A stretch of DNA of 64,000 bases from contig JBFHIZ010000001.1 of assembly GCA_041596215.1 (NCBI GenBank), positions 6,030-70,029 on the forward strand, read 5' to 3'. The stretch is from Lachnospiraceae bacterium. Its GTDB lineage: Bacteria; Bacillota; Clostridia; Lachnospirales; Lachnospiraceae. The translations under genes were made by a program, and so were the position numbers. Shown here one piece after another: positions 1 to 64,000 of the stretch; position 1 is the stretch's first letter; each line of letters begins with the position of its first letter. The notes beneath the pieces were generated by a model. That model did no database searches, had not been told where the DNA came from, and saw only the letters and a program-made list of their open reading frames with translations.

Positions 1-1
1 A

Positions 2-1135
2 GGAGAGAAAATAAATTTAGTTATATCACATCAGAAAAAGACATATTCTTTTTTTGGAGACGTCGTATCTCTAGCTAAAAATCAACCTTTGAATAATCAA
101 AAAATCATCAAACAATTAAATAAAACAACGGATACAAATTTTTCGTTTACCAACATTAACATACATACCGATTTTCGTAGTTTTCTTCCGATATCTAGTT
201 TAAATGAAATTCGAAGAACAGCATTACAAGAAATAGAAGAAGACTTGCTATTACCAACAAGACAAAAAGATTATAGAAAACCTAAACAACTAGTAAATTC
301 ACATAATCATGGATCTAAAATAAATATAACAAATAATACACATTCTTATAGTATTTTAATTTCTAACTTTCAACAATTAAAACTTGCCGTTTCTTATTCA
401 CCAGAACGTATTTATATTCCTATTTCACTTTTTGAACAAGAACAAGAAAACATAGAGAATTTACTATCAAATATGTCGACTATTGATTTCTATCTTGCAT
501 TACCGCATGTTTTTAGACAAAGTGATTTTCAAAAGAAAGAAACACTTTGGAAAACAATATTATTTGAGCCTTACATAAAAGGTGTATTGATAAGAAATCT
601 TGATGAAATTGGCTTTTTGAATGACATGCATTATTCAGGCATGAAACAATTAGATTATTTTGTATATTGTATGAACACATTTACAATTAATTTTTGGAAA
701 GAAAAGAATTATACTTGGACAAGTCCCTTAGAGTTAAATCATAAAGAATTAAATCATTTACCATTTCCAGATGAAGCTATGGTATATGGGCAAATTCCAT
801 TAATGATAAGTGCAAATTGTATTAGTAAAACACTTGGACAATGTAATATAAAACAACAAACTCATGTTTTAACAGATCGAATGCATAAAAATTTTATGGT
901 AAAAACAAATTGTATGTATTGTTATAATGTATTATATAATTGTGTTCCTTTATCCCTACATAATTATATCCATTCCTTCCATGAGAAAACACGATTAAGA
1001 TTAGAGTTTACTTTTGAAAACGAAGCATTATTTCATCAAATTTGCGATTTTTATTTACATGAGAATGTTCATGCAGAGAATCATTTTATAATTGATGAAT
1101 ATACAAATGGTCATTTTAATCGGGGTGTTGATTAA
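2..1135 (+). CDS. U32-family peptidase, C-terminal part (5' end cut by window edge)
   Basis: The frame is open from nt 2, so the listed TTG at 89 is not the real start. The Cys-rich block PLMISANC...CMYCYNVLYNCVPLSL and the terminal LRLEFTFE resemble U32 collagenase-like peptidases (motif memory only). Confidence 0.55.
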   Translation, partial: GEKINLVISHQKKTYSFFGDVVSLAKNQPLNNQKIIKQLNKTTDTNFSFTNINIHTDFRSFLPISSLNEIRRTALQEIEEDLLLPTRQKDYRKPKQLVNSHNHGSKINITNNTHSYSILISNFQQLKLAVSYSPERIYIPISLFEQEQENIENLLSNMSTIDFYLALPHVFRQSDFQKKETLWKTILFEPYIKGVLIRNLDEIGFLNDMHYSGMKQLDYFVYCMNTFTINFWKEKNYTWTSPLELNHKELNHLPFPDEAMVYGQIPLMISANCISKTLGQCNIKQQTHVLTDRMHKNFMVKTNCMYCYNVLYNCVPLSLHNYIHSFHEKTRLRLEFTFENEALFHQICDFYLHENVHAENHFIIDEYTNGHFNRGVD

Positions 1136-1170
1136 AATATTTCGTTTATAAGGAAAAAAATGTGTTTTTA

Positions 1171-1199
1171 TTGATATTTTATACATTATGTTATAAAAT
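1171..1199 (+). promoter_or_regulatory. Candidate sigma-A promoter for the CheX-like/CheY operon
   Basis: TTGATA (1171-1176), 17-nt spacer, TAAAAT (1194-1199), about 30 nt upstream of the RBS GAGGAG. Confidence 0.35.
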
Positions 1200-1230
1200 A
1201 TATATATTGTATTTCGAGAGGAGATAGTCG

Positions 1231-2124
1231 ATGTTTGATAGAATTTTTGGTAAATATTTAGTGGAATCAGGCACGTTAACAAATGAACAACTACTTTCTG
1301 TTTATAAAAAACAGGAAAATAGTCGAAGCCGTTTAGGTTTAATTGCTGTCACTGAAAAAATGATGACCATTTCTCAAGTAGAAGAGGTAAACAAACTTCA
1401 AGCTATTATGGATAAAAGATTTGGTGATATTGCAAAAACCAGTGGGTATTTAACGGAAGATCAGGTAACCAGATTATTAACGCTTCAAGGAAATCGTTAT
1501 TTAGTATTTATACAGGCTATTGTAGATAAAGGTTTTTTGCCTTTAGATACCATTAATGATATTTTATCACTATATCAAAATGAACATGGCTATACACAAA
1601 CCGACTTAGAAAACTTAAAAAGTTGTGATATCAATCGCATATTACCTTATTTTGTTGATTTAAAAAATGAAATACTTTTTGAATTGATTGGGACCTTTGT
1701 TAGAACCGTATCAAGATTGATGAATTATAATGTATATATTGATACTGCATACGAAGTACAAACTTTTTCAGCACCACAAATCAGTTATCAAATTTCTGAT
1801 GGTGATCATAGGCTTTTCGTTTGTATTGCAGCTAATGAAGAAGCTATGTTAAACAGTGCAATTAGTTTTGCAGGTAAAAAATTTGTAGAAAATCAAGAAG
1901 ATGCTTTGGACGCAAATGCAGAATTTATTAATTGTGTAAATGGTCTTTTTGCAACGAAAGTAAGTAATGATGAACATCCCATGGAATTAGATATGTATCC
2001 ACCTTTATATCATGAATCTCTATCGACGATTACTGGCGAACATATTTATGTGATTCCAATTAGCTTTGATACAATTCATTTTGATTTATTAGTTTCTATT
2101 GATACGGATATTCAAATTAAATAA
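1231..2124 (+). CDS. MshEN/T2SSE_N-like repeat domain fused to a CheX/CheC-type CheY-P phosphatase domain
   Basis: RBS GAGAGGAG precedes the ATG. Residues 5-116 form 24-residue RLGxxLLxxGhhxxxxLxxxLxxQ-like units with 5-residue spacers. The C-terminal half carries D-x3-E-x2-N-x22-P (DANAEFIN...P, nt 1909-2001). Confidence 0.6.
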   Translation: MFDRIFGKYLVESGTLTNEQLLSVYKKQENSRSRLGLIAVTEKMMTISQVEEVNKLQAIMDKRFGDIAKTSGYLTEDQVTRLLTLQGNRYLVFIQAIVDKGFLPLDTINDILSLYQNEHGYTQTDLENLKSCDINRILPYFVDLKNEILFELIGTFVRTVSRLMNYNVYIDTAYEVQTFSAPQISYQISDGDHRLFVCIAANEEAMLNSAISFAGKKFVENQEDALDANAEFINCVNGLFATKVSNDEHPMELDMYPPLYHESLSTITGEHIYVIPISFDTIHFDLLVSIDTDIQIK

Positions 2125-2139
2125 TAGGAGGAAATATTT

Positions 2140-2502
2140 ATGGCGAAAATATACATAGTTGATGATTCTCGTGTATCTAGAAAAGTATTGGCAAGTATTT
2201 TAGAAGAAGCTGGCCATACAATTTGTGGTCAAGCCGAGAATGGAAAAATTGCAATTGATAATTATATTTCATGTAAACCAGATTTGATCACTCTTGATAT
2301 TACGATGCCTGTTATGGATGGGATTGAAGCCTTGTCATTAATCCGGGAAAATGATAAAAATGTTAAAATTTTAATGGTAACTGCTGCTGGACAAAAAGGA
2401 AAAGTTGTAGATGCTGTAAAACACGGTGCAACTGAATTTATCACAAAACCATTTGAGAATGATAAAATATTAAATGCAGTAAATAAATGTTTAAATGATT
2501 AA
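2140..2502 (+). CDS. cheY: Stand-alone CheY-like response regulator receiver
   Basis: 120 aa with DD (res 8-9), phospho-acceptor Asp in LDITMP, T in MVTA and K in TKPF. RBS AGGAGG; starts 15 nt after the upstream stop. Confidence 0.85.
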   Translation: MAKIYIVDDSRVSRKVLASILEEAGHTICGQAENGKIAIDNYISCKPDLITLDITMPVMDGIEALSLIRENDKNVKILMVTAAGQKGKVVDAVKHGATEFITKPFENDKILNAVNKCLND

Positions 2503-2539
2503 AAAAAGAGATTTGACTTTATGTCAAATCTCTTTTTTT
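2501..2539. terminator. Bidirectional rho-independent terminator
   Basis: AAAAAAAGAGATTTGAC / loop TTTAT / GTCAAATCTCTTTTTTT lies between convergent stops. Confidence 0.8.
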
Positions 2540-3593
2540 ATAAAATAGAAATAATTTTCAAATCTGGTGTCTTTGATAAATCAAGAACTTCTTCTTCTAA
2601 TTTTACGAGAGGTCTAGAAAGCATTCTTTTATTAATCAATATCACATCTGCCTTCATGTCATTACTTAGTAATACTTTTCTCCCTAATTGTGCATTTGCA
2701 ATATGTTCAAGAATTGGCCATATAATCCCTGAACCATATTTTTCTACTCCAGCATCAAGAAAACTATCAATAACTTCAAAAGCATTTTTGGATTTTCGGT
2801 ATATTCTTGCTGAAGTCATAGCAGCATATGCATCAACAATCGATATATATTTAGCAAAAATATCGATATCATCGTCTTTCAAATGATTTGGATATCCAGA
2901 GCCATCGCAACGTTCATGATGCATTAACGTAGCATTAATAATATGTTGATCAAACTTTTGATTTTTCATTAATTGATATCCAATGGTTGTATGTGTTTTC
3001 ATCCAATTATATTGAAAATCCGATAATTTACCAGGAGACCAGATTAAAGAATTTGGTAACGTGATTTTCCCGATATCATAAACAAATCCACAAAGTGTTA
3101 AAATTTTAATATCTTCAGAAGAAAGAGATAACCATCCGCCAAATACATGACTGATTAATGCCGCATTTAAACAATGTGCGTAGGTTAAATCATCTTCACT
3201 TGGAACCATGTTATAAAGCATATCTAATAATTGTTCACCTGATTTTGCATATTTCGAAATATTCTTATGTATTTGTAACAAATATTCTGTATTTAAAGGT
3301 TGTTTTTGATTAATAAACTGATCCACCATATATTTATAGGCATTTAAATTATTTTTATATTCCTGTTCAAATTTATGATAATCATCATCTAAGTGCATTT
3401 TTTCAAAGTGAGTAGTAGCAAAGTCTTTGGGCTCTTTAATTAAAACGGTCATAATGGAATATCTTTCTAACTTTGCAATAGAAAGTTCATCTAAAATATC
3501 ACCTTCCTTTAAGATAAGTTTATTTTTATAATTTAAAACGTCTTCCGCTAATTCCATTCCTTTTTTTAACGCCATCGTAGCAATATGTTTCAA
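2538..3593 (-). CDS. HD-GYP domain c-di-GMP phosphodiesterase
   Basis: HHERCDGSGYP and an HD motif (YDIGK). The N-terminus MKHIATMALKKGMELAEDV is typical of HD-GYP proteins. I prefer the TTG at 3593 (AAAGGAG 7 nt upstream) over the GTG at 3602, which overlaps the RBS. Confidence 0.8.
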   Translation of the reverse strand: MKHIATMALKKGMELAEDVLNYKNKLILKEGDILDELSIAKLERYSIMTVLIKEPKDFATTHFEKMHLDDDYHKFEQEYKNNLNAYKYMVDQFINQKQPLNTEYLLQIHKNISKYAKSGEQLLDMLYNMVPSEDDLTYAHCLNAALISHVFGGWLSLSSEDIKILTLCGFVYDIGKITLPNSLIWSPGKLSDFQYNWMKTHTTIGYQLMKNQKFDQHIINATLMHHERCDGSGYPNHLKDDDIDIFAKYISIVDAYAAMTSARIYRKSKNAFEVIDSFLDAGVEKYGSGIIWPILEHIANAQLGRKVLLSNDMKADVILINKRMLSRPLVKLEEEVLDLSKTPDLKIISIL

Positions 3594-3764
3594 TTGAATC
3601 ACTCCTTTTATGAGATAATTATATCTCTATAGTTAATTATATCTAACAATATAAATATTTGTCAAACAATACTTTTCTTATAAGGTGTTTTCTTTTGTAT
3701 CGTTTTTTTCGTATTTATGTTAAAATGAAGGCAGAAGATATTTATATACCATATGAGGTTATTT

Positions 3765-4082
3765 ATGATGAAATTTTATAAAGATTTATATATTAGCAGC
3801 TCCATAAAAAAAACAAAGTTTCAAATTAAATATATTATTTCACATCATCCATTAAGAACATCTTATTATGTGATTTGTATATCCAGAAACAGTGATCAAT
3901 TAGATCTTTTTCATTCGAAATATTTAATTCAACGCTATTACAAAAAAAAACCGCCATATATTATTGGTGTTGCTAAAAACAAGCAAGATGCATTTCTTTT
4001 AGTTCAGCATATTATAGAAGATATATATAATAAAACGAATTCTGCAAATGTGAAATCTTATTTTACACAAAATAAATATTAG
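3765..4082 (+). CDS. Hypothetical protein (about 105 aa)
   Basis: ORF with GAGG 6 nt before the ATG at 3765; the listed start 3753 has no RBS. No motif recognised. Confidence 0.45.
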   Translation: MMKFYKDLYISSSIKKTKFQIKYIISHHPLRTSYYVICISRNSDQLDLFHSKYLIQRYYKKKPPYIIGVAKNKQDAFLLVQHIIEDIYNKTNSANVKSYFTQNKY

Positions 4083-4092
4083 TGAGGTAATC

Positions 4093-4923
4093 ATGTTATC
4101 AATTATACTACTCATATTAAAAATAATTGGGATAATCATTTTATCAATCATCGCAATCATATTATTCTTATTATGTGTCGTTTTATTTACTCCGATACGT
4201 TATCGGATTACATCTAATAATAAGGAGAAAATTTACGCAACGGCTTCAATTACATGGTTATTACATTTAGTTCATGTACATTTATGCTATCAAGACGGTT
4301 TTTCCTACTTTATTACTATTTTAGGAATTAAGATCTATCCACAAAAAGAAAAGCCTATTTCCAAAAAGAAGAAAAATATAAAAAAAAGGAAAATACAATC
4401 CGATTTAAAAGATTCAAAACAAAAAAATAAAATTTCAAAAGAAAAAAGTAATACATTAAAAGCCAAGAAAACTTCTTCTCGTCATCATAAACCAAAGAAA
4501 AAAGAGAAGACTACATTCACTTTTTCTAATCTTTATGATAAAATAAAGAAAAATATTTTTCTGTTTAAAAAAAATATCAACCGAATAAAAGATGAACGAA
4601 CAAAACAAGCTGTTTTATTATGTAAAAAAGAACTTTTACATTTGTTAAAAATGATTTTCCCACGTAAAATTATTGGTGAAATTCAATTAGGCATGAAAGA
4701 TCCTTCACAAACGGGTGAGTTATATGGTTTGTATTCAGCATGTTATCCTATTCATAAAGGGAAAATAAGTATGATTCCTAATTTCGAGAAAGAAATCTTC
4801 TTATATAAAATTTATATTTCTGGTCGGATAAGATTACTTACTATTTTAATGATTGGTTTAAAGATCTATTTTAATAAAGACATACAAAGACTAATTCAGA
4901 TATTTAAGAAAGAGGAGGATTAA
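4093..4923 (+). CDS. DUF2953/YtfI-like membrane protein with a Lys-rich linker
   Basis: N-terminal TM segment and a K-rich low-complexity centre. Position immediately upstream of the GerW/YtfJ gene matches ytfI-ytfJ. Confidence 0.55.
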   Translation: MLSIILLILKIIGIIILSIIAIILFLLCVVLFTPIRYRITSNNKEKIYATASITWLLHLVHVHLCYQDGFSYFITILGIKIYPQKEKPISKKKKNIKKRKIQSDLKDSKQKNKISKEKSNTLKAKKTSSRHHKPKKKEKTTFTFSNLYDKIKKNIFLFKKNINRIKDERTKQAVLLCKKELLHLLKMIFPRKIIGEIQLGMKDPSQTGELYGLYSACYPIHKGKISMIPNFEKEIFLYKIYISGRIRLLTILMIGLKIYFNKDIQRLIQIFKKEED

Positions 4924-4926
4924 AAT

Positions 4927-5325
4927 ATGGCAGATTCAACATTTAATGGAATTATGGATTCATTAATGGATGGAATGAATTCTTTATTATCTACAAAAAC
5001 CGTAGTTGGTGAAGCAACTACTTTCGGTGACACTATCATTCTACCACTAGTAGATGTTACTTTTGGTGTTGGTGTAGGTGCAAGTAGCAAAGCATCAGAT
5101 AATGGCGGCGGCGGCGGAATGGGTGGAAAAATGTCACCTAGCGCTATTTTAGTTATTAAAAATGGACAAACAAAACTAGTAAATGTAAAAAATCAAGATT
5201 CTGTTACGAAACTATTAGATATGATTCCGGATCTTGTTAATAAATTTACAGCAAAAAAAGAGGAAATGCCTTCGGATAGTGATGCTGTGAATGCTGCATT
5301 CCCAAAAGAGACGAACGAATCATAA
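4927..5325 (+). CDS. ytfJ: GerW/YtfJ family sporulation protein
   Basis: TVVGEATTFGDTIILPLVDVTFGVGVG...GGGGGMGG...PSAILVI pattern. RBS AGGAGG. Confidence 0.75.
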   Translation: MADSTFNGIMDSLMDGMNSLLSTKTVVGEATTFGDTIILPLVDVTFGVGVGASSKASDNGGGGGMGGKMSPSAILVIKNGQTKLVNVKNQDSVTKLLDMIPDLVNKFTAKKEEMPSDSDAVNAAFPKETNES

Positions 5326-5345
5326 AATCGAATCGAGGTGTATCT

Positions 5346-5903
5346 ATGTCACAACATAAATCGGTTCTTACTAAAGAACAACTATTTCAAGAAAAAGTTC
5401 TTCTTGAACAACAAAAAGACCAATTTCAATTAGAAAAAGACCAATTTTCAGATGAAAAGAAGTTGTTTTTGGAAGAAAAGAAGGACTTAGAAGAAAAAAT
5501 CAAAAAATTTAATAAAGAAAAAAAAGAATTTCTTCTAGAAATGAAAAGGTTAAATAAAGATCTTAAAAATCAAAAAGATTTTTTATCACAGGAACAGCTT
5601 GTTTTTGAAAACAAGAAAAAAATATTGGAACATGGGTTTCAAATGTTGGCAGAAGACAAAAAACGATTTGAACAAGAAATGCAAGTTAATCGAATGGTGC
5701 AAAGACGTTCTGAAGAAGAACGTGAAATTAGAGAATATGGAAGTGTACAAAATTTTTTCAATGGAGTAAATAATAATTTAACCTTAAAAAAAAGATATAA
5801 AGATCTAATTAAAATATTTCATCCAGATAATATTAGTGGTGATAATACAACCATTCAATTGATTAATGAAGAATATTCATCCTTAAGAGAAGAATTCAAA
5901 TAA
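5346..5903 (+). CDS. Coiled-coil protein with C-terminal J-domain
   Basis: E/K/Q-rich heptad-like N-terminus. C-terminus KKRYKDLIKIFHPDN carries the HPD tripeptide. Confidence 0.6.
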   Translation: MSQHKSVLTKEQLFQEKVLLEQQKDQFQLEKDQFSDEKKLFLEEKKDLEEKIKKFNKEKKEFLLEMKRLNKDLKNQKDFLSQEQLVFENKKKILEHGFQMLAEDKKRFEQEMQVNRMVQRRSEEEREIREYGSVQNFFNGVNNNLTLKKRYKDLIKIFHPDNISGDNTTIQLINEEYSSLREEFK

Positions 5904-5929
5904 AAAAACTGCCAAACGGCAGTTTTTTT
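5902..5929. terminator. Bidirectional rho-independent terminator
   Basis: A-run, ACTGCC / AAAC / GGCAGT, T-run, between the J-domain gene (+) and rpmB (-). Confidence 0.7.
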
Positions 5930-5956
5930 ATTGAAACTTGTTTATAACAAATCAGC

Positions 5957-6142
5957 CTAAGCTCTTTCAACTTTTCCAGATTTTAAACAATTTGTACATA
6001 CATGCATTTTCTTTACAGACCCGTTAACCACGCATTTTACTGTTTTAATGTTTGAATGAAAAATACGATTTGATCTTCTATGAGAATGGCTTACAGCATT
6101 ACCAAAGTGAACACCTTTTTCACAAATATCACATTTTGCCAT
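5957..6142 (-). CDS. rpmB: 50S ribosomal protein L28
   Basis: 61 aa, MAKCDICEKG...VSHSHRRSNR...VCTNCLKSGKV. RBS GGAGG. Confidence 0.9.
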   Translation of the reverse strand: MAKCDICEKGVHFGNAVSHSHRRSNRIFHSNIKTVKCVVNGSVKKMHVCTNCLKSGKVERA

Positions 6143-6316
6143 AGTAGCACCTCCTAAGTATTACATAACTTCTTTACAACGTTGTTATTTTATCAGAAAT
6201 ATTTGAAATATGCAAGTAAAAATTAATTATTTCTTTTTTTGTAAAAAAAGGTTATAATAATATAGATATTTAAATTTTCAATTTATTTTCTGATTGAAAG
6301 AATAAGGAGGAATTAT

Positions 6317-6676
6317 ATGAAGGGTTCAATGAACACCCATTTAGGGAACATCGAAATTGATAAAGAAGTCATCGAACAATATGCTGGTTCCGTTGCTGTG
6401 GAATGTATTGGCATTGTTGGTATGGCCTCTGTAAATGTTACTGAGGGTTTAGTTAGACTGTTAAAAAAAGATAAGATTACAAATGGAATATCTGCTACTG
6501 TAAATTCTGCAAATAGTTTAACTTTAGATTTCCATGTGATTATTGCATATGGAGTATCTATTCATACGGTAACAGAAAATTTAATTAGTAATGTAAAATA
6601 TAAAGTGGAAAAATTTACAGGTTTAAAAGTTAAAAAAATAAACATCTTTGTTGAAGGTGTAAGAGTAATAGACTAG
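6317..6676 (+). CDS. Asp23/Gls24 family envelope stress protein (YloU-like)
   Basis: GNIEIDKEVIEQYAGSVAVECIGIVGM pattern. Sits upstream of the DAK2 gene, as in yloU-yloV. Confidence 0.8.
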   Translation: MKGSMNTHLGNIEIDKEVIEQYAGSVAVECIGIVGMASVNVTEGLVRLLKKDKITNGISATVNSANSLTLDFHVIIAYGVSIHTVTENLISNVKYKVEKFTGLKVKKINIFVEGVRVID

Positions 6677-6687
6677 GAGGATTTATT

Positions 6688-8367
6688 ATGAATTCAAATA
6701 CATTAGATGCTAAGATGTTAGCTAAAATGATGTTAGCTGGAGCAAAAAATTTAGAACATAAAAAGGAATGGATAAACGAATTAAATGTTTTTCCAGTTCC
6801 AGATGGTGATACTGGAACGAATATGACACTTACGATTATGGCAGCTGCAAAAGAAATCTCAAAATTAGAAAGTACGAATGATATTGATATGACAAGTATT
6901 TGTAAAGCCATTTCTTCTGGTTCTTTAAGAGGAGCAAGAGGAAATTCTGGAGTTATTCTATCGCAATTGCTTAGGGGATTCACCAAAATTATTAGTGATT
7001 ATGATGAAATTTCAATTGAAATTATTGCTGAAGCAATGGAAAAAGCAGTTGAAACCGCTTACAAAGCAGTGATGAAACCAAAAGAAGGAACAATTTTAAC
7101 GGTTGCAAAAGGTGCAGCTTCAAAAGCTATAGAATTAGCAAACGCAAAAGAAACTGATTTAGCAAAATGTTTTGAAGAAATTATTACTTATGCAGATGAA
7201 GTTTTACAAAAAACACCGGATATGTTGCCCGTTTTAAAACAAGCAGGTGTTGTTGATTCTGGTGGACAAGGGTTGTTAGAGATATTAAGAGGTGCTAATG
7301 ATGCCTATTTAGGTAAAGAAATTGATTTATCCATAGAAATGGAAGTTAAACCAGTTGCATCTACTATGTCTGAAGAATTTCAAGGAGAAATTCATATTAA
7401 ATTTGGGTATTGTACAGAATTTATAATTATGACAGACCGTGTATTTAATATTCAAAATGAAGTAGAATTTAAAGATTACTTAGAATCTTTAGGCGATTCC
7501 ATTGTTGTTGTTGCAGACGATGAAATTGTAAAAGTTCACGTACATACAAATGACCCAGGACTTGCTATTCAAGAAGCCTTAAAATATGGTTCCTTATCAA
7601 ATTTAAAAATTGATAATATGCGCTTAGAACATCATGAAAAAGTTATCAAAATGGCAGAGAATAAATCTTCTCATGAGGTAAAGAATATTCATGAAGTTCC
7701 ACCGAAAAAACCTTATGGATTTATTTCTGTTAGTGTTGGTGAAGGATTAAATGAATTATTTAAAGGATTGGGAGTAGATTATATTATTGAAGGTGGCCAA
7801 ACCATGAATCCAAGTACGGAAGATATGTTAAAGGCAATTGATAAAGTAAATGCAGATACCATATTTATTTTACCAAATAATTCCAATATCATTTTAGCAG
7901 CGACACAGGCGAAATCTTTAGTACAAGATAAAAAAATTATTGTTATTCCAACAAAAAACACCCCACAAGGAATAACTGCTTTAATTAACTTTATTCCTGA
8001 TTTATCTGATGAGGAAAATGAAGCTAGCATGACAAGTGAGCTCGAGAATGTAAAAACTGGTCAAGTAACATATGCGGTTCGCGATACCAAAATTGATGAT
8101 TTTGAAATTAAACAAGGGGATTATATGGGAATCGGTGACCATTCAATGCTTTCTGTTGGAAAAGATATGCAAACAGTTGCCTATGAAATGGTAAAGAAAA
8201 TGGCAGATAGTGATATTTCATTATTCAGTATTTACTATGGAAGTGAAGTAACAGAATCAGACGCCATGATTTTAAAAGAGAAAATAGAAAAGGATTTTTC
8301 GGATTGCGATGTTGAAATTCAATATGGAGGCCAACCAATATATTATTACATTGTTTCTGCTGAATAA
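6688..8367 (+). CDS. DAK2 domain fatty-acid-kinase-like protein (YloV-like)
   Basis: LNVFPVPDGDTGTNM and RGNSGVILSQ motifs. 559 aa, upstream of recG. Confidence 0.8.
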   Translation: MNSNTLDAKMLAKMMLAGAKNLEHKKEWINELNVFPVPDGDTGTNMTLTIMAAAKEISKLESTNDIDMTSICKAISSGSLRGARGNSGVILSQLLRGFTKIISDYDEISIEIIAEAMEKAVETAYKAVMKPKEGTILTVAKGAASKAIELANAKETDLAKCFEEIITYADEVLQKTPDMLPVLKQAGVVDSGGQGLLEILRGANDAYLGKEIDLSIEMEVKPVASTMSEEFQGEIHIKFGYCTEFIIMTDRVFNIQNEVEFKDYLESLGDSIVVVADDEIVKVHVHTNDPGLAIQEALKYGSLSNLKIDNMRLEHHEKVIKMAENKSSHEVKNIHEVPPKKPYGFISVSVGEGLNELFKGLGVDYIIEGGQTMNPSTEDMLKAIDKVNADTIFILPNNSNIILAATQAKSLVQDKKIIVIPTKNTPQGITALINFIPDLSDEENEASMTSELENVKTGQVTYAVRDTKIDDFEIKQGDYMGIGDHSMLSVGKDMQTVAYEMVKKMADSDISLFSIYYGSEVTESDAMILKEKIEKDFSDCDVEIQYGGQPIYYYIVSAE

Positions 8368-8374
8368 AATTTTT

Positions 8375-8402
8375 CGCCCGGCTTATAACCGGGCGTTTTT
8401 TT
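8375..8402 (+). terminator. Rho-independent terminator
   Basis: CGCCCGG / CTTATAA / CCGGGCG followed by T7. It ends 12 nt before the recG ATG. Confidence 0.75.
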
Positions 8403-8414
8403 GGAGATAATATT

Positions 8415-10484
8415 ATGAATTTACTTGATCCCATTCACAATTTAAAGGGTATTGGACCCAAAACAGAAAGTTGTTTTCAACAAATAAATATCCACACATA
8501 TTTTGATTTACTTACCTTTTTTCCAAAAACATATGAGCATTATTCTTTTGTACATAAAACAGCGCAATCTATAGAGAATAACACTATGGTCGCTATCGAA
8601 TGTCGAATCACTTCCGTTTCTAATATATATCGAAATTCAAAGTCCGTGACTCAAATAAAAGGAATATCTGTTGCTGGGGAAAATATTGCATGTGTTTTTT
8701 TTCATATGCCTTTTTTGAAAAAAACCATACATATAAATACAAAACAAATCATTTTTGGAAAAGTAACTATAAAAAATAAAGTGCTACATTTTATACAACC
8801 AAAACTTTTTCATCTTGAAAAATATCAGAAAATCGAAAACACTTATCAACCCAAATATGCATATATAAAAGGTCTTACGAATCAAACTATGATAAAATTA
8901 ATCAAACAAATTTTATCTACCAATGATTTGCAAATACCTGATTTTTTAGCAGAGAATATTCAAAAACAAGAATCCTTTCTTTCTTTAAAGGAAGCCATTT
9001 ATGAGATTCATTTTCCAGCGAATACCATTTCTTTAAAACAAGCAAGAAAACGATTGGTTTTTAATGAATTCTTTTTTTATTTATATAAACTAAATCAATC
9101 AAAAAGACAAAATGTAAGAATTTTAAATACGACACCTATGTTAAAAGTTGCAGAAACAACTCGCTTCATGGAAACGTTACCTTTTTCGTTAACAGTGGAT
9201 CAACTTTCTGCTTGGGAAGATATTCAAAATGACTTATCTGGAAAATATCAAATGAATCGATTGTTACAAGGGGATGTTGGATCCGGAAAAACAATTCTTG
9301 CCATTTTGGCAATTTTTATGTGCATATCAAATCGATACCAAAGTGCTTTTATGGCTCCTTTAGAAATTCTTGCAGAACAGCATTTTGAAACGATAAATGA
9401 ATATATTAAAACTTATAAAATTTCAAATGCAACCCCATGCTTACTTACCAGTAGTGTTTCAAAAAGTGCAAAACAAAAAATTTATGAAGAAATAAAAAAT
9501 GGATCGATAAATATTATTATTGGAACGCATGCACTTTTACAAGAATCTTTAGAATTCAAACATCTAGGTTTAGTCATAACAGATGAACAACATCGTTTTG
9601 GAGTGAAGCAAAGAAATGCTTTAAGTGGAAAAGGCATAAACACAAATACATTAGTCATGAGTGCTACACCAATTCCAAGATCTCTTGCGATCATATTATA
9701 TGGTGACTTAAAAGTATCTAAAATTAAAATGCTTCCAAAAGGAAGATTACCAATTAAGAATTCTGTAATTACGCCTGCTTTTCGCATGAAAGCACATTCT
9801 TTTATACAAAAACAAATTGCTTGTAATCATCAAGCTTATATTATATGTCCGATGGTTGAATTTTCTGAAGAAATGCCACAATTACATAGTGTCATTGAAT
9901 ATACAGAAGAATTAAAACATTTATTTCCAAAACATATTCATATTGCATCGATTCATGGGAAAATGAAACCTACTGAAAAAATTGCAATTATGGCAGCGTT
10001 TAAAAGAAAAGAAATTGATATTCTTGTTGCTACAACCGTAATAGAAGTAGGTATTAATGTACCAAATGCAACCGTAATGTTAATTGAAAATGCAGAAAGA
10101 TTTGGACTTGCAACCCTACATCAATTGCGAGGTCGAATAGGTAGAGGTTCTGAGCAATCCTATTGCATGTTCTTATGCGAAAGTGAAAGTGATAATGCAA
10201 AAAAACGATTGGAAATTTTGTTGCATTCTAATGATGGGTTTCATATTGCAAATGAAGATTTAAAATTAAGAGGTCCTGGCAATATGCTTGGTATAGAACA
10301 AAGTGGTTCTTTACATTTCGCGATTGGAGATATTTACGATAATCAATCCGAATTGGTAGTTGCTAAGAATTTGGTAAATGAAATAAATAAGGGAACTTTT
10401 GTTCTAAATGATGAGGAACAAAATATATTAGATTTTTATATAACTAATACATCAAATATCAATACTTATGAAAACATTCTTTAG
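8415..10484 (+). CDS. recG: ATP-dependent DNA helicase RecG
   Basis: Walker A GDVGSGKT, DEQHRFG, SATPIPR, and QLRGRIGRG near the C-terminus. 689 aa. Confidence 0.9.
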   Translation: MNLLDPIHNLKGIGPKTESCFQQINIHTYFDLLTFFPKTYEHYSFVHKTAQSIENNTMVAIECRITSVSNIYRNSKSVTQIKGISVAGENIACVFFHMPFLKKTIHINTKQIIFGKVTIKNKVLHFIQPKLFHLEKYQKIENTYQPKYAYIKGLTNQTMIKLIKQILSTNDLQIPDFLAENIQKQESFLSLKEAIYEIHFPANTISLKQARKRLVFNEFFFYLYKLNQSKRQNVRILNTTPMLKVAETTRFMETLPFSLTVDQLSAWEDIQNDLSGKYQMNRLLQGDVGSGKTILAILAIFMCISNRYQSAFMAPLEILAEQHFETINEYIKTYKISNATPCLLTSSVSKSAKQKIYEEIKNGSINIIIGTHALLQESLEFKHLGLVITDEQHRFGVKQRNALSGKGINTNTLVMSATPIPRSLAIILYGDLKVSKIKMLPKGRLPIKNSVITPAFRMKAHSFIQKQIACNHQAYIICPMVEFSEEMPQLHSVIEYTEELKHLFPKHIHIASIHGKMKPTEKIAIMAAFKRKEIDILVATTVIEVGINVPNATVMLIENAERFGLATLHQLRGRIGRGSEQSYCMFLCESESDNAKKRLEILLHSNDGFHIANEDLKLRGPGNMLGIEQSGSLHFAIGDIYDNQSELVVAKNLVNEINKGTFVLNDEEQNILDFYITNTSNINTYENIL

Positions 10485-10508
10485 CTATACTACATCTATA
10501 ATATACGA

Positions 10509-10540
10509 ATAGAAAAGCACAATAGTTTGTGCTTTTCTAT
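10509..10540 (+). terminator. Hairpin, probable recG terminator
   Basis: 14-bp perfect stem ATAGAAAAGCACAA / TAGT / TTGTGCTTTTCTAT, but only a short T tail. Confidence 0.45.
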
Positions 10541-10568
10541 TTGAAAAAAATGATGTTTATGCTATACT
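10541..10568 (+). promoter_or_regulatory. Candidate sigma-A promoter with extended -10
   Basis: TTGAAA, 16-nt spacer, TGcTATACT (-10 at 10563-10568), upstream of the topoisomerase operon. Confidence 0.45.
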
Positions 10569-10605
10569 AAGAACGTAAAATATTTTAGTTAGAAGGGAAT
10601 ACTAA

Positions 10606-12528
10606 ATGAAAAACGCAAATACATATGATGCAACTAATATCACCGTATTAGAAGGACTTGAAGCAGTGCGTGTTCGACCAGGAATGTATATTGGAAGTGT
10701 TTCAACAAAAGGTTTGAACCATCTTGTTTACGAAATTGTTGACAATTCGGTGGATGAACATCTAGCAGGTTATTGTAATGAAATACATGTAATTTTGGAA
10801 AATGATGGTTCTACTACAATTTATGATAATGGACGTGGAATTCCAATTGAAATGCACGCAAAAGGAATTAGTGCTGAAAGGCTTGTTTTTTCCACTTTAC
10901 ATGCAGGTGGAAAATTTGACAATTCCGCATACAAAACAAGTGGAGGATTACACGGAGTGGGATCTTCTGTTGTAAATGCTTTATCAAGTTATCTTTGCGT
11001 TCGAGTCAAAAAAAATGGTTTTATACATGAAGATAAATATGAACGTGGTATCCCTATCGTAGAACTAGAAAATGGTCTATTACCGATTATTGGAAAAACA
11101 AAAGAAACGGGTACATGGGTAAATTTTTTGCCTGATGAAACAATATTTGAAAAGACAAGATTTAAAGCGGATGATATTAAAAGTCGCTTACATGAAACTG
11201 CCTATTTAAATCCAAATCTTACCATATATTTTTCGGATAAAAGAGAAGGTAGCGAAGAAGAACTTATTTTTCATGAAGAAGAAGGAATTCAAGGATTCGT
11301 AAAAGAAATCAATAAAACTTCGACAGCACTTACGGATGTTATTTTATTTCAAGGAGAATCGAATGGAATTACCTGTGAAGTTGCGTTCCAATATGTAAAT
11401 GAATTTCATGAAAATATATTAGGTTTTTGCAATAATATTTATAATGCAGAAGGTGGAACACATTTAACTGGATTTAAAACTATTTTTACAAGTGTAATAA
11501 ACAATTACTCAAGAGAATTAGGTATTTTAAAAGATAAAGATTCTAATTTTACCGGTGCAGATGTTAGAAACGGTATGACGGCAGTAATATCTCTCAAACA
11601 TCCTGCTCCACGTTTTGAAGGTCAAACAAAAACAAAATTAGATAACCAAGATGCTTCAAAAGCTGTTAGTCAAATTGTTGGAGAAGAAATTGTACATTTT
11701 TTTGACCGAAATTTAGATATTCTAAAAACTGTAATTGGTTGTGCTGAAAAATCAGCAAAAATAAGGAAAACAGAAGAGAAGGCAAAAACAAATCTATTAG
11801 CAACCCCTAAATTTTCCTTTGATAGTAATGGTAAACTTGCGAATTGTGAAACGAAAAACCCTCATATTTCAGAAATATTCATTGTAGAAGGAGATTCGGC
11901 CGGAGGAAGTGCCAAAATGGCTAGAAATCGCCTTTTTCAAGCGATTTTACCTATTCGTGGGAAAATCTTAAATGTTGAAAAAGCAAGTATTGACAAAGTA
12001 TTAGCAAATGAAGAAATTAAAACTATGATAAATACCTTTGGTTGTGGCTTTTCAGAAGGATATGGTAATGATTTTGATATTTCAAAACTAAAATATAACA
12101 AAATAATTATTATGGCAGATGCGGATGTAGATGGTGCACACATCTGTACCTTACTTTTAACGCTATTTTATCGATATATGTCCGAATTGATTTTAGAAGG
12201 ACATGTTTATATTGCTATGCCACCATTATATAAGACAATACCTCAAAAAGGGGAAGGGGAATACTTATATGATGATTATGCATTAGAAAAATATCGTAAG
12301 TCTCATAAAGGAAATTTTACCTTACAACGTTATAAAGGTTTAGGAGAAATGGACGCAAATCAATTATGGGAAACGACCTTAAACCCAGAAACTAGAATGT
12401 TAAAACAAGTAGAAATTGAAGATGCTAGAATGGCTTCTGATGTAACGGAAATGTTAATGGGTTCTAATGTTCCCCCTAGAAGAGAGTTTATATATAAAAA
12501 TGCTCCTGAAGCAGAACTTGATATTTAG
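10606..12528 (+). CDS. parE: Type IIA topoisomerase subunit B (ParE-like)
   Basis: GHKL ATPase (VDNSVDE, GGLHGVG), Toprim EGDSAGG, PLRGKILNVEK and DADVDGAH. Called ParE because the partner subunit lacks a GyrA box. Confidence 0.65.
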   Translation: MKNANTYDATNITVLEGLEAVRVRPGMYIGSVSTKGLNHLVYEIVDNSVDEHLAGYCNEIHVILENDGSTTIYDNGRGIPIEMHAKGISAERLVFSTLHAGGKFDNSAYKTSGGLHGVGSSVVNALSSYLCVRVKKNGFIHEDKYERGIPIVELENGLLPIIGKTKETGTWVNFLPDETIFEKTRFKADDIKSRLHETAYLNPNLTIYFSDKREGSEEELIFHEEEGIQGFVKEINKTSTALTDVILFQGESNGITCEVAFQYVNEFHENILGFCNNIYNAEGGTHLTGFKTIFTSVINNYSRELGILKDKDSNFTGADVRNGMTAVISLKHPAPRFEGQTKTKLDNQDASKAVSQIVGEEIVHFFDRNLDILKTVIGCAEKSAKIRKTEEKAKTNLLATPKFSFDSNGKLANCETKNPHISEIFIVEGDSAGGSAKMARNRLFQAILPIRGKILNVEKASIDKVLANEEIKTMINTFGCGFSEGYGNDFDISKLKYNKIIIMADADVDGAHICTLLLTLFYRYMSELILEGHVYIAMPPLYKTIPQKGEGEYLYDDYALEKYRKSHKGNFTLQRYKGLGEMDANQLWETTLNPETRMLKQVEIEDARMASDVTEMLMGSNVPPRREFIYKNAPEAELDI

Positions 12529-12546
12529 AATAAGGAAGGGTATGAC

Positions 12547-14784
12547 GTGGAAGAAAAAATAATAAAAACTGAGTATTCAGAAATTATGCAAAAATCTTAT
12601 ATAGATTATGCAATGAGTGTAATTGTGGCTCGTGCGCTACCAGATGTTCGTGATGGCCTAAAACCAGTTCAAAGAAGAACTTTATATGACATGTATGAAT
12701 TGGGAATCAAACATGATAAAAATTACCGTAAAAGTGCACGTATCGTCGGAGATACTATGGGTAAATATCATCCACATGGGGACAGTTCCATTTATGATTC
12801 TTTAGTTGTCATGAGTCAAGATTTTAAAAAGTCAATGCCTTTAGTGGATGGGCACGGGAATTTTGGAAATATTGAAGGCGATGGGGCAGCCGCTATGCGT
12901 TATACGGAAGCACGATTGCATGAAATCACTGAGGTTGGTTTACTATCTGATTTAGATAAAGATGTCATAGATTTCATTCCAAATTTTGATGAAACAGAAA
13001 AAGAACCTTCTGTTCTTCCTGCAAAATTTCCTAATTTATTAGTCAATGGAGCGGAAGGGATTGCTGTTGGTATGGCTACAAGCATACCTCCACATAATCT
13101 AGGTGAGATCATCGAAGCAACCAAAGCTTACATGAAAGATGAATCTATCACGATAAAAGAGCTCTTAAAACATATAAAAGGGCCTGATTTTCCTACCGGT
13201 GGTGTTGTAATAAATAAGGATGATTTATTACATATCTATGAGACTGGATCCGGTAAAATTAAAATTCGAGGTACTGTTGAAACAAAAAGAGGGAAAAATG
13301 GCAAAATTGAAGTAATCATATCTGAAATTCCTTATACAATGATTGGCGCAAATATCGCCAAATTTTTGAGTGATGTGGCTGGTTTATATGATTCTAAAAA
13401 AGCGCCTGAAATTGTTGATATCTCCAATCAATCTTCAAAAGAAGGAATCCACATTGTCATTGAATTAAAAAGAGGATCCGATGCCGATAATTTTATTAAT
13501 TTACTCTATAAAAAAACAAGGTTAGAAGATACTTTTGGCGTAAATATGCTTGCCATATCAAATCAAAAACCTGAAATTATGAATATTAAAGAAATTATTA
13601 AAAATAATGTTGAATTTCAATATGAAGTAACAAAAAGAAAATATAATAATTTATTGGAAAAAGAACAAAAACGAAAAGAAATTCAAGAAGGTTTAATTAA
13701 AGCTTGTAATATTATAGATTTAATAATCGAAATTTTACGAGGTTCAAAAGATCGTGCTATGGTAAAAAAATGTCTTGTTCAAGGAACTATAGAGGGCATA
13801 ACATTCAAATCAAAAGAATCCAAAATTATGGCACAACAATTACAATTTTCTGAAATACAAGCAGATGCTATTTTAGACATGCGTCTATATAAACTAATTG
13901 GTTTAGAAATTGAAGCACTTATGAATGAACATGAAAAAACAATGGCTAATATTTACCGATATGAAGATATTCTTGAAAGAAAAGATTCAATGATTCAGGT
14001 TTTAATTAATGAATTAGATTCCATGAAGAAAGAATTTGCAACGAAAAGGAAAACAATAATTGAAAATGGAAAAGAAGCCGTATATGAAGAAAAAGAACAA
14101 GAAGAGATGCCACTAATTTTTTTAATGGATCGATTTGGTTATGCACGTACCATAGATATTTCTACTTATGAAAGAAATAAAGAAGCGGCTGACAATGAAA
14201 ATAAATTTGTCATACAAACAAAAAATACTGGTAAAATATGTGTGTTCACAAATACGGGGCAATTACATACCATAAAAGTTCAAGATTTGCCTTTGGGAAA
14301 ATTTAGAGATAAAGGTATACCAATCGATAATGTAAGTAATTTTTCTTCCAATCATGAAATGATTTTATATATCATAGATCAATCTAATTTAATTGTTGGT
14401 CGAATTATTTTTGTAACAAAACTAGGTTTTATCAAAACGGTTGATGGATCAGAATTTCATGTGTCTAAAAGACAAATTATTGCTACAAATTTATCTGATT
14501 CAGATGAATTATTATCTGTTGAACAGATTATAGAACAAAGAAATATTGTGTTACAATCAAATGATGGTTATTTTTTGCGTTTTCCAATTGAAGAAATACC
14601 TTTAAAGAAAAAAAATGCGATTGGTGTTAGAAGTATGCGCTTTTCTCCAAAAGCACATCTAGAATCGGTATATTACACGCAAAATGCAATGGAACAAACC
14701 ATAGAATATAATTCGAAAATAATTGAACTTAATAAAATTAAACTTGGAAAAAGAGATGCAAAAGGTGTGAAAATCCGAGTATAA
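12547..14784 (+). CDS. parC: Type IIA topoisomerase subunit A (ParC-like)
   Basis: GTG start after [19 protein letters not shown] contains the catalytic Tyr. 745 aa, and I see no QxRGGxG GyrA-box motif. Confidence 0.65.
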
Positions 14785-14796
14785 CAGGAGACGTAT

Positions 14797-15351
14797 ATGA
14801 GAGTAATAGCAGGAACAGCGAGAAGATTACCATTATCTTGCCCAGAAGGAATGAATACAAGACCTACTAAAGATCGAATAAAAGAAACATTATTTAATAT
14901 TATTCAAAATGATATTCCAAACAGTGTTTTTGTTGACTTATTTAGCGGTAGTGGTGCAATCGGTATTGAAGCGTTAAGTAGAGGTGCAAACAAATGTTAT
15001 TTTATTGATAAAAACAAAAAAGCAATTGCATGTATTAGGGAAAATTTACTATTTACAAAATTGTCTGATAACGCAATAATTATACAACAAGATGCTGTTG
15101 ATTCTTTCTTTGCAATTCACGAAGAACATATTGATATTCTTTTTATTGACCCACCATATTCTGACGGTTATGAATCGAAAATACTAAATGCATTATTAAA
15201 TTTTGAAAATATTGATGAAAAAACAAAAATTATTTTTGAAGCCGATGTAAAAACGGCTTTTGATGATTTTGAAACGGGAGGGTATCTCATTGAAAGAGAA
15301 AAAATATACAAAACAAACAAACTCGTATTTATGCGAAAATCAAACACCTAA
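14797..15351 (+). CDS. rsmD: 16S rRNA (guanine966-N2)-methyltransferase RsmD
   Basis: [10 protein letters not shown]..., [18 protein letters not shown], and DPPY motif (FIDPPY). Confidence 0.85.
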
Positions 15352-15361
15352 ACTTGATCGC

Positions 15362-15874
15362 GTGATATATCCTGGGAGCTTTGATCCTGTGACTTTTGGA
15401 CATATTGACATTATTAAACGAGCAGCTTCTATGTTCAGCGAAGTGATTGTTGCAGTTTTAAATAACCAATATAAAACTGCATTGTTTTCTACAGATGAAC
15501 GTGTTAAAATGTTAGAAGAAGTTGTGAAAGATTATCCTAACGTGAAAGTTGATTCTTATAGTGGTTTAACCATTGATTATGCAAAAGAAAACAATATTCA
15601 TGTATTAGTAAGAGGCTTACGAGCAGTAACTGATTTTGAATATGAATTACAAATTGCACAAACAAACAGAAAATTAACGAACGAAATGGTTGACACGATC
15701 TTTCTTACAACAAGTTTGGAAAACGCATATTTGAGTTCTACCATTGTAAAAGAAATAGCATCTTATAAGGGAGACATTTCTCTATGTGTTCCTGAAAATG
15801 TTATGATAAAAACTTATGAAAAATATAATATTTCCATAAAAGATATACAAGAAAAATACAAGGATGTAGAATAG
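15362..15874 (+). CDS. coaD: Phosphopantetheine adenylyltransferase
   Basis: (V)[17 protein letters not shown] matches the CoaD N-terminus. I prefer the GTG at 15362; the listed ATG at 15260 would add 34 non-homologous residues overlapping rsmD. Start uncertain. Confidence 0.8.
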
Positions 15875-15882
15875 GAGTGCAT

Positions 15883-16497
15883 ATGAGTAGTAAAATTGAG
15901 CAATTAATCGATGATATTGAAGAGTATATTGATGAATGTAAGTTTCAAGCATTTTCAAGTACAAAAATCATTGTAAATAAGGAAGAAATTGATGATCTTC
16001 TTCATAACCTTAGAGCTACAACACCTGAAGAAATAAAATATTATCGTAAAATCATCAAGAATAAAGAAGCAATTTTAAATGACGCAAGAGAAAAAGCGGA
16101 ATCTTTAATTAACAAAACAACCATACAAACAAATGAATTAATTAATGAACATGAAATTATGCAACAGGCTTATGCACAAGCAAATGAAATTGTGAAAATT
16201 GCAACGGAACAAGCGCAAGGGATTAAAGAAAAAGCAATTGTTGAAGGTAATATGTATCGTGAAGCTTCGGTTAATTATATGGATAATTTTTTACGCGATA
16301 TTCAATCGGTATTAGAATCTTCCATTACCAATGCTTCGCTACAGTATGAAACCTTACTCAATTCCTTAAACGAACATTATGAAACCGTTATTAATAATCG
16401 TGAAGAACTTCGTCCTGCGGAAAAGGAACCTTTTGAAGATTCATCCGATGATGATGAAATTTCAGGTTTAAATAATGAAGAATTTGATTTGATTTAA
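15883..16497 (+). CDS. Hypothetical coiled-coil protein with acidic C-terminus
   Basis: ATG at 15883 follows AGGAG. Helical, Q/E/N-rich, with C-terminal DSSDDDE. No enzymatic motif. Confidence 0.5.
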   Translation: MSSKIEQLIDDIEEYIDECKFQAFSSTKIIVNKEEIDDLLHNLRATTPEEIKYYRKIIKNKEAILNDAREKAESLINKTTIQTNELINEHEIMQQAYAQANEIVKIATEQAQGIKEKAIVEGNMYREASVNYMDNFLRDIQSVLESSITNASLQYETLLNSLNEHYETVINNREELRPAEKEPFEDSSDDDEISGLNNEEFDLI

Positions 16498-16533
16498 AAC
16501 AAAAGTATATCAGATGATATACTTTTGTTTTTT
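16498..16533 (+). terminator. Rho-independent terminator
   Basis: AACAAAAGTATATC / AGAT / GATATACTTTTGTT followed by a T-run. Confidence 0.75.
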
Positions 16534-16552
16534 GAAACTATGGAGTGATGAA

Positions 16553-17260
16553 ATGCGACTTGATAAATATTTAAGTGATTTGAATTTTGGAACTAGGAAA
16601 ACGTTGAAAGATCATATTAAAAATGGCTCAGTAATGGTTAATAAGGAAATATGCAAAAATCCTGCAGTGCAGGTAAATATAAATTCTGATCAAATTTCTT
16701 TTCAAGGAAAATTAGTAACTTATCAAAAATATAAGTATTATATGTTAAACAAACCGAAAGATATGGTTACTGCTTCTAAAGATAAGTATTCATCTTGCGT
16801 TCTTGATTTGTTTCAACAAGAATCTGTTAAAAATCTGTTTGCGGTTGGTCGTTTAGATAAAGATACCGAAGGATTGCTATTACTTACTAATGATGGTGTT
16901 TTTTCTCATAAAATCACGTCACCTTCACATAATTTATGGAAAACATATTATGCGATTCTAAATGACTATATTGATTCTTCTGCAATTACTGCTTTTGAAC
17001 ATGGAGTTTCCATAGGTGATTTGAAAATAACAAAACCATCAAAACTGACAATACTAGAATCTTCGAAAAACAGAAGTTTTGTTACTCTATCCATTTCAGA
17101 AGGAAGATATCATCAAGTAAAACGGATGTTTCAAACACTTGGATTAAAAGTTACCTATTTAAAACGTATTTCAATAGGTTCTTTACAATTGGATGATTCG
17201 CTTCCTTTAGGAGCGTATCGTGAACTTACAAAATCTGAAATTGATGCAATTTTCATATAA
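16553..17260 (+). CDS. rsuA: RsuA-family 16S rRNA pseudouridine synthase
   Basis: S4 domain start MRLDKYLS after GGAG. Catalytic GRLDKDTEGLLLLTNDG, and RYHQVKRM. Confidence 0.7.
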   Translation: MRLDKYLSDLNFGTRKTLKDHIKNGSVMVNKEICKNPAVQVNINSDQISFQGKLVTYQKYKYYMLNKPKDMVTASKDKYSSCVLDLFQQESVKNLFAVGRLDKDTEGLLLLTNDGVFSHKITSPSHNLWKTYYAILNDYIDSSAITAFEHGVSIGDLKITKPSKLTILESSKNRSFVTLSISEGRYHQVKRMFQTLGLKVTYLKRISIGSLQLDDSLPLGAYRELTKSEIDAIFI

Positions 17261-17275
17261 ATGAAAGGAAATATA

Positions 17276-17926
17276 ATGTTAGATAATATTAAAGCTATGA
17301 TTTTTGATTTAGATGGAACACTAGTGGATTCTATGTGGATTTGGAAAGACATTGATATAAATTATTTGAAACAATATCAATTAACACTACCTGAAGATTT
17401 ACAAAAAAATATTGAAGGACTCAGTTTCACAGAAACTGCAGCCTATTTCAAAGAATATTTTAATCTTGAGGATTCCATAGAAAAAATAAAAAATGATTGG
17501 AACGAACTTGCAATGGATCTATATTGTACAAAAGTTCCTTTAAAAAGAAATGCTTTAAACTTATTAAAATATGGGAAAAAAAATAATATAAAAATGGGAA
17601 TTGCAAGTAGTAATTCAAAAGAATTGGTAACATCTGTCCTTAAAGCCCTTCAAATTGACCATTATTTTGATGTAGTGGTAACTTCATGCGAAGCAAAAAA
17701 AGGGAAACCCGAACCAGATGTTTATTTACTAGCTGCAAAAAAATTAAATATACCAACCGAACATTGCTTAGTATTTGAAGACATTATAGCTGGTATTATG
17801 GCTGGAAGAAGAGCATCAATGAAAGTCTGTGCAGTAGAAGATGCATATTCAAATCATACAAAACATGAAAAAATTAAACTTGCTGATTATTATATTTCTG
17901 ATTTTTCAGAAGTTTTTATATCTTAA
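17276..17926 (+). CDS. HAD-IA family hydrolase (phosphatase/beta-phosphoglucomutase-like)
   Basis: IFDLDGTLVDS motif I, SNS motif II, K...FEDIIAG motif IV. The ATG at 17276 has a better RBS than 17261. Confidence 0.75.
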   Translation: MLDNIKAMIFDLDGTLVDSMWIWKDIDINYLKQYQLTLPEDLQKNIEGLSFTETAAYFKEYFNLEDSIEKIKNDWNELAMDLYCTKVPLKRNALNLLKYGKKNNIKMGIASSNSKELVTSVLKALQIDHYFDVVVTSCEAKKGKPEPDVYLLAAKKLNIPTEHCLVFEDIIAGIMAGRRASMKVCAVEDAYSNHTKHEKIKLADYYISDFSEVFIS

Positions 17927-17975
17927 TTTGAAAATTTGTTGCTACAACAAACATATATTATAAGGAAGGAAATTC

Positions 17976-18548
17976 ATGAAAAAAAACAAACCACAAAAAG
18001 GGAATATACAATATCTTACTTATCGAAAAAAAATAACCATTATACGTACATTTTTACTATTTCTATTAGCTTTTACTATTTTAATGACTGGATATCTTTC
18101 TACTGGAAGTGTTGAAAATTACTTGACGATTATTGGTATTTTAGGTATATTACCAGCCACAAGATCTGCGGTGGAAATGATTGCTGTATTACGTGTAAAA
18201 CCAATCAATGATGCTATCTATCAAAAATACAGCGACCTAACAGCACAAAGTAAATTGGATTTACAATATAACTTATATTTTACGACAAACAAAAAAAACT
18301 TTTCCATTCAAGTATTATTTGTAACAAATGAATGTATTATTGGCTATACAACCGATAAAAAATGTAATATAAAAGATGCAAAAATACATATTCAAACATA
18401 TATGAAAAAAGATGGATTTACACCAAAGAATGTAAATGTTTTTTCAGAAGAAAGTAAATTTTTACTAGCAATTAAAAACAATCTAGAAAACAAGCCTAGT
18501 TTATTAGATTCCAAAATGGAACACGCCTTAAAATTGCTTTCCATTTAA
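17976..18548 (+). CDS. Hypothetical membrane protein (2 predicted TM)
   Basis: RBS AAGGAAGG. Two hydrophobic segments in the N-terminal 70 aa, then a soluble domain. No motif recognised. Confidence 0.5.
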   Translation: MKKNKPQKGNIQYLTYRKKITIIRTFLLFLLAFTILMTGYLSTGSVENYLTIIGILGILPATRSAVEMIAVLRVKPINDAIYQKYSDLTAQSKLDLQYNLYFTTNKKNFSIQVLFVTNECIIGYTTDKKCNIKDAKIHIQTYMKKDGFTPKNVNVFSEESKFLLAIKNNLENKPSLLDSKMEHALKLLSI

Positions 18549-18565
18549 GAAAAAGAGTGTATATC

Positions 18566-19564
18566 ATGGAACAAATTTCAGTTGATAATAACATATCCGG
18601 ACAAAGATTGGATAAATTTTTAATTAAATATTTTCCAAATGCATCGAAAAGTTTCATATATAAAATGTTGCGGAAAAAAAACATCCTTTTGAATGAAAAA
18701 AAGGCCTCGGGAAATGAAATATTGTTGGAAAAAGATCAAATTTCAATTTATTTTTCTGAAGACACCCTACGTAAATTCAAAACATTACCAAATAATCATT
18801 TTGACTTGGTCAGTCAATATGAATTAGCTTATCAAAAACTTTTTCATGAAATATCGATTCTTTATGAGGATACCAATATCATTGTTTTTTATAAAGCTGC
18901 AGGCGTTTTATCACAAAAATCAACCCCAACGGATATTTCTATTAATGAATTTGGAATTGGATATTTACTAAAAACGGGTCAAATAACAAAAGATTCTTTG
19001 CAATTAAATAAACCTTCAATCTGCAATCGTCTAGATCGAAATACGAGTGGAATTGTACTTTTTGGAAAAACACTACTTGGACTTCAAACTCTAAATTTAG
19101 CAATAAAAAATCATTCAATACAAAAATACTATCGTTGTTTTTTATCAGGAATTTTAAAAGAACCAATTAAACTAAATGGATATTTATCAAAAAATGAACA
19201 AACCAATTCGGTACAAATATATGACAAAAAAATTAATAATAGCTCTGCAATCCAAACTAATATTTATCCCCTGTCCTATGGGGGAAATATAACTTATGCA
19301 GAAATTGAATTGATTACAGGGAAAACACATCAAATACGTGCACATGTAGCATCTATTGGACACCCCATCATAGGAGATTATAAGTACGGGAATGCATCCG
19401 TTAATAAAATCTTTAAACGTGAATGTTCTGTACAAGCACAATTATTGCATTCATATCGAGTAGTATTTCCACAAATGAATGATGTGTTTCATCAACTAAG
19501 TGAACGTGAATTAATTGCTCCCATTCCGTCCACATTTCAAAATATATTAAACCTATATTTTTAA
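18566..19564 (+). CDS. RluA-family pseudouridine synthase
   Basis: S4-like N-terminus (RLDKFL), catalytic NRLDRNTSGIVLFGK, and HQIRAH. Confidence 0.8.
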   Translation: MEQISVDNNISGQRLDKFLIKYFPNASKSFIYKMLRKKNILLNEKKASGNEILLEKDQISIYFSEDTLRKFKTLPNNHFDLVSQYELAYQKLFHEISILYEDTNIIVFYKAAGVLSQKSTPTDISINEFGIGYLLKTGQITKDSLQLNKPSICNRLDRNTSGIVLFGKTLLGLQTLNLAIKNHSIQKYYRCFLSGILKEPIKLNGYLSKNEQTNSVQIYDKKINNSSAIQTNIYPLSYGGNITYAEIELITGKTHQIRAHVASIGHPIIGDYKYGNASVNKIFKRECSVQAQLLHSYRVVFPQMNDVFHQLSERELIAPIPSTFQNILNLYF

Positions 19565-19578
19565 TTTTGGAGGGTATT

Positions 19579-20118
19579 ATGGCAACATGGAATTCAAGAG
19601 GTCTTCGAGGATCTTCCTTAGAAGATTTTATTAATCGCACAAATGAAAAATATCAAGAATACCATCTTGGTCTTGTTCAAAAAATCCCCACACCAATTAC
19701 TCCAGTAAAAATCGACAAAACTACGCGCCATATTACACTTGCTTATTTTGAACAAAAAAGTACGATTGACTACATTGGTGTAATACAAGGAATTCCCATA
19801 TGTTTTGATGCAAAAGAATGTGGGAGCAAATCATTTACTTTAAACAATATTCATGCACATCAAATTGAGTTTATGCGTGAATTTGAAAAACAAAATGGTA
19901 TTGCTTTCTTATTAATATCTTTTACAGCTTACCAAACATATTACTATTTACCTTTTCGCAAACTAGAAGAATTTGTAAACCGCTATAAAAATGGTGGAAA
20001 AAAAAGTTTTCATTATAATGAATTAGACGAAAAATATATTATAACTTCTAAAAAAGGAATCCTGATTCCATATTTAGATACCTTACAAGTGGATTTACAG
20101 GAAAGAAAAAACATTTGA
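19579..20118 (+). CDS. recU: Holliday junction resolvase RecU
   Basis: ATG at 19579 follows GGAGGG. GSSLEDFINRTNEKY..., IDYIGV...CFDAKEC..., and HQIEFM are typical of RecU. Confidence 0.85.
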   Translation: MATWNSRGLRGSSLEDFINRTNEKYQEYHLGLVQKIPTPITPVKIDKTTRHITLAYFEQKSTIDYIGVIQGIPICFDAKECGSKSFTLNNIHAHQIEFMREFEKQNGIAFLLISFTAYQTYYYLPFRKLEEFVNRYKNGGKKSFHYNELDEKYIITSKKGILIPYLDTLQVDLQERKNI

Positions 20119-20143
20119 CAGTTTTCAAGAAATCTTGTATACT
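20115..20143 (+). promoter_or_regulatory. Near-consensus sigma-A promoter of the his operon
   Basis: TTGACA (20115-20120, overlapping the recU stop), 17-nt spacer, TATACT (20138-20143). Confidence 0.6.
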
Positions 20144-20203
20144 ACCTATAATTTAATGTGGTAGAGAATTAGCACGTTACCACGGTAAAGTGAAGGAGGC
20201 AAT

Positions 20204-21490
20204 ATGCAAAAAAATTTAATACACACACCTGAAGGTGTCCGAGATACTTATGGTCTCGAACTTAGAAAAAAGAGAAGTGTTATGCATCAAATTAAAAAAC
20301 AATTTCGTTCCTATGGTTATATGGAAATAGAGACACCTACTTTCGAATTTTTTGATGTTTTTTCAAAAGAAATTGGAACGATACCCTCCAATGAATTATT
20401 TAAATTTTTTGATAAAGAAGGGAATACTCTTGTTTTACGCCCTGATTTCACACCATCCATGGCTCGTTGTGCAACCAAATATTTTATGCATGAATCATTA
20501 CCAATTCGGTTTTCCTATGCAGGAAATACATTTAAAAACAAAAACGAATTACAAGGTAAATTAAAAGAAAATACGGAACTAGGTGTCGAATGCATCGGAG
20601 ATCCTTTTGTAGAGTCTGATGTGGAAATGATATGTTTATTGATTGACACTTTAAAAAATATAGGCATTGAAGATTTTCAAATAAGTATTGGGCAAGTCGA
20701 ATTTTTTAAGGGACTCTGTGAAGAAGCTGGGCTTGATAGTACAACAGAAGATTTGTTAAGAACCTATATTTCAAACAAAAATTTTTTTGGAGTAGAAGAA
20801 TTACTAAACGAAAAACAAATTAATGAAGAAATTAAAGATATAATTATTCATATCTCGGATATGTTTGGAAGTATTGAATCCTTAGAGCAATCAAAAATTA
20901 AAATCAAAAACAAACGTGTACAAAATGCTATTTTGAATCTTGAAAAAATTAACCAAGTTCTTGTTTCTTGTAATAAAGAAAAATATATTTCTTATGATTT
21001 AGGGATGCTAAGTAAATACAACTATTATACGGGAATTATATTTGAAGCATATACCTATGGAGTTGGAGATGCCATTGCAAAAGGTGGAAGATACAATTCC
21101 TTATTGCAGCATTTTGGAAAAGATTCTCCTGCAATAGGTTTTGTTATTACCGTTGAAGATATTTTAAAGGCACTTAATCGTAAACAAATTGCATACGAAA
21201 CCGTTTCTAATTCCATTTTACTTTTATATGATAACGATTCCTATGTAACCTCCTTAACATTAGCTACTAAACTTCGTGATATGGGAATTAATGTACAGAT
21301 TAGTGCGATACAGTTCATGCATGAACTTTTATTAAATTCTGATAAACTTTCTGATTTGATGGAATCTAGACAAATAAGTGATCTATTTATTCTGAAAGGA
21401 AATGAAATTTCAAAAATTAATTCCAACACTTTGGAACAAATAACATATGAATTTGACGATATAATAGGAGTATATAATGAAAGAAAATAA
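20204..21490 (+). CDS. hisZ: ATP phosphoribosyltransferase regulatory subunit HisZ
   Basis: HisRS-like fold without an anticodon domain (GVRDTYG..., LRPDFTPS, RFSYAGNTF). Directly precedes the short-form hisG. Confidence 0.85.
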   Translation: MQKNLIHTPEGVRDTYGLELRKKRSVMHQIKKQFRSYGYMEIETPTFEFFDVFSKEIGTIPSNELFKFFDKEGNTLVLRPDFTPSMARCATKYFMHESLPIRFSYAGNTFKNKNELQGKLKENTELGVECIGDPFVESDVEMICLLIDTLKNIGIEDFQISIGQVEFFKGLCEEAGLDSTTEDLLRTYISNKNFFGVEELLNEKQINEEIKDIIIHISDMFGSIESLEQSKIKIKNKRVQNAILNLEKINQVLVSCNKEKYISYDLGMLSKYNYYTGIIFEAYTYGVGDAIAKGGRYNSLLQHFGKDSPAIGFVITVEDILKALNRKQIAYETVSNSILLLYDNDSYVTSLTLATKLRDMGINVQISAIQFMHELLLNSDKLSDLMESRQISDLFILKGNEISKINSNTLEQITYEFDDIIGVYNERK

Positions 21491-22121
21491 ATATTTAACT
21501 TTTGCACTAGGAAAAGGCAGATTGGCAAAAAAAACCATGGACCTTCTTTCGGAAATTGGAATCACTTGTGAAGAGATGAAAGATAAAGATTCAAGAAAGT
21601 TGATTTTTGTGAATGAAGAATTAAAGCTTAAATTTTTTCTTGCTAAAGGCCCTGATGTACCAACTTATGTAGAATATGGAGTTGCTGATATTGGAGTGGT
21701 TGGTAAAGATACCTTGATTGAAGAAAATAAAAAGGTATACGAAGTTCTTGATTTGGGATTTGGTGCTTGCCGTATGTGCGTGTGTGGTCCAGCCTCAGCA
21801 AAAACACTTTTAAAACATCATGAATTTATTCGTGTTGCCAGTAAATATCCAAGAATTGCAAAAGATTATTTTTATAATAAAAAACATCAAACCGTTGATA
21901 TTATAAAACTAAATGGCTCTGTTGAGCTAGGACCAATTGTTGGGCTTTCCGACGTCATCGTAGATATTGTTGAAACCGGTTCTACATTACATGAAAATGG
22001 ATTGGAAGTTTTAGAAGATATTTGCCCATTATCAGCCAGAATGATTGTAAATCAAGTAAGTATGACGCTAGAAAGTGAACGAATCACAAAAATCATTTCT
22101 GAAATCAGAAAACTTTTATAG
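21477..22121 (+). CDS. hisG: ATP phosphoribosyltransferase, short form
   Basis: LTFALGKGRL..., DIGVVGKD, and DIVETGSTL. 214 aa; overlaps the hisZ stop by 14 nt. Confidence 0.9.
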   Translation: MKENKYLTFALGKGRLAKKTMDLLSEIGITCEEMKDKDSRKLIFVNEELKLKFFLAKGPDVPTYVEYGVADIGVVGKDTLIEENKKVYEVLDLGFGACRMCVCGPASAKTLLKHHEFIRVASKYPRIAKDYFYNKKHQTVDIIKLNGSVELGPIVGLSDVIVDIVETGSTLHENGLEVLEDICPLSARMIVNQVSMTLESERITKIISEIRKLL

Positions 22122-22133
22122 AATGGAGAGCAT

Positions 22134-23429
22134 ATGAAAATTATATCTTTAGATGAACAATCAAAATTACATATATTAGATACGTTATTAAAAAGAAGTC
22201 CCAATAATCTATCTTCCTATGAAGATCGTGTAAAAGAAATTGTAAATGAAGTCAGAATGCATGGTGATCAAGCAATTTTTACTTATACAAAAAAATTTGA
22301 TGGTTTTTCACTTAATACTTCAAACATTCTTGTATCAAAAGATGAAATAGCAGAAGCATATTCTTTGCTAGATGAAGATTTTATTCGAATTATGAAAAAC
22401 TCCGCAAAAAATATTCGAAATTTTCATGAAAAACAAATGCATACAAGTTGGTTTGATACAAAAGAAAATGGTACCATGTTAGGGCAAAAAATGACGGCAA
22501 TTGAGCATGTTGGTGTCTATGTCCCAGGTGGAAAGGCTGCTTATCCATCTTCTACATTAATGAATATTATCCCAGCGAAAGTAGCTGGCGTACCAAATAT
22601 CGTAATGACCACACCACCAAATAATGAGGGAAAGGTTAACCCCGCAACCTTAGTTGCAGCTGATATTGCTGGCGTAACTAGTATATATAAAGTTGGTGGA
22701 GCACAAGCAATTGCTGCGCTAGCATTTGGAACGCAAACCATTCCTAAAGTCCATAAAATTGTTGGTCCTGGAAATATCTATGTTGCTTTAGCGAAAAAAG
22801 CTGTATATGGGCATGTAAGTATTGATTCCATTGCAGGTCCAAGTGAAATATTAATTATTGCTGACGAACAGGCAAATCCAAAATATATTGCTGCTGATTT
22901 GCTATCACAAGCAGAACATGATGAATTAGCAAGTGCAATTTGTATTACAACATCTATGGAACTAGCAAAAAAAATCAATAATGAAGTAGATGTATTTTTA
23001 CCTAAACTTGAGCGTAACGAAATTATTCAAAAATCCTTAGATAATTATGGTTATATTTTACATGTTGATTCTTTAAAGGAGGCAATCGATGTTGCCAATG
23101 AAATTGCTTCCGAGCATTTGGAATTGTTAGTATCAAATCCTTTCGAGGCGATGGCTAAAATTAAAAATGCAGGTGCAATTTTTCTTGGAGAATACTCTTC
23201 CGAACCTTTAGGTGATTATTTTGCAGGCCCTAATCATGTATTACCTACAAATGGAACTGCAAAATTCTTTTCCCCCTTAAATGTGGATGACTTCCGAAAG
23301 AAAACAAGTATTATTTATTATTCTAAAGAAGCGTTAGCCTGTGTGCATGATGATATTGAAACTTTTGCAAAAAAAGAAGGATTAACTGCACATGCAAATT
23401 CTATTCATGTTCGATTTGATTCGGAATAA
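22134..23429 (+). CDS. hisD: Histidinol dehydrogenase
   Basis: IAGPSEILIIAD, SQAEHD, and GDYFAGPNHVLPT. Confidence 0.9.
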   Translation: MKIISLDEQSKLHILDTLLKRSPNNLSSYEDRVKEIVNEVRMHGDQAIFTYTKKFDGFSLNTSNILVSKDEIAEAYSLLDEDFIRIMKNSAKNIRNFHEKQMHTSWFDTKENGTMLGQKMTAIEHVGVYVPGGKAAYPSSTLMNIIPAKVAGVPNIVMTTPPNNEGKVNPATLVAADIAGVTSIYKVGGAQAIAALAFGTQTIPKVHKIVGPGNIYVALAKKAVYGHVSIDSIAGPSEILIIADEQANPKYIAADLLSQAEHDELASAICITTSMELAKKINNEVDVFLPKLERNEIIQKSLDNYGYILHVDSLKEAIDVANEIASEHLELLVSNPFEAMAKIKNAGAIFLGEYSSEPLGDYFAGPNHVLPTNGTAKFFSPLNVDDFRKKTSIIYYSKEALACVHDDIETFAKKEGLTAHANSIHVRFDSE

Positions 23430-23440
23430 GGAGATTAACT

Positions 23441-24031
23441 ATGGATGTTAGAACTGGAAATATAAAAAGGAATACAAAAGAAACACAAATAACACTGACT
23501 TTAAACATTGATGGAAGTGGTAATTCTTCCATTGAAACTGGAATTGGTTTTTTTGATCATATGTTAGAAGGATTTACCAAACATGGTTTTTTTGATATGA
23601 CATTAAAAACACAAGGGGATTTGCATGTAGATTGCCATCATACTATAGAAGATACTGGTATTGCGCTAGGATCTGCAATCAAAGAAGCGATTGGGGATAA
23701 AAAAGGAATAAAACGATATGGAAGTTTTACCCTTCCCATGGATGATGCGCTTGTTATATGTGCAATTGATTTATGTGGCCGACCTTTTCTTTCTTTTGAT
23801 CATTGCTTTGCAAAAGAAACGGTTGGATATCTTGACACAGAAATGATTCGTGAATTCTTTTATGCAATTTCTTATTCAGCTGGAATGAATTTGCATATTA
23901 AAGTATTATCAGGAACGAATACTCATCATATCATTGAAGCAATGTTTAAAGCATTTGGCAAAGCATTAGATTATGCTACGATAATTGATGAACGTATTTC
24001 AGGAGTTTTAAGTACAAAAGGAATTTTATAG
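23441..24031 (+). CDS. hisB: Imidazoleglycerol-phosphate dehydratase
   Basis: RNTKETQI..., GIGFFDHML, DCHHTIEDTGIALG, and HHIIEA. Confidence 0.9.
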   Translation: MDVRTGNIKRNTKETQITLTLNIDGSGNSSIETGIGFFDHMLEGFTKHGFFDMTLKTQGDLHVDCHHTIEDTGIALGSAIKEAIGDKKGIKRYGSFTLPMDDALVICAIDLCGRPFLSFDHCFAKETVGYLDTEMIREFFYAISYSAGMNLHIKVLSGTNTHHIIEAMFKAFGKALDYATIIDERISGVLSTKGIL

Positions 24032-24040
24032 GAGAAAACT

Positions 24041-25324
24041 ATGCAAGAAAAAAAATTTATACCATGTATATATCTTAGTAAAGGAATGGCTGTAAAAAAT
24101 ACAATTAATCGGCAAGCTATTTCTATGAATCCATTAGAATTAGCCTTATCCTATACCACACAGGATACCGATGCTTTACTTATTTATGATTTATCTTCTA
24201 ATGATATAGAACATGAAGAAGCAATTCAAATCATAAAAAAAATTACTTCGAAAATAGAAGTGCCGGTACTTGCTGGTGGGAATATTCATAAAATGGAAGA
24301 TGTGAAAAAATTGCTTTATGCCGGTTGTTATCAAGCTGTATTAGATTATTCCATCCCATCGAATATTACCATCACTGAAGAAGTCTCAAAAAAATTTGGT
24401 AAAGAAAAAATTCTTATTCAAGTGGACTCGTTTACAATTTATGAAGAAAATAGAGAACTTATAAATACGTACGCAAATGAAGTGATTTTAAAAAATACTT
24501 CTGTAAATATTAATGAAACTTTTGAAACAACGATTCCTATACTTCTATTGCTACCAGAGATTTCCCTTGATAAACTATTCACCTTGCTTTCTTATGAATT
24601 CATATCAGGTATCACAGGTTCAATCATTAATGAAAATATCAAGACGTTATTTTCAATTAAATCGTTATGTAAAGAAAGAGGTATTTTAGTCAAACAATAT
24701 AGTGCCAAAATACCATGGTCGGAATTAAAAATAAATAGTGATGGATTAATACCTGTCGTAACACAGGATTATAAAACAAATGAAATATTAATGGTTGCTT
24801 ATATGAATGAAGAAGCCTATAATGCTACCATACGTTCTGGAAAAATGACATACTTTAGTAGAAGTAGGAATAAACTTTGGCTAAAAGGGGAGACAAGTGG
24901 ACATTTTCAATTTGTGAAAAGCCTTTATGCTGATTGTGATCAAGATACCTTACTTGCAAAAGTTTCTCAAATCGGTGTTGCCTGCCATACTGGTAGTTAC
25001 TCATGCTTTTTTCAAGAAATATTAAAAAAACCATATCGAGAAAAAAATCCATTACTTGTACTAGAAGATGTCTTTTCTGTAATTAATGATCGTAAAATTC
25101 ATCCAAAAGAAGGATCCTATACAAACTATTTGTTTGATAAAGGAATTGATAAAATATTAAAAAAACTAGGTGAAGAAGCAACAGAAATTGTAATTGCAGC
25201 CAAAAACCCTAATTCTGAAGAAATCAAATATGAAATTTCTGATTTTTTATATCATATGATGGTTTTAATGGCTGAAAAAAATGTTACATGGGAAGAAATA
25301 TCAAATGAACTTGCTTCAAGATAA
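24041..25324 (+). CDS. hisIE: Degenerate HisF/HisA-like barrel fused to HisI (PR-AMP cyclohydrolase) and HisE (PR-ATP pyrophosphatase)
   Basis: Residues ~225-325 are HisI (LWLKGETSGHFQ, DCDQDTLL, CHTGSYSCF). Residues ~335-427 are HisE (YTNYLFDKG, EEATE). Residues 1-215 are colinear with HisF, but IPCLDV is IPCIYL here. Confidence 0.75.
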   Translation: MQEKKFIPCIYLSKGMAVKNTINRQAISMNPLELALSYTTQDTDALLIYDLSSNDIEHEEAIQIIKKITSKIEVPVLAGGNIHKMEDVKKLLYAGCYQAVLDYSIPSNITITEEVSKKFGKEKILIQVDSFTIYEENRELINTYANEVILKNTSVNINETFETTIPILLLLPEISLDKLFTLLSYEFISGITGSIINENIKTLFSIKSLCKERGILVKQYSAKIPWSELKINSDGLIPVVTQDYKTNEILMVAYMNEEAYNATIRSGKMTYFSRSRNKLWLKGETSGHFQFVKSLYADCDQDTLLAKVSQIGVACHTGSYSCFFQEILKKPYREKNPLLVLEDVFSVINDRKIHPKEGSYTNYLFDKGIDKILKKLGEEATEIVIAAKNPNSEEIKYEISDFLYHMMVLMAEKNVTWEEISNELASR

Positions 25325-25344
25325 TAAATTTTGAAAGGAATACT

Positions 25345-27210
25345 ATGCAAAAATTAGCTCTATCAAATGATATCCTTATGCGGGTTGAAAAACCAGCAAG
25401 ATATATTGGTAATGAAATTAATATCGTAAAAAAAGACTTAAAACATGTGGCAATTCGTTTTGCCATGTGTTTTCCTGACGTATATGAAATTGGAATGTCG
25501 CACTTAGGAATCCAAATTCTATATCATATGTTTAATCAAATGGAGGATGTTTGGTGCGAACGAGTTTATTCTCCCTGGGTGGATCTCGATCAAATCATGC
25601 GAGAGGAATCCATTCCTTTATTTGCACTTGAAAGCCAAGACCCCATTAAAAACTTTGATTTTCTTGGTATTACAATTCAATATGAAATGTGTTATACCAA
25701 CATATTGCAAATATTAGATTTATCAAACATTCCACTCCTTGCAATCAATCGAACAGAGGAGGACCCCATTGTCATTGGTGGTGGGCCGTGTGCCATTAAC
25801 CCGGAACCAATTGCCGATTTTTTTGATATTTTTTATATTGGGGAAGGAGAAACATCCTATGAGGAATTATTAGAAGTATACCGTATTTCAAAAGCAAATA
25901 AAGAAGATCGTTTAACTTTTTTAAAAAAAGCAGCAACAATTCCCGGCATCTATGTTCCAAGATTTTATGATGTATTTTATCATGAAGATGATACCATCAA
26001 AAAAATGATACCAAATATTCCTAATATACCTGAAAAAATCGAACGACAGGTAAAATCAGGCCTTTCGGATTCCGTTTATCCTTTGGCTCCAGTTGTTCCT
26101 TTTATTAAAGTTACTCAAGATCATTTAATGTTGGAAATTCAAAGAGGCTGTATTCGCGGTTGCCGTTTTTGTCAAGCAGGGCAAATATATCGTCCCGTTA
26201 GAGAAAAAGATTTACAAGTTTTAGCAGACCAAGCAAAAACCATGTTAAAAAATACTGGTCATGAAGAAATCACGCTTACTTCCTTAAGTTCAAGTGATTA
26301 TTCCAATCTAAAAGAATTGGTTGATTTGATTCTTGAACATGGAAAAGAAGATCATGTAAATGTATCTTTACCCTCCTTAAGAATTGATTCTTTTTCTTTA
26401 GATATTATGAACAAAATACAAGATATTCGTAAAAGTTCTTTAACCTTTGCACCAGAAGCAGGATCACAAAGATTACGAAATGTGATAAATAAAGGGCTTA
26501 CGGAAGAGAACATACTTTCAGGTGCAAAAGAAGCGTTTCTTGGTGGATGGTCCCGTGTAAAATTATATTTTATGCTTGGATTACCAACAGAAACCGATGC
26601 CGATATTAAAGAAATTGCTGCTTTGGCAAATAAAGTGGCTGCTGAGTTTTTTGAAGCAGTTCCAAAAGAAAATCGAACAAATGGAAAGGTGAAAATTGTA
26701 GTAAGTACTTCTTTCTTTATTCCAAAACCGTTTACCCCTTTTCAATGGGCAAAACAAGCTACAAAAGAAGAATTTTTAAATAAAGCGTTTCTTACAAGGA
26801 CCTCCATCATGAAAGAATTAAATCAAAAAAGTATAAAATATAATTGGCATGAAGCAGACGCAAGTGTATTAGAAGGTGTGCTTGCAAGAGGAGACCGTAG
26901 AATCAGTTCAATTATCCTAAATGTATATAAAAAAGGATGCATATATGATGCATGGACCGAACATTTCAAAAATGATTTATGGATAGAAGCCTTTGAAGAA
27001 GAAAACCTTTCCATACCTTTTTACACAACAAGAGAACGTAACTTAGATGAAATCTTTCCTTGGGACTTTATTGATTGTGGTGTAACCAAAGAATTTCTTA
27101 AACAAGAATGGAAATATGCCTTACAAGAAAGAATTACTCCTAATTGTAGAGAAGAATGTCAAAATTGTGGCGCTAGAAAATACAAAGGAGGTGTCTGCTA
27201 TGAAAATTAG
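25345..27210 (+). CDS. Radical SAM protein, TIGR03960-type (function unknown)
   Basis: Cx3Cx2C (CIRGCRFC, nt 26149-26172). 621 aa. Followed by a DUF2344-type partner. Confidence 0.7.
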   Translation: MQKLALSNDILMRVEKPARYIGNEINIVKKDLKHVAIRFAMCFPDVYEIGMSHLGIQILYHMFNQMEDVWCERVYSPWVDLDQIMREESIPLFALESQDPIKNFDFLGITIQYEMCYTNILQILDLSNIPLLAINRTEEDPIVIGGGPCAINPEPIADFFDIFYIGEGETSYEELLEVYRISKANKEDRLTFLKKAATIPGIYVPRFYDVFYHEDDTIKKMIPNIPNIPEKIERQVKSGLSDSVYPLAPVVPFIKVTQDHLMLEIQRGCIRGCRFCQAGQIYRPVREKDLQVLADQAKTMLKNTGHEEITLTSLSSSDYSNLKELVDLILEHGKEDHVNVSLPSLRIDSFSLDIMNKIQDIRKSSLTFAPEAGSQRLRNVINKGLTEENILSGAKEAFLGGWSRVKLYFMLGLPTETDADIKEIAALANKVAAEFFEAVPKENRTNGKVKIVVSTSFFIPKPFTPFQWAKQATKEEFLNKAFLTRTSIMKELNQKSIKYNWHEADASVLEGVLARGDRRISSIILNVYKKGCIYDAWTEHFKNDLWIEAFEEENLSIPFYTTRERNLDEIFPWDFIDCGVTKEFLKQEWKYALQERITPNCREECQNCGARKYKGGVCYEN

Positions 27211-27901
27211 AGTGAAATTTTCAAAACATGGAGCAATCCGTTATATTGGGCATTTAGATATGATGCGTTACTTTCAAAAAGCAATCCGTAGAAGTGCTAT
27301 TCCTGTTGCATACACCAATGGATTCAATCCACATCAAAGATTAGCATTTGCACAACCTCTTGGTGTTGGAATTGAAAGCGATGGAGAGTATTTTGATTTA
27401 GAAGTAACCTCACAATTCGATAAAAACCAAATGATAGACTCATTGAATCAAACAATGGCTGATGGAATTAAAATACTTGATATGGTTCTATTACCTGAAA
27501 ATTCAAAAAATGCAATGGCATCAGTACAAGCCGCTTCTTATCATATTCGTTTTTTCCAAAATCATGAACCTAACTTTACCTGGAAAACAGAATTGTTTGA
27601 TTTTCTAAATACCGATCGCATAATTTATACAAAACAAACAAAAAAAAATACCGTTGAATTAAATCTGAAAGAATCTATTTATGACTTTCAAATTAAAGAT
27701 GACGGGTTTTATTTACTTTTAAATGCATCTAGTGGCGGAAATATTAAGCCCAAATATATTTTCGAGGCATTTTTTAAAGCATTATCTTTCCCCTTGGATC
27801 CATTTGCATTATTCGTTACAAGAATGGAAACATACGGCAAAATTGACGAACATGGAGTCTCTACTTTTGTTCCATTATCATTCTTTGGAGAAAATTTCTA
27901 A
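27200..27901 (+). CDS. TIGR03936/DUF2344 radical-SAM-associated protein
   Basis: MKIRVKFSKHGAIRYIGHLDMMRYFQKAIRR is a typical family N-terminus. The ATG at 27200 follows AAGGAGG and overlaps the upstream stop by 11 nt; the listed 27116 start is an overextension. Confidence 0.7.
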   Translation: MKIRVKFSKHGAIRYIGHLDMMRYFQKAIRRSAIPVAYTNGFNPHQRLAFAQPLGVGIESDGEYFDLEVTSQFDKNQMIDSLNQTMADGIKILDMVLLPENSKNAMASVQAASYHIRFFQNHEPNFTWKTELFDFLNTDRIIYTKQTKKNTVELNLKESIYDFQIKDDGFYLLLNASSGGNIKPKYIFEAFFKALSFPLDPFALFVTRMETYGKIDEHGVSTFVPLSFFGENF

Positions 27902-29094
27902 TGAAAAGAATATTAATTACAAAATATAATAATCAAATATTAACTGCTTTATTGGAAAATGGAATTTTTTATGAAATAATTCTCTCGAATCCTAACACTT
28001 CAATTATTGGCAACATATATGTTGGAAGAATAGAACGAAAACTAAAAAATATTCATTCTTTTTTTGTTTCATATGGCTTAAACAAAACGGCATATCTTTC
28101 AGAAGAAGATTGTAAACAACCGATTGTTCTTATGTCTCCTTCTCATAAAAATTCGTTGGTTGAAGGTTCTCTCGTTTTAGTTCAAATCACAAAAGAAGGA
28201 ATTAAAACAAAAGATCCAACCGTTACAACAAATATTTCATTGCAAGGAAAATATTGTGTTATTGTAAATAACGAAAAAAAACTTCGTTTTTCTTCAAAAC
28301 TAACCAAACGAAAACGTATAGAATTACAGCAAGAATTGAACCTATCTAGCACGAAAGATTTTGGCATTCTTATTCGTACAAGTGCTATTAGATTAGATAA
28401 ATCATCCTATTATTTAATTTCTGATGAAATAGAATTTTTGTCAGAAAAAATGCACACCATTTTAAACACTTCCAAAGCTTTAAAAGCACACACAATGGTG
28501 TATAAAGAAAAAGATAGTCATCTTTTAAAAATTAGGGATTTGGATTTAAATGAATTCGAAAAAATAATTACCGATGATTTGCTTATTTACAATCAACTTT
28601 CGGACTATTTAGATATATATTTCAAAAAAAACATACACAAAATAGCTCTTTACAACGATCCAGATTACACCTTATATAAGCTATATCAAATAGAAAAAGA
28701 GATTCATGCTCTTCAAAATAAAATAGTATATCTTAAAAATGGATCCAGTTTATATATTGAACAAACAGAAGCTATGCATATTATTGATGTAAATACTGGG
28801 AATGCAACAAAAGGAAAAGAAAGAGAAGAAACCTTTTATCAAACAAACATCCTTGCTGCAAAAGAAATAGGAAGACAAATTCGATTACGAAATCTGTCAG
28901 GAATTATTATTATTGATTTTATAAATATGAAAGATAGAAATAATACGGAAAATTTAATTTCTTTTCTAATTAATATTATTAATAAAGATCCCATAAAAAC
29001 GCAATTTATTGACATAACAAAACTTGGATTAATTGAACTTACAAGAAAGCGAACGTTACCAACTTTAAAAGAACAAATTTTTGACACCTATTAA
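27901..29094 (+). CDS. rng: Ribonuclease E/G family protein (RNase G-like)
   Basis: S1-like N-terminus (GNIYVGRIERKL), HIIDVNTG, and IIIIDFINM. The start overlaps the upstream stop (TAATG). Confidence 0.75.
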   Translation: MKRILITKYNNQILTALLENGIFYEIILSNPNTSIIGNIYVGRIERKLKNIHSFFVSYGLNKTAYLSEEDCKQPIVLMSPSHKNSLVEGSLVLVQITKEGIKTKDPTVTTNISLQGKYCVIVNNEKKLRFSSKLTKRKRIELQQELNLSSTKDFGILIRTSAIRLDKSSYYLISDEIEFLSEKMHTILNTSKALKAHTMVYKEKDSHLLKIRDLDLNEFEKIITDDLLIYNQLSDYLDIYFKKNIHKIALYNDPDYTLYKLYQIEKEIHALQNKIVYLKNGSSLYIEQTEAMHIIDVNTGNATKGKEREETFYQTNILAAKEIGRQIRLRNLSGIIIIDFINMKDRNNTENLISFLINIINKDPIKTQFIDITKLGLIELTRKRTLPTLKEQIFDTY

Positions 29095-29130
29095 TTCAAG
29101 GAAATCTATCTATATGAGATTTCCTTGAAT
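29094..29130 (+). terminator. Hairpin, probable terminator after rng
   Basis: ATTCAAGGAAATCT / 9-nt loop / AGATTTCCTTGAAT. The T-tail is interrupted. Confidence 0.5.
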
Positions 29131-29326
29131 TATGTTTCTATTTGAAAATTAATAAAAATTTTACAAAAAAATCCCCTAAATGGATTCAATATATGCTAAG
29201 ATTTTCAAGTGAATTTATTTATATAGGTTTTTGCGAGTTATATGCTTTAACAGATTAAAAGAGAAGCATTATAAATTCATTTACTAGAACAACTAATTCT
29301 TACTAACTTATTAAAGGAGAACAATA

Positions 29327-30787
29327 ATGTTTAAAAAGAAACCATGTCAGGAAGCTACTTGTATCATAAACTATGTAAACAGTATCGTAGAAGGAAACGA
29401 AAATCAATTACCCTTACCCAAATATCCCATTCATCAACAAATGTTATCTACATTTGAAAAACTACTAGAAAATCAAGAACATATGGCGAAAAATGCGAAG
29501 GAAACGATAGACATTGCTGTGTCTTTAAGTGAATTTGACGTACTCATGAAACATTCTTCCGAAAACTTGATATCATTTTCAAAAAATATAGCCAATTTAA
29601 GTGAATCGAATTTAGCGATTGTAGAAGAAACAAATGCAAGTATGTCTCAAGTTTCGAATACGATTAAAAATGCTTCAGAAACGCTTAATGTTGTGTCAGA
29701 AGATTCCAATGAACTAGTAAAAAACAATGAAAAAAGTTTATTAGATTTAAAAAATATAGTTATCTTAAAAGAAGATGTGATTTCTAGTGCGGAACATATG
29801 AAAACAGAAGTGAACACATTGATTAATCTTAGTCAAGAAATCGAAAACATTGTTGCAAGTGTACGTGAAATTGCAGATCAAACGAATTTATTAGCATTAA
29901 ATGCTTCCATCGAAGCAGCTAGAGCTGGAGAAAGTGGAAAAGGATTTGCAGTTGTTGCAAACGAAATTAAAAAATTAGCCGAAAACACAAAACAAAACTT
30001 AGACGGAATGAATAGCTTTGTTAACGATATTCGAACTTCTGCTTCAAATGGCAAACAAAGTATGGAAAGCACGATTACCTCCACATTATCCATGAGTTCG
30101 AAGATAGATGATGTTAATCATACCATTCATGATAATGTTGGAAAACTTAACGAATCCATTTCTAGCATTAATACCATAAAAGAATCCATGCAAGGAATTA
30201 GTATTGCCGCAGAGGAAATTAACCATGCGATGGATATATCTGGAAAAGATGCTGAAGAATTAAGTGATCTAACGAATACAATCTATGAAGATTCCATGGA
30301 ATTTAAAAAGGTAGCGGAACGCTTTGGTATTGTCGACAAAAAATTAGCAGAAGTAAATCGAAACAGCATTATGAATTTAAAAAATACACAAAATGCACTT
30401 TCTAACGAAGAAATTCAAAATATTATAAACAAAGCAATTCTTTCACATAAAAAATGGATGGAAAAACTTTTTGATATGGTGAATAATATGAAAGTAGATC
30501 CTTTACAAACCGATTCTAATAAGTGTGAATTCGGACTATATTATCATAGTATTGATATTACTTATCCAACAATTATTGAAAATTGGAAACTTATTGATAA
30601 AAACCATCATAATTTACACAATACTGGACAATTAGCTATTGAAGCAATTCAAAATAAAGATGCAAAAATGGCAAATGCATATTATGAAGAATGCAAACAG
30701 TATGGTTCTACTGTAATAGAAATACTTAATGAAGTTCAAAAAAGCATTACAAATGCTACTGAAAATGGCATTGAAATTTTCAAATAA
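29327..30787 (+). CDS. Soluble methyl-accepting chemotaxis protein with C-terminal CZB (zinc-binding) domain
   Basis: No TM segment. Signalling hairpin [40 protein letters not shown]-terminal H374-x3-W, C400-EFG, H427-x3-H431. Confidence 0.75.
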
Positions 30788-30846
30788 ATGTCTCGTTTCC
30801 TTATATTAAAAATATAAAATAATTTTATTGTTTTCCTAGGAGAAAT

Positions 30847-32754
30847 ATGCACAGTATTAAAAAAATCGTATATATATTAACCGTTACTCTATCTTTAATT
30901 ATTGTCACTTTAATTTTCACCAATTTTGCAATGCGAAATATTTTTACTTATATTGACGAAACAGAAGTAATAAATCATGATATTAGTGATTATTTAGATG
31001 GATTAAATCTTCCCATTCGAGTTGCCATAAACATATCAGAGCAAGAGGTAAATGATGATTTAGAAAAAAAAGACACCTTAAGTAACGCATTAACACAAAA
31101 TTTAGATACTCTAAAAAAGGATATTGATTTAACCAGCATAAATTTAGAACAAATACTTGATAAACAAAATGAAAATTTTATTATTTCAACAGGTTTTATT
31201 GACTATCTCCAATTTCAAAATGAGATTCAAACAATGATTACCCAATTATCTTTCATTAATGATTCCATTTCTATCATTGAAGGACGGAATATATTAAGCA
31301 ATGAAGATTATCTAAAACCATTAGAAGAAACGTATCTGGAACTACTAGATGTGTTTGAAGCCTATAATAATAAGCATCTTGTATACTCATCAGAGATTCG
31401 ATTTTCTTTTATGAATTTTTTTAATATTATATTAATTATTCTTTTTTTAACAATTATAGGATTGATTTTGATTATTTTTCGATTTATTCATACGGATCTA
31501 AATTTAATAAAAAAAACATATGAACAAATAGAACATCATGATTTTGATGCCAACAAAGTCCTTAATAAGCCTATTTTTAGTGAAGAAGTTTTAATTCAAA
31601 AAACAATAAAAACATATTTTAATAATCAAAAAGCTATTGATTATTTTACACAATTAGTGAGTAAAAATTACCTAATTGACGATATTATTGATCATTTATT
31701 AGAAATAACAAATGAACTCCTAGGCGTCGATCGCGTTGGAATTGCATTTTACGACAAAAAAACAGACACATTAACTGCAGAATATGGAATTGCAAATTAT
31801 GAGCCACTTTATCTTAATGTTGGTTATCGCGTAAATCTTAAATATAGCTCATTAAAAAATATCATTATTAATAAAACTGGATTTATTAATAACGATTTAT
31901 TATTATCCTCTAAAAAAAAACCAGACAGTGAATCTTTAAATCTAATTATTAAAGAAAAAATTAGTTCTAATTTAACCATACCACTAATTTCAGAAAATGA
32001 AGTGTTTGGAATCGTTTTTTTTAGTAGCAAAAAAAACAATCATTTTACGCAAAGTAATTATGATTTTACAGAAAATTTAATTTATCAATTAACAGGCATT
32101 CTTAATCGAGCTTATATTATGAAAGTCTTTCTTGTCAAAATGACAAATTCCTTTGCAAGAATTGTTGACAAAAAAGATATTGAGACAGGCGACCATTTAT
32201 TACGGATGGTCAAATATTCTGTTATTATTGCTCAATCATTACAAAATTTAAATGTAAATTCGCATAGTATTGATAATAAAATGATTTTAGAAATTGAACG
32301 TAATGCCGCAATTCATGATATTGGAAAAGTTGGTACGCCAGATTACATTCTTAAAAAACCAGGAAAATTAACAGAGGAAGAATTTCAAATCATGAAATTA
32401 CACGCTTCCATCGGGGGTGATATTTTTAAAGAATTAAATAATGAATTTGTTCAATTTAATTTTGATTTTTATAAAACAGCAGAAAACATTGCACGATATC
32501 ATCATGAAAAATGGGATGGGACTGGTTATCCTGAAAAAAGAAAACAATTTGATATTCCGTTAGAATCTCGAATCGTTGCACTAGGCGATGTTTTTGATGC
32601 AATTACTTCCAAACGAATTTATAAAGAAGCATGGAGCTTTGAATATTCAGTAGAATTTATTAAGTCACAAAGAGGAAAGCATTTTGATCCCATAATCGTA
32701 GATGCATTTATGAATGCAATTTCTGAAATTAAAGAAGTCTATATCAATCGATAA
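30847..32754 (+). CDS. Membrane sensor with GAF-like and HD-GYP domains
   Basis: Two TM segments (res ~8-28 and ~190-212) flank a ~160-aa external region. The central region is GAF-like. C-terminus has AAIHDIGKVG and HHEKWDGTGYP. Confidence 0.75.
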   Translation: MHSIKKIVYILTVTLSLIIVTLIFTNFAMRNIFTYIDETEVINHDISDYLDGLNLPIRVAINISEQEVNDDLEKKDTLSNALTQNLDTLKKDIDLTSINLEQILDKQNENFIISTGFIDYLQFQNEIQTMITQLSFINDSISIIEGRNILSNEDYLKPLEETYLELLDVFEAYNNKHLVYSSEIRFSFMNFFNIILIILFLTIIGLILIIFRFIHTDLNLIKKTYEQIEHHDFDANKVLNKPIFSEEVLIQKTIKTYFNNQKAIDYFTQLVSKNYLIDDIIDHLLEITNELLGVDRVGIAFYDKKTDTLTAEYGIANYEPLYLNVGYRVNLKYSSLKNIIINKTGFINNDLLLSSKKKPDSESLNLIIKEKISSNLTIPLISENEVFGIVFFSSKKNNHFTQSNYDFTENLIYQLTGILNRAYIMKVFLVKMTNSFARIVDKKDIETGDHLLRMVKYSVIIAQSLQNLNVNSHSIDNKMILEIERNAAIHDIGKVGTPDYILKKPGKLTEEEFQIMKLHASIGGDIFKELNNEFVQFNFDFYKTAENIARYHHEKWDGTGYPEKRKQFDIPLESRIVALGDVFDAITSKRIYKEAWSFEYSVEFIKSQRGKHFDPIIVDAFMNAISEIKEVYINR

Positions 32755-32759
32755 ATCAC

Positions 32760-32781
32760 AAAATGTATATATATACATTTT
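32760..32781 (+). terminator. AT-rich perfect palindrome, weak terminator candidate
   Basis: AAAATGTATAT|ATATACATTTT, 22 nt, starting 6 nt after the stop. Confidence 0.3.
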
Positions 32782-32795
32782 ATAATTGAATTACC

Positions 32796-32822
32796 TTGAC
32801 AACAAAGATGGATTGCTATATT
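32796..32822 (+). promoter_or_regulatory. Candidate promoter of the liv-type ABC operon
   Basis: TTGACA (32796-32801) and TGcTATATT (extended -10 at 32814-32822). The 15-nt spacer is short. Confidence 0.4.
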
Positions 32823-32881
32823 ATTTAGTGTTATAAGAGTTTACAGTAAACTTTTATAGTGAAACATAGGAGGAAGTAAAA

Positions 32882-34096
32882 ATGAAAAAGATTATTAGTA
32901 TGGTATTAATTCTTGCTATGACTGTTGTTACTTTAACAGCTTGTGGAAATAATACAGCAACAAACAATGACGTGAACGGAACAACAAACGTTGTAGAAAC
33001 CGAAGAAGAAATGGTTTCAGAAGAAACAACCGAAGTATTTAAAATTGGTGCAACTGGACCTATTACTGGGGGAGCTGCAGTATATGGTCAAGCAGTTATG
33101 AATGGTGCACAATTAGCTGTTGAAGAAATTAACGCAGCTGGTGGTATTAATGGGACACCAATCGAATTTAATTTTCAAGATGACGAGCATGATGCTGAAA
33201 AAGTTATCAATGCTTATAACAATCTAATGGATTGGGGCATGCAAATTTTTATGGGTTCTGTAACATCAACCCCATGTTTAGCCGTAAAAGAAGAAACTTA
33301 TGCTGACGGCGTATTCCAAATTACACCATCAGGATCCGCTGTTGATTGTGTAAAATATGACAATGCATTTGCCGTATGTTTTTCAGATCCGAACCAAGGT
33401 ATTGCATCCGCACAATATATCGCAGATCATTCATTAGCAACAAAAATCGGTGTTATATATGATAGTTCCGATATCTATTCATCAGGAATTTATGCTAAAT
33501 TCGAAGAAAAAGCAAATGAAGTAGGTCTTGAAATTGTTGCAGCAGAAGCTTTTACTGCTGATAGTAAGTCTGACTTTACAACGCAATTACAAATTATCAA
33601 AGATGCAGGTGCTGAACTTGTATTTTTACCTATTTACTACAATGAAGCTGCTTTAATTCTTTCTCAAGCTGATACAGCTGGTTTTGAACCAATTTTCTTT
33701 GGTTGTGATGGACTTGACGGTATCTTAGCTGTAGAAGGATTTGATGCAACATTAGCAGAAGGCGTAATGTTACTTACACCATTCGCTGCTGATGCAACCG
33801 ACGAAATGACGGTGAACTTTGTAACAGCTTTTGAAGCTGCTTATGGTGAAATTCCAAATCAATTTGCAGCAGACGGATACGATGCTATCTATATTATTAA
33901 AGCTGCTATTGAACATGCAGGAGCAACAACAGATATGGAAAACTCTGATTTATCAGCAGCTATGTCAACTGCAATGACTGAAATTTCTGTAGATGGTATT
34001 ACTGGATTAGGAATGACATGGGCTGTAACGGGAGAAGTTAACAAATCTCCAGAAGCAGTTATTATCGAAAATGGTACTTATACAATTTTTGAATAA
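32882..34096 (+). CDS. livJ: Branched-chain amino acid ABC transporter substrate-binding lipoprotein
   Basis: Lipobox LTAC, then a type-1 periplasmic-binding-fold pattern (IGATGPITGGAAVYG...). Followed by livHMGF-type genes. Confidence 0.8.
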   Translation: MKKIISMVLILAMTVVTLTACGNNTATNNDVNGTTNVVETEEEMVSEETTEVFKIGATGPITGGAAVYGQAVMNGAQLAVEEINAAGGINGTPIEFNFQDDEHDAEKVINAYNNLMDWGMQIFMGSVTSTPCLAVKEETYADGVFQITPSGSAVDCVKYDNAFAVCFSDPNQGIASAQYIADHSLATKIGVIYDSSDIYSSGIYAKFEEKANEVGLEIVAAEAFTADSKSDFTTQLQIIKDAGAELVFLPIYYNEAALILSQADTAGFEPIFFGCDGLDGILAVEGFDATLAEGVMLLTPFAADATDEMTVNFVTAFEAAYGEIPNQFAADGYDAIYIIKAAIEHAGATTDMENSDLSAAMSTAMTEISVDGITGLGMTWAVTGEVNKSPEAVIIENGTYTIFE

Positions 34097-34125
34097 TCAA
34101 ATACTCATTTAAATTTATAATTTTT

Positions 34126-34156
34126 GGGGGTTCTCAATATGGGAACCCTCATTTTA
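34126..34156 (+). terminator. Intra-operon hairpin after the binding-protein gene
   Basis: GGGGGTTCTC / AATAT / GGGAACCCTC (two G-U pairs) followed by ATTTTA. Such partial terminators are common after ABC binding-protein genes. Confidence 0.4.
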
Positions 34157-34256
34157 CATAATTATTCCTTTAAAATTACTTGTTTATCGGTTATGAATTT
34201 GCTATTATTATTAAGTATTATTTTTACAAAATAAATTTTAAAAAAGGGGCTTATTT

Positions 34257-35138
34257 ATGAGTTTTTTATATTTTTTAATTAGTGGATTAAGTTTAGGAAG
34301 CGTATATGCAATTATGGCTCTCGGATATACTATGGTATATGGTATTGCAAAAATGCTAAACTTTGCACATGGCGATGTAATTATGGTAGGAGGATATGTG
34401 ATTTTCACTTTAGGAAATACATTTGGTTTGCCTCCATTTCTTTCTATTCTTATTGCAGTTATTGTATGTACTTCATTAGGAATGTTAATTGAAAGAGTCG
34501 CATATAAACCTTTACGATCAGCTCCACCACTCGCAGTATTAATTACGGCAATTGGAGTTAGTTATCTGTTGCAAAATTTAGCATTACTTATTTTTGGAAG
34601 CAATACTCGAATTTTTACTTCTGTTGTAAATCTTCCAACCATTGAACTTGCAAATGGACAACTTCCAATTACAGGTGAAACACAAGTTACTATTGTCGCT
34701 TGTATTATTATTATGATTGTGCTTACAATTTTTATCAAACGTACGAAACCGGGTCAAGCAATGCTTGCTGTTTCTGAAGATAAAGGTGCCGCAGAATTAA
34801 TGGGTGTAAATGTAAATGCAACGATTGCCCTTACTTTTGCAATTGGTTCTGCACTTGCTGCAATTGCTAGTGCTTTACTTTGCTCGGCATATCAAACATT
34901 AACTCCATATACCGGTGCAATGCCAGGAATCAAAGCGTTTGTTGCCGCAGTCTTTGGCGGAATCGGATCCATACCTGGTGCTTTATTAGGAGGCCTATTA
35001 TTAGGTGTCATTGAAAATTTAGCAAAAGGTTTGATTTCATCACAAGTTGCAGATGCCATCGTTTTTGGAGTGCTTATATTAGTTCTATTAATCAAACCTA
35101 CCGGTATACTCGGTAAAAAAATCCACGAGAAAGTGTAG
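34257..35138 (+). CDS. livH: Branched-chain amino acid ABC permease LivH-type
   Basis: GLSLGSVYAIMALGYTMVYG and NFAHGD motifs. Polytopic. Confidence 0.85.
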   Translation: MSFLYFLISGLSLGSVYAIMALGYTMVYGIAKMLNFAHGDVIMVGGYVIFTLGNTFGLPPFLSILIAVIVCTSLGMLIERVAYKPLRSAPPLAVLITAIGVSYLLQNLALLIFGSNTRIFTSVVNLPTIELANGQLPITGETQVTIVACIIIMIVLTIFIKRTKPGQAMLAVSEDKGAAELMGVNVNATIALTFAIGSALAAIASALLCSAYQTLTPYTGAMPGIKAFVAAVFGGIGSIPGALLGGLLLGVIENLAKGLISSQVADAIVFGVLILVLLIKPTGILGKKIHEKV

Positions 35139-35146
35139 GTGCAATC

Positions 35147-36244
35147 ATGAAAAATAAACAAATTAATTTTAAAAAATTATTCTTTAAAAACAACTTACTA
35201 TTATATATTATTATTATAACCATAGCGGCCATTCTATTACTATTTAATCAACTAGGGCTTGTCAATCGTTTAACTGCAGGACTGTTTGTACCCTTATGTA
35301 TATATTCAATTCTTGCCGTTTCCTTAAATCTAACCGTTGGTATTCTAGGTGAATTAAGTTTAGGCCATGCTGGATTTATGTGTATTGGTGCATTTTCTGG
35401 AGCATTTACATCTGTTGCTTTAATAGGAGTCATCGAAAATGGATTTATACGATTTTTCATATCTTTAATCGTAGCAACCATAGCAACTGCTTTTTTCGGA
35501 ATCATCATTGGTATTCCTGTATTACGCTTAAAAGGAGATTATCTCGCAATTGTAACCTTAGCATTTGGAGAAATTATCAAAAATATTGTTAATATTTTAT
35601 ATGTAGGCATCGATTCGGACGGTATACATATTGCAACTTCTGATAAAAATTTAGTATTACTTGATGGTGGTAGAACAATTATCGCTGGCGCACAAGGAAT
35701 CTCTGGAACTAAAAATTCCTATGCATCCACATTTATGTTAGGTGTTATTCTATTATTAATTACCTTATTTGTCATTTTGAATTTAATTAATTCAAGATCT
35801 GGTAGAGCAATTATGTCCATTCGTGATAATCGTATTGCAGCTGAATCAATTGGTATAAATATTACAAAGTATAAATTAATGGCTTTTTCCATATCCGCTG
35901 CGTTTGCAGGTGTTGCAGGAGTATTATATGCACATAATCTTTCTACTTTAACGGCACTTCCTAAGAACTTTGGTTATAATATGTCGATTCTTATTCTTGT
36001 ATTTGTTGTGTTAGGTGGAATTGGAAATATAAAAGGAAGTATTATTGCTGCAGTTATTTTAACCGCATTACCTGAATATTTACGATTTATGCAAGAATAT
36101 CGAATGTTAATCTATTCTTTAGTACTAATTTTAATTATGTTATTTAATTGGAGTCCAAAAGCAAAAACATGGAAAGAACAACATTCTTTTAAAATCCTTT
36201 ATCAGAAACTATGCAAAAACAAACGTATAAAGGAGGCAAAATAA
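35147..36244 (+). CDS. livM: Branched-chain amino acid ABC permease LivM-type
   Basis: GELSLGHAGFMCIGAF. Polytopic, 365 aa. Confidence 0.85.
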   Translation: MKNKQINFKKLFFKNNLLLYIIIITIAAILLLFNQLGLVNRLTAGLFVPLCIYSILAVSLNLTVGILGELSLGHAGFMCIGAFSGAFTSVALIGVIENGFIRFFISLIVATIATAFFGIIIGIPVLRLKGDYLAIVTLAFGEIIKNIVNILYVGIDSDGIHIATSDKNLVLLDGGRTIIAGAQGISGTKNSYASTFMLGVILLLITLFVILNLINSRSGRAIMSIRDNRIAAESIGINITKYKLMAFSISAAFAGVAGVLYAHNLSTLTALPKNFGYNMSILILVFVVLGGIGNIKGSIIAAVILTALPEYLRFMQEYRMLIYSLVLILIMLFNWSPKAKTWKEQHSFKILYQKLCKNKRIKEAK

Positions 36245-37006
36245 ATGAATGAAATTTTAGAAGTTAAAAATCTCGGTATTTCTTTTGGTGGACTTAAAGC
36301 CGTAGATTCTTTTGATATAACCATCAAAAAAGGACAGTTATATGGATTGATCGGACCAAATGGTGCTGGAAAAACAACGGTCTTTAATTTATTAACCGGT
36401 GTTTATACTCCAGATGAAGGAAAAATAACTTTAAATGGCAAAAATATTACTGGTAAAAAAACAACAGATATTTGTCATGCTGGTATAGCTAGAACTTTTC
36501 AAAATATTAGATTATTTAAAAACCTTTCCGTTCTTGACAATGTAAAAGTTGGTTTACATAACCAATTCACCTATTCTACCATTGTAGGAATTTTTCGTTT
36601 GCCAAAATATTTCAAAGTAGAAAAGCAGATGAACAAACGAGCAATTGAACTATTAAAAGTCTTTGATTTAGATCAAGAAAAAGATACCCTTGCTTCTAAT
36701 TTACCTTATGGAAAGCAAAGAAAATTAGAAATTGCCAGAGCACTTGCTACTAATCCTACACTTTTATTATTAGATGAACCAGCTGCTGGTATGAATCCAA
36801 ATGAAACAAAAGAATTGATGGATACTATTCGATTTGTTCGTGATACATTTGACATGACCATACTTTTGATTGAACATGATATGAAATTAGTAGCTGGAAT
36901 TTGTGAGGAACTTACAGTCTTAAACTTTGGTCAAGTACTTGCAAAAGGAAAAACAACGGATGTATTAAACAATCCAGAAGTTATCACGGCTTACTTAGGC
37001 GAATAG
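36245..37006 (+). CDS. livG: ABC ATP-binding protein LivG-type
   Basis: GPNGAGKTT, LPYGKQRKLEIARAL, and LLLLDEPAAG. Confidence 0.85.
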   Translation: MNEILEVKNLGISFGGLKAVDSFDITIKKGQLYGLIGPNGAGKTTVFNLLTGVYTPDEGKITLNGKNITGKKTTDICHAGIARTFQNIRLFKNLSVLDNVKVGLHNQFTYSTIVGIFRLPKYFKVEKQMNKRAIELLKVFDLDQEKDTLASNLPYGKQRKLEIARALATNPTLLLLDEPAAGMNPNETKELMDTIRFVRDTFDMTILLIEHDMKLVAGICEELTVLNFGQVLAKGKTTDVLNNPEVITAYLGE

Positions 37007-37020
37007 GAGGATAAATTTTA

Positions 37021-37731
37021 ATGGCAATGCTTGAAATTAATGATTTAGAAGTAAAATATGGTATAATTAAAGCAATTAAAGGGATTTCTTTTACCGTAGA
37101 AGAAGGAGAAGTCATAGCCTTAATTGGTGCAAATGGTGCTGGAAAAACAACCATTTTACATGCAATTAGTGGTTTAATTCCAACATCAAATGGTAAAATC
37201 ACTTTTGAAGATAATGACATTACAAAATTACCAGGTCATAAAATGGTATATTTAGGAATGGCTCATGTTCCGGAAGGACGAAGAGTATTCTCTCAATTAA
37301 CAGTTTTACAAAATTTAAAATTAGGTGCTTATTCTAGAAAAGATAAGGAAGAAATCGAAAATTCTTTACAAGAAGTGTATGCAAGTTTCCCTAGATTAAA
37401 AGAAAGACAAAACCAAATTTCTGCTACTCTTAGTGGTGGAGAACAACAAATGCTTGCAATGGGTAGAGCATTAATGTCAAATCCAAAAATCATACTAATG
37501 GATGAACCCTCTATGGGGTTATCTCCTATATTTGTAGAAGAAATTTTTTCAATTATCAAAAAAATATCTGCAAAAGGGACTACCGTATTATTGGTTGAAC
37601 AAAATGCGAAAAAAGCGCTTTCTATTGCAAATCGTGCCTATGTTCTTGAAACTGGTAATATTATATTAGAAGGTAATTCCAACAGTTTATTAAATAATGA
37701 TGAAGTAAAAAAAGCATATTTAGGAGAATAA
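37021..37731 (+). CDS. livF: ABC ATP-binding protein LivF-type
   Basis: GANGAGKTT, LSGGEQQML, and ILMDEPSMGL. Confidence 0.85.
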   Translation: MAMLEINDLEVKYGIIKAIKGISFTVEEGEVIALIGANGAGKTTILHAISGLIPTSNGKITFEDNDITKLPGHKMVYLGMAHVPEGRRVFSQLTVLQNLKLGAYSRKDKEEIENSLQEVYASFPRLKERQNQISATLSGGEQQMLAMGRALMSNPKIILMDEPSMGLSPIFVEEIFSIIKKISAKGTTVLLVEQNAKKALSIANRAYVLETGNIILEGNSNSLLNNDEVKKAYLGE

Positions 37732-37746
37732 TAGAGGAGGCTTCAA

Positions 37747-38373
37747 ATGGAAAATTTTGTTATTACAATTGCTAGAACTTATGGTAGTGGAGGAAAAACC
37801 ATGGGTAAAATGTTAGCAAAAGAATTAGGAATATCTTATTATGATAGAGAACTCCTTCGAAAAGCTTCAGATGAAAGCGGAATTAATGAATCTTTATTTG
37901 GTGAAGTTGATGAAAAAGTAAAAAAGAAATCACTTTTTCATTATTTCAAAAAGAAAACAACAGATATTCATACTTTACCACCTGAGAGTGATGCTTTTGT
38001 TTCAAATGAAAATTTATTTAATCTACAAGCAAAAATTATAAAAGAAATTGCAGCAAAAGAATCCTGTGTTATCATTGGGCGTTGTGCAGATTATCTTTTA
38101 GCAGATAAGAAAAATTGTATTCGAATTTATTGTCATGCCCCCCTGGAAAATTGTATAAAAAGAGAAGAAGATCTTTCTGGATTATCTAGAAAAGATATTA
38201 TTAAAAAAATTGAAAAAATCAACAAATTCAGAAGTTCTTATTATAAGTACTATACTGGTAAAAATTGGAATGATGCAAATAATTATGATATGTGTATTAA
38301 TACTGCAAGCATGTCTTATGAAGAAATTATTCGTGCAGTAAAAGCATATATTGAGATTGTGAAAAATAGATAA
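37747..38373 (+). CDS. Cytidylate kinase-like family protein
   Basis: ITIARTYGSGGKTMGKMLAKELGISYYDRELL matches the Cytidylate_kin2-type N-terminus. A paralog lies at 48826..49461. Confidence 0.65.
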   Translation: MENFVITIARTYGSGGKTMGKMLAKELGISYYDRELLRKASDESGINESLFGEVDEKVKKKSLFHYFKKKTTDIHTLPPESDAFVSNENLFNLQAKIIKEIAAKESCVIIGRCADYLLADKKNCIRIYCHAPLENCIKREEDLSGLSRKDIIKKIEKINKFRSSYYKYYTGKNWNDANNYDMCINTASMSYEEIIRAVKAYIEIVKNR

Positions 38374-38380
38374 AAATCAC

Positions 38381-38409
38381 TTGACACATTTTCCTGGAAA
38401 TGGTAGTAT
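38381..38409 (+). promoter_or_regulatory. Sigma-A promoter of the rplU-prp-rpmA operon
   Basis: TTGACA (38381-38386), 17-nt spacer, TAGTAT (38404-38409). Confidence 0.55.
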
Positions 38410-38492
38410 ATTACAGTATGCCGCATAATGAGGTTTGAAAGACATGTCAATGTCACCACAATTAGCGAGTAAAATATTAGGAGGTGCCACAT
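38410..38492 (+). promoter_or_regulatory. 5' leader of rplU, possible L21-leader-type autoregulatory RNA
   Basis: An ~80-nt untranslated leader between the promoter and the RBS, with a small hairpin GACAT/GTCA/ATGTC and CACC...GGTG complementarity around the RBS. Family assignment not verified. Confidence 0.3.
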
Positions 38493-38798
38493 ATGTACGC
38501 AATTATTGCAACAGGTGGAAAACAGTATAAGGTTTCTGAAGGTGATGTTATCAAAGTAGAAAAACTCGATGTTGAAATCGGAAAAACTTTTACTTTTGAC
38601 CAAGTTCTTGCTGTGAAAAATGATGAAATGAAAGTTGGTAAAGATGTAGCAGAAGCTACTGTTACTGCAACCGTAATGGATCAAGCTAGAGCAAGAAAAG
38701 TTATAGTCTATAAATATAAGAGAAAAACTGGATACCACAAAAAGAATGGTCACAGGCAATCATATACGCAAGTGAAAATCGAAAAAATTAACGCATAA
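38493..38798 (+). CDS. rplU: 50S ribosomal protein L21
   Basis: [18 protein letters not shown]. The ATG at 38493 lies 8 nt after AGGAGG; the listed GTG at 38484 is an overextension. Confidence 0.9.
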
Positions 38799-38812
38799 GC
38801 GAAGGTGGTTTT

Positions 38813-39136
38813 ATGGTTCAAATAACCATACAGAAATCTAATCAAATTTGGAAAGGTTTTATTAGTAATGGCCATGCTGGATATCGTAAAGAAGGACAAG
38901 ATATTGTTTGTGCTGCCATTTCTGTTTTAATTATCAATACAATTAATTCTATTGATACTTTTTTACCTAAAACAAAATATCAAATAGATGAAGCAGAAGG
39001 TTATATTCATTTCACCTTAACTTGTATTCCAGATGAAAGAACAGAATTATTACTAAATTCCATGCAACTTGGATTAGAAGAAATTCAAAAACAATATAAC
39101 AAAAAATATGTAAAACTCAAGTTCGAGGAGGTGTAG
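38813..39136 (+). CDS. prp: Ribosomal-processing cysteine protease Prp (YsxB)
   Basis: GHAGY...DIVCAAISVL catalytic His/Cys pattern. Located between rplU and rpmA. Confidence 0.85.
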   Translation: MVQITIQKSNQIWKGFISNGHAGYRKEGQDIVCAAISVLIINTINSIDTFLPKTKYQIDEAEGYIHFTLTCIPDERTELLLNSMQLGLEEIQKQYNKKYVKLKFEEV

Positions 39137-39142
39137 TACATT

Positions 39143-39427
39143 ATGATGAAAATGAATCTTCAATTTTTCGCCCATAAAAAAGGAGTTGGTTCTACTAAAA
39201 ATGGTAGAGATTCCGAATCAAAAAGACTAGGTGCGAAGAGAGCAGATGGACAATTCGTAAAAGCAGGCAACATTCTATATAGACAACGTGGAACTAAAAT
39301 TCATCCAGGCGTAAACGTAGGCCGTGGTGGAGATGACACTCTATTTGCATTAATAGATGGAGTCGTTCGCTTCGAAAGAAAAGGCAGAGACAAAAAACAA
39401 GCTTCTGTTTATCCTTTAGAAAAATAA
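39143..39427 (+). CDS. rpmA: 50S ribosomal protein L27 with N-terminal propeptide
   Basis: M(M)KMNLQFFA|[14 protein letters not shown]. The propeptide ending in FFA is the Prp cleavage context known from Firmicutes. Confidence 0.9.
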
Positions 39428-39440
39428 CGAATGAATAATC

Positions 39441-39472
39441 GGGCCTCAAACTTAGTTTGAGGCTCATTTTTT
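39441..39472 (+). terminator. Rho-independent terminator after rpmA
   Basis: GGGCCTCAAAC / TTA / GTTTGAGGCTC followed by ATTTTTT. Confidence 0.8.
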
Positions 39473-39507
39473 CATTATTAACTATTCTTTATCAATCAAC
39501 TTTATAA

Positions 39508-40821
<1,314 letters not shown>

Positions 40822-40859
40822 AGCAACTGCAATTCTCATGCAATGGAGGGAACTAATCT

Positions 40860-41153
40860 ATGACAAGCAAACAACGTGCTTACTTAAGAAGCTTAGCACA
40901 AACCACAGAACCAATCATGCAAATCGGAAAACAAAGCATTACCCCTGAAATTACAAACGCTGTTTCCGAATGTTTTCATACGCATGAACTTATTAAAATA
41001 TCCGTTTTAAAGAACTGTTTTGATGATCCAAAAGAAATTGGTAATAAACTTGCCGAACGTACGCATGCAACACTTGTACATGTAATTGGCAAAAAAATTG
41101 TACTTTATAAACCATTCAAAGAAAATCCTATCATTATATTACCAAAAAAATAA
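40860..41153 (+). CDS. yhbY: Ribosome assembly RNA-binding protein YhbY (CRM domain)
   Basis: LTSKQRAYLRSLAQ...IMQIGKQSIT...ELIKISVL. Confidence 0.8.
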   Translation: MTSKQRAYLRSLAQTTEPIMQIGKQSITPEITNAVSECFHTHELIKISVLKNCFDDPKEIGNKLAERTHATLVHVIGKKIVLYKPFKENPIIILPKK

Positions 41154-41165
41154 GAAAGGGCACCA

Positions 41166-41756
41166 ATGAAAATAGGTCTATTTGGAGGAACATTTGATCC
41201 CATACATAATGCGCATTTAAATTTAGCTTCCAAAATTTCAAAGGAATTTTCTCTTGATAAAATCATTTTTATACCGAGTGGTAAATCATACTTTAAAAAT
41301 AAAGTAACAGATAAATGGGTACGTTATCAAATGGTAAAACTTGCAATTGCTTCATATCCAAACTTTGAATTATCCAATATAGAAACAAAAAGAATCGGTA
41401 ATTCTTATGCGTGCGATACAATAAAAGCGTTTAAAAAAAATTATCCAGACCAAAACTTTTATTGGATTATGGGGAGTGATTCTTTTTTAGAGCTTTCCTC
41501 ATGGAAAAACTATACTTATATACTAAAAGAAATTTCTATTATCGTATATATGAGACCGGGCGATGATTTCGCTTATATCCATTACCTTTCTGACCAATAT
41601 CATAAAACCTATCAGGCATCGATTTCTATTGTTGAAAACACCAAATATGAGGTTTCTTCATCAGAAATCAGAGATGGTCTTCATGATAATCATTATATAT
41701 CCGATGATTTACCAAAAGTTGTAGATGACTATATCAAAAATAATCATGTGTATTAG
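41166..41756 (+). CDS. nadD: Nicotinate-nucleotide adenylyltransferase
   Basis: GLFGGTFDPIHNAHL, and SSSEIR near the C-terminus. Confidence 0.85.
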   Translation: MKIGLFGGTFDPIHNAHLNLASKISKEFSLDKIIFIPSGKSYFKNKVTDKWVRYQMVKLAIASYPNFELSNIETKRIGNSYACDTIKAFKKNYPDQNFYWIMGSDSFLELSSWKNYTYILKEISIIVYMRPGDDFAYIHYLSDQYHKTYQASISIVENTKYEVSSSEIRDGLHDNHYISDDLPKVVDDYIKNNHVY

Positions 41757-41765
41757 GAGTATTAT

Positions 41766-42341
41766 ATGAACCAAGAAGAAATTGAACTTGATTTAAAAAC
41801 AAAACTGTCCACTGCTCGTTATCATCATATTCTAGGTGTATCTGCAGCAGCCGCAAACTTAGCAATTAACTACACATACAATGTACGTTCTGCTATTCTT
41901 GCAGGTTTATTACATGACTGTGCAAAATGGATGAAACCTGAAGATATGCTTCAATATTGTAAAGATAACAATATCCAAATTTCTGAAATTGAAGAACAAA
42001 GTCCAACCTTGTTACATGGTAAAATTGGCGCAGACCTTGCGAAAAAAAAATATCATATTGAAGACCCTGAAATTTTACAGGCGATTATTTATCATACAAC
42101 AGGCCGTCCTGATATGACAATCCTTGATAAAATCATATATATTGCTGATTATATTGAACCAAATAGAAAAATGATAAAAGGATTATCCCAGATTAAAAAG
42201 ACTGCTTATATTGATTTGGATCAAACCATTTGTATGATTTCTAAAGATACCTTAGAATATTTAAAAAAAAGGCAAAAGATTATTGATCCCTTAACAAAAG
42301 AAACCTATGAATACTATAAGGAGAATTTTACATGTCATTAG
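41766..42341 (+). CDS. yqeK: HD-domain bis(5'-nucleosyl)-tetraphosphatase YqeK
   Basis: RYHHILGV, LLHDCAK, and YHTTGRPDMT. Standard nadD-yqeK-rsfS order. Confidence 0.8.
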   Translation: MNQEEIELDLKTKLSTARYHHILGVSAAAANLAINYTYNVRSAILAGLLHDCAKWMKPEDMLQYCKDNNIQISEIEEQSPTLLHGKIGADLAKKKYHIEDPEILQAIIYHTTGRPDMTILDKIIYIADYIEPNRKMIKGLSQIKKTAYIDLDQTICMISKDTLEYLKKRQKIIDPLTKETYEYYKENFTCH

Positions 42342-42676
42342 AAAAAAAAATGCTACAAACAATCATTACTTCATTAGAAGATAAGAAAGCAGAAGATATA
42401 AAAACCATTGATATTTCTACTATTTGTTCCTTTTCGAATTATTTTATCATTGCGAATGGTACAAATAATAATCAGGTACAAGCCATGGCAGATACCATTG
42501 AAGAAAATCTAAAACCACTTTACAAAGAAGAACACAAAGTAGAAGGATATCAAAAAGCAAACTGGATACTTTTAGATTATGGAAATATAATTATTCATTT
42601 ATTTGATCGCGATAGTCGAGATTTTTATAAACTTGAAAAAATGTGGAAAGATGGCAAAATTATCACCACTCCTTAA
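42332..42676 (+). CDS. rsfS: Ribosome silencing factor RsfS
   Basis: LEDKKAEDIKTIDIS...FIIANGTNNNQVQAMAD...WILLDYGNIIIHLF. Confidence 0.85.
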   Translation: MSLEKKMLQTIITSLEDKKAEDIKTIDISTICSFSNYFIIANGTNNNQVQAMADTIEENLKPLYKEEHKVEGYQKANWILLDYGNIIIHLFDRDSRDFYKLEKMWKDGKIITTP

Positions 42677-42692
42677 TGCTTTCAAATATTAT

Positions 42693-42735
42693 GGTAATAA
42701 AAAAAAACAATCGTAAGATTGTTTTTTTTATTACC
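42693..42735. terminator. Bidirectional rho-independent terminator
   Basis: GGTAATAAAAAAAAACAATC / GTAA / GATTGTTTTTTTTATTACC between rsfS (+) and lexA (-). Confidence 0.75.
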
Positions 42736-43348
42736 GCATATATCGAAAAACACCAAATACTTTTCCTAAAATACGAACATCTTTTACTAATATTGGATCC
42801 ATAGAATCATTTTCTGGTTGTAACCGAATATAATCTTTTTCCTTGTAAAAAGTTTTTACTGTAGCTGAATCATCAATCAATGCAACGACCATATCTCCAT
42901 TTCTAGCATCACATGTTTGTTCTACAAAAATTTGATCCCCATCAAAAATACCAGCATTTATCATGCTTTCACCTTTGACTTTTAACACAAAACAGTGTGC
43001 ATTTGGAGCCATATCCATAGGAATGGGAAAGTATCCATCAATATTTTCTTGTGCAAGTATTGGCTGACCAGCAGCAACCGTTCCTATAATAGGAATACTT
43101 GTTGTTTCACTTCGTAATAGTTGAAAACTATCATCAATAATTTCAATAGCTCTTGGCTTCGTTGGATCACGACGAATATATCCATTTTTTTCTAAGGTTT
43201 CTAAATGAGAGTGAACACTTGAAGTCGATTTCAAATTCACTGCATTGCAAATTTCTCTAACCGATGGTGGATACCCTTTACTAAAAATTTCTTCTTTCAT
43301 ATATTCTAAAATATCACGCTGTTTATTCGTTATTTTCTTTTGCTCCAT
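42731..43348 (-). CDS. lexA: SOS repressor LexA
   Basis: The ATG at 43348 follows GGAGGG (205 aa). w[16 protein letters not shown], cleavage site VAAGQP, catalytic GESM...K. The listed 262-aa ORF is an upstream overextension. Confidence 0.9.
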
Positions 43349-43396
43349 AAATATCTCCCTCCATATTATAATATGAATTAACTTTACCATAAAAAT

Positions 43397-43463
43397 TATC
43401 AAAAAGCAAACATATATTCTGTTTATTTTTTTTAAAAAAAGAAAGTATGTTTGCTTTTTGATA
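43397..43463. repeat. 18-bp perfect inverted repeat upstream of lexA
   Basis: TATCAAAAAGCAAACATA (43397-43414) and TATGTTTGCTTTTTGATA (43446-43463), separated by 31 AT-rich nt. Each arm abuts a degenerate GAAC-N4-GTTC-like box. Confidence 0.8.
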
Positions 43464-43504
43464 GAAAAACAGCACAAATATCTATATATATGTAAAATAC
43501 CCCC

Positions 43505-43534
43505 TTGACATAAGAACACTTGTTCTTGTATAAT
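43505..43534 (+). promoter_or_regulatory. Consensus sigma-A promoter of the yneA-like gene with an embedded SOS box
   Basis: TTGACA (43505-43510), 17-nt spacer, TATAAT (43529-43534). The spacer contains GAACACTTGTTC. Confidence 0.75.
43514..43525. promoter_or_regulatory. LexA operator (Cheo/SOS box) 1
   Basis: GAAC-ACTT-GTTC, a perfect core palindrome inside the promoter spacer. Confidence 0.75.
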
Positions 43535-43543
43535 CTATTTACA

Positions 43544-43555
43544 GAACAGATGTTC
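43544..43555. promoter_or_regulatory. LexA operator (Cheo/SOS box) 2
   Basis: GAAC-AGAT-GTTC, just downstream of the -10. A third weaker copy, TATC-ATAT-GTTC, lies at 43557-43568. Confidence 0.7.
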
Positions 43556-43587
43556 GTATCATATGTTCTGTTTAAGGAGGTAACAAA

Positions 43588-43977
43588 ATGAATTCAAATA
43601 ATACCGTATCACCACAAACTTTATATCGAAAAAGAAGTATTCAAAAACAAAAAAGAAGAGAAGCACAACTGAGAGGAAGGCTTTTCCTTATTGCTCTTAT
43701 TATAAGCATTCTTTTTGTTCTTTCCGGAATTTTTGGAACCTATTTTGCAAAAGCACAATCAACTGAAGAATTAACGAATTATAAATATTATACACAAATC
43801 ACTATTTCCTATGGAGAAAATTTATCAACCATAGCAGAAGAGTATATGGGAAAAGAGTATCCATCCATGCAATCCTATATTGACGAAATATGCTCGATTA
43901 ATAACATTGATAATCCCGATTCTATTTTAGAAGGGCAAACAATTATTGTTCCTTATTATTCAACAGAATTAAAATAA
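43588..43977 (+). CDS. yneA: YneA-like SOS-induced LysM protein (putative cell division inhibitor)
   Basis: Divergent from lexA. One N-terminal TM segment, then a C-terminal LysM domain (YTQITISYGENLSTIAEEY...GQTIIVPY). Same architecture and position as B. subtilis yneA. Confidence 0.65.
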   Translation: MNSNNTVSPQTLYRKRSIQKQKRREAQLRGRLFLIALIISILFVLSGIFGTYFAKAQSTEELTNYKYYTQITISYGENLSTIAEEYMGKEYPSMQSYIDEICSINNIDNPDSILEGQTIIVPYYSTELK

Positions 43978-43984
43978 TATTATT

Positions 43985-45067
43985 TTATTCTGACGGGTTT
44001 TCGGGTTCTTTATCTTCACGTAAATGTACAATGGAAGCAGCTCGTCTACGATTTGCGTCATCTTGAGCTGCATAGTGTTTTTTGGTTGTATTTACATCCT
44101 TATGTCCCAAAACATCGGCTACCAAGTAAATATCGCCTGTTTCACGGTATAGACTGGTTCCATAAGTACTTCGTAACTTATGAGGTGTTATTTTTTTTAA
44201 ACTTGTAATATTTGATGCATATTTTTTAACTAGTTTTTCAATGGATCGAACTGCTAACCTTTGATTTTGCAAAGATAAAAACAAAGCATTTTCATGTCCT
44301 GTTTGTGGAATTATTTTCTTTCTTTCTTCTAGATAATCTAGTAATGCCTTTTCTACTTCCTTCCCAAAATAAACGATGGATTCATAACCACCTTTTCGGA
44401 TAATTTTTATTCCATTAGAATGAAAATCAATATCCTCAATATCTAAACCAACACATTCCGATACACGTATTCCAGTTCCAAGTAGAAGAGTAAGTAGTGC
44501 CAAATCTCTTTTTTTTGTTTTCTTATGAAAGCGTAGCTGATTTTTTGTTAAATTTGTACCATTTTCTACTAAATTTAAAAGTCTAACCACTTCTTCTTGC
44601 TCTAGTCGAATAATTTCTTTTTCATGTAATTTTGGCATTGGAACGAGAGCAGCCACATTTTTTTCTATTTTTTCACAAAGAAAAAAATATTTATAAAAAG
44701 TACGTAAACTAGCTAATTTTCTGCTTTTACCACGTTCATCATTTGTTATTTCATTTCCATCTTTTTCGTATACCGTTAGGTATTCCAGGTATTCCTCAAT
44801 ATCTTCTCTGGTTAATTGATCCAACAAGGACAGTTTATATTCGGTGATTTTCATTTTATGACAAAATGGATTTGTTTCATGCAAAAAATCAAAAAAAACA
44901 TGTAAATCATAAGCGTACGCCAATTGTGTACGAATTTCCGTTGTTTCACGAATTCCTCGAAAAAATTCCTTACAAAAAGGGGGGAGTAATGCTAATGTTT
45001 CTCTTAAACGTTTTGTATTCTCTATTTTCATTTTTTGATGATATGTTTTATTATTTTCTTCTTTCAT
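43985..45067 (-). CDS. Xer-family tyrosine recombinase
   Basis: Catalytic pattern GTGIRVSE (R), HKLRSTYG (HxxR), LGHKDVNTTKKHY (H...Y). 360 aa with a long N-terminal core-binding region. No phage or ICE genes nearby. Confidence 0.7.
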   Translation of the reverse strand: MKEENNKTYHQKMKIENTKRLRETLALLPPFCKEFFRGIRETTEIRTQLAYAYDLHVFFDFLHETNPFCHKMKITEYKLSLLDQLTREDIEEYLEYLTVYEKDGNEITNDERGKSRKLASLRTFYKYFFLCEKIEKNVAALVPMPKLHEKEIIRLEQEEVVRLLNLVENGTNLTKNQLRFHKKTKKRDLALLTLLLGTGIRVSECVGLDIEDIDFHSNGIKIIRKGGYESIVYFGKEVEKALLDYLEERKKIIPQTGHENALFLSLQNQRLAVRSIEKLVKKYASNITSLKKITPHKLRSTYGTSLYRETGDIYLVADVLGHKDVNTTKKHYAAQDDANRRRAASIVHLREDKEPENPSE

Positions 45068-45084
45068 AAATTCCTCTGCAATTC

Positions 45085-45819
45085 CTATCTTTGTCTATCT
45101 ATTTTCATTGGCCATCCTTTAATATTTCCATTTAAAATAGCTGTAAACATACGTTCCATTGTTCCGGGATTCTCTATATTCAGTTCTTTTAATAACTCTT
45201 TAACATATTGTCTTTTTGTATATCCATCCACTGGACATTGACTTTTTGCAATTTTCATATCATACATGCGAATAAATCCAATAATGTCAATTTCTTTTAC
45301 ATACATTAATGGTCGAATAACCGTGATATCCATTCGATCCAAATATGTTTTTGGTGAAAAACTATGAAATCTACCTTCAAAAATTAAAGAAAGCATCATT
45401 GTTTCAATAATATCATCTTTATGATGTCCATAAGCCACTTTGTTGCATCCCATTTTTTTAATTTCATCATTTAACGCTCCCTTTCGCATCTTTGCACAAA
45501 GAGAGCAGGGGGAACCCTCCTTACGTTCTTTAAACACGATATCCGCAATTTGAGAAGTAACTAATTTATATGGAACTTCTAATTCTTTACATAAAGTTTC
45601 TATCACTTTAAAATCTTGGTTTGCAAAACCCAAATCAATTGTAATTGCATATAATTCAAATCTTTTTGGATAGAATCGTTGCAAACCTTTTAATGCATGT
45701 AACAATGCAATGGAATCTTTACCACCTGATATACCTACTGCAATTTTATCGCCTTCTTCAATCATTCCATAATCATCCACAGCTTTTCTAACAAAACTCA
45801 TTAATCGTTGTTTTTTCAT
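45085..45819 (-). CDS. ttcA: PP-loop ATPase, TtcA-like tRNA thiolation enzyme
   Basis: SGGKDS PP-loop, CSLCAKMRKG, and a C-terminal CPVDG Cys. Confidence 0.65.
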   Translation of the reverse strand: MKKQRLMSFVRKAVDDYGMIEEGDKIAVGISGGKDSIALLHALKGLQRFYPKRFELYAITIDLGFANQDFKVIETLCKELEVPYKLVTSQIADIVFKERKEGSPCSLCAKMRKGALNDEIKKMGCNKVAYGHHKDDIIETMMLSLIFEGRFHSFSPKTYLDRMDITVIRPLMYVKEIDIIGFIRMYDMKIAKSQCPVDGYTKRQYVKELLKELNIENPGTMERMFTAILNGNIKGWPMKIDRQR

Positions 45820-45852
45820 TTATTTCTCCAAATCTTTTTCTTTTCTTCTTTA

Positions 45853-45881
45853 TTGCAAAATTCCAATTCCTATTATACAAT
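45853..45881 (+). promoter_or_regulatory. Candidate sigma-A promoter
   Basis: TTGCAA, 17-nt spacer, TACAAT, upstream of the AI-2E-family gene. Confidence 0.45.
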
Positions 45882-45927
45882 AAAACAGACGATTATAACA
45901 ATAATGAAAAGATATTGGAGGATTACT

Positions 45928-47298
45928 ATGAAATTCAGGTGGGACAAAAAATACCTATATTGGGGCATTACAATTTTTTTAACCATAGTAGCTTCTTTAC
46001 TGTTTTATTATCTTTTGTTTTTTGGAAATTCCTTTCATGACTGGATTTCTAAAATTTTATTAATTTTATCGCCTATAATATATGGGTTATCCTTTGCGTT
46101 TATTTTAACGCCATTATTAAATGCATTAGAAAACAAACTAATTGCCCCTATACTAAAAAAAATCAGAAAAGAAAAAGCAAAAATAGAAGAGCATAAGAAG
46201 AGTATCCGAGCACTTTCAATTTTCATTACTTTTATCATAATCATTTTTATTATATATCAGTTAATTAATCTTATTATTCCCCAGATTATAACAAGTATTA
46301 CTAGCATTGTTAATTCCTTTGATATCTATATGAGTAATTTATATCTTTGGTTAGAAGATTTATTAGATAATTCCTCTGTTGCTGGAACATATATTATGGA
46401 TACCTTGACAGATTCTTCCGATAGTTTAGAAATGTTTTTAAATTCTAAAATATTACCTTTGATACAACCCTTACTTAAAAATTTATCCATTGGGCTTTTA
46501 TCTTTTTTAAAATCCTTTTGGAATATCATATTAGGGTTAATATTTGCAATCTATTTATTAGCAAATAAAGAAACCTTTGCTGGCCAGTCTAAAAAAATAA
46601 TCTATGCAATTTTTACAAAGAAAAGAGCGAACACATTTATTAAAAGTATTCGTTATACTGGAAACACTTTCAATGGATTCCTTAGTGGGAAGTTGGTCGA
46701 TTCTTTAATTATAGGCTTATTATGTTTCATTGGAACAACACTGTTAAATATACCATATCCAATATTAATTAGTGTAATTATTGGTATTACAAATATCATA
46801 CCATTCTTTGGACCATATTTAGGTGCAATACCAAGTGCTTTATTAATACTTATGGTAAGTCCAATTCACTGTCTATACTTTGTTGTTTTCATTATTCTAT
46901 TACAACAATTGGATGGAAATGTCATAGGACCTAAAATTCTTGGCGAATCGACTGGTTTAACTGGCTTTTGGGTGTTATTCTCAATCACTGTTTTTGGTGG
47001 CTTATTTGGCGTATTTGGCATGGTAATTGGTGTTCCAACTTTTGCTGTTATTTATGCACTTATTCGCAATATTATTCATGCAATGTTAAAAAAGAAAAAC
47101 ATGCCATTAAACACGAGAGAGTACATCTTTGTAGATTATGTATCATCGGATTTGCAATTTATTCCTTTAGAACCAAATTCACATAAAAGCAATAAACGTA
47201 AAAGTTCCTTTTTAAAATTTATTGCTTTTCTTAAAGAAAAAAGAAAACAGATCAAAAGAAAACGAAAAGATAAAATAGATCGTAAAAATAATTCTTGA
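45928..47298 (+). CDS. AI-2E family (PerM/UPF0118) transporter
   Basis: The ATG at 45928 follows GGAGG. Polytopic, with ITNIIPFFGPYLGAIP and LQQLDGNVIGPKILG motifs. The listed 45808 start overlaps ttcA. Confidence 0.75.
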   Translation: MKFRWDKKYLYWGITIFLTIVASLLFYYLLFFGNSFHDWISKILLILSPIIYGLSFAFILTPLLNALENKLIAPILKKIRKEKAKIEEHKKSIRALSIFITFIIIIFIIYQLINLIIPQIITSITSIVNSFDIYMSNLYLWLEDLLDNSSVAGTYIMDTLTDSSDSLEMFLNSKILPLIQPLLKNLSIGLLSFLKSFWNIILGLIFAIYLLANKETFAGQSKKIIYAIFTKKRANTFIKSIRYTGNTFNGFLSGKLVDSLIIGLLCFIGTTLLNIPYPILISVIIGITNIIPFFGPYLGAIPSALLILMVSPIHCLYFVVFIILLQQLDGNVIGPKILGESTGLTGFWVLFSITVFGGLFGVFGMVIGVPTFAVIYALIRNIIHAMLKKKNMPLNTREYIFVDYVSSDLQFIPLEPNSHKSNKRKSSFLKFIAFLKEKRKQIKRKRKDKIDRKNNS

Positions 47299-47311
47299 TC
47301 CGATAACAATT

Positions 47312-47348
47312 AAAAATAGATGACACCTTAATGGTGTCATCTATTTTT
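47312..47348. terminator. Bidirectional rho-independent terminator
   Basis: AAAAATAGATGACACC / TTAAT / GGTGTCATCTATTTTT. Confidence 0.8.
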
Positions 47349-47421
47349 AATGCTAAAAAGCCTAAAAACATGCAATGAATGAATATCGTTTATAGGAATA
47401 GTCACATCATAGATTTAACTC

Positions 47422-47457
47422 CATCTATTCGTTAAACTTGTCTTTTGCGAATAGATG
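47422..47457 (-). other. Hairpin downstream of the ArAE-HAD gene
   Basis: CATCTATTCG / 16-nt loop / CGAATAGATG. No U-tail on the - strand. The stem shares the octamer AATAGATG with the terminator at 47312. Confidence 0.4.
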
Positions 47458-47480
47458 AATCTATCTTTCTGCTATTACTT

Positions 47481-48794
47481 TTATTCTTTTTTCTTATTTT
47501 GTTTACGAAATTTGACTGGCTCATATATCTTTCGAATGGATTTAATCACATGATTATTATTTCTATTTGAAATGGTGTAATCAAAATCTTCTTTTTTTGT
47601 TCCTAAATTTACCACTTGATTCATTTGTAAATCATGTTTTAAATAATCAATCATATTATTTTTGGTTGCATTTTTATTATATATACGTAATACAGAATAA
47701 TTTGAATTGATGTCATAGATATAAGTCACTACCTTTAATTCTTTTAAATAATCTTCCTCTTTTAATCGCTTATAAAAAGCTTTTATTTTTTCGTTTTTAT
47801 CAAGAATCATAAAATACACTACTTCTTCATTTTCGGGCATAACTCTTTTGACATAATTACGATAAGGGGAACGCCTCATCCGATCAATCAATTGACAATA
47901 TTCAAAATCATCTGAATCCTCATAGTAAATCATAACCATATCTTCAATAATTACATTACAAAAACTTTTCAACTGAAATTCATGTATTAAATCATAAAGA
48001 ATTCTTGCTTTTTCTCTTGATATCACATAGGTACGTACAAATCGATTTTCTGCCGTATCATATAATACAGCCCCATCCATTCCAATGACAGGAAGCTTTA
48101 ATTCAATATCACGTAAAGGTTCAATTAAGGATGCTGGTGTTGATCTCGAAAAAATAGTAAAATGCAATCCAGATTCAATCATTCGATTCAATTCCACACG
48201 TTCATATGGAGTGAATTTTGTATGCACAAACTCAAATTGATCATCTAAATCCGCAATAAGCAAAAAATCATTCTTCTTATCCCTTGGTAAATGTGCATAG
48301 TTGATAGATATTCCAATTATGAGACCTATTACCGTATCTAAAAAACGATTCCAAACAAACAAATATGGATTTTGATCTATAATATGTATAACTACAATAC
48401 TCAAAAAAACAACGCAAGAAAAATAAGCTGCATCGTTACGTTTTAATATAACTGTTGTATATATTACTGGAATTATCATAAACGAAACAAATAATGCAAA
48501 TACAATATCATACTGCATTGAAATATGATATCCAATTTGTTTTTCAATAATGATAACAAATAAGCCAAAAATAGCACCAATGATAGTACCAATAAAGCGT
48601 TGTATCGCTAATTTTTTTGAATTTTTAATATAATGATGCATACACCATAATGCAGCAATCTGAGAATAAAATACAATTCCCGCATCTCCTCTTAGAATTG
48701 ATACAAGATAACATAGTAATACTGCAATCGAGGATTTAATAATTCTAAGTCCTATCGGTGGAATTTTCATTTTTTTTTGATTCATTCGTCCCAT
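47481..48794 (-). CDS. ArAE/FUSC-like membrane domain fused to a Cof-type HAD-like domain
   Basis: N-terminal IGLRIIKSSIAVLLCY...RFIGTIIGAIFG is typical of the aromatic acid exporter family. The C-terminal ~260 aa has LLIADLDDQ (motif I-like), FSRSTP, and a degenerate motif IV (NLGTKKED). Confidence 0.55.
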   Translation of the reverse strand: MGRMNQKKMKIPPIGLRIIKSSIAVLLCYLVSILRGDAGIVFYSQIAALWCMHHYIKNSKKLAIQRFIGTIIGAIFGLFVIIIEKQIGYHISMQYDIVFALFVSFMIIPVIYTTVILKRNDAAYFSCVVFLSIVVIHIIDQNPYLFVWNRFLDTVIGLIIGISINYAHLPRDKKNDFLLIADLDDQFEFVHTKFTPYERVELNRMIESGLHFTIFSRSTPASLIEPLRDIELKLPVIGMDGAVLYDTAENRFVRTYVISREKARILYDLIHEFQLKSFCNVIIEDMVMIYYEDSDDFEYCQLIDRMRRSPYRNYVKRVMPENEEVVYFMILDKNEKIKAFYKRLKEEDYLKELKVVTYIYDINSNYSVLRIYNKNATKNNMIDYLKHDLQMNQVVNLGTKKEDFDYTISNRNNNHVIKSIRKIYEPVKFRKQNKKKE

Positions 48795-48825
48795 CCATTT
48801 TCAACTTTCATGATATAAATTTATA

Positions 48826-49461
48826 TTATTTATTATGCTTTCTTTGCATTTCAAATTCATCAATAATTTCTGTGATTAAATGAACAGAACCTTCAATTCC
48901 AAAAATCATAGAATCAATTGTTGCATCATAACTATCAACTGCACCCCATTTTTTTGAAGTATAGTAATTATAATAGCTTTGTCGTTGTTTATCTTTTTTA
49001 TTTACCATATCTTCTGCTTGTGCTTCAGATAAATCATATTTTTTTTGTATTCTTTGAATTCGCAACTCTTTTTGTCCATGAATAAATAAATGTAAGGAAT
49101 TTTTATAATCTGCTAACGCATAGTCTGCACATCTTCCAACAATAACACAAGGACCTTCCTTTGCATATTTCTTAATTGCATTAAATTGTGCTAAAAATAC
49201 TTTATGAGAAATTGGCATGTCAACAAAAGATGCCGAATTATATCCAAATGAATAGGTGTCCATTACTAAATTATATAAAAAAGAATTATTCGGTCTTTCA
49301 TCATGTTCTTTAATCATTTCTTCACAAAAGCCGCTTTCTTTTGCTGCTCTCGTTAATAATTGCTTATCATAACAGGGAATCCCATAATATGCGGCAACTT
49401 TCTCTCCGATTTCTCTTCCTGCAGAACCAAATTTTCTTCCAATTGTAATTATCGTATTCAT
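48826..49461 (-). CDS. Cytidylate kinase-like family protein (paralog)
   Basis: ITIGRKFGSAGREIGEKVAAYYGIPCYDKQLL. The ATG at 49461 lies 8 nt after GAGGAGG. Confidence 0.65.
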   Translation of the reverse strand: MNTIITIGRKFGSAGREIGEKVAAYYGIPCYDKQLLTRAAKESGFCEEMIKEHDERPNNSFLYNLVMDTYSFGYNSASFVDMPISHKVFLAQFNAIKKYAKEGPCVIVGRCADYALADYKNSLHLFIHGQKELRIQRIQKKYDLSEAQAEDMVNKKDKQRQSYYNYYTSKKWGAVDSYDATIDSMIFGIEGSVHLITEIIDEFEMQRKHNK

Positions 49462-49559
49462 ATACACATCCTCCTCAAATATGAATTAAAAACACCTTAT
49501 TCTTATTACAAGTATATCACTATTTTTAAAAAATCCTATTCATATTTTTAAAAAACATT

Positions 49560-50477
49560 CTATTTTCTAAGCTTTTCAAGAATTTCTTCAAAATATTTCG
49601 GTAAGGGTGCAATTATTTCAATATATGTTTTTGTTTTCGGGTGAATAAATCCTAGCGTCATAGCATGCAGAACTTGACCAGATGTTGCCGTAAATTTATT
49701 TTCTTTAATCCCATAAACTTCATCTCCAACTAATGGGTGCCCTATAGATGCCATATGTACACGAATTTGATGTGTTCTACCTGTTTCAAGAACACACTCA
49801 ATATAAGAATAGCCTGGATATGTTTCCAGTACCTTATAGTGTGTAATTGCATGTTTTGTTTTCTTTGAATGAGTTGACATTTTTTTTCGATCAGAAACAT
49901 GTCTTCCAATTGGTTGATCAATAACACCATCGAATTCTTTCATGTTCCCATGTACAATAGCACGATACTTTCGAACAATTGTATGATCCTTTAATTGTTT
50001 TGCAATATCTTTATGCGAAAAATCATTTTTACAAACCATAACCGATCCCGTTGTTTCTTTGTCAATTCTATGCACGATCCCGGGGCGTAATACACCATTA
50101 ATTCCTGATAAAGAATCCTTACAATAATATAACAATCCATTTACCATCGTTCCTGAATAATGTCCAGGAGCTGGATGTACCACCATACCTTTTGGTTTAT
50201 TGATAATAATGATGTCCTCATCTTCAAACAAAATATCAAGTGGTATATTTTCCGCTTCGCACTTTAATTCTAACGAATCTGGTATCGTAATTTCCACCGT
50301 ATCATTTGTCATACAACGATAATTCACTTTAATTAACTTTTGATTAACAAAAACTTGTTCATCTTTGATCAATTTCTGTAGATAATTTCTTGAAAATTCT
50401 GGAAATTTATTATTTAGCACTTTATCAATGCGTTCTCCTTTATCATTTTCAGTTAATATATACGTTTTGCTTTCCAT
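49560..50477 (-). CDS. rluD: 23S rRNA pseudouridine synthase RluD-type
   Basis: S4 domain, HRIDKETTGSVMV, and HQIRVH. Downstream of lspA, as in many Firmicutes. Confidence 0.8.
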   Translation of the reverse strand: MESKTYILTENDKGERIDKVLNNKFPEFSRNYLQKLIKDEQVFVNQKLIKVNYRCMTNDTVEITIPDSLELKCEAENIPLDILFEDEDIIIINKPKGMVVHPAPGHYSGTMVNGLLYYCKDSLSGINGVLRPGIVHRIDKETTGSVMVCKNDFSHKDIAKQLKDHTIVRKYRAIVHGNMKEFDGVIDQPIGRHVSDRKKMSTHSKKTKHAITHYKVLETYPGYSYIECVLETGRTHQIRVHMASIGHPLVGDEVYGIKENKFTATSGQVLHAMTLGFIHPKTKTYIEIIAPLPKYFEEILEKLRK

Positions 50478-50485
50478 ATTTGCCT

Positions 50486-51049
50486 CTATTCTTTAATTTG
50501 GCGTATTGATTTTTTTCTTAAATTCATGAATTCAAAATCTTCTTCTTTATATACAAATAATACAACAATCGCTAAGATTGCAGTACCTATACAAACAAAT
50601 AAATCAGCCACATTAAAAATCGGGAAATTAATGAGTCGAATATAGAAAAAATCAATCACATAATCAAATCGTAACCGGTCAATTAAATTATTACCAATCG
50701 CACCTGCAGCAATTAGAATAAGGCTGACATGTAATACATTAAATTTTTTGGTTGCAGGTGTTTTAATCAATATATAGGAAATCACTAGTAAAACTAAAAT
50801 CACAATTAAAACAAATAAAGCTTTTTGATTTTTTAGCATACCAAATGCAGCTCCTGTATTCTCTAAATAGTTTAATTCAAAAACTCCGTCCCATATAACA
50901 AATGGTTTCTTATCTTTAAGATTTAAAACTGCATAATACTTAGTTATTTGATCAACTGCAACACAACATGCTAATAAAAATAAATCAAGTGCCCATCTGA
51001 TTATTGCATATTTTATTTTTTTATTTACATTATTCATAGGTTTATTCAT
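50486..51049 (-). CDS. lspA: Signal peptidase II
   Basis: DQITKY, NTGAAFG, GAIGNNLIDR, and FNVADLFVCIG. Confidence 0.85.
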   Translation of the reverse strand: MNKPMNNVNKKIKYAIIRWALDLFLLACCVAVDQITKYYAVLNLKDKKPFVIWDGVFELNYLENTGAAFGMLKNQKALFVLIVILVLLVISYILIKTPATKKFNVLHVSLILIAAGAIGNNLIDRLRFDYVIDFFYIRLINFPIFNVADLFVCIGTAILAIVVLFVYKEEDFEFMNLRKKSIRQIKE

Positions 51050-52148
51050 ATCCCTCTTCTTCCTTATAATTTATTTCTTCAATTCCTAATCGTAAATCCT
51101 CAGCCGTTAAATCTAACGTTAAAAATGCCTTCCCGACCTTTTTTAATAATACAAATTGAATTCCGCTTTTTTTCATTTTTTTATCATTTTTTGTCAAATT
51201 AATAATTTCTTCAATATCTAATTCATCGATTGAAATCGGCAAATGAAAAGGAACGAACATATCTCTAATTTCATAATATTCATCCTTTGGAAGAAAATTT
51301 TTTTGATAAGAAATATAAGCAGCTGCAATCATACCAAGCGCAACACATTCACCATGAAATAATGTGAAGTTTCTATTTTTTTCAATTGCATGGCCAATTG
51401 TATGTCCAAAATTCAGTAGCGCACGTTCTCCTTTTTCCGTTGGATCAGCAATTACAATTTTTCTTTTAATTTCTTGACTTTGATAAATCATTTCTTCTAT
51501 TATTGGTTCTTCTAAATCCATGATTTCAACCATATTATATAGTAACCATTCATAAAAAGACGCATCTTTTATTAATCCTGCTTTTAAAACTTCAGCCATT
51601 CCAGAACTGAATTGTCTTTTTGGTAATTCTTTTAATGTTAAAATGTTTACATATACAAGTTTCGGTTGATAAAAAGACCCTACCATATTTTTATAATTCA
51701 AAAAATCCACACCAGTTTTTCCACCAATACTACTATCTACTTGTGAAAGCAAGGTTGTTGGAACCTGAATATAATCGATTCCTCGAAGATATGTTGCTGC
51801 TGTAAAACCAGTTAAATCACCAACAACTCCACCACCTAATGCAATCAACAAATCCTCCCGATAAAATTTATTTTGAATTAAAAACTCATACAACTGTTGC
51901 ACAGTATGTAAATTTTTACTTTCTTCCCCAGCTTGAAATTCAAAAAAATACACTTCACTTGATAACTTACCACATTCATTTTTTAACTCGTTACCAAACA
52001 ATGGATTTACATTGCTATCTGTTACAATGCATATCTTTTTTTTACTATATTCAAGTGATTCCAACTCTTCTGCAAACATAGAGAAATCAGAATGAATAAC
52101 AATATCATAAAGCTTCGTCTTTCCTTTTTTTACTTCTAGTCTTTTCAT
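51042..52148 (-). CDS. aroB: 3-dehydroquinate synthase
   Basis: GGGVVGDLTGFTAATYLRGIDYIQVPTTLLSQVDSSIGGKTGV. The ATG at 52148 lies 9 nt after GGAG; the listed TTG at 52169 is less likely. Confidence 0.85.
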   Translation of the reverse strand: MKRLEVKKGKTKLYDIVIHSDFSMFAEELESLEYSKKKICIVTDSNVNPLFGNELKNECGKLSSEVYFFEFQAGEESKNLHTVQQLYEFLIQNKFYREDLLIALGGGVVGDLTGFTAATYLRGIDYIQVPTTLLSQVDSSIGGKTGVDFLNYKNMVGSFYQPKLVYVNILTLKELPKRQFSSGMAEVLKAGLIKDASFYEWLLYNMVEIMDLEEPIIEEMIYQSQEIKRKIVIADPTEKGERALLNFGHTIGHAIEKNRNFTLFHGECVALGMIAAAYISYQKNFLPKDEYYEIRDMFVPFHLPISIDELDIEEIINLTKNDKKMKKSGIQFVLLKKVGKAFLTLDLTAEDLRLGIEEINYKEEEGYE

Positions 52149-52167
52149 AAAGTATACTCCTTTTTTC

Positions 52168-52199
52168 AAAAAAACTTCCCAATAAAAATAGGAAGTTTT
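52168..52199 (-). terminator. Rho-independent terminator after sepF
   Basis: On the - strand: AAAACTTCC / loop / GGAAGTTTT followed by a T-run. Confidence 0.6.
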
Positions 52200-52226
52200 A
52201 CTATTTCATACAAATATTCAATTCTT

Positions 52227-52748
52227 TTAGTTAATCACGCCACTTGATAAAACATCTTGTAAATCTCCAAAAATATCGACACTACTTGGAGTGATAATAA
52301 AAATATAATGACTTATTTTCTGTAAATTTCCATCAATTGCATAACAAGAGCCTGATGTGAAATCGATAATTCTTTGTGCGATATCAACATCAATTCCTTC
52401 TAAATTTAGAATGACAGGTTTATTTTCGAGTAATGTAGATGTGATTTCTCTTGCATCGTCAACTGATGTAGGTCTAATTACACATACTTCCATATTGTTC
52501 GATCCTCCTATACTCCTACGAGTAGGCTTCAAGTTTGATTTATTCGTTACTTTTGGTTTTATATGTTTTTCATCATCGAAGAAATCATTCTCTTCTACTT
52601 GTTTCTCTTCTTTAATGACATTTTTCTTTGTTTTTTTACTTATTTCTTCTTCATCATCAAAATCATATTCGTTATCATCATAATATTTATCATCATCTTC
52701 TTCACCATTTAATTTTAAATAGTCTAAAAATTTATCCATAGCCCCCAT
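52227..52748 (-). CDS. sepF: Cell division protein SepF
   Basis: Acidic linker, then VIRPTSVDDAREITSTLLENKPVILNLEGID...AQRIIDFTSG. Confidence 0.85.
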   Translation of the reverse strand: MGAMDKFLDYLKLNGEEDDDKYYDDNEYDFDDEEEISKKTKKNVIKEEKQVEENDFFDDEKHIKPKVTNKSNLKPTRRSIGGSNNMEVCVIRPTSVDDAREITSTLLENKPVILNLEGIDVDIAQRIIDFTSGSCYAIDGNLQKISHYIFIITPSSVDIFGDLQDVLSSGVIN

Positions 52749-52768
52749 AATAAATCTCCTTAAAATTT

Positions 52769-53464
52769 CTATTTCATATTCGAGTAATCTCTTTGTCCGA
52801 AAATTTCAGTTCCAACACGAAGGAACGTTGCTCCTTCTTCTACTGCCACCAAATAATCTTTGCTCATTCCCATAGAAAGTTCACTCATATTAGTATTATC
52901 AATGTTTTTCTGTTGTATGTCAACTAATACTTGCTTTAATTTTCGAAAATATTTCCGATTTTCTTCCGAATCAATTGCATTTGGAGCAACGGTCATAAGT
53001 CCACATATCTGTACGTTTTTCATATTCGATATTTCATGATAAACCGATGTAAGATTCTCTAAATATATTCCGAATTTTGAATCTTCTTTAGAAACGTTAA
53101 TTTCTAATAAAATTTTAATTATACGTTGATACTTAAATGCCTGCTTATTAATTTCTTCAGCAAGTCGTACAGAATCCACACTATGAATATAACTTACTTT
53201 ATCAATAATATATTTCACCTTATTTCTTTGTAAATGTCCTATCATGTGCCAATGAATATCTTTCGGAAGTATTTCATATTTATTCACTAATTCTTGCACT
53301 TTGTTTTCTCCAAAATCACGGCATCCCACATCATAAATCTTACGAATATCTTCTACCGGTTTGGTTTTGCTGACAGCAATTAATGTCGTTTTCTGCTTAC
53401 AATTTTTCGTATCCTTTATTTCTTTTATTTTATGAATAACTTCTAAATATTGTTTTTCTATCAA
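52769..53464 (-). CDS. yggS: YggS/YlmE family PLP-binding protein
   Basis: LIAVSKTKP and HMIGHLQRNKVKY. TTG start 5-6 nt after GGAGG. Confidence 0.85.
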   Translation of the reverse strand: MIEKQYLEVIHKIKEIKDTKNCKQKTTLIAVSKTKPVEDIRKIYDVGCRDFGENKVQELVNKYEILPKDIHWHMIGHLQRNKVKYIIDKVSYIHSVDSVRLAEEINKQAFKYQRIIKILLEINVSKEDSKFGIYLENLTSVYHEISNMKNVQICGLMTVAPNAIDSEENRKYFRKLKQVLVDIQQKNIDNTNMSELSMGMSKDYLVAVEEGATFLRVGTEIFGQRDYSNMK

Positions 53465-53477
53465 AATATCCTCCTAA

Positions 53478-54884
53478 CTAATATAATAAATCATCATCTT
53501 CAACGGTTTCCGCATCTAAAACAATATAATCATAATCACTTAATCCATATTTTGTGTTAGATTTTACGATTGCATATTCATCGTTTGAATATAATATTGT
53601 AATCTGTGTAAAATCTGCATATCCTTTATTTATATTATATACTCCAATTAATGTTCCAACTTTATTCACAATAAATGATTCTACTGAATCAGTCATTAAT
53701 AGTTTGTTTCCATAATTTAATAATTCTGAATCAATATAATATTCTTCATCATTTTCATAATAAATGGTTAAAGGTAGTTTTTTTATTGATTTTAAACCTT
53801 CTTCATCATAATATTCAAGCATAACATAATAATCTGTATTACTTCCTTCATTATCTGTAAATAAAAATTCTTTTGGAATTAAAAAAAATGTTTTTTCAAT
53901 AATTGCAGATTTGGGAATTTTCAACCCTTCTTCTTCCTCCGTTAATAACTCAATTTCAACAAATCGTTCTTTTGAAAAAGTAATCATAGAATTTGTAAAA
54001 GTAAGTTGTATGAAATTCCCACTGTCATTATTAATATGATGAATTAACCCCCAAGACTCTTTTTGATTCTTTAAAAACCGAACTTTAATATAATCTCCCT
54101 CTTGTAAACTAGTTTGTCGCTCTTCTGAAACATTAATAATTAAACTCCAGGTTTCATTTGTGACCAATTTATAAATTGGTGTATTTTCAAGAATCAATTC
54201 ATTTGATAAAAAATCCGTTTTTTGATACGTTTCCAAATTAAAATCATCCATTGTAATATCTTCCGGACTAAAGCTTTCATAACCATCCACATAATATACA
54301 ACAATTCCCGTATTCGCAGAAGTTTGAATATCAAGACTTGATAAATCAATATCTTGATTTGCTTTCTCTAAATTTTCTTTTAAAGAAGAATTTAGAAATT
54401 TGGAAATGGATATATCTAATTCTTTTTTAAAATCATATACACTACTAAAATTATCATATGAAAAATTCGATTCAAAAGACTGTATATTTTCTTTTAATTC
54501 AAACAGGTCTTTTTCATCTAAATCACTCGTTCCATCCGTATTTTCAAGCAATAAATTTTCTAATTCATCCCCTTCGTCAATCGCACATACAATATCATTA
54601 ACGCCTACTCTCGTGGCTTCTGTAACAAAATAAGATATATACCCACTCTGATTTGAAGAAACTACCTCTTCTTCACGAATCGCTAATCCAGTATAAACGT
54701 TAGGAAGCGTTAGTTCTCCTGTTTTCACCTCATATCCAACAATATGTTTAGAAGTTCCATAAACAATTACCATAGCTAAAATATACAAAAAGATAACACC
54801 AAAAATAATCAACCCTATATTTAGTTGAAATGGTTTCTTGTATTTTCTTATTTTTCCATTATTTTTCCCATTTTTCTTTTTCAT
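53478..54884 (-). CDS. Membrane-anchored protein, possibly HlyD/membrane-fusion-like
   Basis: K-rich N-terminus and one TM segment, then a barrel-sandwich-like stretch (VGYEVKTGELT...GYISYFVTEATRVGVNDIVCAIDEG). Weak assignment. Confidence 0.35.
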   Translation of the reverse strand: MKKKNGKNNGKIRKYKKPFQLNIGLIIFGVIFLYILAMVIVYGTSKHIVGYEVKTGELTLPNVYTGLAIREEEVVSSNQSGYISYFVTEATRVGVNDIVCAIDEGDELENLLLENTDGTSDLDEKDLFELKENIQSFESNFSYDNFSSVYDFKKELDISISKFLNSSLKENLEKANQDIDLSSLDIQTSANTGIVVYYVDGYESFSPEDITMDDFNLETYQKTDFLSNELILENTPIYKLVTNETWSLIINVSEERQTSLQEGDYIKVRFLKNQKESWGLIHHINNDSGNFIQLTFTNSMITFSKERFVEIELLTEEEEGLKIPKSAIIEKTFFLIPKEFLFTDNEGSNTDYYVMLEYYDEEGLKSIKKLPLTIYYENDEEYYIDSELLNYGNKLLMTDSVESFIVNKVGTLIGVYNINKGYADFTQITILYSNDEYAIVKSNTKYGLSDYDYIVLDAETVEDDDLLY

Positions 54885-54919
54885 AATTTACCTTTATAAA
54901 TTACTTGTCTATTTACGTT

Positions 54920-54945
54920 AAAAAAGCCTCGGAACTCCGAGGCTT
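54920..54945 (-). terminator. Rho-independent terminator
   Basis: On the - strand: AAGCCTCGG / AGTT / CCGAGGCTT followed by TTTTTT. Confidence 0.8.
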
Positions 54946-54955
54946 ACTATTATAT

Positions 54956-55375
54956 TTAAAGTGATACAATGATTTTAGATTTTACAGCTTCTGGTAATTG
55001 GTCTTCGTTCATCGAAACACTTAAAATAAAGTCAACCTTTGATTTTTCACTTACATGATCCAATTTCATAATTACCGTTTCTAATTTTGTTTCTTCAACA
55101 CACGCAATTTTCAAAAAACTATCAAAATACATTTGTTGTAAATCATGGTCCTGTGATAAAACTCCTTCAATAAATCCGACAAACTCATCACTCGTTTCTA
55201 AGGAATACTCTGATACATCAATTAAACGAATTTTATTATTTAGTTCATACATATGTTTTGCACTTTTGTCAAAATAAACAATTGTTCCTTGTACTTTTTT
55301 AATTTCATCATTTACCATATCTAGAATTTTTTTCGTCTTACCCTTGCCCCTATTACCAACTATTAGTTTAATCAT
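54956..55375 (-). CDS. Small P-loop NTPase of unknown function
   Basis: 139 aa. Walker A GNRGKGKT at res 7-14; candidate Walker B QQMYFDSF. RBS GGAGG. Confidence 0.5.
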   Translation of the reverse strand: MIKLIVGNRGKGKTKKILDMVNDEIKKVQGTIVYFDKSAKHMYELNNKIRLIDVSEYSLETSDEFVGFIEGVLSQDHDLQQMYFDSFLKIACVEETKLETVIMKLDHVSEKSKVDFILSVSMNEDQLPEAVKSKIIVSL

Positions 55376-55466
55376 TGTAATACCTCCTAAATTCGTATTT
55401 TTTATTATACATAATATAATAAATGGTATGATTTAATTATAGTAGATTCACACAAAAAAAACAATG

Positions 55467-56459
55467 TTAATTCTCGATTTCTTTTAGCAGTTCATCCATT
55501 TGTTCATACATTCGTTCCTTATCATTTGCATGCATCATAATTGCAATATAACTTTTGTTCAATTTATCAAGACCATAGACAATCAGGCAATTTCCCGCAG
55601 CAAATGTTGTTCCTGTTTTTCCACCTGCTACTCTTATAAAATCTGGTGTTTCAACTTCCCCACTTAAATATAAATTAGTAGACAAAAAATCAAAGTATTT
55701 GTCTTGACCTAATTTATCTTTATAAACCGATTTATAAGAACCTAATTGAATAATATCTTTAAATGTTTCATTACTCAATGCTTTATTGAAAATCAAATAC
55801 ATATCATATAATGTAACATATTGATTATCCTCTGTTAATCCATGTGGATTTACAAAATTCGAATGTACTGCCCCAATTTTTAGTGCTTCTTCATTCATCA
55901 TTTCCACAAAATGTTCAACGGTTCCGCCCACATGTTTTGCAATAACCATTGCTGCGTCATTTGCGGACCAAATTAAAAGGACATACATAAGTTGAGACAT
56001 GGTTAACACATCACCTTCTGCAAGTCCACAACGTTGTGCTCCTGCTTCTAAATGATTAATCTCATCTCCTACTACAACCGTATCTTCTAAATTTCCATAT
56101 GTTAAAGCCACATATGCGGTAAGTACTTTAAGTAAACTAGCAGGTGCTAATTCGCTATGTACATTTTTGGCATATAATACTTCCTTATCATCAATGGAAA
56201 ATAAACCCGCAGAATCTGGCTCCGTAATAACCAAATCCAATCCCGCAAGATTGTTTTCATTTACAATGCATAAATCTGCCGCAAATGTTTCTAGTTTATT
56301 ACTTCTATCAATTTCACCCATTCGAAAACAACCGACCTCATAATCCGAAGTATAAGGCATCAAATAATCCGTTTGTTTACACGCAGTAAGAAGTAAAGAT
56401 AGAATAAGTAAAAGACTTAATAATTTAATTTTACTATTTGTACATTTCACGCCACTCAA
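55467..56459 (-). CDS. D-alanyl-D-alanine carboxypeptidase (S11) lipoprotein
   Basis: Lipobox LLTAC, SxxK (ASLLK), SxN (SAND), and KTG (GGKTGTT). Start ambiguous (TTG 56459 or GTG 56450). Confidence 0.75.
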
Positions 56460-56829
56460 AATCTCCTCTGTCCAACGATTTAATTAATAATTCCGCAGTT
56501 GCTAAATTTGTAGCTAAAGGAATATTATGCATATCACATAAGCGAACCGCATTGTTTACATCTGGCTCATGTGATTTTGGATTCAATGGGTCTCTAAGAA
56601 AAATAACCAAATCAATTTGATTATGTTCTATTTGTGCTCCAATTTGTTGTTCGCCTCCCAAATGTCCGGCTAAATGTTTATGTATATTTAAATTTGTAAC
56701 CTCTTCAATGAGTCTTCCCGTAGTACCTGTCGCAAACAATTCATTTTTTGATAAAATCCCCTTATAAGCAATACAAAAGTTTTGCATTAGTTTCTTTTTT
56801 GCATCATGTGCAATAAGTGCTATATTCAT
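56434..56829 (-). CDS. mgsA: Methylglyoxal synthase
   Basis: [12 protein letters not shown]..., LFATGTTG, and GGEQQIGA. Confidence 0.9.
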
Positions 56830-56844
56830 CCTATACCTCCTATC

Positions 56845-57954
56845 TTATAATTTTTTAACAGCTTGAAGCCGAATGTTTAATATCAATCCAATTGCTATAA
56901 ATGAGCATAATAAAGATGTTAATCCATAGCTTACAAATGGAAGCGGAATCCCCGTATTAGGAAGTAAAAAGGTTGCAACTCCCATATTAACCATACTTTG
57001 AAATCCCAATAAAGCAGCAATTCCAATTGCAATTAAAGTTCCAGAAAGATCTTTTGCTCTTCTAGCTATTAATAAACACTTAATAATAATAAATAATACT
57101 AATAATATAATTGTAATGCATCCAATAAACCCTAATTCCTCTCCAACAATCGAAAAAATAAAATCCGATTGTGCTTGAGAAATAAAATCTCCATTTTTTA
57201 CAGAAGTTAATGCATTATTATTTAATCCTTTTCCAGATAATTGCCCCGAGCCAATTGCAATTACCGAATTTAGTTGTTGATAAGAATACTGAATATAATC
57301 TTCTGGATATAAAAATCCCATAATTCGATTTCTTTGATAATTTGTAATAATCGTTTGATCTTCTTGTAATACTAAAATCATAAACACAACAGCACTTGGT
57401 ACAATAACTGCAAACACAGCTGCAATGATTTTCCAATTCAATCCTGCTGCAAATAATAAAGTACAAAATATTAAAATAATTACAATACTTGTTGATAAAT
57501 CGGGTTGTTTATAAACTAAACCGAGTGGAACACCTAAAAACAAAAAACAGAGCAGGATTATAGAAAATGTAGAAAACTTTTCTCTATACTTCATGATAAA
57601 CTGTGAAAAAAATAAAATCAACAAAATTTTAGCTAATTCTGATGGTTGAAATCCAAACCCACCAATATTAATCCATCTTTGTGCACCATATACTTCTTTC
57701 CCTAATGGAGAATATGTTATTGCCAATAGAATAATATTCAAAATATAAAGTACCCAATAAAATTTTAAAATAAAACTATAATCTATAAAAGCAATAAAAA
57801 TCATAATAAAAAAACCTGCAATTGCGCCGTAAATTTGCTTGATTTGCAAATCTTGTTTTGCACTACCTACTACCAATATACCAAATATTGTTAACATTAC
57901 AACTGCTAACATAAGTAAAAAATCAAAATTTTTAATTCTATATTTCTTTAGCAT
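56845..57954 (-). CDS. rodA: SEDS protein RodA/FtsW family
   Basis: Polytopic; QPSELAKI, and TGIPLPFVSYG near the C-terminus. Located in the mre cluster. Confidence 0.8.
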   Translation of the reverse strand: MLKKYRIKNFDFLLMLAVVMLTIFGILVVGSAKQDLQIKQIYGAIAGFFIMIFIAFIDYSFILKFYWVLYILNIILLAITYSPLGKEVYGAQRWINIGGFGFQPSELAKILLILFFSQFIMKYREKFSTFSIILLCFLFLGVPLGLVYKQPDLSTSIVIILIFCTLLFAAGLNWKIIAAVFAVIVPSAVVFMILVLQEDQTIITNYQRNRIMGFLYPEDYIQYSYQQLNSVIAIGSGQLSGKGLNNNALTSVKNGDFISQAQSDFIFSIVGEELGFIGCITIILLVLFIIIKCLLIARRAKDLSGTLIAIGIAALLGFQSMVNMGVATFLLPNTGIPLPFVSYGLTSLLCSFIAIGLILNIRLQAVKKL

Positions 57955-58631
57955 ATCTTTTCCTCAAACATATTGCGAGTAACAGGTTCTATTTGAATGG
58001 TATCATCAATCACATGTGCTATATGCGGAGACTTTTTCATTTTTTTAATCGCTTTCTTAGCAATTTCAAAATGTTTATCTCCTATTGCAATATGCTCAGG
58101 ATCCATAGTGGATGCAAAAATGAAATGTTCCGATTTTTTATCAATACCCGCTATGGCTTCTCCATATAATGCTCCAAGAATTATAATATCTTTTTCCGAA
58201 GAAACACTGCATCCTTTCTCAACATTTCCAAGTATTATTACCGTAACATCCGATTCAATACTTTCTAAATTTGTTAACGATCCTTTGATGATCTTATTTT
58301 CTTTTATAACAATTTGATTTCTACTTGAAATTGTTTTCAGTTTATGAATTCTATTCTCAAATAGCTGCTCCATTTTTTTATTTTTCCCAGCAATACTACA
58401 AATTGAAAGATTTGAATTTTTTTCAATAGATTGTAAAATCAATTGTTCTTCTTCAATCGTTAATTCTCTTCCTTCTATCGATAATACAAGCGTTGCATCT
58501 TTAAAAAAATCTGCACCTTTTTTAAATTTCTTTCCAATTTCTAATAAAAGGTCTTCAAACTTGGTTTTTTCATCTAAAAACAATGAAATCCCATTTGGAT
58601 AGCTTTTTATCGTTACTTTTTCTATCTCCAC
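57948..58631 (-). CDS. minC: Septum site-determining protein MinC
   Basis: C-terminal beta-helix pattern VTVIILGNVEKGCSVSSEKDIIILGALYGEAIAG...EHIAIGD. GTG at 58631 follows AGGAG; the listed 58682 start would overlap the PBP gene. Confidence 0.7.
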   Translation of the reverse strand: MEIEKVTIKSYPNGISLFLDEKTKFEDLLLEIGKKFKKGADFFKDATLVLSIEGRELTIEEEQLILQSIEKNSNLSICSIAGKNKKMEQLFENRIHKLKTISSRNQIVIKENKIIKGSLTNLESIESDVTVIILGNVEKGCSVSSEKDIIILGALYGEAIAGIDKKSEHFIFASTMDPEHIAIGDKHFEIAKKAIKKMKKSPHIAHVIDDTIQIEPVTRNMFEEKIC

Positions 58632-58641
58632 AACTTTTCTC

Positions 58642-61467
58642 CTATTCTTCCGTTGTTCCAAATGAATCTGGCATAATTGCAAGTCCCTCCATGATTACTT
58701 CACTCGGTTCATTAAAATATGATAATAATATATTTTTTGATGCTTCTGCAGCATAATCTGATGAATAACCATATGCAATACGTGTTGAAATTGCAATTTC
58801 TGGATTATCATAAGGCGCAAATCCTAAAAATAAAGCATGATTTGCTCTTGAATTTGATTCTTGTGCTGTTCCTGTTTTACCAGCAACATCAATACTAATT
58901 GTGTTAAAATAAAATTTGCTTTCTACGACATTACGCATTCCTTCAAATACGACATCCCAAGTAGTATCACTAATTTCAACTTGATTTCTTACATTCGCAT
59001 TGTAATTTATAAGCAGATTGCCATTCGAATCTGTCATTTTATCCAATAAAGTCAAATCATAACATGTTCCTCGATTTGCAATTGTAGTAACATACCGTGC
59101 CAAACCAATTGTGGTAAAATCATTTGTTCCTTGTCCAATTGCCGATTGCACTGGATACTTATCCGAAACATTAGGTGTAGATTCTACAATTTCTACACCT
59201 GAAGTTTCGGATAAACCAAACATGTCTGCATATTTCGCTAATGTTTCAATTCCAACTTCACCATTATATCCATCTTCATCTTGGCTTAATCGATATCCTA
59301 CCTCGTAGAAAAATGAATTACAAGAATTTTTAATTGCTTCTACCGCATTTAAAGGTCCATGACTTCCAGGGTAAATCCAACAATGATATTCGCTTGTTAG
59401 TTTATCAAAAACACCTGTACAAGTAATTTTCGTAAATGGGTTAATGACTTCTTCTTCTAATCCAGCAATAGTTGTTATCATTTTAAATGTGGATCCAGGT
59501 GCTGTTTTTTGTTGGGTTGCATAATTCCACTGTGGATTTGATAAATCATTTGATATTTGTCGATAATATTCTGCATCAACTGAATTTGCTAATCGATTAT
59601 TATCATATCCTGGATACGTAACAAGTGCAATTACATTTCCTGTATTTACATCCGTAATAACACAAGACCCCGAACATGGATCTAATGCTAATTGTGCTGG
59701 CGTAATATCGAGATTACGTATTAAATCAATCATAAAATTATATGCACTAATTGTTCCATTTTCCAATTCATCCATTCTAGAAGAATCAATTTTTATCACA
59801 TCTTGTTCCCATAAAATCATACAAATTTCATTTCCGGTAATTATTACTTTGCGTAGCATATATTTATAGATTCTTTTTGAAAACTCTGTATTTTCATTTA
59901 ATTCTTTATTTATATATCGTAAAATACTATCATATACCTCTTCTGAATTCGAATATTGCCCTTCTAAATCCAATTTTGAAACATCAATCCATCGTAATGA
60001 AATTGCATATTCTAAATACTCTTTTAATGAAATCGTTTCATTAATTTTCCAATCAAGATACATTTCATCTTTTGTATCAATTAATTCCGTAGCAATGACA
60101 TCATTATCCTCTAACATGGATACAATAAAACTCTGATATATTTGATATTCTTCTTCTAATTGATTATAAACCAATCCATTGGTTTCTAATTCTTCATTTA
60201 ATGTTCCGATTACTTCTGCTTTATATTCTGAAAATTTTTCTTCCACATTCTTTTCTATTTGGCTTGCAGTATCATTTGAAAAAGCTTCTATATCAATAAT
60301 ATTATTATTGATTAGTGCATAATACACTTGCGTAATTGGTATTAATATTTTACTGTTTGATTCACCTTCTTTTAAGGTGAAATCTCTTTCATTAATAATC
60401 TTTGTAATCAATAATCCTGCAATCTGTCTTTCTAATATCTGATATGTATTTACTTGCACATCTCGATCAATCGTAAGATATATATCATTTCCAGCAACTG
60501 GTTCTTCTTCTGAAATCACTTCAATTACTTTCCCTAAATTATTAACAACAACTTCTTCCGTTCCTTTTTCACCCTGTAACTCTAATTCCATTTCTTTTTC
60601 AATTCCAGCTTTTCCTATCATATCATTCAAATCATAGGAGTCATCTAAACTTGAATAGGTTTCAAATTCACTTGTGGAAATTTTACCAGTATAACCAATT
60701 ATATGTGAAAAATAAGTTGCATCAACATATTTTCGCAGCGTATCTTCCTGAATATCCACCCCTAATAAATCATTTTGATTTTCATAAATCATTGCTACCG
60801 TTTCTTCAGATACTTCTTGTGCAACTGCAGTTGTAATGTATTTTTGATAACTATTAGCACTCATCGCATAACGAACTGTTAAAATTTTCAACGCCTCTTC
60901 TTTTGAATATCCCAAACCCACTACAAATTCACTTACTCCATCTGCGTTAATTTGATAATCACCAATTGCGTATCTTGTATTTCCTTCCAACAATAAAATA
61001 ATATCTTCTGCCGTTGCTGTTTCTTCTTCATAAGATAAATCTGCAATATAACTTTTTTCAAATACATCTGCTAAAAATCGTTTTAACGTAATCCCAGAAA
61101 CAGCAAAGTCATATGTTCCATTTTCATTTAAAACAATATTAAAATCATTAATGATACTATCTCCGTTCGCTTCAATCATCTGAATCATTCGATATATAGT
61201 GTCATTTAGATTTGCATTTTTATTTCCATTGGACTCATACAAATCTTGAATTGTAACGGAATATGCCAATTCATTATATGCGAGCAACTTTCCATTGGTA
61301 TCATAAATTTTACCACGAGAACTATCAATAGTTATTTCTTTTGTTGTCTGATAAGTAAAATTCTCCAAATACGATTCTCCATTAACAATTTGTAAATAAA
61401 AAATTCGATAAATAAGAACCATCGATAACAAAACAAATAAAATTATCATAATATATATTCTAGGCAT
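58642..61467 (-). CDS. mrdA: Class B penicillin-binding protein 2 (elongation transpeptidase), unusually long
   Basis: N-terminal TM segment, STFK, SCN, and KTGTAQ. The ATG at 61467 is preferred; the listed TTG at 61539 overlaps mreD by 56 nt. Start uncertain. Confidence 0.75.
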   Translation of the reverse strand: MPRIYIMIILFVLLSMVLIYRIFYLQIVNGESYLENFTYQTTKEITIDSSRGKIYDTNGKLLAYNELAYSVTIQDLYESNGNKNANLNDTIYRMIQMIEANGDSIINDFNIVLNENGTYDFAVSGITLKRFLADVFEKSYIADLSYEEETATAEDIILLLEGNTRYAIGDYQINADGVSEFVVGLGYSKEEALKILTVRYAMSANSYQKYITTAVAQEVSEETVAMIYENQNDLLGVDIQEDTLRKYVDATYFSHIIGYTGKISTSEFETYSSLDDSYDLNDMIGKAGIEKEMELELQGEKGTEEVVVNNLGKVIEVISEEEPVAGNDIYLTIDRDVQVNTYQILERQIAGLLITKIINERDFTLKEGESNSKILIPITQVYYALINNNIIDIEAFSNDTASQIEKNVEEKFSEYKAEVIGTLNEELETNGLVYNQLEEEYQIYQSFIVSMLEDNDVIATELIDTKDEMYLDWKINETISLKEYLEYAISLRWIDVSKLDLEGQYSNSEEVYDSILRYINKELNENTEFSKRIYKYMLRKVIITGNEICMILWEQDVIKIDSSRMDELENGTISAYNFMIDLIRNLDITPAQLALDPCSGSCVITDVNTGNVIALVTYPGYDNNRLANSVDAEYYRQISNDLSNPQWNYATQQKTAPGSTFKMITTIAGLEEEVINPFTKITCTGVFDKLTSEYHCWIYPGSHGPLNAVEAIKNSCNSFFYEVGYRLSQDEDGYNGEVGIETLAKYADMFGLSETSGVEIVESTPNVSDKYPVQSAIGQGTNDFTTIGLARYVTTIANRGTCYDLTLLDKMTDSNGNLLINYNANVRNQVEISDTTWDVVFEGMRNVVESKFYFNTISIDVAGKTGTAQESNSRANHALFLGFAPYDNPEIAISTRIAYGYSSDYAAEASKNILLSYFNEPSEVIMEGLAIMPDSFGTTEE

Positions 61468-61483
61468 ACTAATACCTATTAAA

Positions 61484-62017
61484 TTATTCTTCGGTTTCTT
61501 CTCCAAATTTTCTTGCACTCCTTTTATGAAGATTTTCAAAATAGCGATTTAATGATAAAATAATAGGATATAATACGAACGCAATAAGCATAGTATAGAG
61601 CAAACTAGGAATGAAGATTTCTATAATATACTGTCCAAATTCTATTTTTCCTCGCATTAAAAAACTAAACAAATATGTTAAAAATTCAATCATGAAATCA
61701 CTTAATAAAATCAGAACAATTGGTAATTTTATGTCTTCTGGATAAAAAGCTCTTCTAAAAAACCCATTCCAATAACCTACCAACATATAAATCAATGCAT
61801 AAAACCCTATATAGCCTCCAAAAAACATATCAATTAATATGCCACACATAAATCCTAAAATTAACCCCGTTTTTTTGCCTAACATAAATCCAAACGATGC
61901 TACTACAATAATCAGTAAATTTGGTGAAACACCCCCAAAAGTCAACTTTTGAAACAATGTACTTTGTAATATAAAACATATAAATGTAAAAAGAAAAAGA
62001 ATACTATTTTTCTTCAT
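61484..62017 (-). CDS. mreD: Rod shape-determining protein MreD
   Basis: 177-aa polytopic protein directly after mreC. Confidence 0.75.
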   Translation of the reverse strand: MKKNSILFLFTFICFILQSTLFQKLTFGGVSPNLLIIVVASFGFMLGKKTGLILGFMCGILIDMFFGGYIGFYALIYMLVGYWNGFFRRAFYPEDIKLPIVLILLSDFMIEFLTYLFSFLMRGKIEFGQYIIEIFIPSLLYTMLIAFVLYPIILSLNRYFENLHKRSARKFGEETEE

Positions 62018-62032
62018 GATATCCTCTCGATT

Positions 62033-62902
62033 CTAATCTAAAATAGTTTGCTTTGTTTGAAGAATAATAAGAACTTCATCTAAATGTTCAAAATCGACTG
62101 CCGCAGTCAATTCTCCTGACTTTGTCAAATTATTGGAATCCACATCAATGGAAGTAATATATCCAATTAAAATACCTGGTAAAAATTTACTTGATATGGA
62201 TGAAGTTACAATTTTATCACCTACGGATACCACATCATTGCTATCTAATAATTGAGAAAATCTAATATTTCCATCGTTCATTAACAATAAATCACCTGAG
62301 ACAATTAGGTTATCTGCCGTTGAAAGAACCGTTCCTGAGACATTTGAATTATCATCAATTATGGATTCAACTCTTGACCAAGTTGGTCCGACCTCAGTAA
62401 TTCTTCCGACCAATCCAGACCCTGCAATTACATTCATATCCACAAGAATCCCATCATCCGAACCTTTATCAATTAAAAAAGAATGAAACCAATTCCCCGG
62501 GTCTTTTGCTATAATTCTCGCCCCAACTTTTTCATATTCTGAATATTCTTGATCAAGTTCATATAAGGTACGCAAATTATTCAGTTCAAATTTCTCTTGT
62601 TGTAGAAGAATATTCTCATTTTTCAATAAATCCAACTGTTCTTTTAAACTTTCGTTTTCATTAATTAAGTCCTGTATATTTTCAAATTGAGTTGCTTGAT
62701 CTTGAATCCAAATACTGGCAGTGCTAATACCATTTTGAAATGGAACTATAGTTCGACCAATAACTCCACGAACTGTTCCTATTGGGATTTCAACTATAAA
62801 GCTTACCACCATAAGTATAATGCAACACGTTGATAAAATAATAAGCCAATATTTTGTTGGTAATTTAAGTTTTTCTTTTTTCTTTCTTGCTACGGGTTTC
62901 AT
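62033..62902 (-). CDS. mreC: Rod shape-determining protein MreC
   Basis: N-terminal TM segment, a coiled coil (ENESLKEQLDLLKNEN), and beta-barrel repeats (GLVGRITEVGP...). ATGA overlap with the mreB stop. Confidence 0.85.
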   Translation of the reverse strand: MKPVARKKKEKLKLPTKYWLIILSTCCIILMVVSFIVEIPIGTVRGVIGRTIVPFQNGISTASIWIQDQATQFENIQDLINENESLKEQLDLLKNENILLQQEKFELNNLRTLYELDQEYSEYEKVGARIIAKDPGNWFHSFLIDKGSDDGILVDMNVIAGSGLVGRITEVGPTWSRVESIIDDNSNVSGTVLSTADNLIVSGDLLLMNDGNIRFSQLLDSNDVVSVGDKIVTSSISSKFLPGILIGYITSIDVDSNNLTKSGELTAAVDFEHLDEVLIILQTKQTILD

Positions 62903-63909
62903 CTTTTCATTCCTTCAAATTCATAAATAACAGACTTATATGCACTGTTTTTTATTATTTTTTCAAGCCCTTTTGCAACACTAGTTTTTGGTTCTTCCGA
63001 TACATTGACTTTTAAATTGATTCCTTTACATAAAAGTTCCTTTAAATTTTTAACGCTTGAAGCAGCTCCCGTTAAATACATTCCATTTCGATATATATCT
63101 GCTGATAACTCAGGTGGTGTTCTTTCTAGAATTGATTTTACACTATCAATAATGGTATTAAAATTTTCTTCCAATGCACGATCAATCAAAGCTGTATGAA
63201 TCGATTTTTCAACTGGTAATCCGGTGACAATATCTCGTCCAAAAACAGTTGGTTCTTTCATTTCTTTTGAAATTTCAGTCAAAGAAATTTTTAATTGTTC
63301 TGCTGTTTTTGAACCAATTAACAGTCCATGTTCTTTCCGAACAATGCTTTTAATTGTTTCATCAAATTTCTTACCTCCCATTTTTACGAGCTTGCTAAGT
63401 ACAATTCCACCAAGCGATAAAATGGATACTTCGGTTGTATCATATCCAACATTTACAACCAAAACCCCTTCCGAGGTTTTTACATTTACACCTACACCAA
63501 ATGCATCAGCAATTGCTTTATTTACAACGTAAATTTTTTTTGCCTTTACATCTGCAGATTTTACCAAATCATAAAAAGCTCGTTGTTCAACTTCTGTTGC
63601 ATCCGAAGGAATTGCTATATAATACTCTGCTGCTTTTAAACCATCTTTTACTGTCTTTTCTAAAAATAATTTTAAAAGCACCTGCATACTCTTAATATCA
63701 CCAATTACCCCATTGGATAATGGTCGAAATATATGAATATTAGATGGTGCTTTTTCAAACATTTCATAAGCCTCATCCCCATATGCAAATAATACATTTT
63801 TATTTTCTACTGCTAAAATATTTCTCTCCGAATAAATTTTCCCATCCTGTGAAGAAAAAATTTTAATACTATCTGTTCCTAAATCGATTCCATAAGTTAT
63901 TAATCTCAA
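62899..63909 (-). CDS. mreB: MreB-family actin-like protein
   Basis: GIDLGTDSIKIF phosphate-1, VVNVGYDTTEVSI, and YLTGAAS. TTG start 8 nt after GGAG. The N-terminus diverges from canonical MreB. Confidence 0.75.
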   Translation of the reverse strand: MRLITYGIDLGTDSIKIFSSQDGKIYSERNILAVENKNVLFAYGDEAYEMFEKAPSNIHIFRPLSNGVIGDIKSMQVLLKLFLEKTVKDGLKAAEYYIAIPSDATEVEQRAFYDLVKSADVKAKKIYVVNKAIADAFGVGVNVKTSEGVLVVNVGYDTTEVSILSLGGIVLSKLVKMGGKKFDETIKSIVRKEHGLLIGSKTAEQLKISLTEISKEMKEPTVFGRDIVTGLPVEKSIHTALIDRALEENFNTIIDSVKSILERTPPELSADIYRNGMYLTGAASSVKNLKELLCKGINLKVNVSEEPKTSVAKGLEKIIKNSAYKSVIYEFEGMKR

Positions 63910-63910
63910 C

Positions 63911-64000
63911 TTATTTTCTCCTTTCTATATACCCCTTTTCAGCAAGGCTTGTATATATACGATTCCCAATAATTATATGATCTATTAATGGAATATTCAT
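63911..64000 (-). CDS. radC: RadC-family JAB-domain protein, C-terminal 29 codons (partial at window edge)
   Basis: The - strand reads ...NIPLIDHIIIGNRIYTSLAEKGYIERRK*, matching the RadC C-terminus (LxDHIIIG...S..E.G). The radC-mreBCD order is standard. Confidence 0.6.
   Translation of the reverse strand: MNIPLIDHIIIGNRIYTSLAEKGYIERRK

Follow-up and report, generated by a model that had tools for sequence, protein, structure and literature searches.

A 297-aa protein encoded in a 64-kb stretch of Lachnospiraceae DNA (the window) carries an N-terminal array of four helical hairpins, homologous to the MshEN_N c-di-GMP-binding module, fused to a C-terminal CheX-class domain, and its gene is linked to that of a CheY-like receiver both by operon and, in relatives, by fusion. 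It is plausible that the protein is a CheY-P phosphatase tuned by c-di-GMP, a reading to which we give about even weight.

The protein has 657 homologues. Species-representative genomes contain at least 567 loci of the family, which has 929 cluster representatives at E ≤ 1e-10. Its members are found mainly in Lachnospiraceae of the gut and rumen, including Butyrivibrio, the species of which are flagellated. Family members are labelled solely 'CheX' or 'hypothetical' in the sources. The initial annotation knew of no characterised example, and the protein is indeed uncharacterised. The architecture is not new: '(MshEN_N)2-CheX', with the exemplar Glov_2742 and an occurrence in Deltaproteobacteria and Firmicutes, was catalogued in Supplementary Table 4 of Wang et al. 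(2016, Nat Commun 7:12481; see also Fig. 3 there), and the 297-aa protein is a Lachnospiraceae member of that class. The CheX fusion is absent from the proteins tested in Supplementary Table 6 of the same study, and a literature search covering the time since its publication found no later paper on CheX-fused MshEN_N proteins.

The features of the locus, in window coordinates, are as follows.

1171-1199, plus strand: sigma-70-like promoter candidate, TTGATA-17-TAAAAT (consensus scan only, 10/12 positions)
1231-2124, plus strand: gene for the (MshEN_N-like)x4-CheX protein, 297 aa (ORF; NF053729, Pfam CheX, AF2)
1243-1314, plus strand: unit 1, degenerate hairpin, aa 5-28
1330-1401, plus strand: unit 2, aa 34-57, first half of the putative c-di-GMP site
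1417-1488, plus strand: unit 3, aa 63-86, second half of the putative c-di-GMP site, with the best-preserved motif
1504-1578, plus strand: unit 4, degenerate hairpin, aa 92-116
1579-1668, plus strand: two short linker helices, aa 117-146, with a conserved LKSCDIDRIVP segment
1669-2121, plus strand: CheX-class phosphatase domain, aa ~147-297 (Foldseek, PF13690)
1909-2004, plus strand: single active-site signature D227-x3-E231-x2-N234 ... P257/P258, on helix 222-245 (regex)
2140-2502, plus strand: CheY-like single-domain receiver, 120 aa, likely substrate (Response_reg, PDB matches)
2500-2540, no strand: bidirectional intrinsic terminator hairpin, common to cheY and the convergent gene
2538-3602, minus strand: convergent HD-GYP-family gene, 354-aa ORF (351 aa as called in L001), HD_5, variant Y175-D176

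The repeat structure described by the initial annotation, three 24-residue units with exact 5-residue spacers and a degenerate fourth, was confirmed. The four N-terminal units, 24 or 25 residues long, are separated by the spacers ENSRS, AIMDK and GNRYL and have a period of 29 residues. At lag 29, 24 of 91 residue pairs were identical, and the summed BLOSUM62 score was +47, compared with -78 ± 20 in shuffled sequences (z = 6.3); none of 5000 shuffles matched this periodicity, even when the best of lags 10-59 was allowed. Unit 4 is weak, sharing only 2-6 of 24 residues with the other units. The same annotation had equated the units with the MshEN motif, a claim that stands for the 24/5 spacing and for profile similarity (see below) and fails for the motif itself. 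In a motif scan, none of the four units of the protein matched the strict consensus, RLGxx(L/V/I)(L/V/I)xxG(L/V/I/F)(L/V/I)xxxxLxxxLxxQ, and none matched the relaxed form, [RKPN]hGxxhhxx[GAS]hhxxxxhxxxhxx[QNKRYWST] (Wang et al. 2016, Nat Commun 7:12481). Across the family, unit 3 alone passes the relaxed motif, with matches starting at residue 63 in 54 of 60 members; its sole misfit in the 297-aa protein is K69, a residue found there in no other family member. Unit 2 always misses, at K43 and N54, and unit 1 mismatches at positions 1 and 11.

Judged from the alignment of 60 family sequences, the three units that appear well preserved are not equivalent, and the contact residues survive in units 2 and 3 alone. 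In unit 2, R/K34, L35, G36 and Q57 are invariant or nearly so, the turn Gly is replaced by K43, and a contact Leu is replaced by N54, which is invariant. The invariant residues of unit 3 are R63, F64, G65, D66, L82, L83 and Q86. Unit 1 has Ile rather than Arg at position 1; at Gly7, 39 of the 60 members have G and 21 have A, and Gln28 is retained in just 37. Unit 4 is without Arg at position 1, has Val or Ile instead of Gly at position 3, and has its terminal Gln displaced by one residue. In other words, the Arg, Gly and Gln contacts on which the initial annotation had staked its reading are kept in units 2 and 3 and degenerate in units 1 and 4. The basic residues R32, R/K34, K62 and R63 of the array mirror R7, R9, R37 and R38 of MshE. 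In the linker, S131 never varies, and conservation reaches at least 90% at L129 and D133.

The resemblance to MshEN is real at the level of profile and fold, not as an exact motif match. NCBIfam model NF053729 ('c-di-GMP_motif, MshE-related') scored the 297-aa protein at 44.5 bits, above its cut-off of 38 bits, and matched 60 of 60 family members. When the family profile was compared with PDB sequences, it matched PilF (6F8L, E = 2e-5) and MshE (5HTL, E = 2e-4), with residues 30-86 placed onto 5-61. The check proposed by the initial annotation, a search with Pfam T2SSE_N (PF05157), gave no match for the protein at E ≤ 1 and none for the 60 family members at E ≤ 0.01; this model spans both the N and C subdomains of MshEN, and the MshEN_C subdomain is missing from the 297-aa protein.

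In the AF2 model of the protein (pLDDT 94.2, pTM 0.85; AF2 models had pLDDT of 94 and 93), residues 1-116 fold into a compact array of eight helices, arranged as four MshEN_N-type hairpins, and linker helices follow at 123-130 and 134-141. Foldseek aligned this model with c-di-GMP-bound MshE (5HTL) over 55 columns at an rmsd of 0.7-1.0 Å and 33% identity, and with the c-di-GMP-bound PilF GSPIIB domain over 53 columns at 1.0-1.2 Å; for so short a module the E-values were weak (0.2-0.5), with a probability of 1.00. For units 2 and 3 the prediction is a four-helix bundle that matches c-di-GMP-bound MshEN_N on superposition, with helices that begin at L35 and F64, as in liganded MshE. In units 1 and 4 the model helices begin 3-4 residues earlier than their equivalents in units 2 and 3, and helices 2-12 (unit 1) and 89-100 (unit 4) span the motif start.

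On the predicted model, the C-terminal half of the protein is CheX, as the initial annotation had supposed from its active-site residues. Target-normalised Foldseek TM scores were 0.65-0.78 to the CheX structures 3HM4, 1XKO, 6VPW and 3HZH_B, the last being the CheX of a CheX-CheY3 complex, compared with 0.41-0.46 to CheC and FliY and 0.29-0.47 to FliM. Pfam CheX (PF13690) scored the protein at 29.0 bits against a gathering cut-off of 27, and matched 60 of 60 family members, of which 21 were also matched by NCBIfam CheX (NF041094). A regex search recovered the complete signature D-x3-E-x2-N-x22-P that had been reported, at aa 227-257 (nt 1909-2001). D227, E231, N234, N237, G238 and P258 are invariant in the 60 sequences, and P257 is found in 38 of them. 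The CheX active-site consensus, the roles of its Glu and Asn and the mechanism have been described (PMC12887009).

The stand-alone CheY that the initial annotation had placed 15 nt downstream is encoded there, starting 15 nt past the stop of the CheX-fusion gene with the ribosome-binding site AGGAGG. This receiver matched Response_reg at E = 5e-30 and contains D8, D9, D53, T81 and K103. It reached no NCBIfam CheY equivalog cut-off, and among proteins of solved structure it is nearest to archaeal and Thermotoga CheYs (6ER7, 8e-34; 1TMY, 6e-30). A REC gene lies directly downstream of the CheX-fusion gene in 80 of 80 related species, at a distance of 13-155 nt in 86 of 87 loci, the remaining locus being split by an IS element. 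Moreover, at least 8 distinct clusters at 50% identity contain triple fusions of array, CheX and REC. By this gene-order evidence CheY is the truly conserved partner of the CheX fusion, and the co-encoded receiver is most likely the substrate of CheX. The CheX domain would dephosphorylate CheY-P, as suggested by its active site, by the conservation of the operon and by the naturally occurring REC fusions.

In the mechanism proposed here, the CheX fusion would be co-transcribed with its dedicated receiver, and c-di-GMP would occupy one site in the central hairpins (aa 34-57 and 63-86), flanked by the two degenerate hairpins. A single site at units 2+3 is proposed because only these units keep the Arg, Leu, Gly and Gln contacts and are predicted to superimpose on liganded MshEN_N; their pairing rests on identity arithmetic and on secondary-structure boundaries. 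Occupancy of the site would alter phosphatase activity and therefore CheY-P lifetime. The output might fall directly on motor switching, or the CheX/CheY pair might serve as a tunable phosphate sink for CheA. Homology, fold, residue conservation and the linkage to CheY by operon and fusion are what the analysis shows; binding of c-di-GMP, the direction of the regulation and the flagellar output are what we infer. A fuller version, which we put forward tentatively, is that hundreds of Lachnospiraceae species possess a c-di-GMP-operated phosphatase or, with the dedicated or fused CheY, a c-di-GMP-tunable phosphate sink, and that its MshEN_N site is non-canonical, pairing a canonical half-motif with an Asn-bearing one and braced by the two degenerate hairpins. 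N54 counts against binding, as it sits at a hydrophobic contact position that was sensitive in Wang et al. (2016), where single changes of conserved hydrophobic contacts lowered affinity more than 10-fold.

The competing explanation most to be reckoned with is that the array is a degenerate, MshEN_N-derived helical scaffold without nucleotide binding, whose role is to dimerise, localise or dock the protein (to receptor arrays or the motor, for instance), and that CheX is a constitutive phosphatase for its dedicated CheY. This is unlikely, though far from negligible. It would account for the failure of every unit to fit either form of the motif, for the lost Arg and Gly contacts of units 1 and 4, and for K43 and N54 of unit 2, which are at positions changed in XpsE alongside loss of binding (Wang et al. 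2016). It is also consistent with the scores of NF053729 on single unit pairs (34.1, 26.9 and 18.0 bits), all of which are below 38 bits, and with the view of the same authors that many MshEN domains have probably lost binding. However, a pure scaffold would not need invariance concentrated at the ligand-contact positions of units 2 and 3, nor the matching basic patch, and the deviant N54 is itself invariant. The superposition of the predicted model on the liganded conformation at sub-angstrom level likewise argues against a pure scaffold.

The genomic context bears on what the CheX/CheY pair would control. No cheA, cheW, cheC, cheD or fliA was found in the 64-kb window by tblastn, which confirmed the initial annotation as to cheA and cheW, but its description of the pair as an orphan module was overstated, as an MCP gene is present in the window (29327-30787) and the pair abuts a cheA-cheW-cheC-cheD-fliA operon in 12 of 80 species. 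In one sublineage, which includes the window, the neighbours of the pair are not che genes but ruvAB, zapA, a U32 peptidase gene and sporulation genes; in the window and close relatives the flanks are ruvAB-zapA-U32 peptidase (with ftsW/PBP in some) on one side and DUF2953/YtfJ sporulation genes on the other. This placement would suit a separate phosphorelay with a role outside flagellar chemotaxis, for example in cell division, sporulation or surface behaviour, as would the failure to find a sigma-D/sigma-28-type promoter upstream of the operon or in relatives, and the tethered REC of the triple fusions, which could not diffuse freely to the motor. Such a relay is nevertheless quite improbable, given that the REC is nearest to bona fide CheYs, that the pair stands beside a fla/che operon in those 12 species, that Butyrivibrio and other Lachnospiraceae account for most of the family, and that an MCP is encoded in the window.

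The stop codons of cheY and the convergent gene are bridged by a hairpin that has an 18-bp perfect stem and a 5-nt loop, with an A-run on one flank and a T-run on the opposite one. Its predicted dG is -22 kcal/mol (z = -7.8), and none of 200 shuffles folded equally well; the hairpin escaped a generic terminator scan, since its A and T runs base-pair with each other. The initial annotation had an HD-GYP enzyme converging on this shared terminator, which is correct as to position, whereas the link to the CheX fusion is weak. The neighbour recurs in 1 of 80 other related species and is missing in a 72%-identical syntenic relative. The encoded protein matched HD_5 (74 bits, E = 1.5e-20) and HD (42.6 bits), and HHERCDGSGYP at residues 228-238 fits the HHExxDGxGYP motif, but its HD dyad is Y175-D176, with Tyr for the His of HDIGK by comparison with PmGH (4MCW) and with a second HD-GYP protein that the window encodes. 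The L067 orthologue carries the same Tyr.

Two further alternatives concern the site itself. The '(MshEN_N)2' notation implies two independent c-di-GMP sites, in units 1+2 and 3+4, which we consider highly doubtful. In the alignment of Wang et al. (2016), Glov_2742 is divided into two MshEN_N modules (residues 1-60 and 61-119); the top-scoring pair with NF053729 was units 1+2 (34.1 bits), not units 2+3, and PilF profile matches also use a 58-112 register, which corresponds to units 3+4. On the other hand, each such pair would hold one defective half-site, unit 1 being without Arg and variable in its Gly and Gln, and unit 4 having at its Gly position a Val or Ile like that of the G40I mutant, which abolishes c-di-GMP binding (Wang et al. 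2016). MshE is matched, in structure and in sequence, by units 2+3, and the 33% identity is attained solely in that register. Very improbably, the central site binds another cyclic dinucleotide such as 3'3'-cGAMP, its specificity retuned by Asn54: MshEN_N binds cGAMP weakly (Wang et al. 2016) and the invariant N54, with a His at the same position in Geobacter, suggests a family-specific contact, but G36 and G65, the positions whose Gly amides read O6 and N7 of guanine, are both intact, which favours two guanines, and there was no sign of cGAMP synthases within the window.

If the fuller version set out above is true, this would be the first case of c-di-GMP acting directly on the enzyme that determines how long CheY-P lasts. 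Motility is usually restrained by c-di-GMP via PilZ-type brakes or at the level of transcription; a receptor domain in cis on the CheY-P phosphatase would let the messenger retune chemotactic switching at the enzyme level. The proposal is testable by mutation, with a single site at residues 34-86 (key residues G36, N54, R63, G65 and Q86), the catalytic residues E231 and N234, and the CheY encoded alongside as substrate. As the architecture has been on record since 2016, what the protein offers is a well-defined experiment and not a new kind of system.

Each part of the protein has known counterparts. Like MshE (5HTL), it has two 24-residue helical hairpins with a 5-residue joint, which make up a 53-residue module, units 2+3 corresponding to MshE residues 7-61, with Arg, Leu/Phe, Gly and Gln at positions 1, 2, 3 and 24 in both halves. 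Unlike MshE, it is without MshEN_C and the T2SS/T4P ATPase, has two extra degenerate hairpins flanking the core, has K43 for the turn Gly and N54 for the guanine-stacking Leu29, and matches neither the strict nor the relaxed motif. With the stand-alone CheX proteins of T. maritima (1XKO), B. burgdorferi (3HZH) and V. vulnificus (6VPW) it shares the fold, as predicted, and a single D/S-x3-E-x2-N site on a long helix with the next Gly conserved, but the identity is merely 12-22%, the 297-aa protein has a 146-residue N-terminal extension, and the Asn-to-Pro distance is x22/x23 compared with the published x21/x22.

The closest relative in architecture is Glov_2742 of Geobacter lovleyi, which has four tandem 24-mers with 5-residue spacers and then CheX. 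Its N-terminus and that of the 297-aa protein gave a gap-free alignment of 118 residues (27% identity, E = 4e-15), and both have a polar residue at position 21 of unit 2 (His in Geobacter, N54 here), whereas Glov_2742 has its own Gly at the unit 2 turn and at position 3 of unit 4, where the Lachnospiraceae family has Lys and Val/Ile. PlzC-CheX and PilZ-type effectors (YcgR, PlzD) also tie the c-di-GMP network to a CheY-P phosphatase or the motor, and PlzC inhibits CheX in Vibrio cholerae independently of c-di-GMP (PNAS 2026, PMC12799141); there a separate PilZ protein acts in trans, while the 297-aa protein carries a non-PilZ receptor-like domain in cis. Finally, in the CheA of Aeromonas veronii a core chemotaxis enzyme likewise carries an MshEN_N module, in this case as an insert, although the receptor is in a kinase rather than a phosphatase, the module is single and the protein is proteobacterial. 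It binds c-di-GMP with a KD of 2.6 µM (Wang et al. 2016), which provides a precedent for direct c-di-GMP input to the CheA/CheY phosphorelay.

The initial annotation had reported a 297-aa ORF, a CheY gene beginning 15 nt downstream, and a convergent HD-GYP gene, and this layout was borne out. So were the 24-residue units with 5-residue spacers, the weaker fourth unit, and the CheX signature in the C-terminal half.

Features of the array-CheX locus in the window
1231..2124, + strand: array-CheX gene, ORF of 297 aa
aa 5-28, 34-57 and 63-86 of the 297-aa protein, + strand: units 1, 2 and 3 of the array, 24 residues each, with 5-residue spacers
aa 92-116 of the 297-aa protein, + strand: unit 4, a weaker repeat
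aa 227-257 (nt 1909-2001), + strand: D-x3-E-x2-N-x22-P string of the CheX half, a sequence match
2140..2502, + strand: CheY-like REC gene, 120-aa ORF with AGGAGG ahead of the start
3602..2538, - strand: HD-GYP-type gene, convergent, ORF of 354 aa

The repeat period of the array is 29 residues. Identities at lag 29 were found in 24 of 91 pairs, and the lag-29 BLOSUM62 sum was +47, whereas shuffles gave -78 +/- 20 (z = 6.3); with the best of 50 lags allowed, not one of 5000 shuffles equaled this score. The periodicity is not due to chance. A perfect 18-bp hairpin at 2500-2540 joins the two convergent genes (dG -22 kcal/mol, z = -7.8), in keeping with the shared terminator previously described; it was revealed by direct folding, while a generic terminator scan missed it and returned nothing. 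The operon is preceded by an ORF at 89-1135(+) that encodes the C-terminal portion of a U32 peptidase (~723 aa, DUF3656 domain), truncated by the window start.

Homology of the array to the MshEN_N module is established because three kinds of comparison matched. The NCBIfam model NF053729 ("cyclic di-GMP-binding domain, MshE-related") scored 44.5 bits, above its cut-off of 38, and also matched all 60 aligned relatives. Run against PDB sequences, a family profile of residues 1-120 matched PilF of Thermus at E = 2e-5 and MshE of V. cholerae at E = 2e-4, upholding the earlier assignment of the repeats as MshEN-type; the family profile was required, as phmmer with the single sequence reached only a non-significant E = 0.12 to 5HTL. 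Foldseek placed the predicted structure on c-di-GMP-bound MshE (5HTL) over 55 columns at 0.7-1.0 A and 33% identity, and on the c-di-GMP-bound PilF GSPIIB domain over 53 columns at 1.0-1.2 A. No solved structure in this comparison matched the whole eight-helix array. The search against Pfam T2SSE_N (PF05157) suggested in the initial annotation matched neither the protein nor any of the 60 relatives. That model spans the MshEN_C subdomain, which is absent from the 297-aa protein, so its silence is no argument against MshEN_N homology. Weak sub-threshold Pfam matches of the array to DUF4388 and FumaraseC_C recurred across the family, and Foldseek weakly matched the C-terminal helices of aspartase; such likenesses probably reflect generic helical-hairpin similarity.

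In the MshE motif, guanine is stacked by Arg 1 and its O6 and N7 are read by the amides of Gly 3 and the following residue, while the hydrophobic clamp consists of Leu 2, Leu 17 and Leu 21, and ribose and phosphate are bound by Gln 24 (Wang et al. 2016, Nat Commun 7:12481). The states of these positions were taken from column counts over the 60 relatives.

Contact residues in the four units of the array
Unit 3, aa 63-86: essentially canonical; R63, F64, G65, D66, L83 and Q86 invariant; V79 in 58/60, G72 in 56/60
Unit 2, aa 34-57: R/K34, L35, G36 and Q57 kept; turn Gly replaced by Lys; position 21 is an invariant Asn54
Unit 1, aa 5-28: position 1 is Ile; position 3 is Gly or Ala; Gln kept in 37/60 only
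Unit 4, aa 92-116: without Arg; Val/Ile at the Gly position; Gln off by one residue

The Val/Ile of unit 4 is comparable to the G40I mutation, which abolishes binding (Wang et al.). Residues 32-86 of the array against MshE 7-61 was the only ungapped 55-column register that reached the 33% identity of the Foldseek match, and profile alignment to MshE gave the identical register, in which the basic residues R32, R/K34, K62 and R63 mirror MshE R7, R9, R37 and R38. Both AlphaFold2 models begin the first helix of unit 2 at L35 and that of unit 3 at F64, so that the Gly amides stay free, as they are in liganded MshE; the first helices of units 1 and 4 start 3-4 residues earlier. Contact-residue conservation, register and helix starts together suggest that units 2 and 3 would form one candidate c-di-GMP site, with the degenerate hairpins of units 1 and 4 on either side. 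Scored by unit pair, NF053729 gave 34.1, 26.9 and 18.0 bits, the highest for units 1+2. No unit of the 297-aa protein passed the relaxed Wang et al. motif; K69, a residue unique to the window's protein, is the only position at which unit 3 failed, and unit 2 failed at K43 and N54. Single substitutions of hydrophobic contacts in MshE caused a more than 10-fold loss of affinity (Wang et al.). Judged from sequence and models, the predicted binding of c-di-GMP by the array is plausible, not assured.

The assignment of the C-terminal half to CheX stands. Pfam CheX matched the 297-aa protein at 29 bits against a gathering score of 27 and matched 60/60 aligned relatives, 21 of which also matched the NCBIfam CheY-P phosphatase CheX model. 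In the AlphaFold2 model built with the 60 relatives as input (pLDDT 94.2, pTM 0.85), this half matched CheX crystal structures at a target-normalised TM of 0.65-0.78, including the CheX chain of the Borrelia CheX-CheY3-BeF3 complex 3HZH, versus only 0.41-0.46 for CheC and FliY structures. There is one active site, on the long helix 222-245 of the model, and D227, E231, N234, N237, G238 and P258 are invariant in the 60 relatives. By its residues, this site matches the CheX consensus and the published mechanism, whereby Glu and Asn from E-x2-N enter the CheY active site (PMC12887009). The linker between array and CheX (LKSCDIDRIVP, aa 127-137, nt ~1609-1641) is highly conserved, with S131 invariant and L129 and D133 at ≥90%, and is a candidate signal-relay element. 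The reading that the 297-aa protein would act as a c-di-GMP-gated CheY-P phosphatase is reasonable, and we give it about even chances on the strength of the MshEN_N homology, the predicted fold and the contact residues conserved in two units out of four.

The family is large and homogeneous. A word-index search returned 657 homologues, nearly all of ~295 aa, and the N-terminal profile matched 2927 cluster representatives, 929 of them at E ≤ 1e-10. Species-representative genomes contained at least 567 loci of the family; the best 80 of these were almost all from Lachnospiraceae (Butyrivibrio, Kineothrix, Herbinix, Mobilitalea and Ca. Colinaster). A CheY-like REC gene lay 13-155 nt downstream of the array-CheX gene in 86 of 87 loci. 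At L018 (7010-8257(-)), the one locus of the 87 where the pair is separated, an IS transposase has inserted precisely between cheY and the cheX-like gene. Array-CheX-REC triple fusions occurred in at least 8 distinct 50%-identity clusters. Such fusion proteins include P0025, P0098, P0138, P0161, P0201, P0218, P0236, P0238 and P0262 (417-440 aa), and the receiver residues of P0025 and P0098, read directly, are intact. The window's REC carries D8, D9, D53, T81 and K103, and its nearest solved proteins are CheYs (P. horikoshii, 8e-34; T. maritima, 6e-30; Borrelia CheY3, 2e-19). From this linkage, the fusions, the receiver residues and the likeness to CheY, the REC protein is the conserved functional partner of array-CheX and, most simply, its substrate. 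In the lineages with triple fusions, the tethered REC points to a role that is intramolecular or that of a phosphate sink.

Neither cheA nor cheW is present in the 64-kb window, as the initial annotation stated. The pair adjoins the tail of a cheA-cheW-cheC-cheD-fliA operon in 12 of 80 species; in the window and close relatives it has ruvAB-zapA-U32 peptidase on one side and DUF2953/YtfJ genes on the other, and relatives share the syntenic order ruvA-ruvB-zapA-U32 peptidase-cheX-cheY. A search within 200 nt upstream for a sigma-D/sigma-28 promoter (TAAA-N14-17-CCGATAT, ≤1 mismatch) found one at 1 of 87 loci, equal to the shuffle rate of 0.9%, and so gave no promoter-level support for membership in a flagellar regulon.

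The convergent HD-GYP gene was rejected as a conserved functional partner: it is absent at L002, the locus of a 72%-identical and otherwise syntenic relative, and among 80 species an orthologue was found only at L067 (3118-4173(-), 56% identical, same convergent position). Its HHERCDGSGYP motif (HHExxDGxGYP) is intact, and its Y175-D176 aligns with the H-D of PmGH (4MCW) and of the window's second HD-GYP protein; the Tyr in place of a metal-ligand His is common to the neighbour and the L067 orthologue. HD-GYP proteins with an altered dyad have been reported inactive (bioRxiv 10.1101/2021.11.05.467447), and the neighbour may not be an active phosphodiesterase, possibly being a binding-only or altered-metal variant. 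Its support for a c-di-GMP connection is weak. The second HD-GYP protein (635 aa, GAF-HD-GYP by Pfam, with a canonical HD dyad) directly follows a 486-aa MCP that carries a CZB (chemoreceptor zinc-binding) domain at its C-terminus (29327-32754(+) for both), a second chemotaxis/c-di-GMP juxtaposition within the same 64 kb. Farther along, cumulative GC skew reaches its maximum near 42 kb, gene orientation changes from all-plus to all-minus at ~42.7 kb, and 43985-45067(-) encodes a phage-integrase/Xer-type recombinase. Together, these features around ~42000-44000 would fit a replication terminus or rearrangement boundary.

The architecture is already on record. Supplementary Table 4 of Wang et al. 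lists "(MshEN_N)2 - CheX" with Geobacter lovleyi Glov_2742, in Deltaproteobacteria and Firmicutes and with no reference given, so the 297-aa protein belongs to a known architecture and is not a new kind. The published N-terminus of Glov_2742 aligned with that of the 297-aa protein over 118 residues without gaps (E = 4e-15). The binding table of Wang et al. covers MshE, PilB, GspE, Bd2402 and a CheA insert (KD 2.6 uM) and does not include the CheX fusion; no experimental work on an MshEN-CheX protein turned up in searches of the literature. Added here are the one-site model at units 2 and 3 with invariant Asn54; the strict CheY linkage and recurrent triple fusions, which also suggest a tunable phosphate sink; and the demotion of the HD-GYP neighbour. 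Two recent Vibrio papers describe a stand-alone CheX and its regulation by the PilZ protein PlzC (PlzC-CheX of Vibrio cholerae, PMC12799141). The Vibrio CheX is regulated in trans, whereas the CheX of the window is fused to its array.
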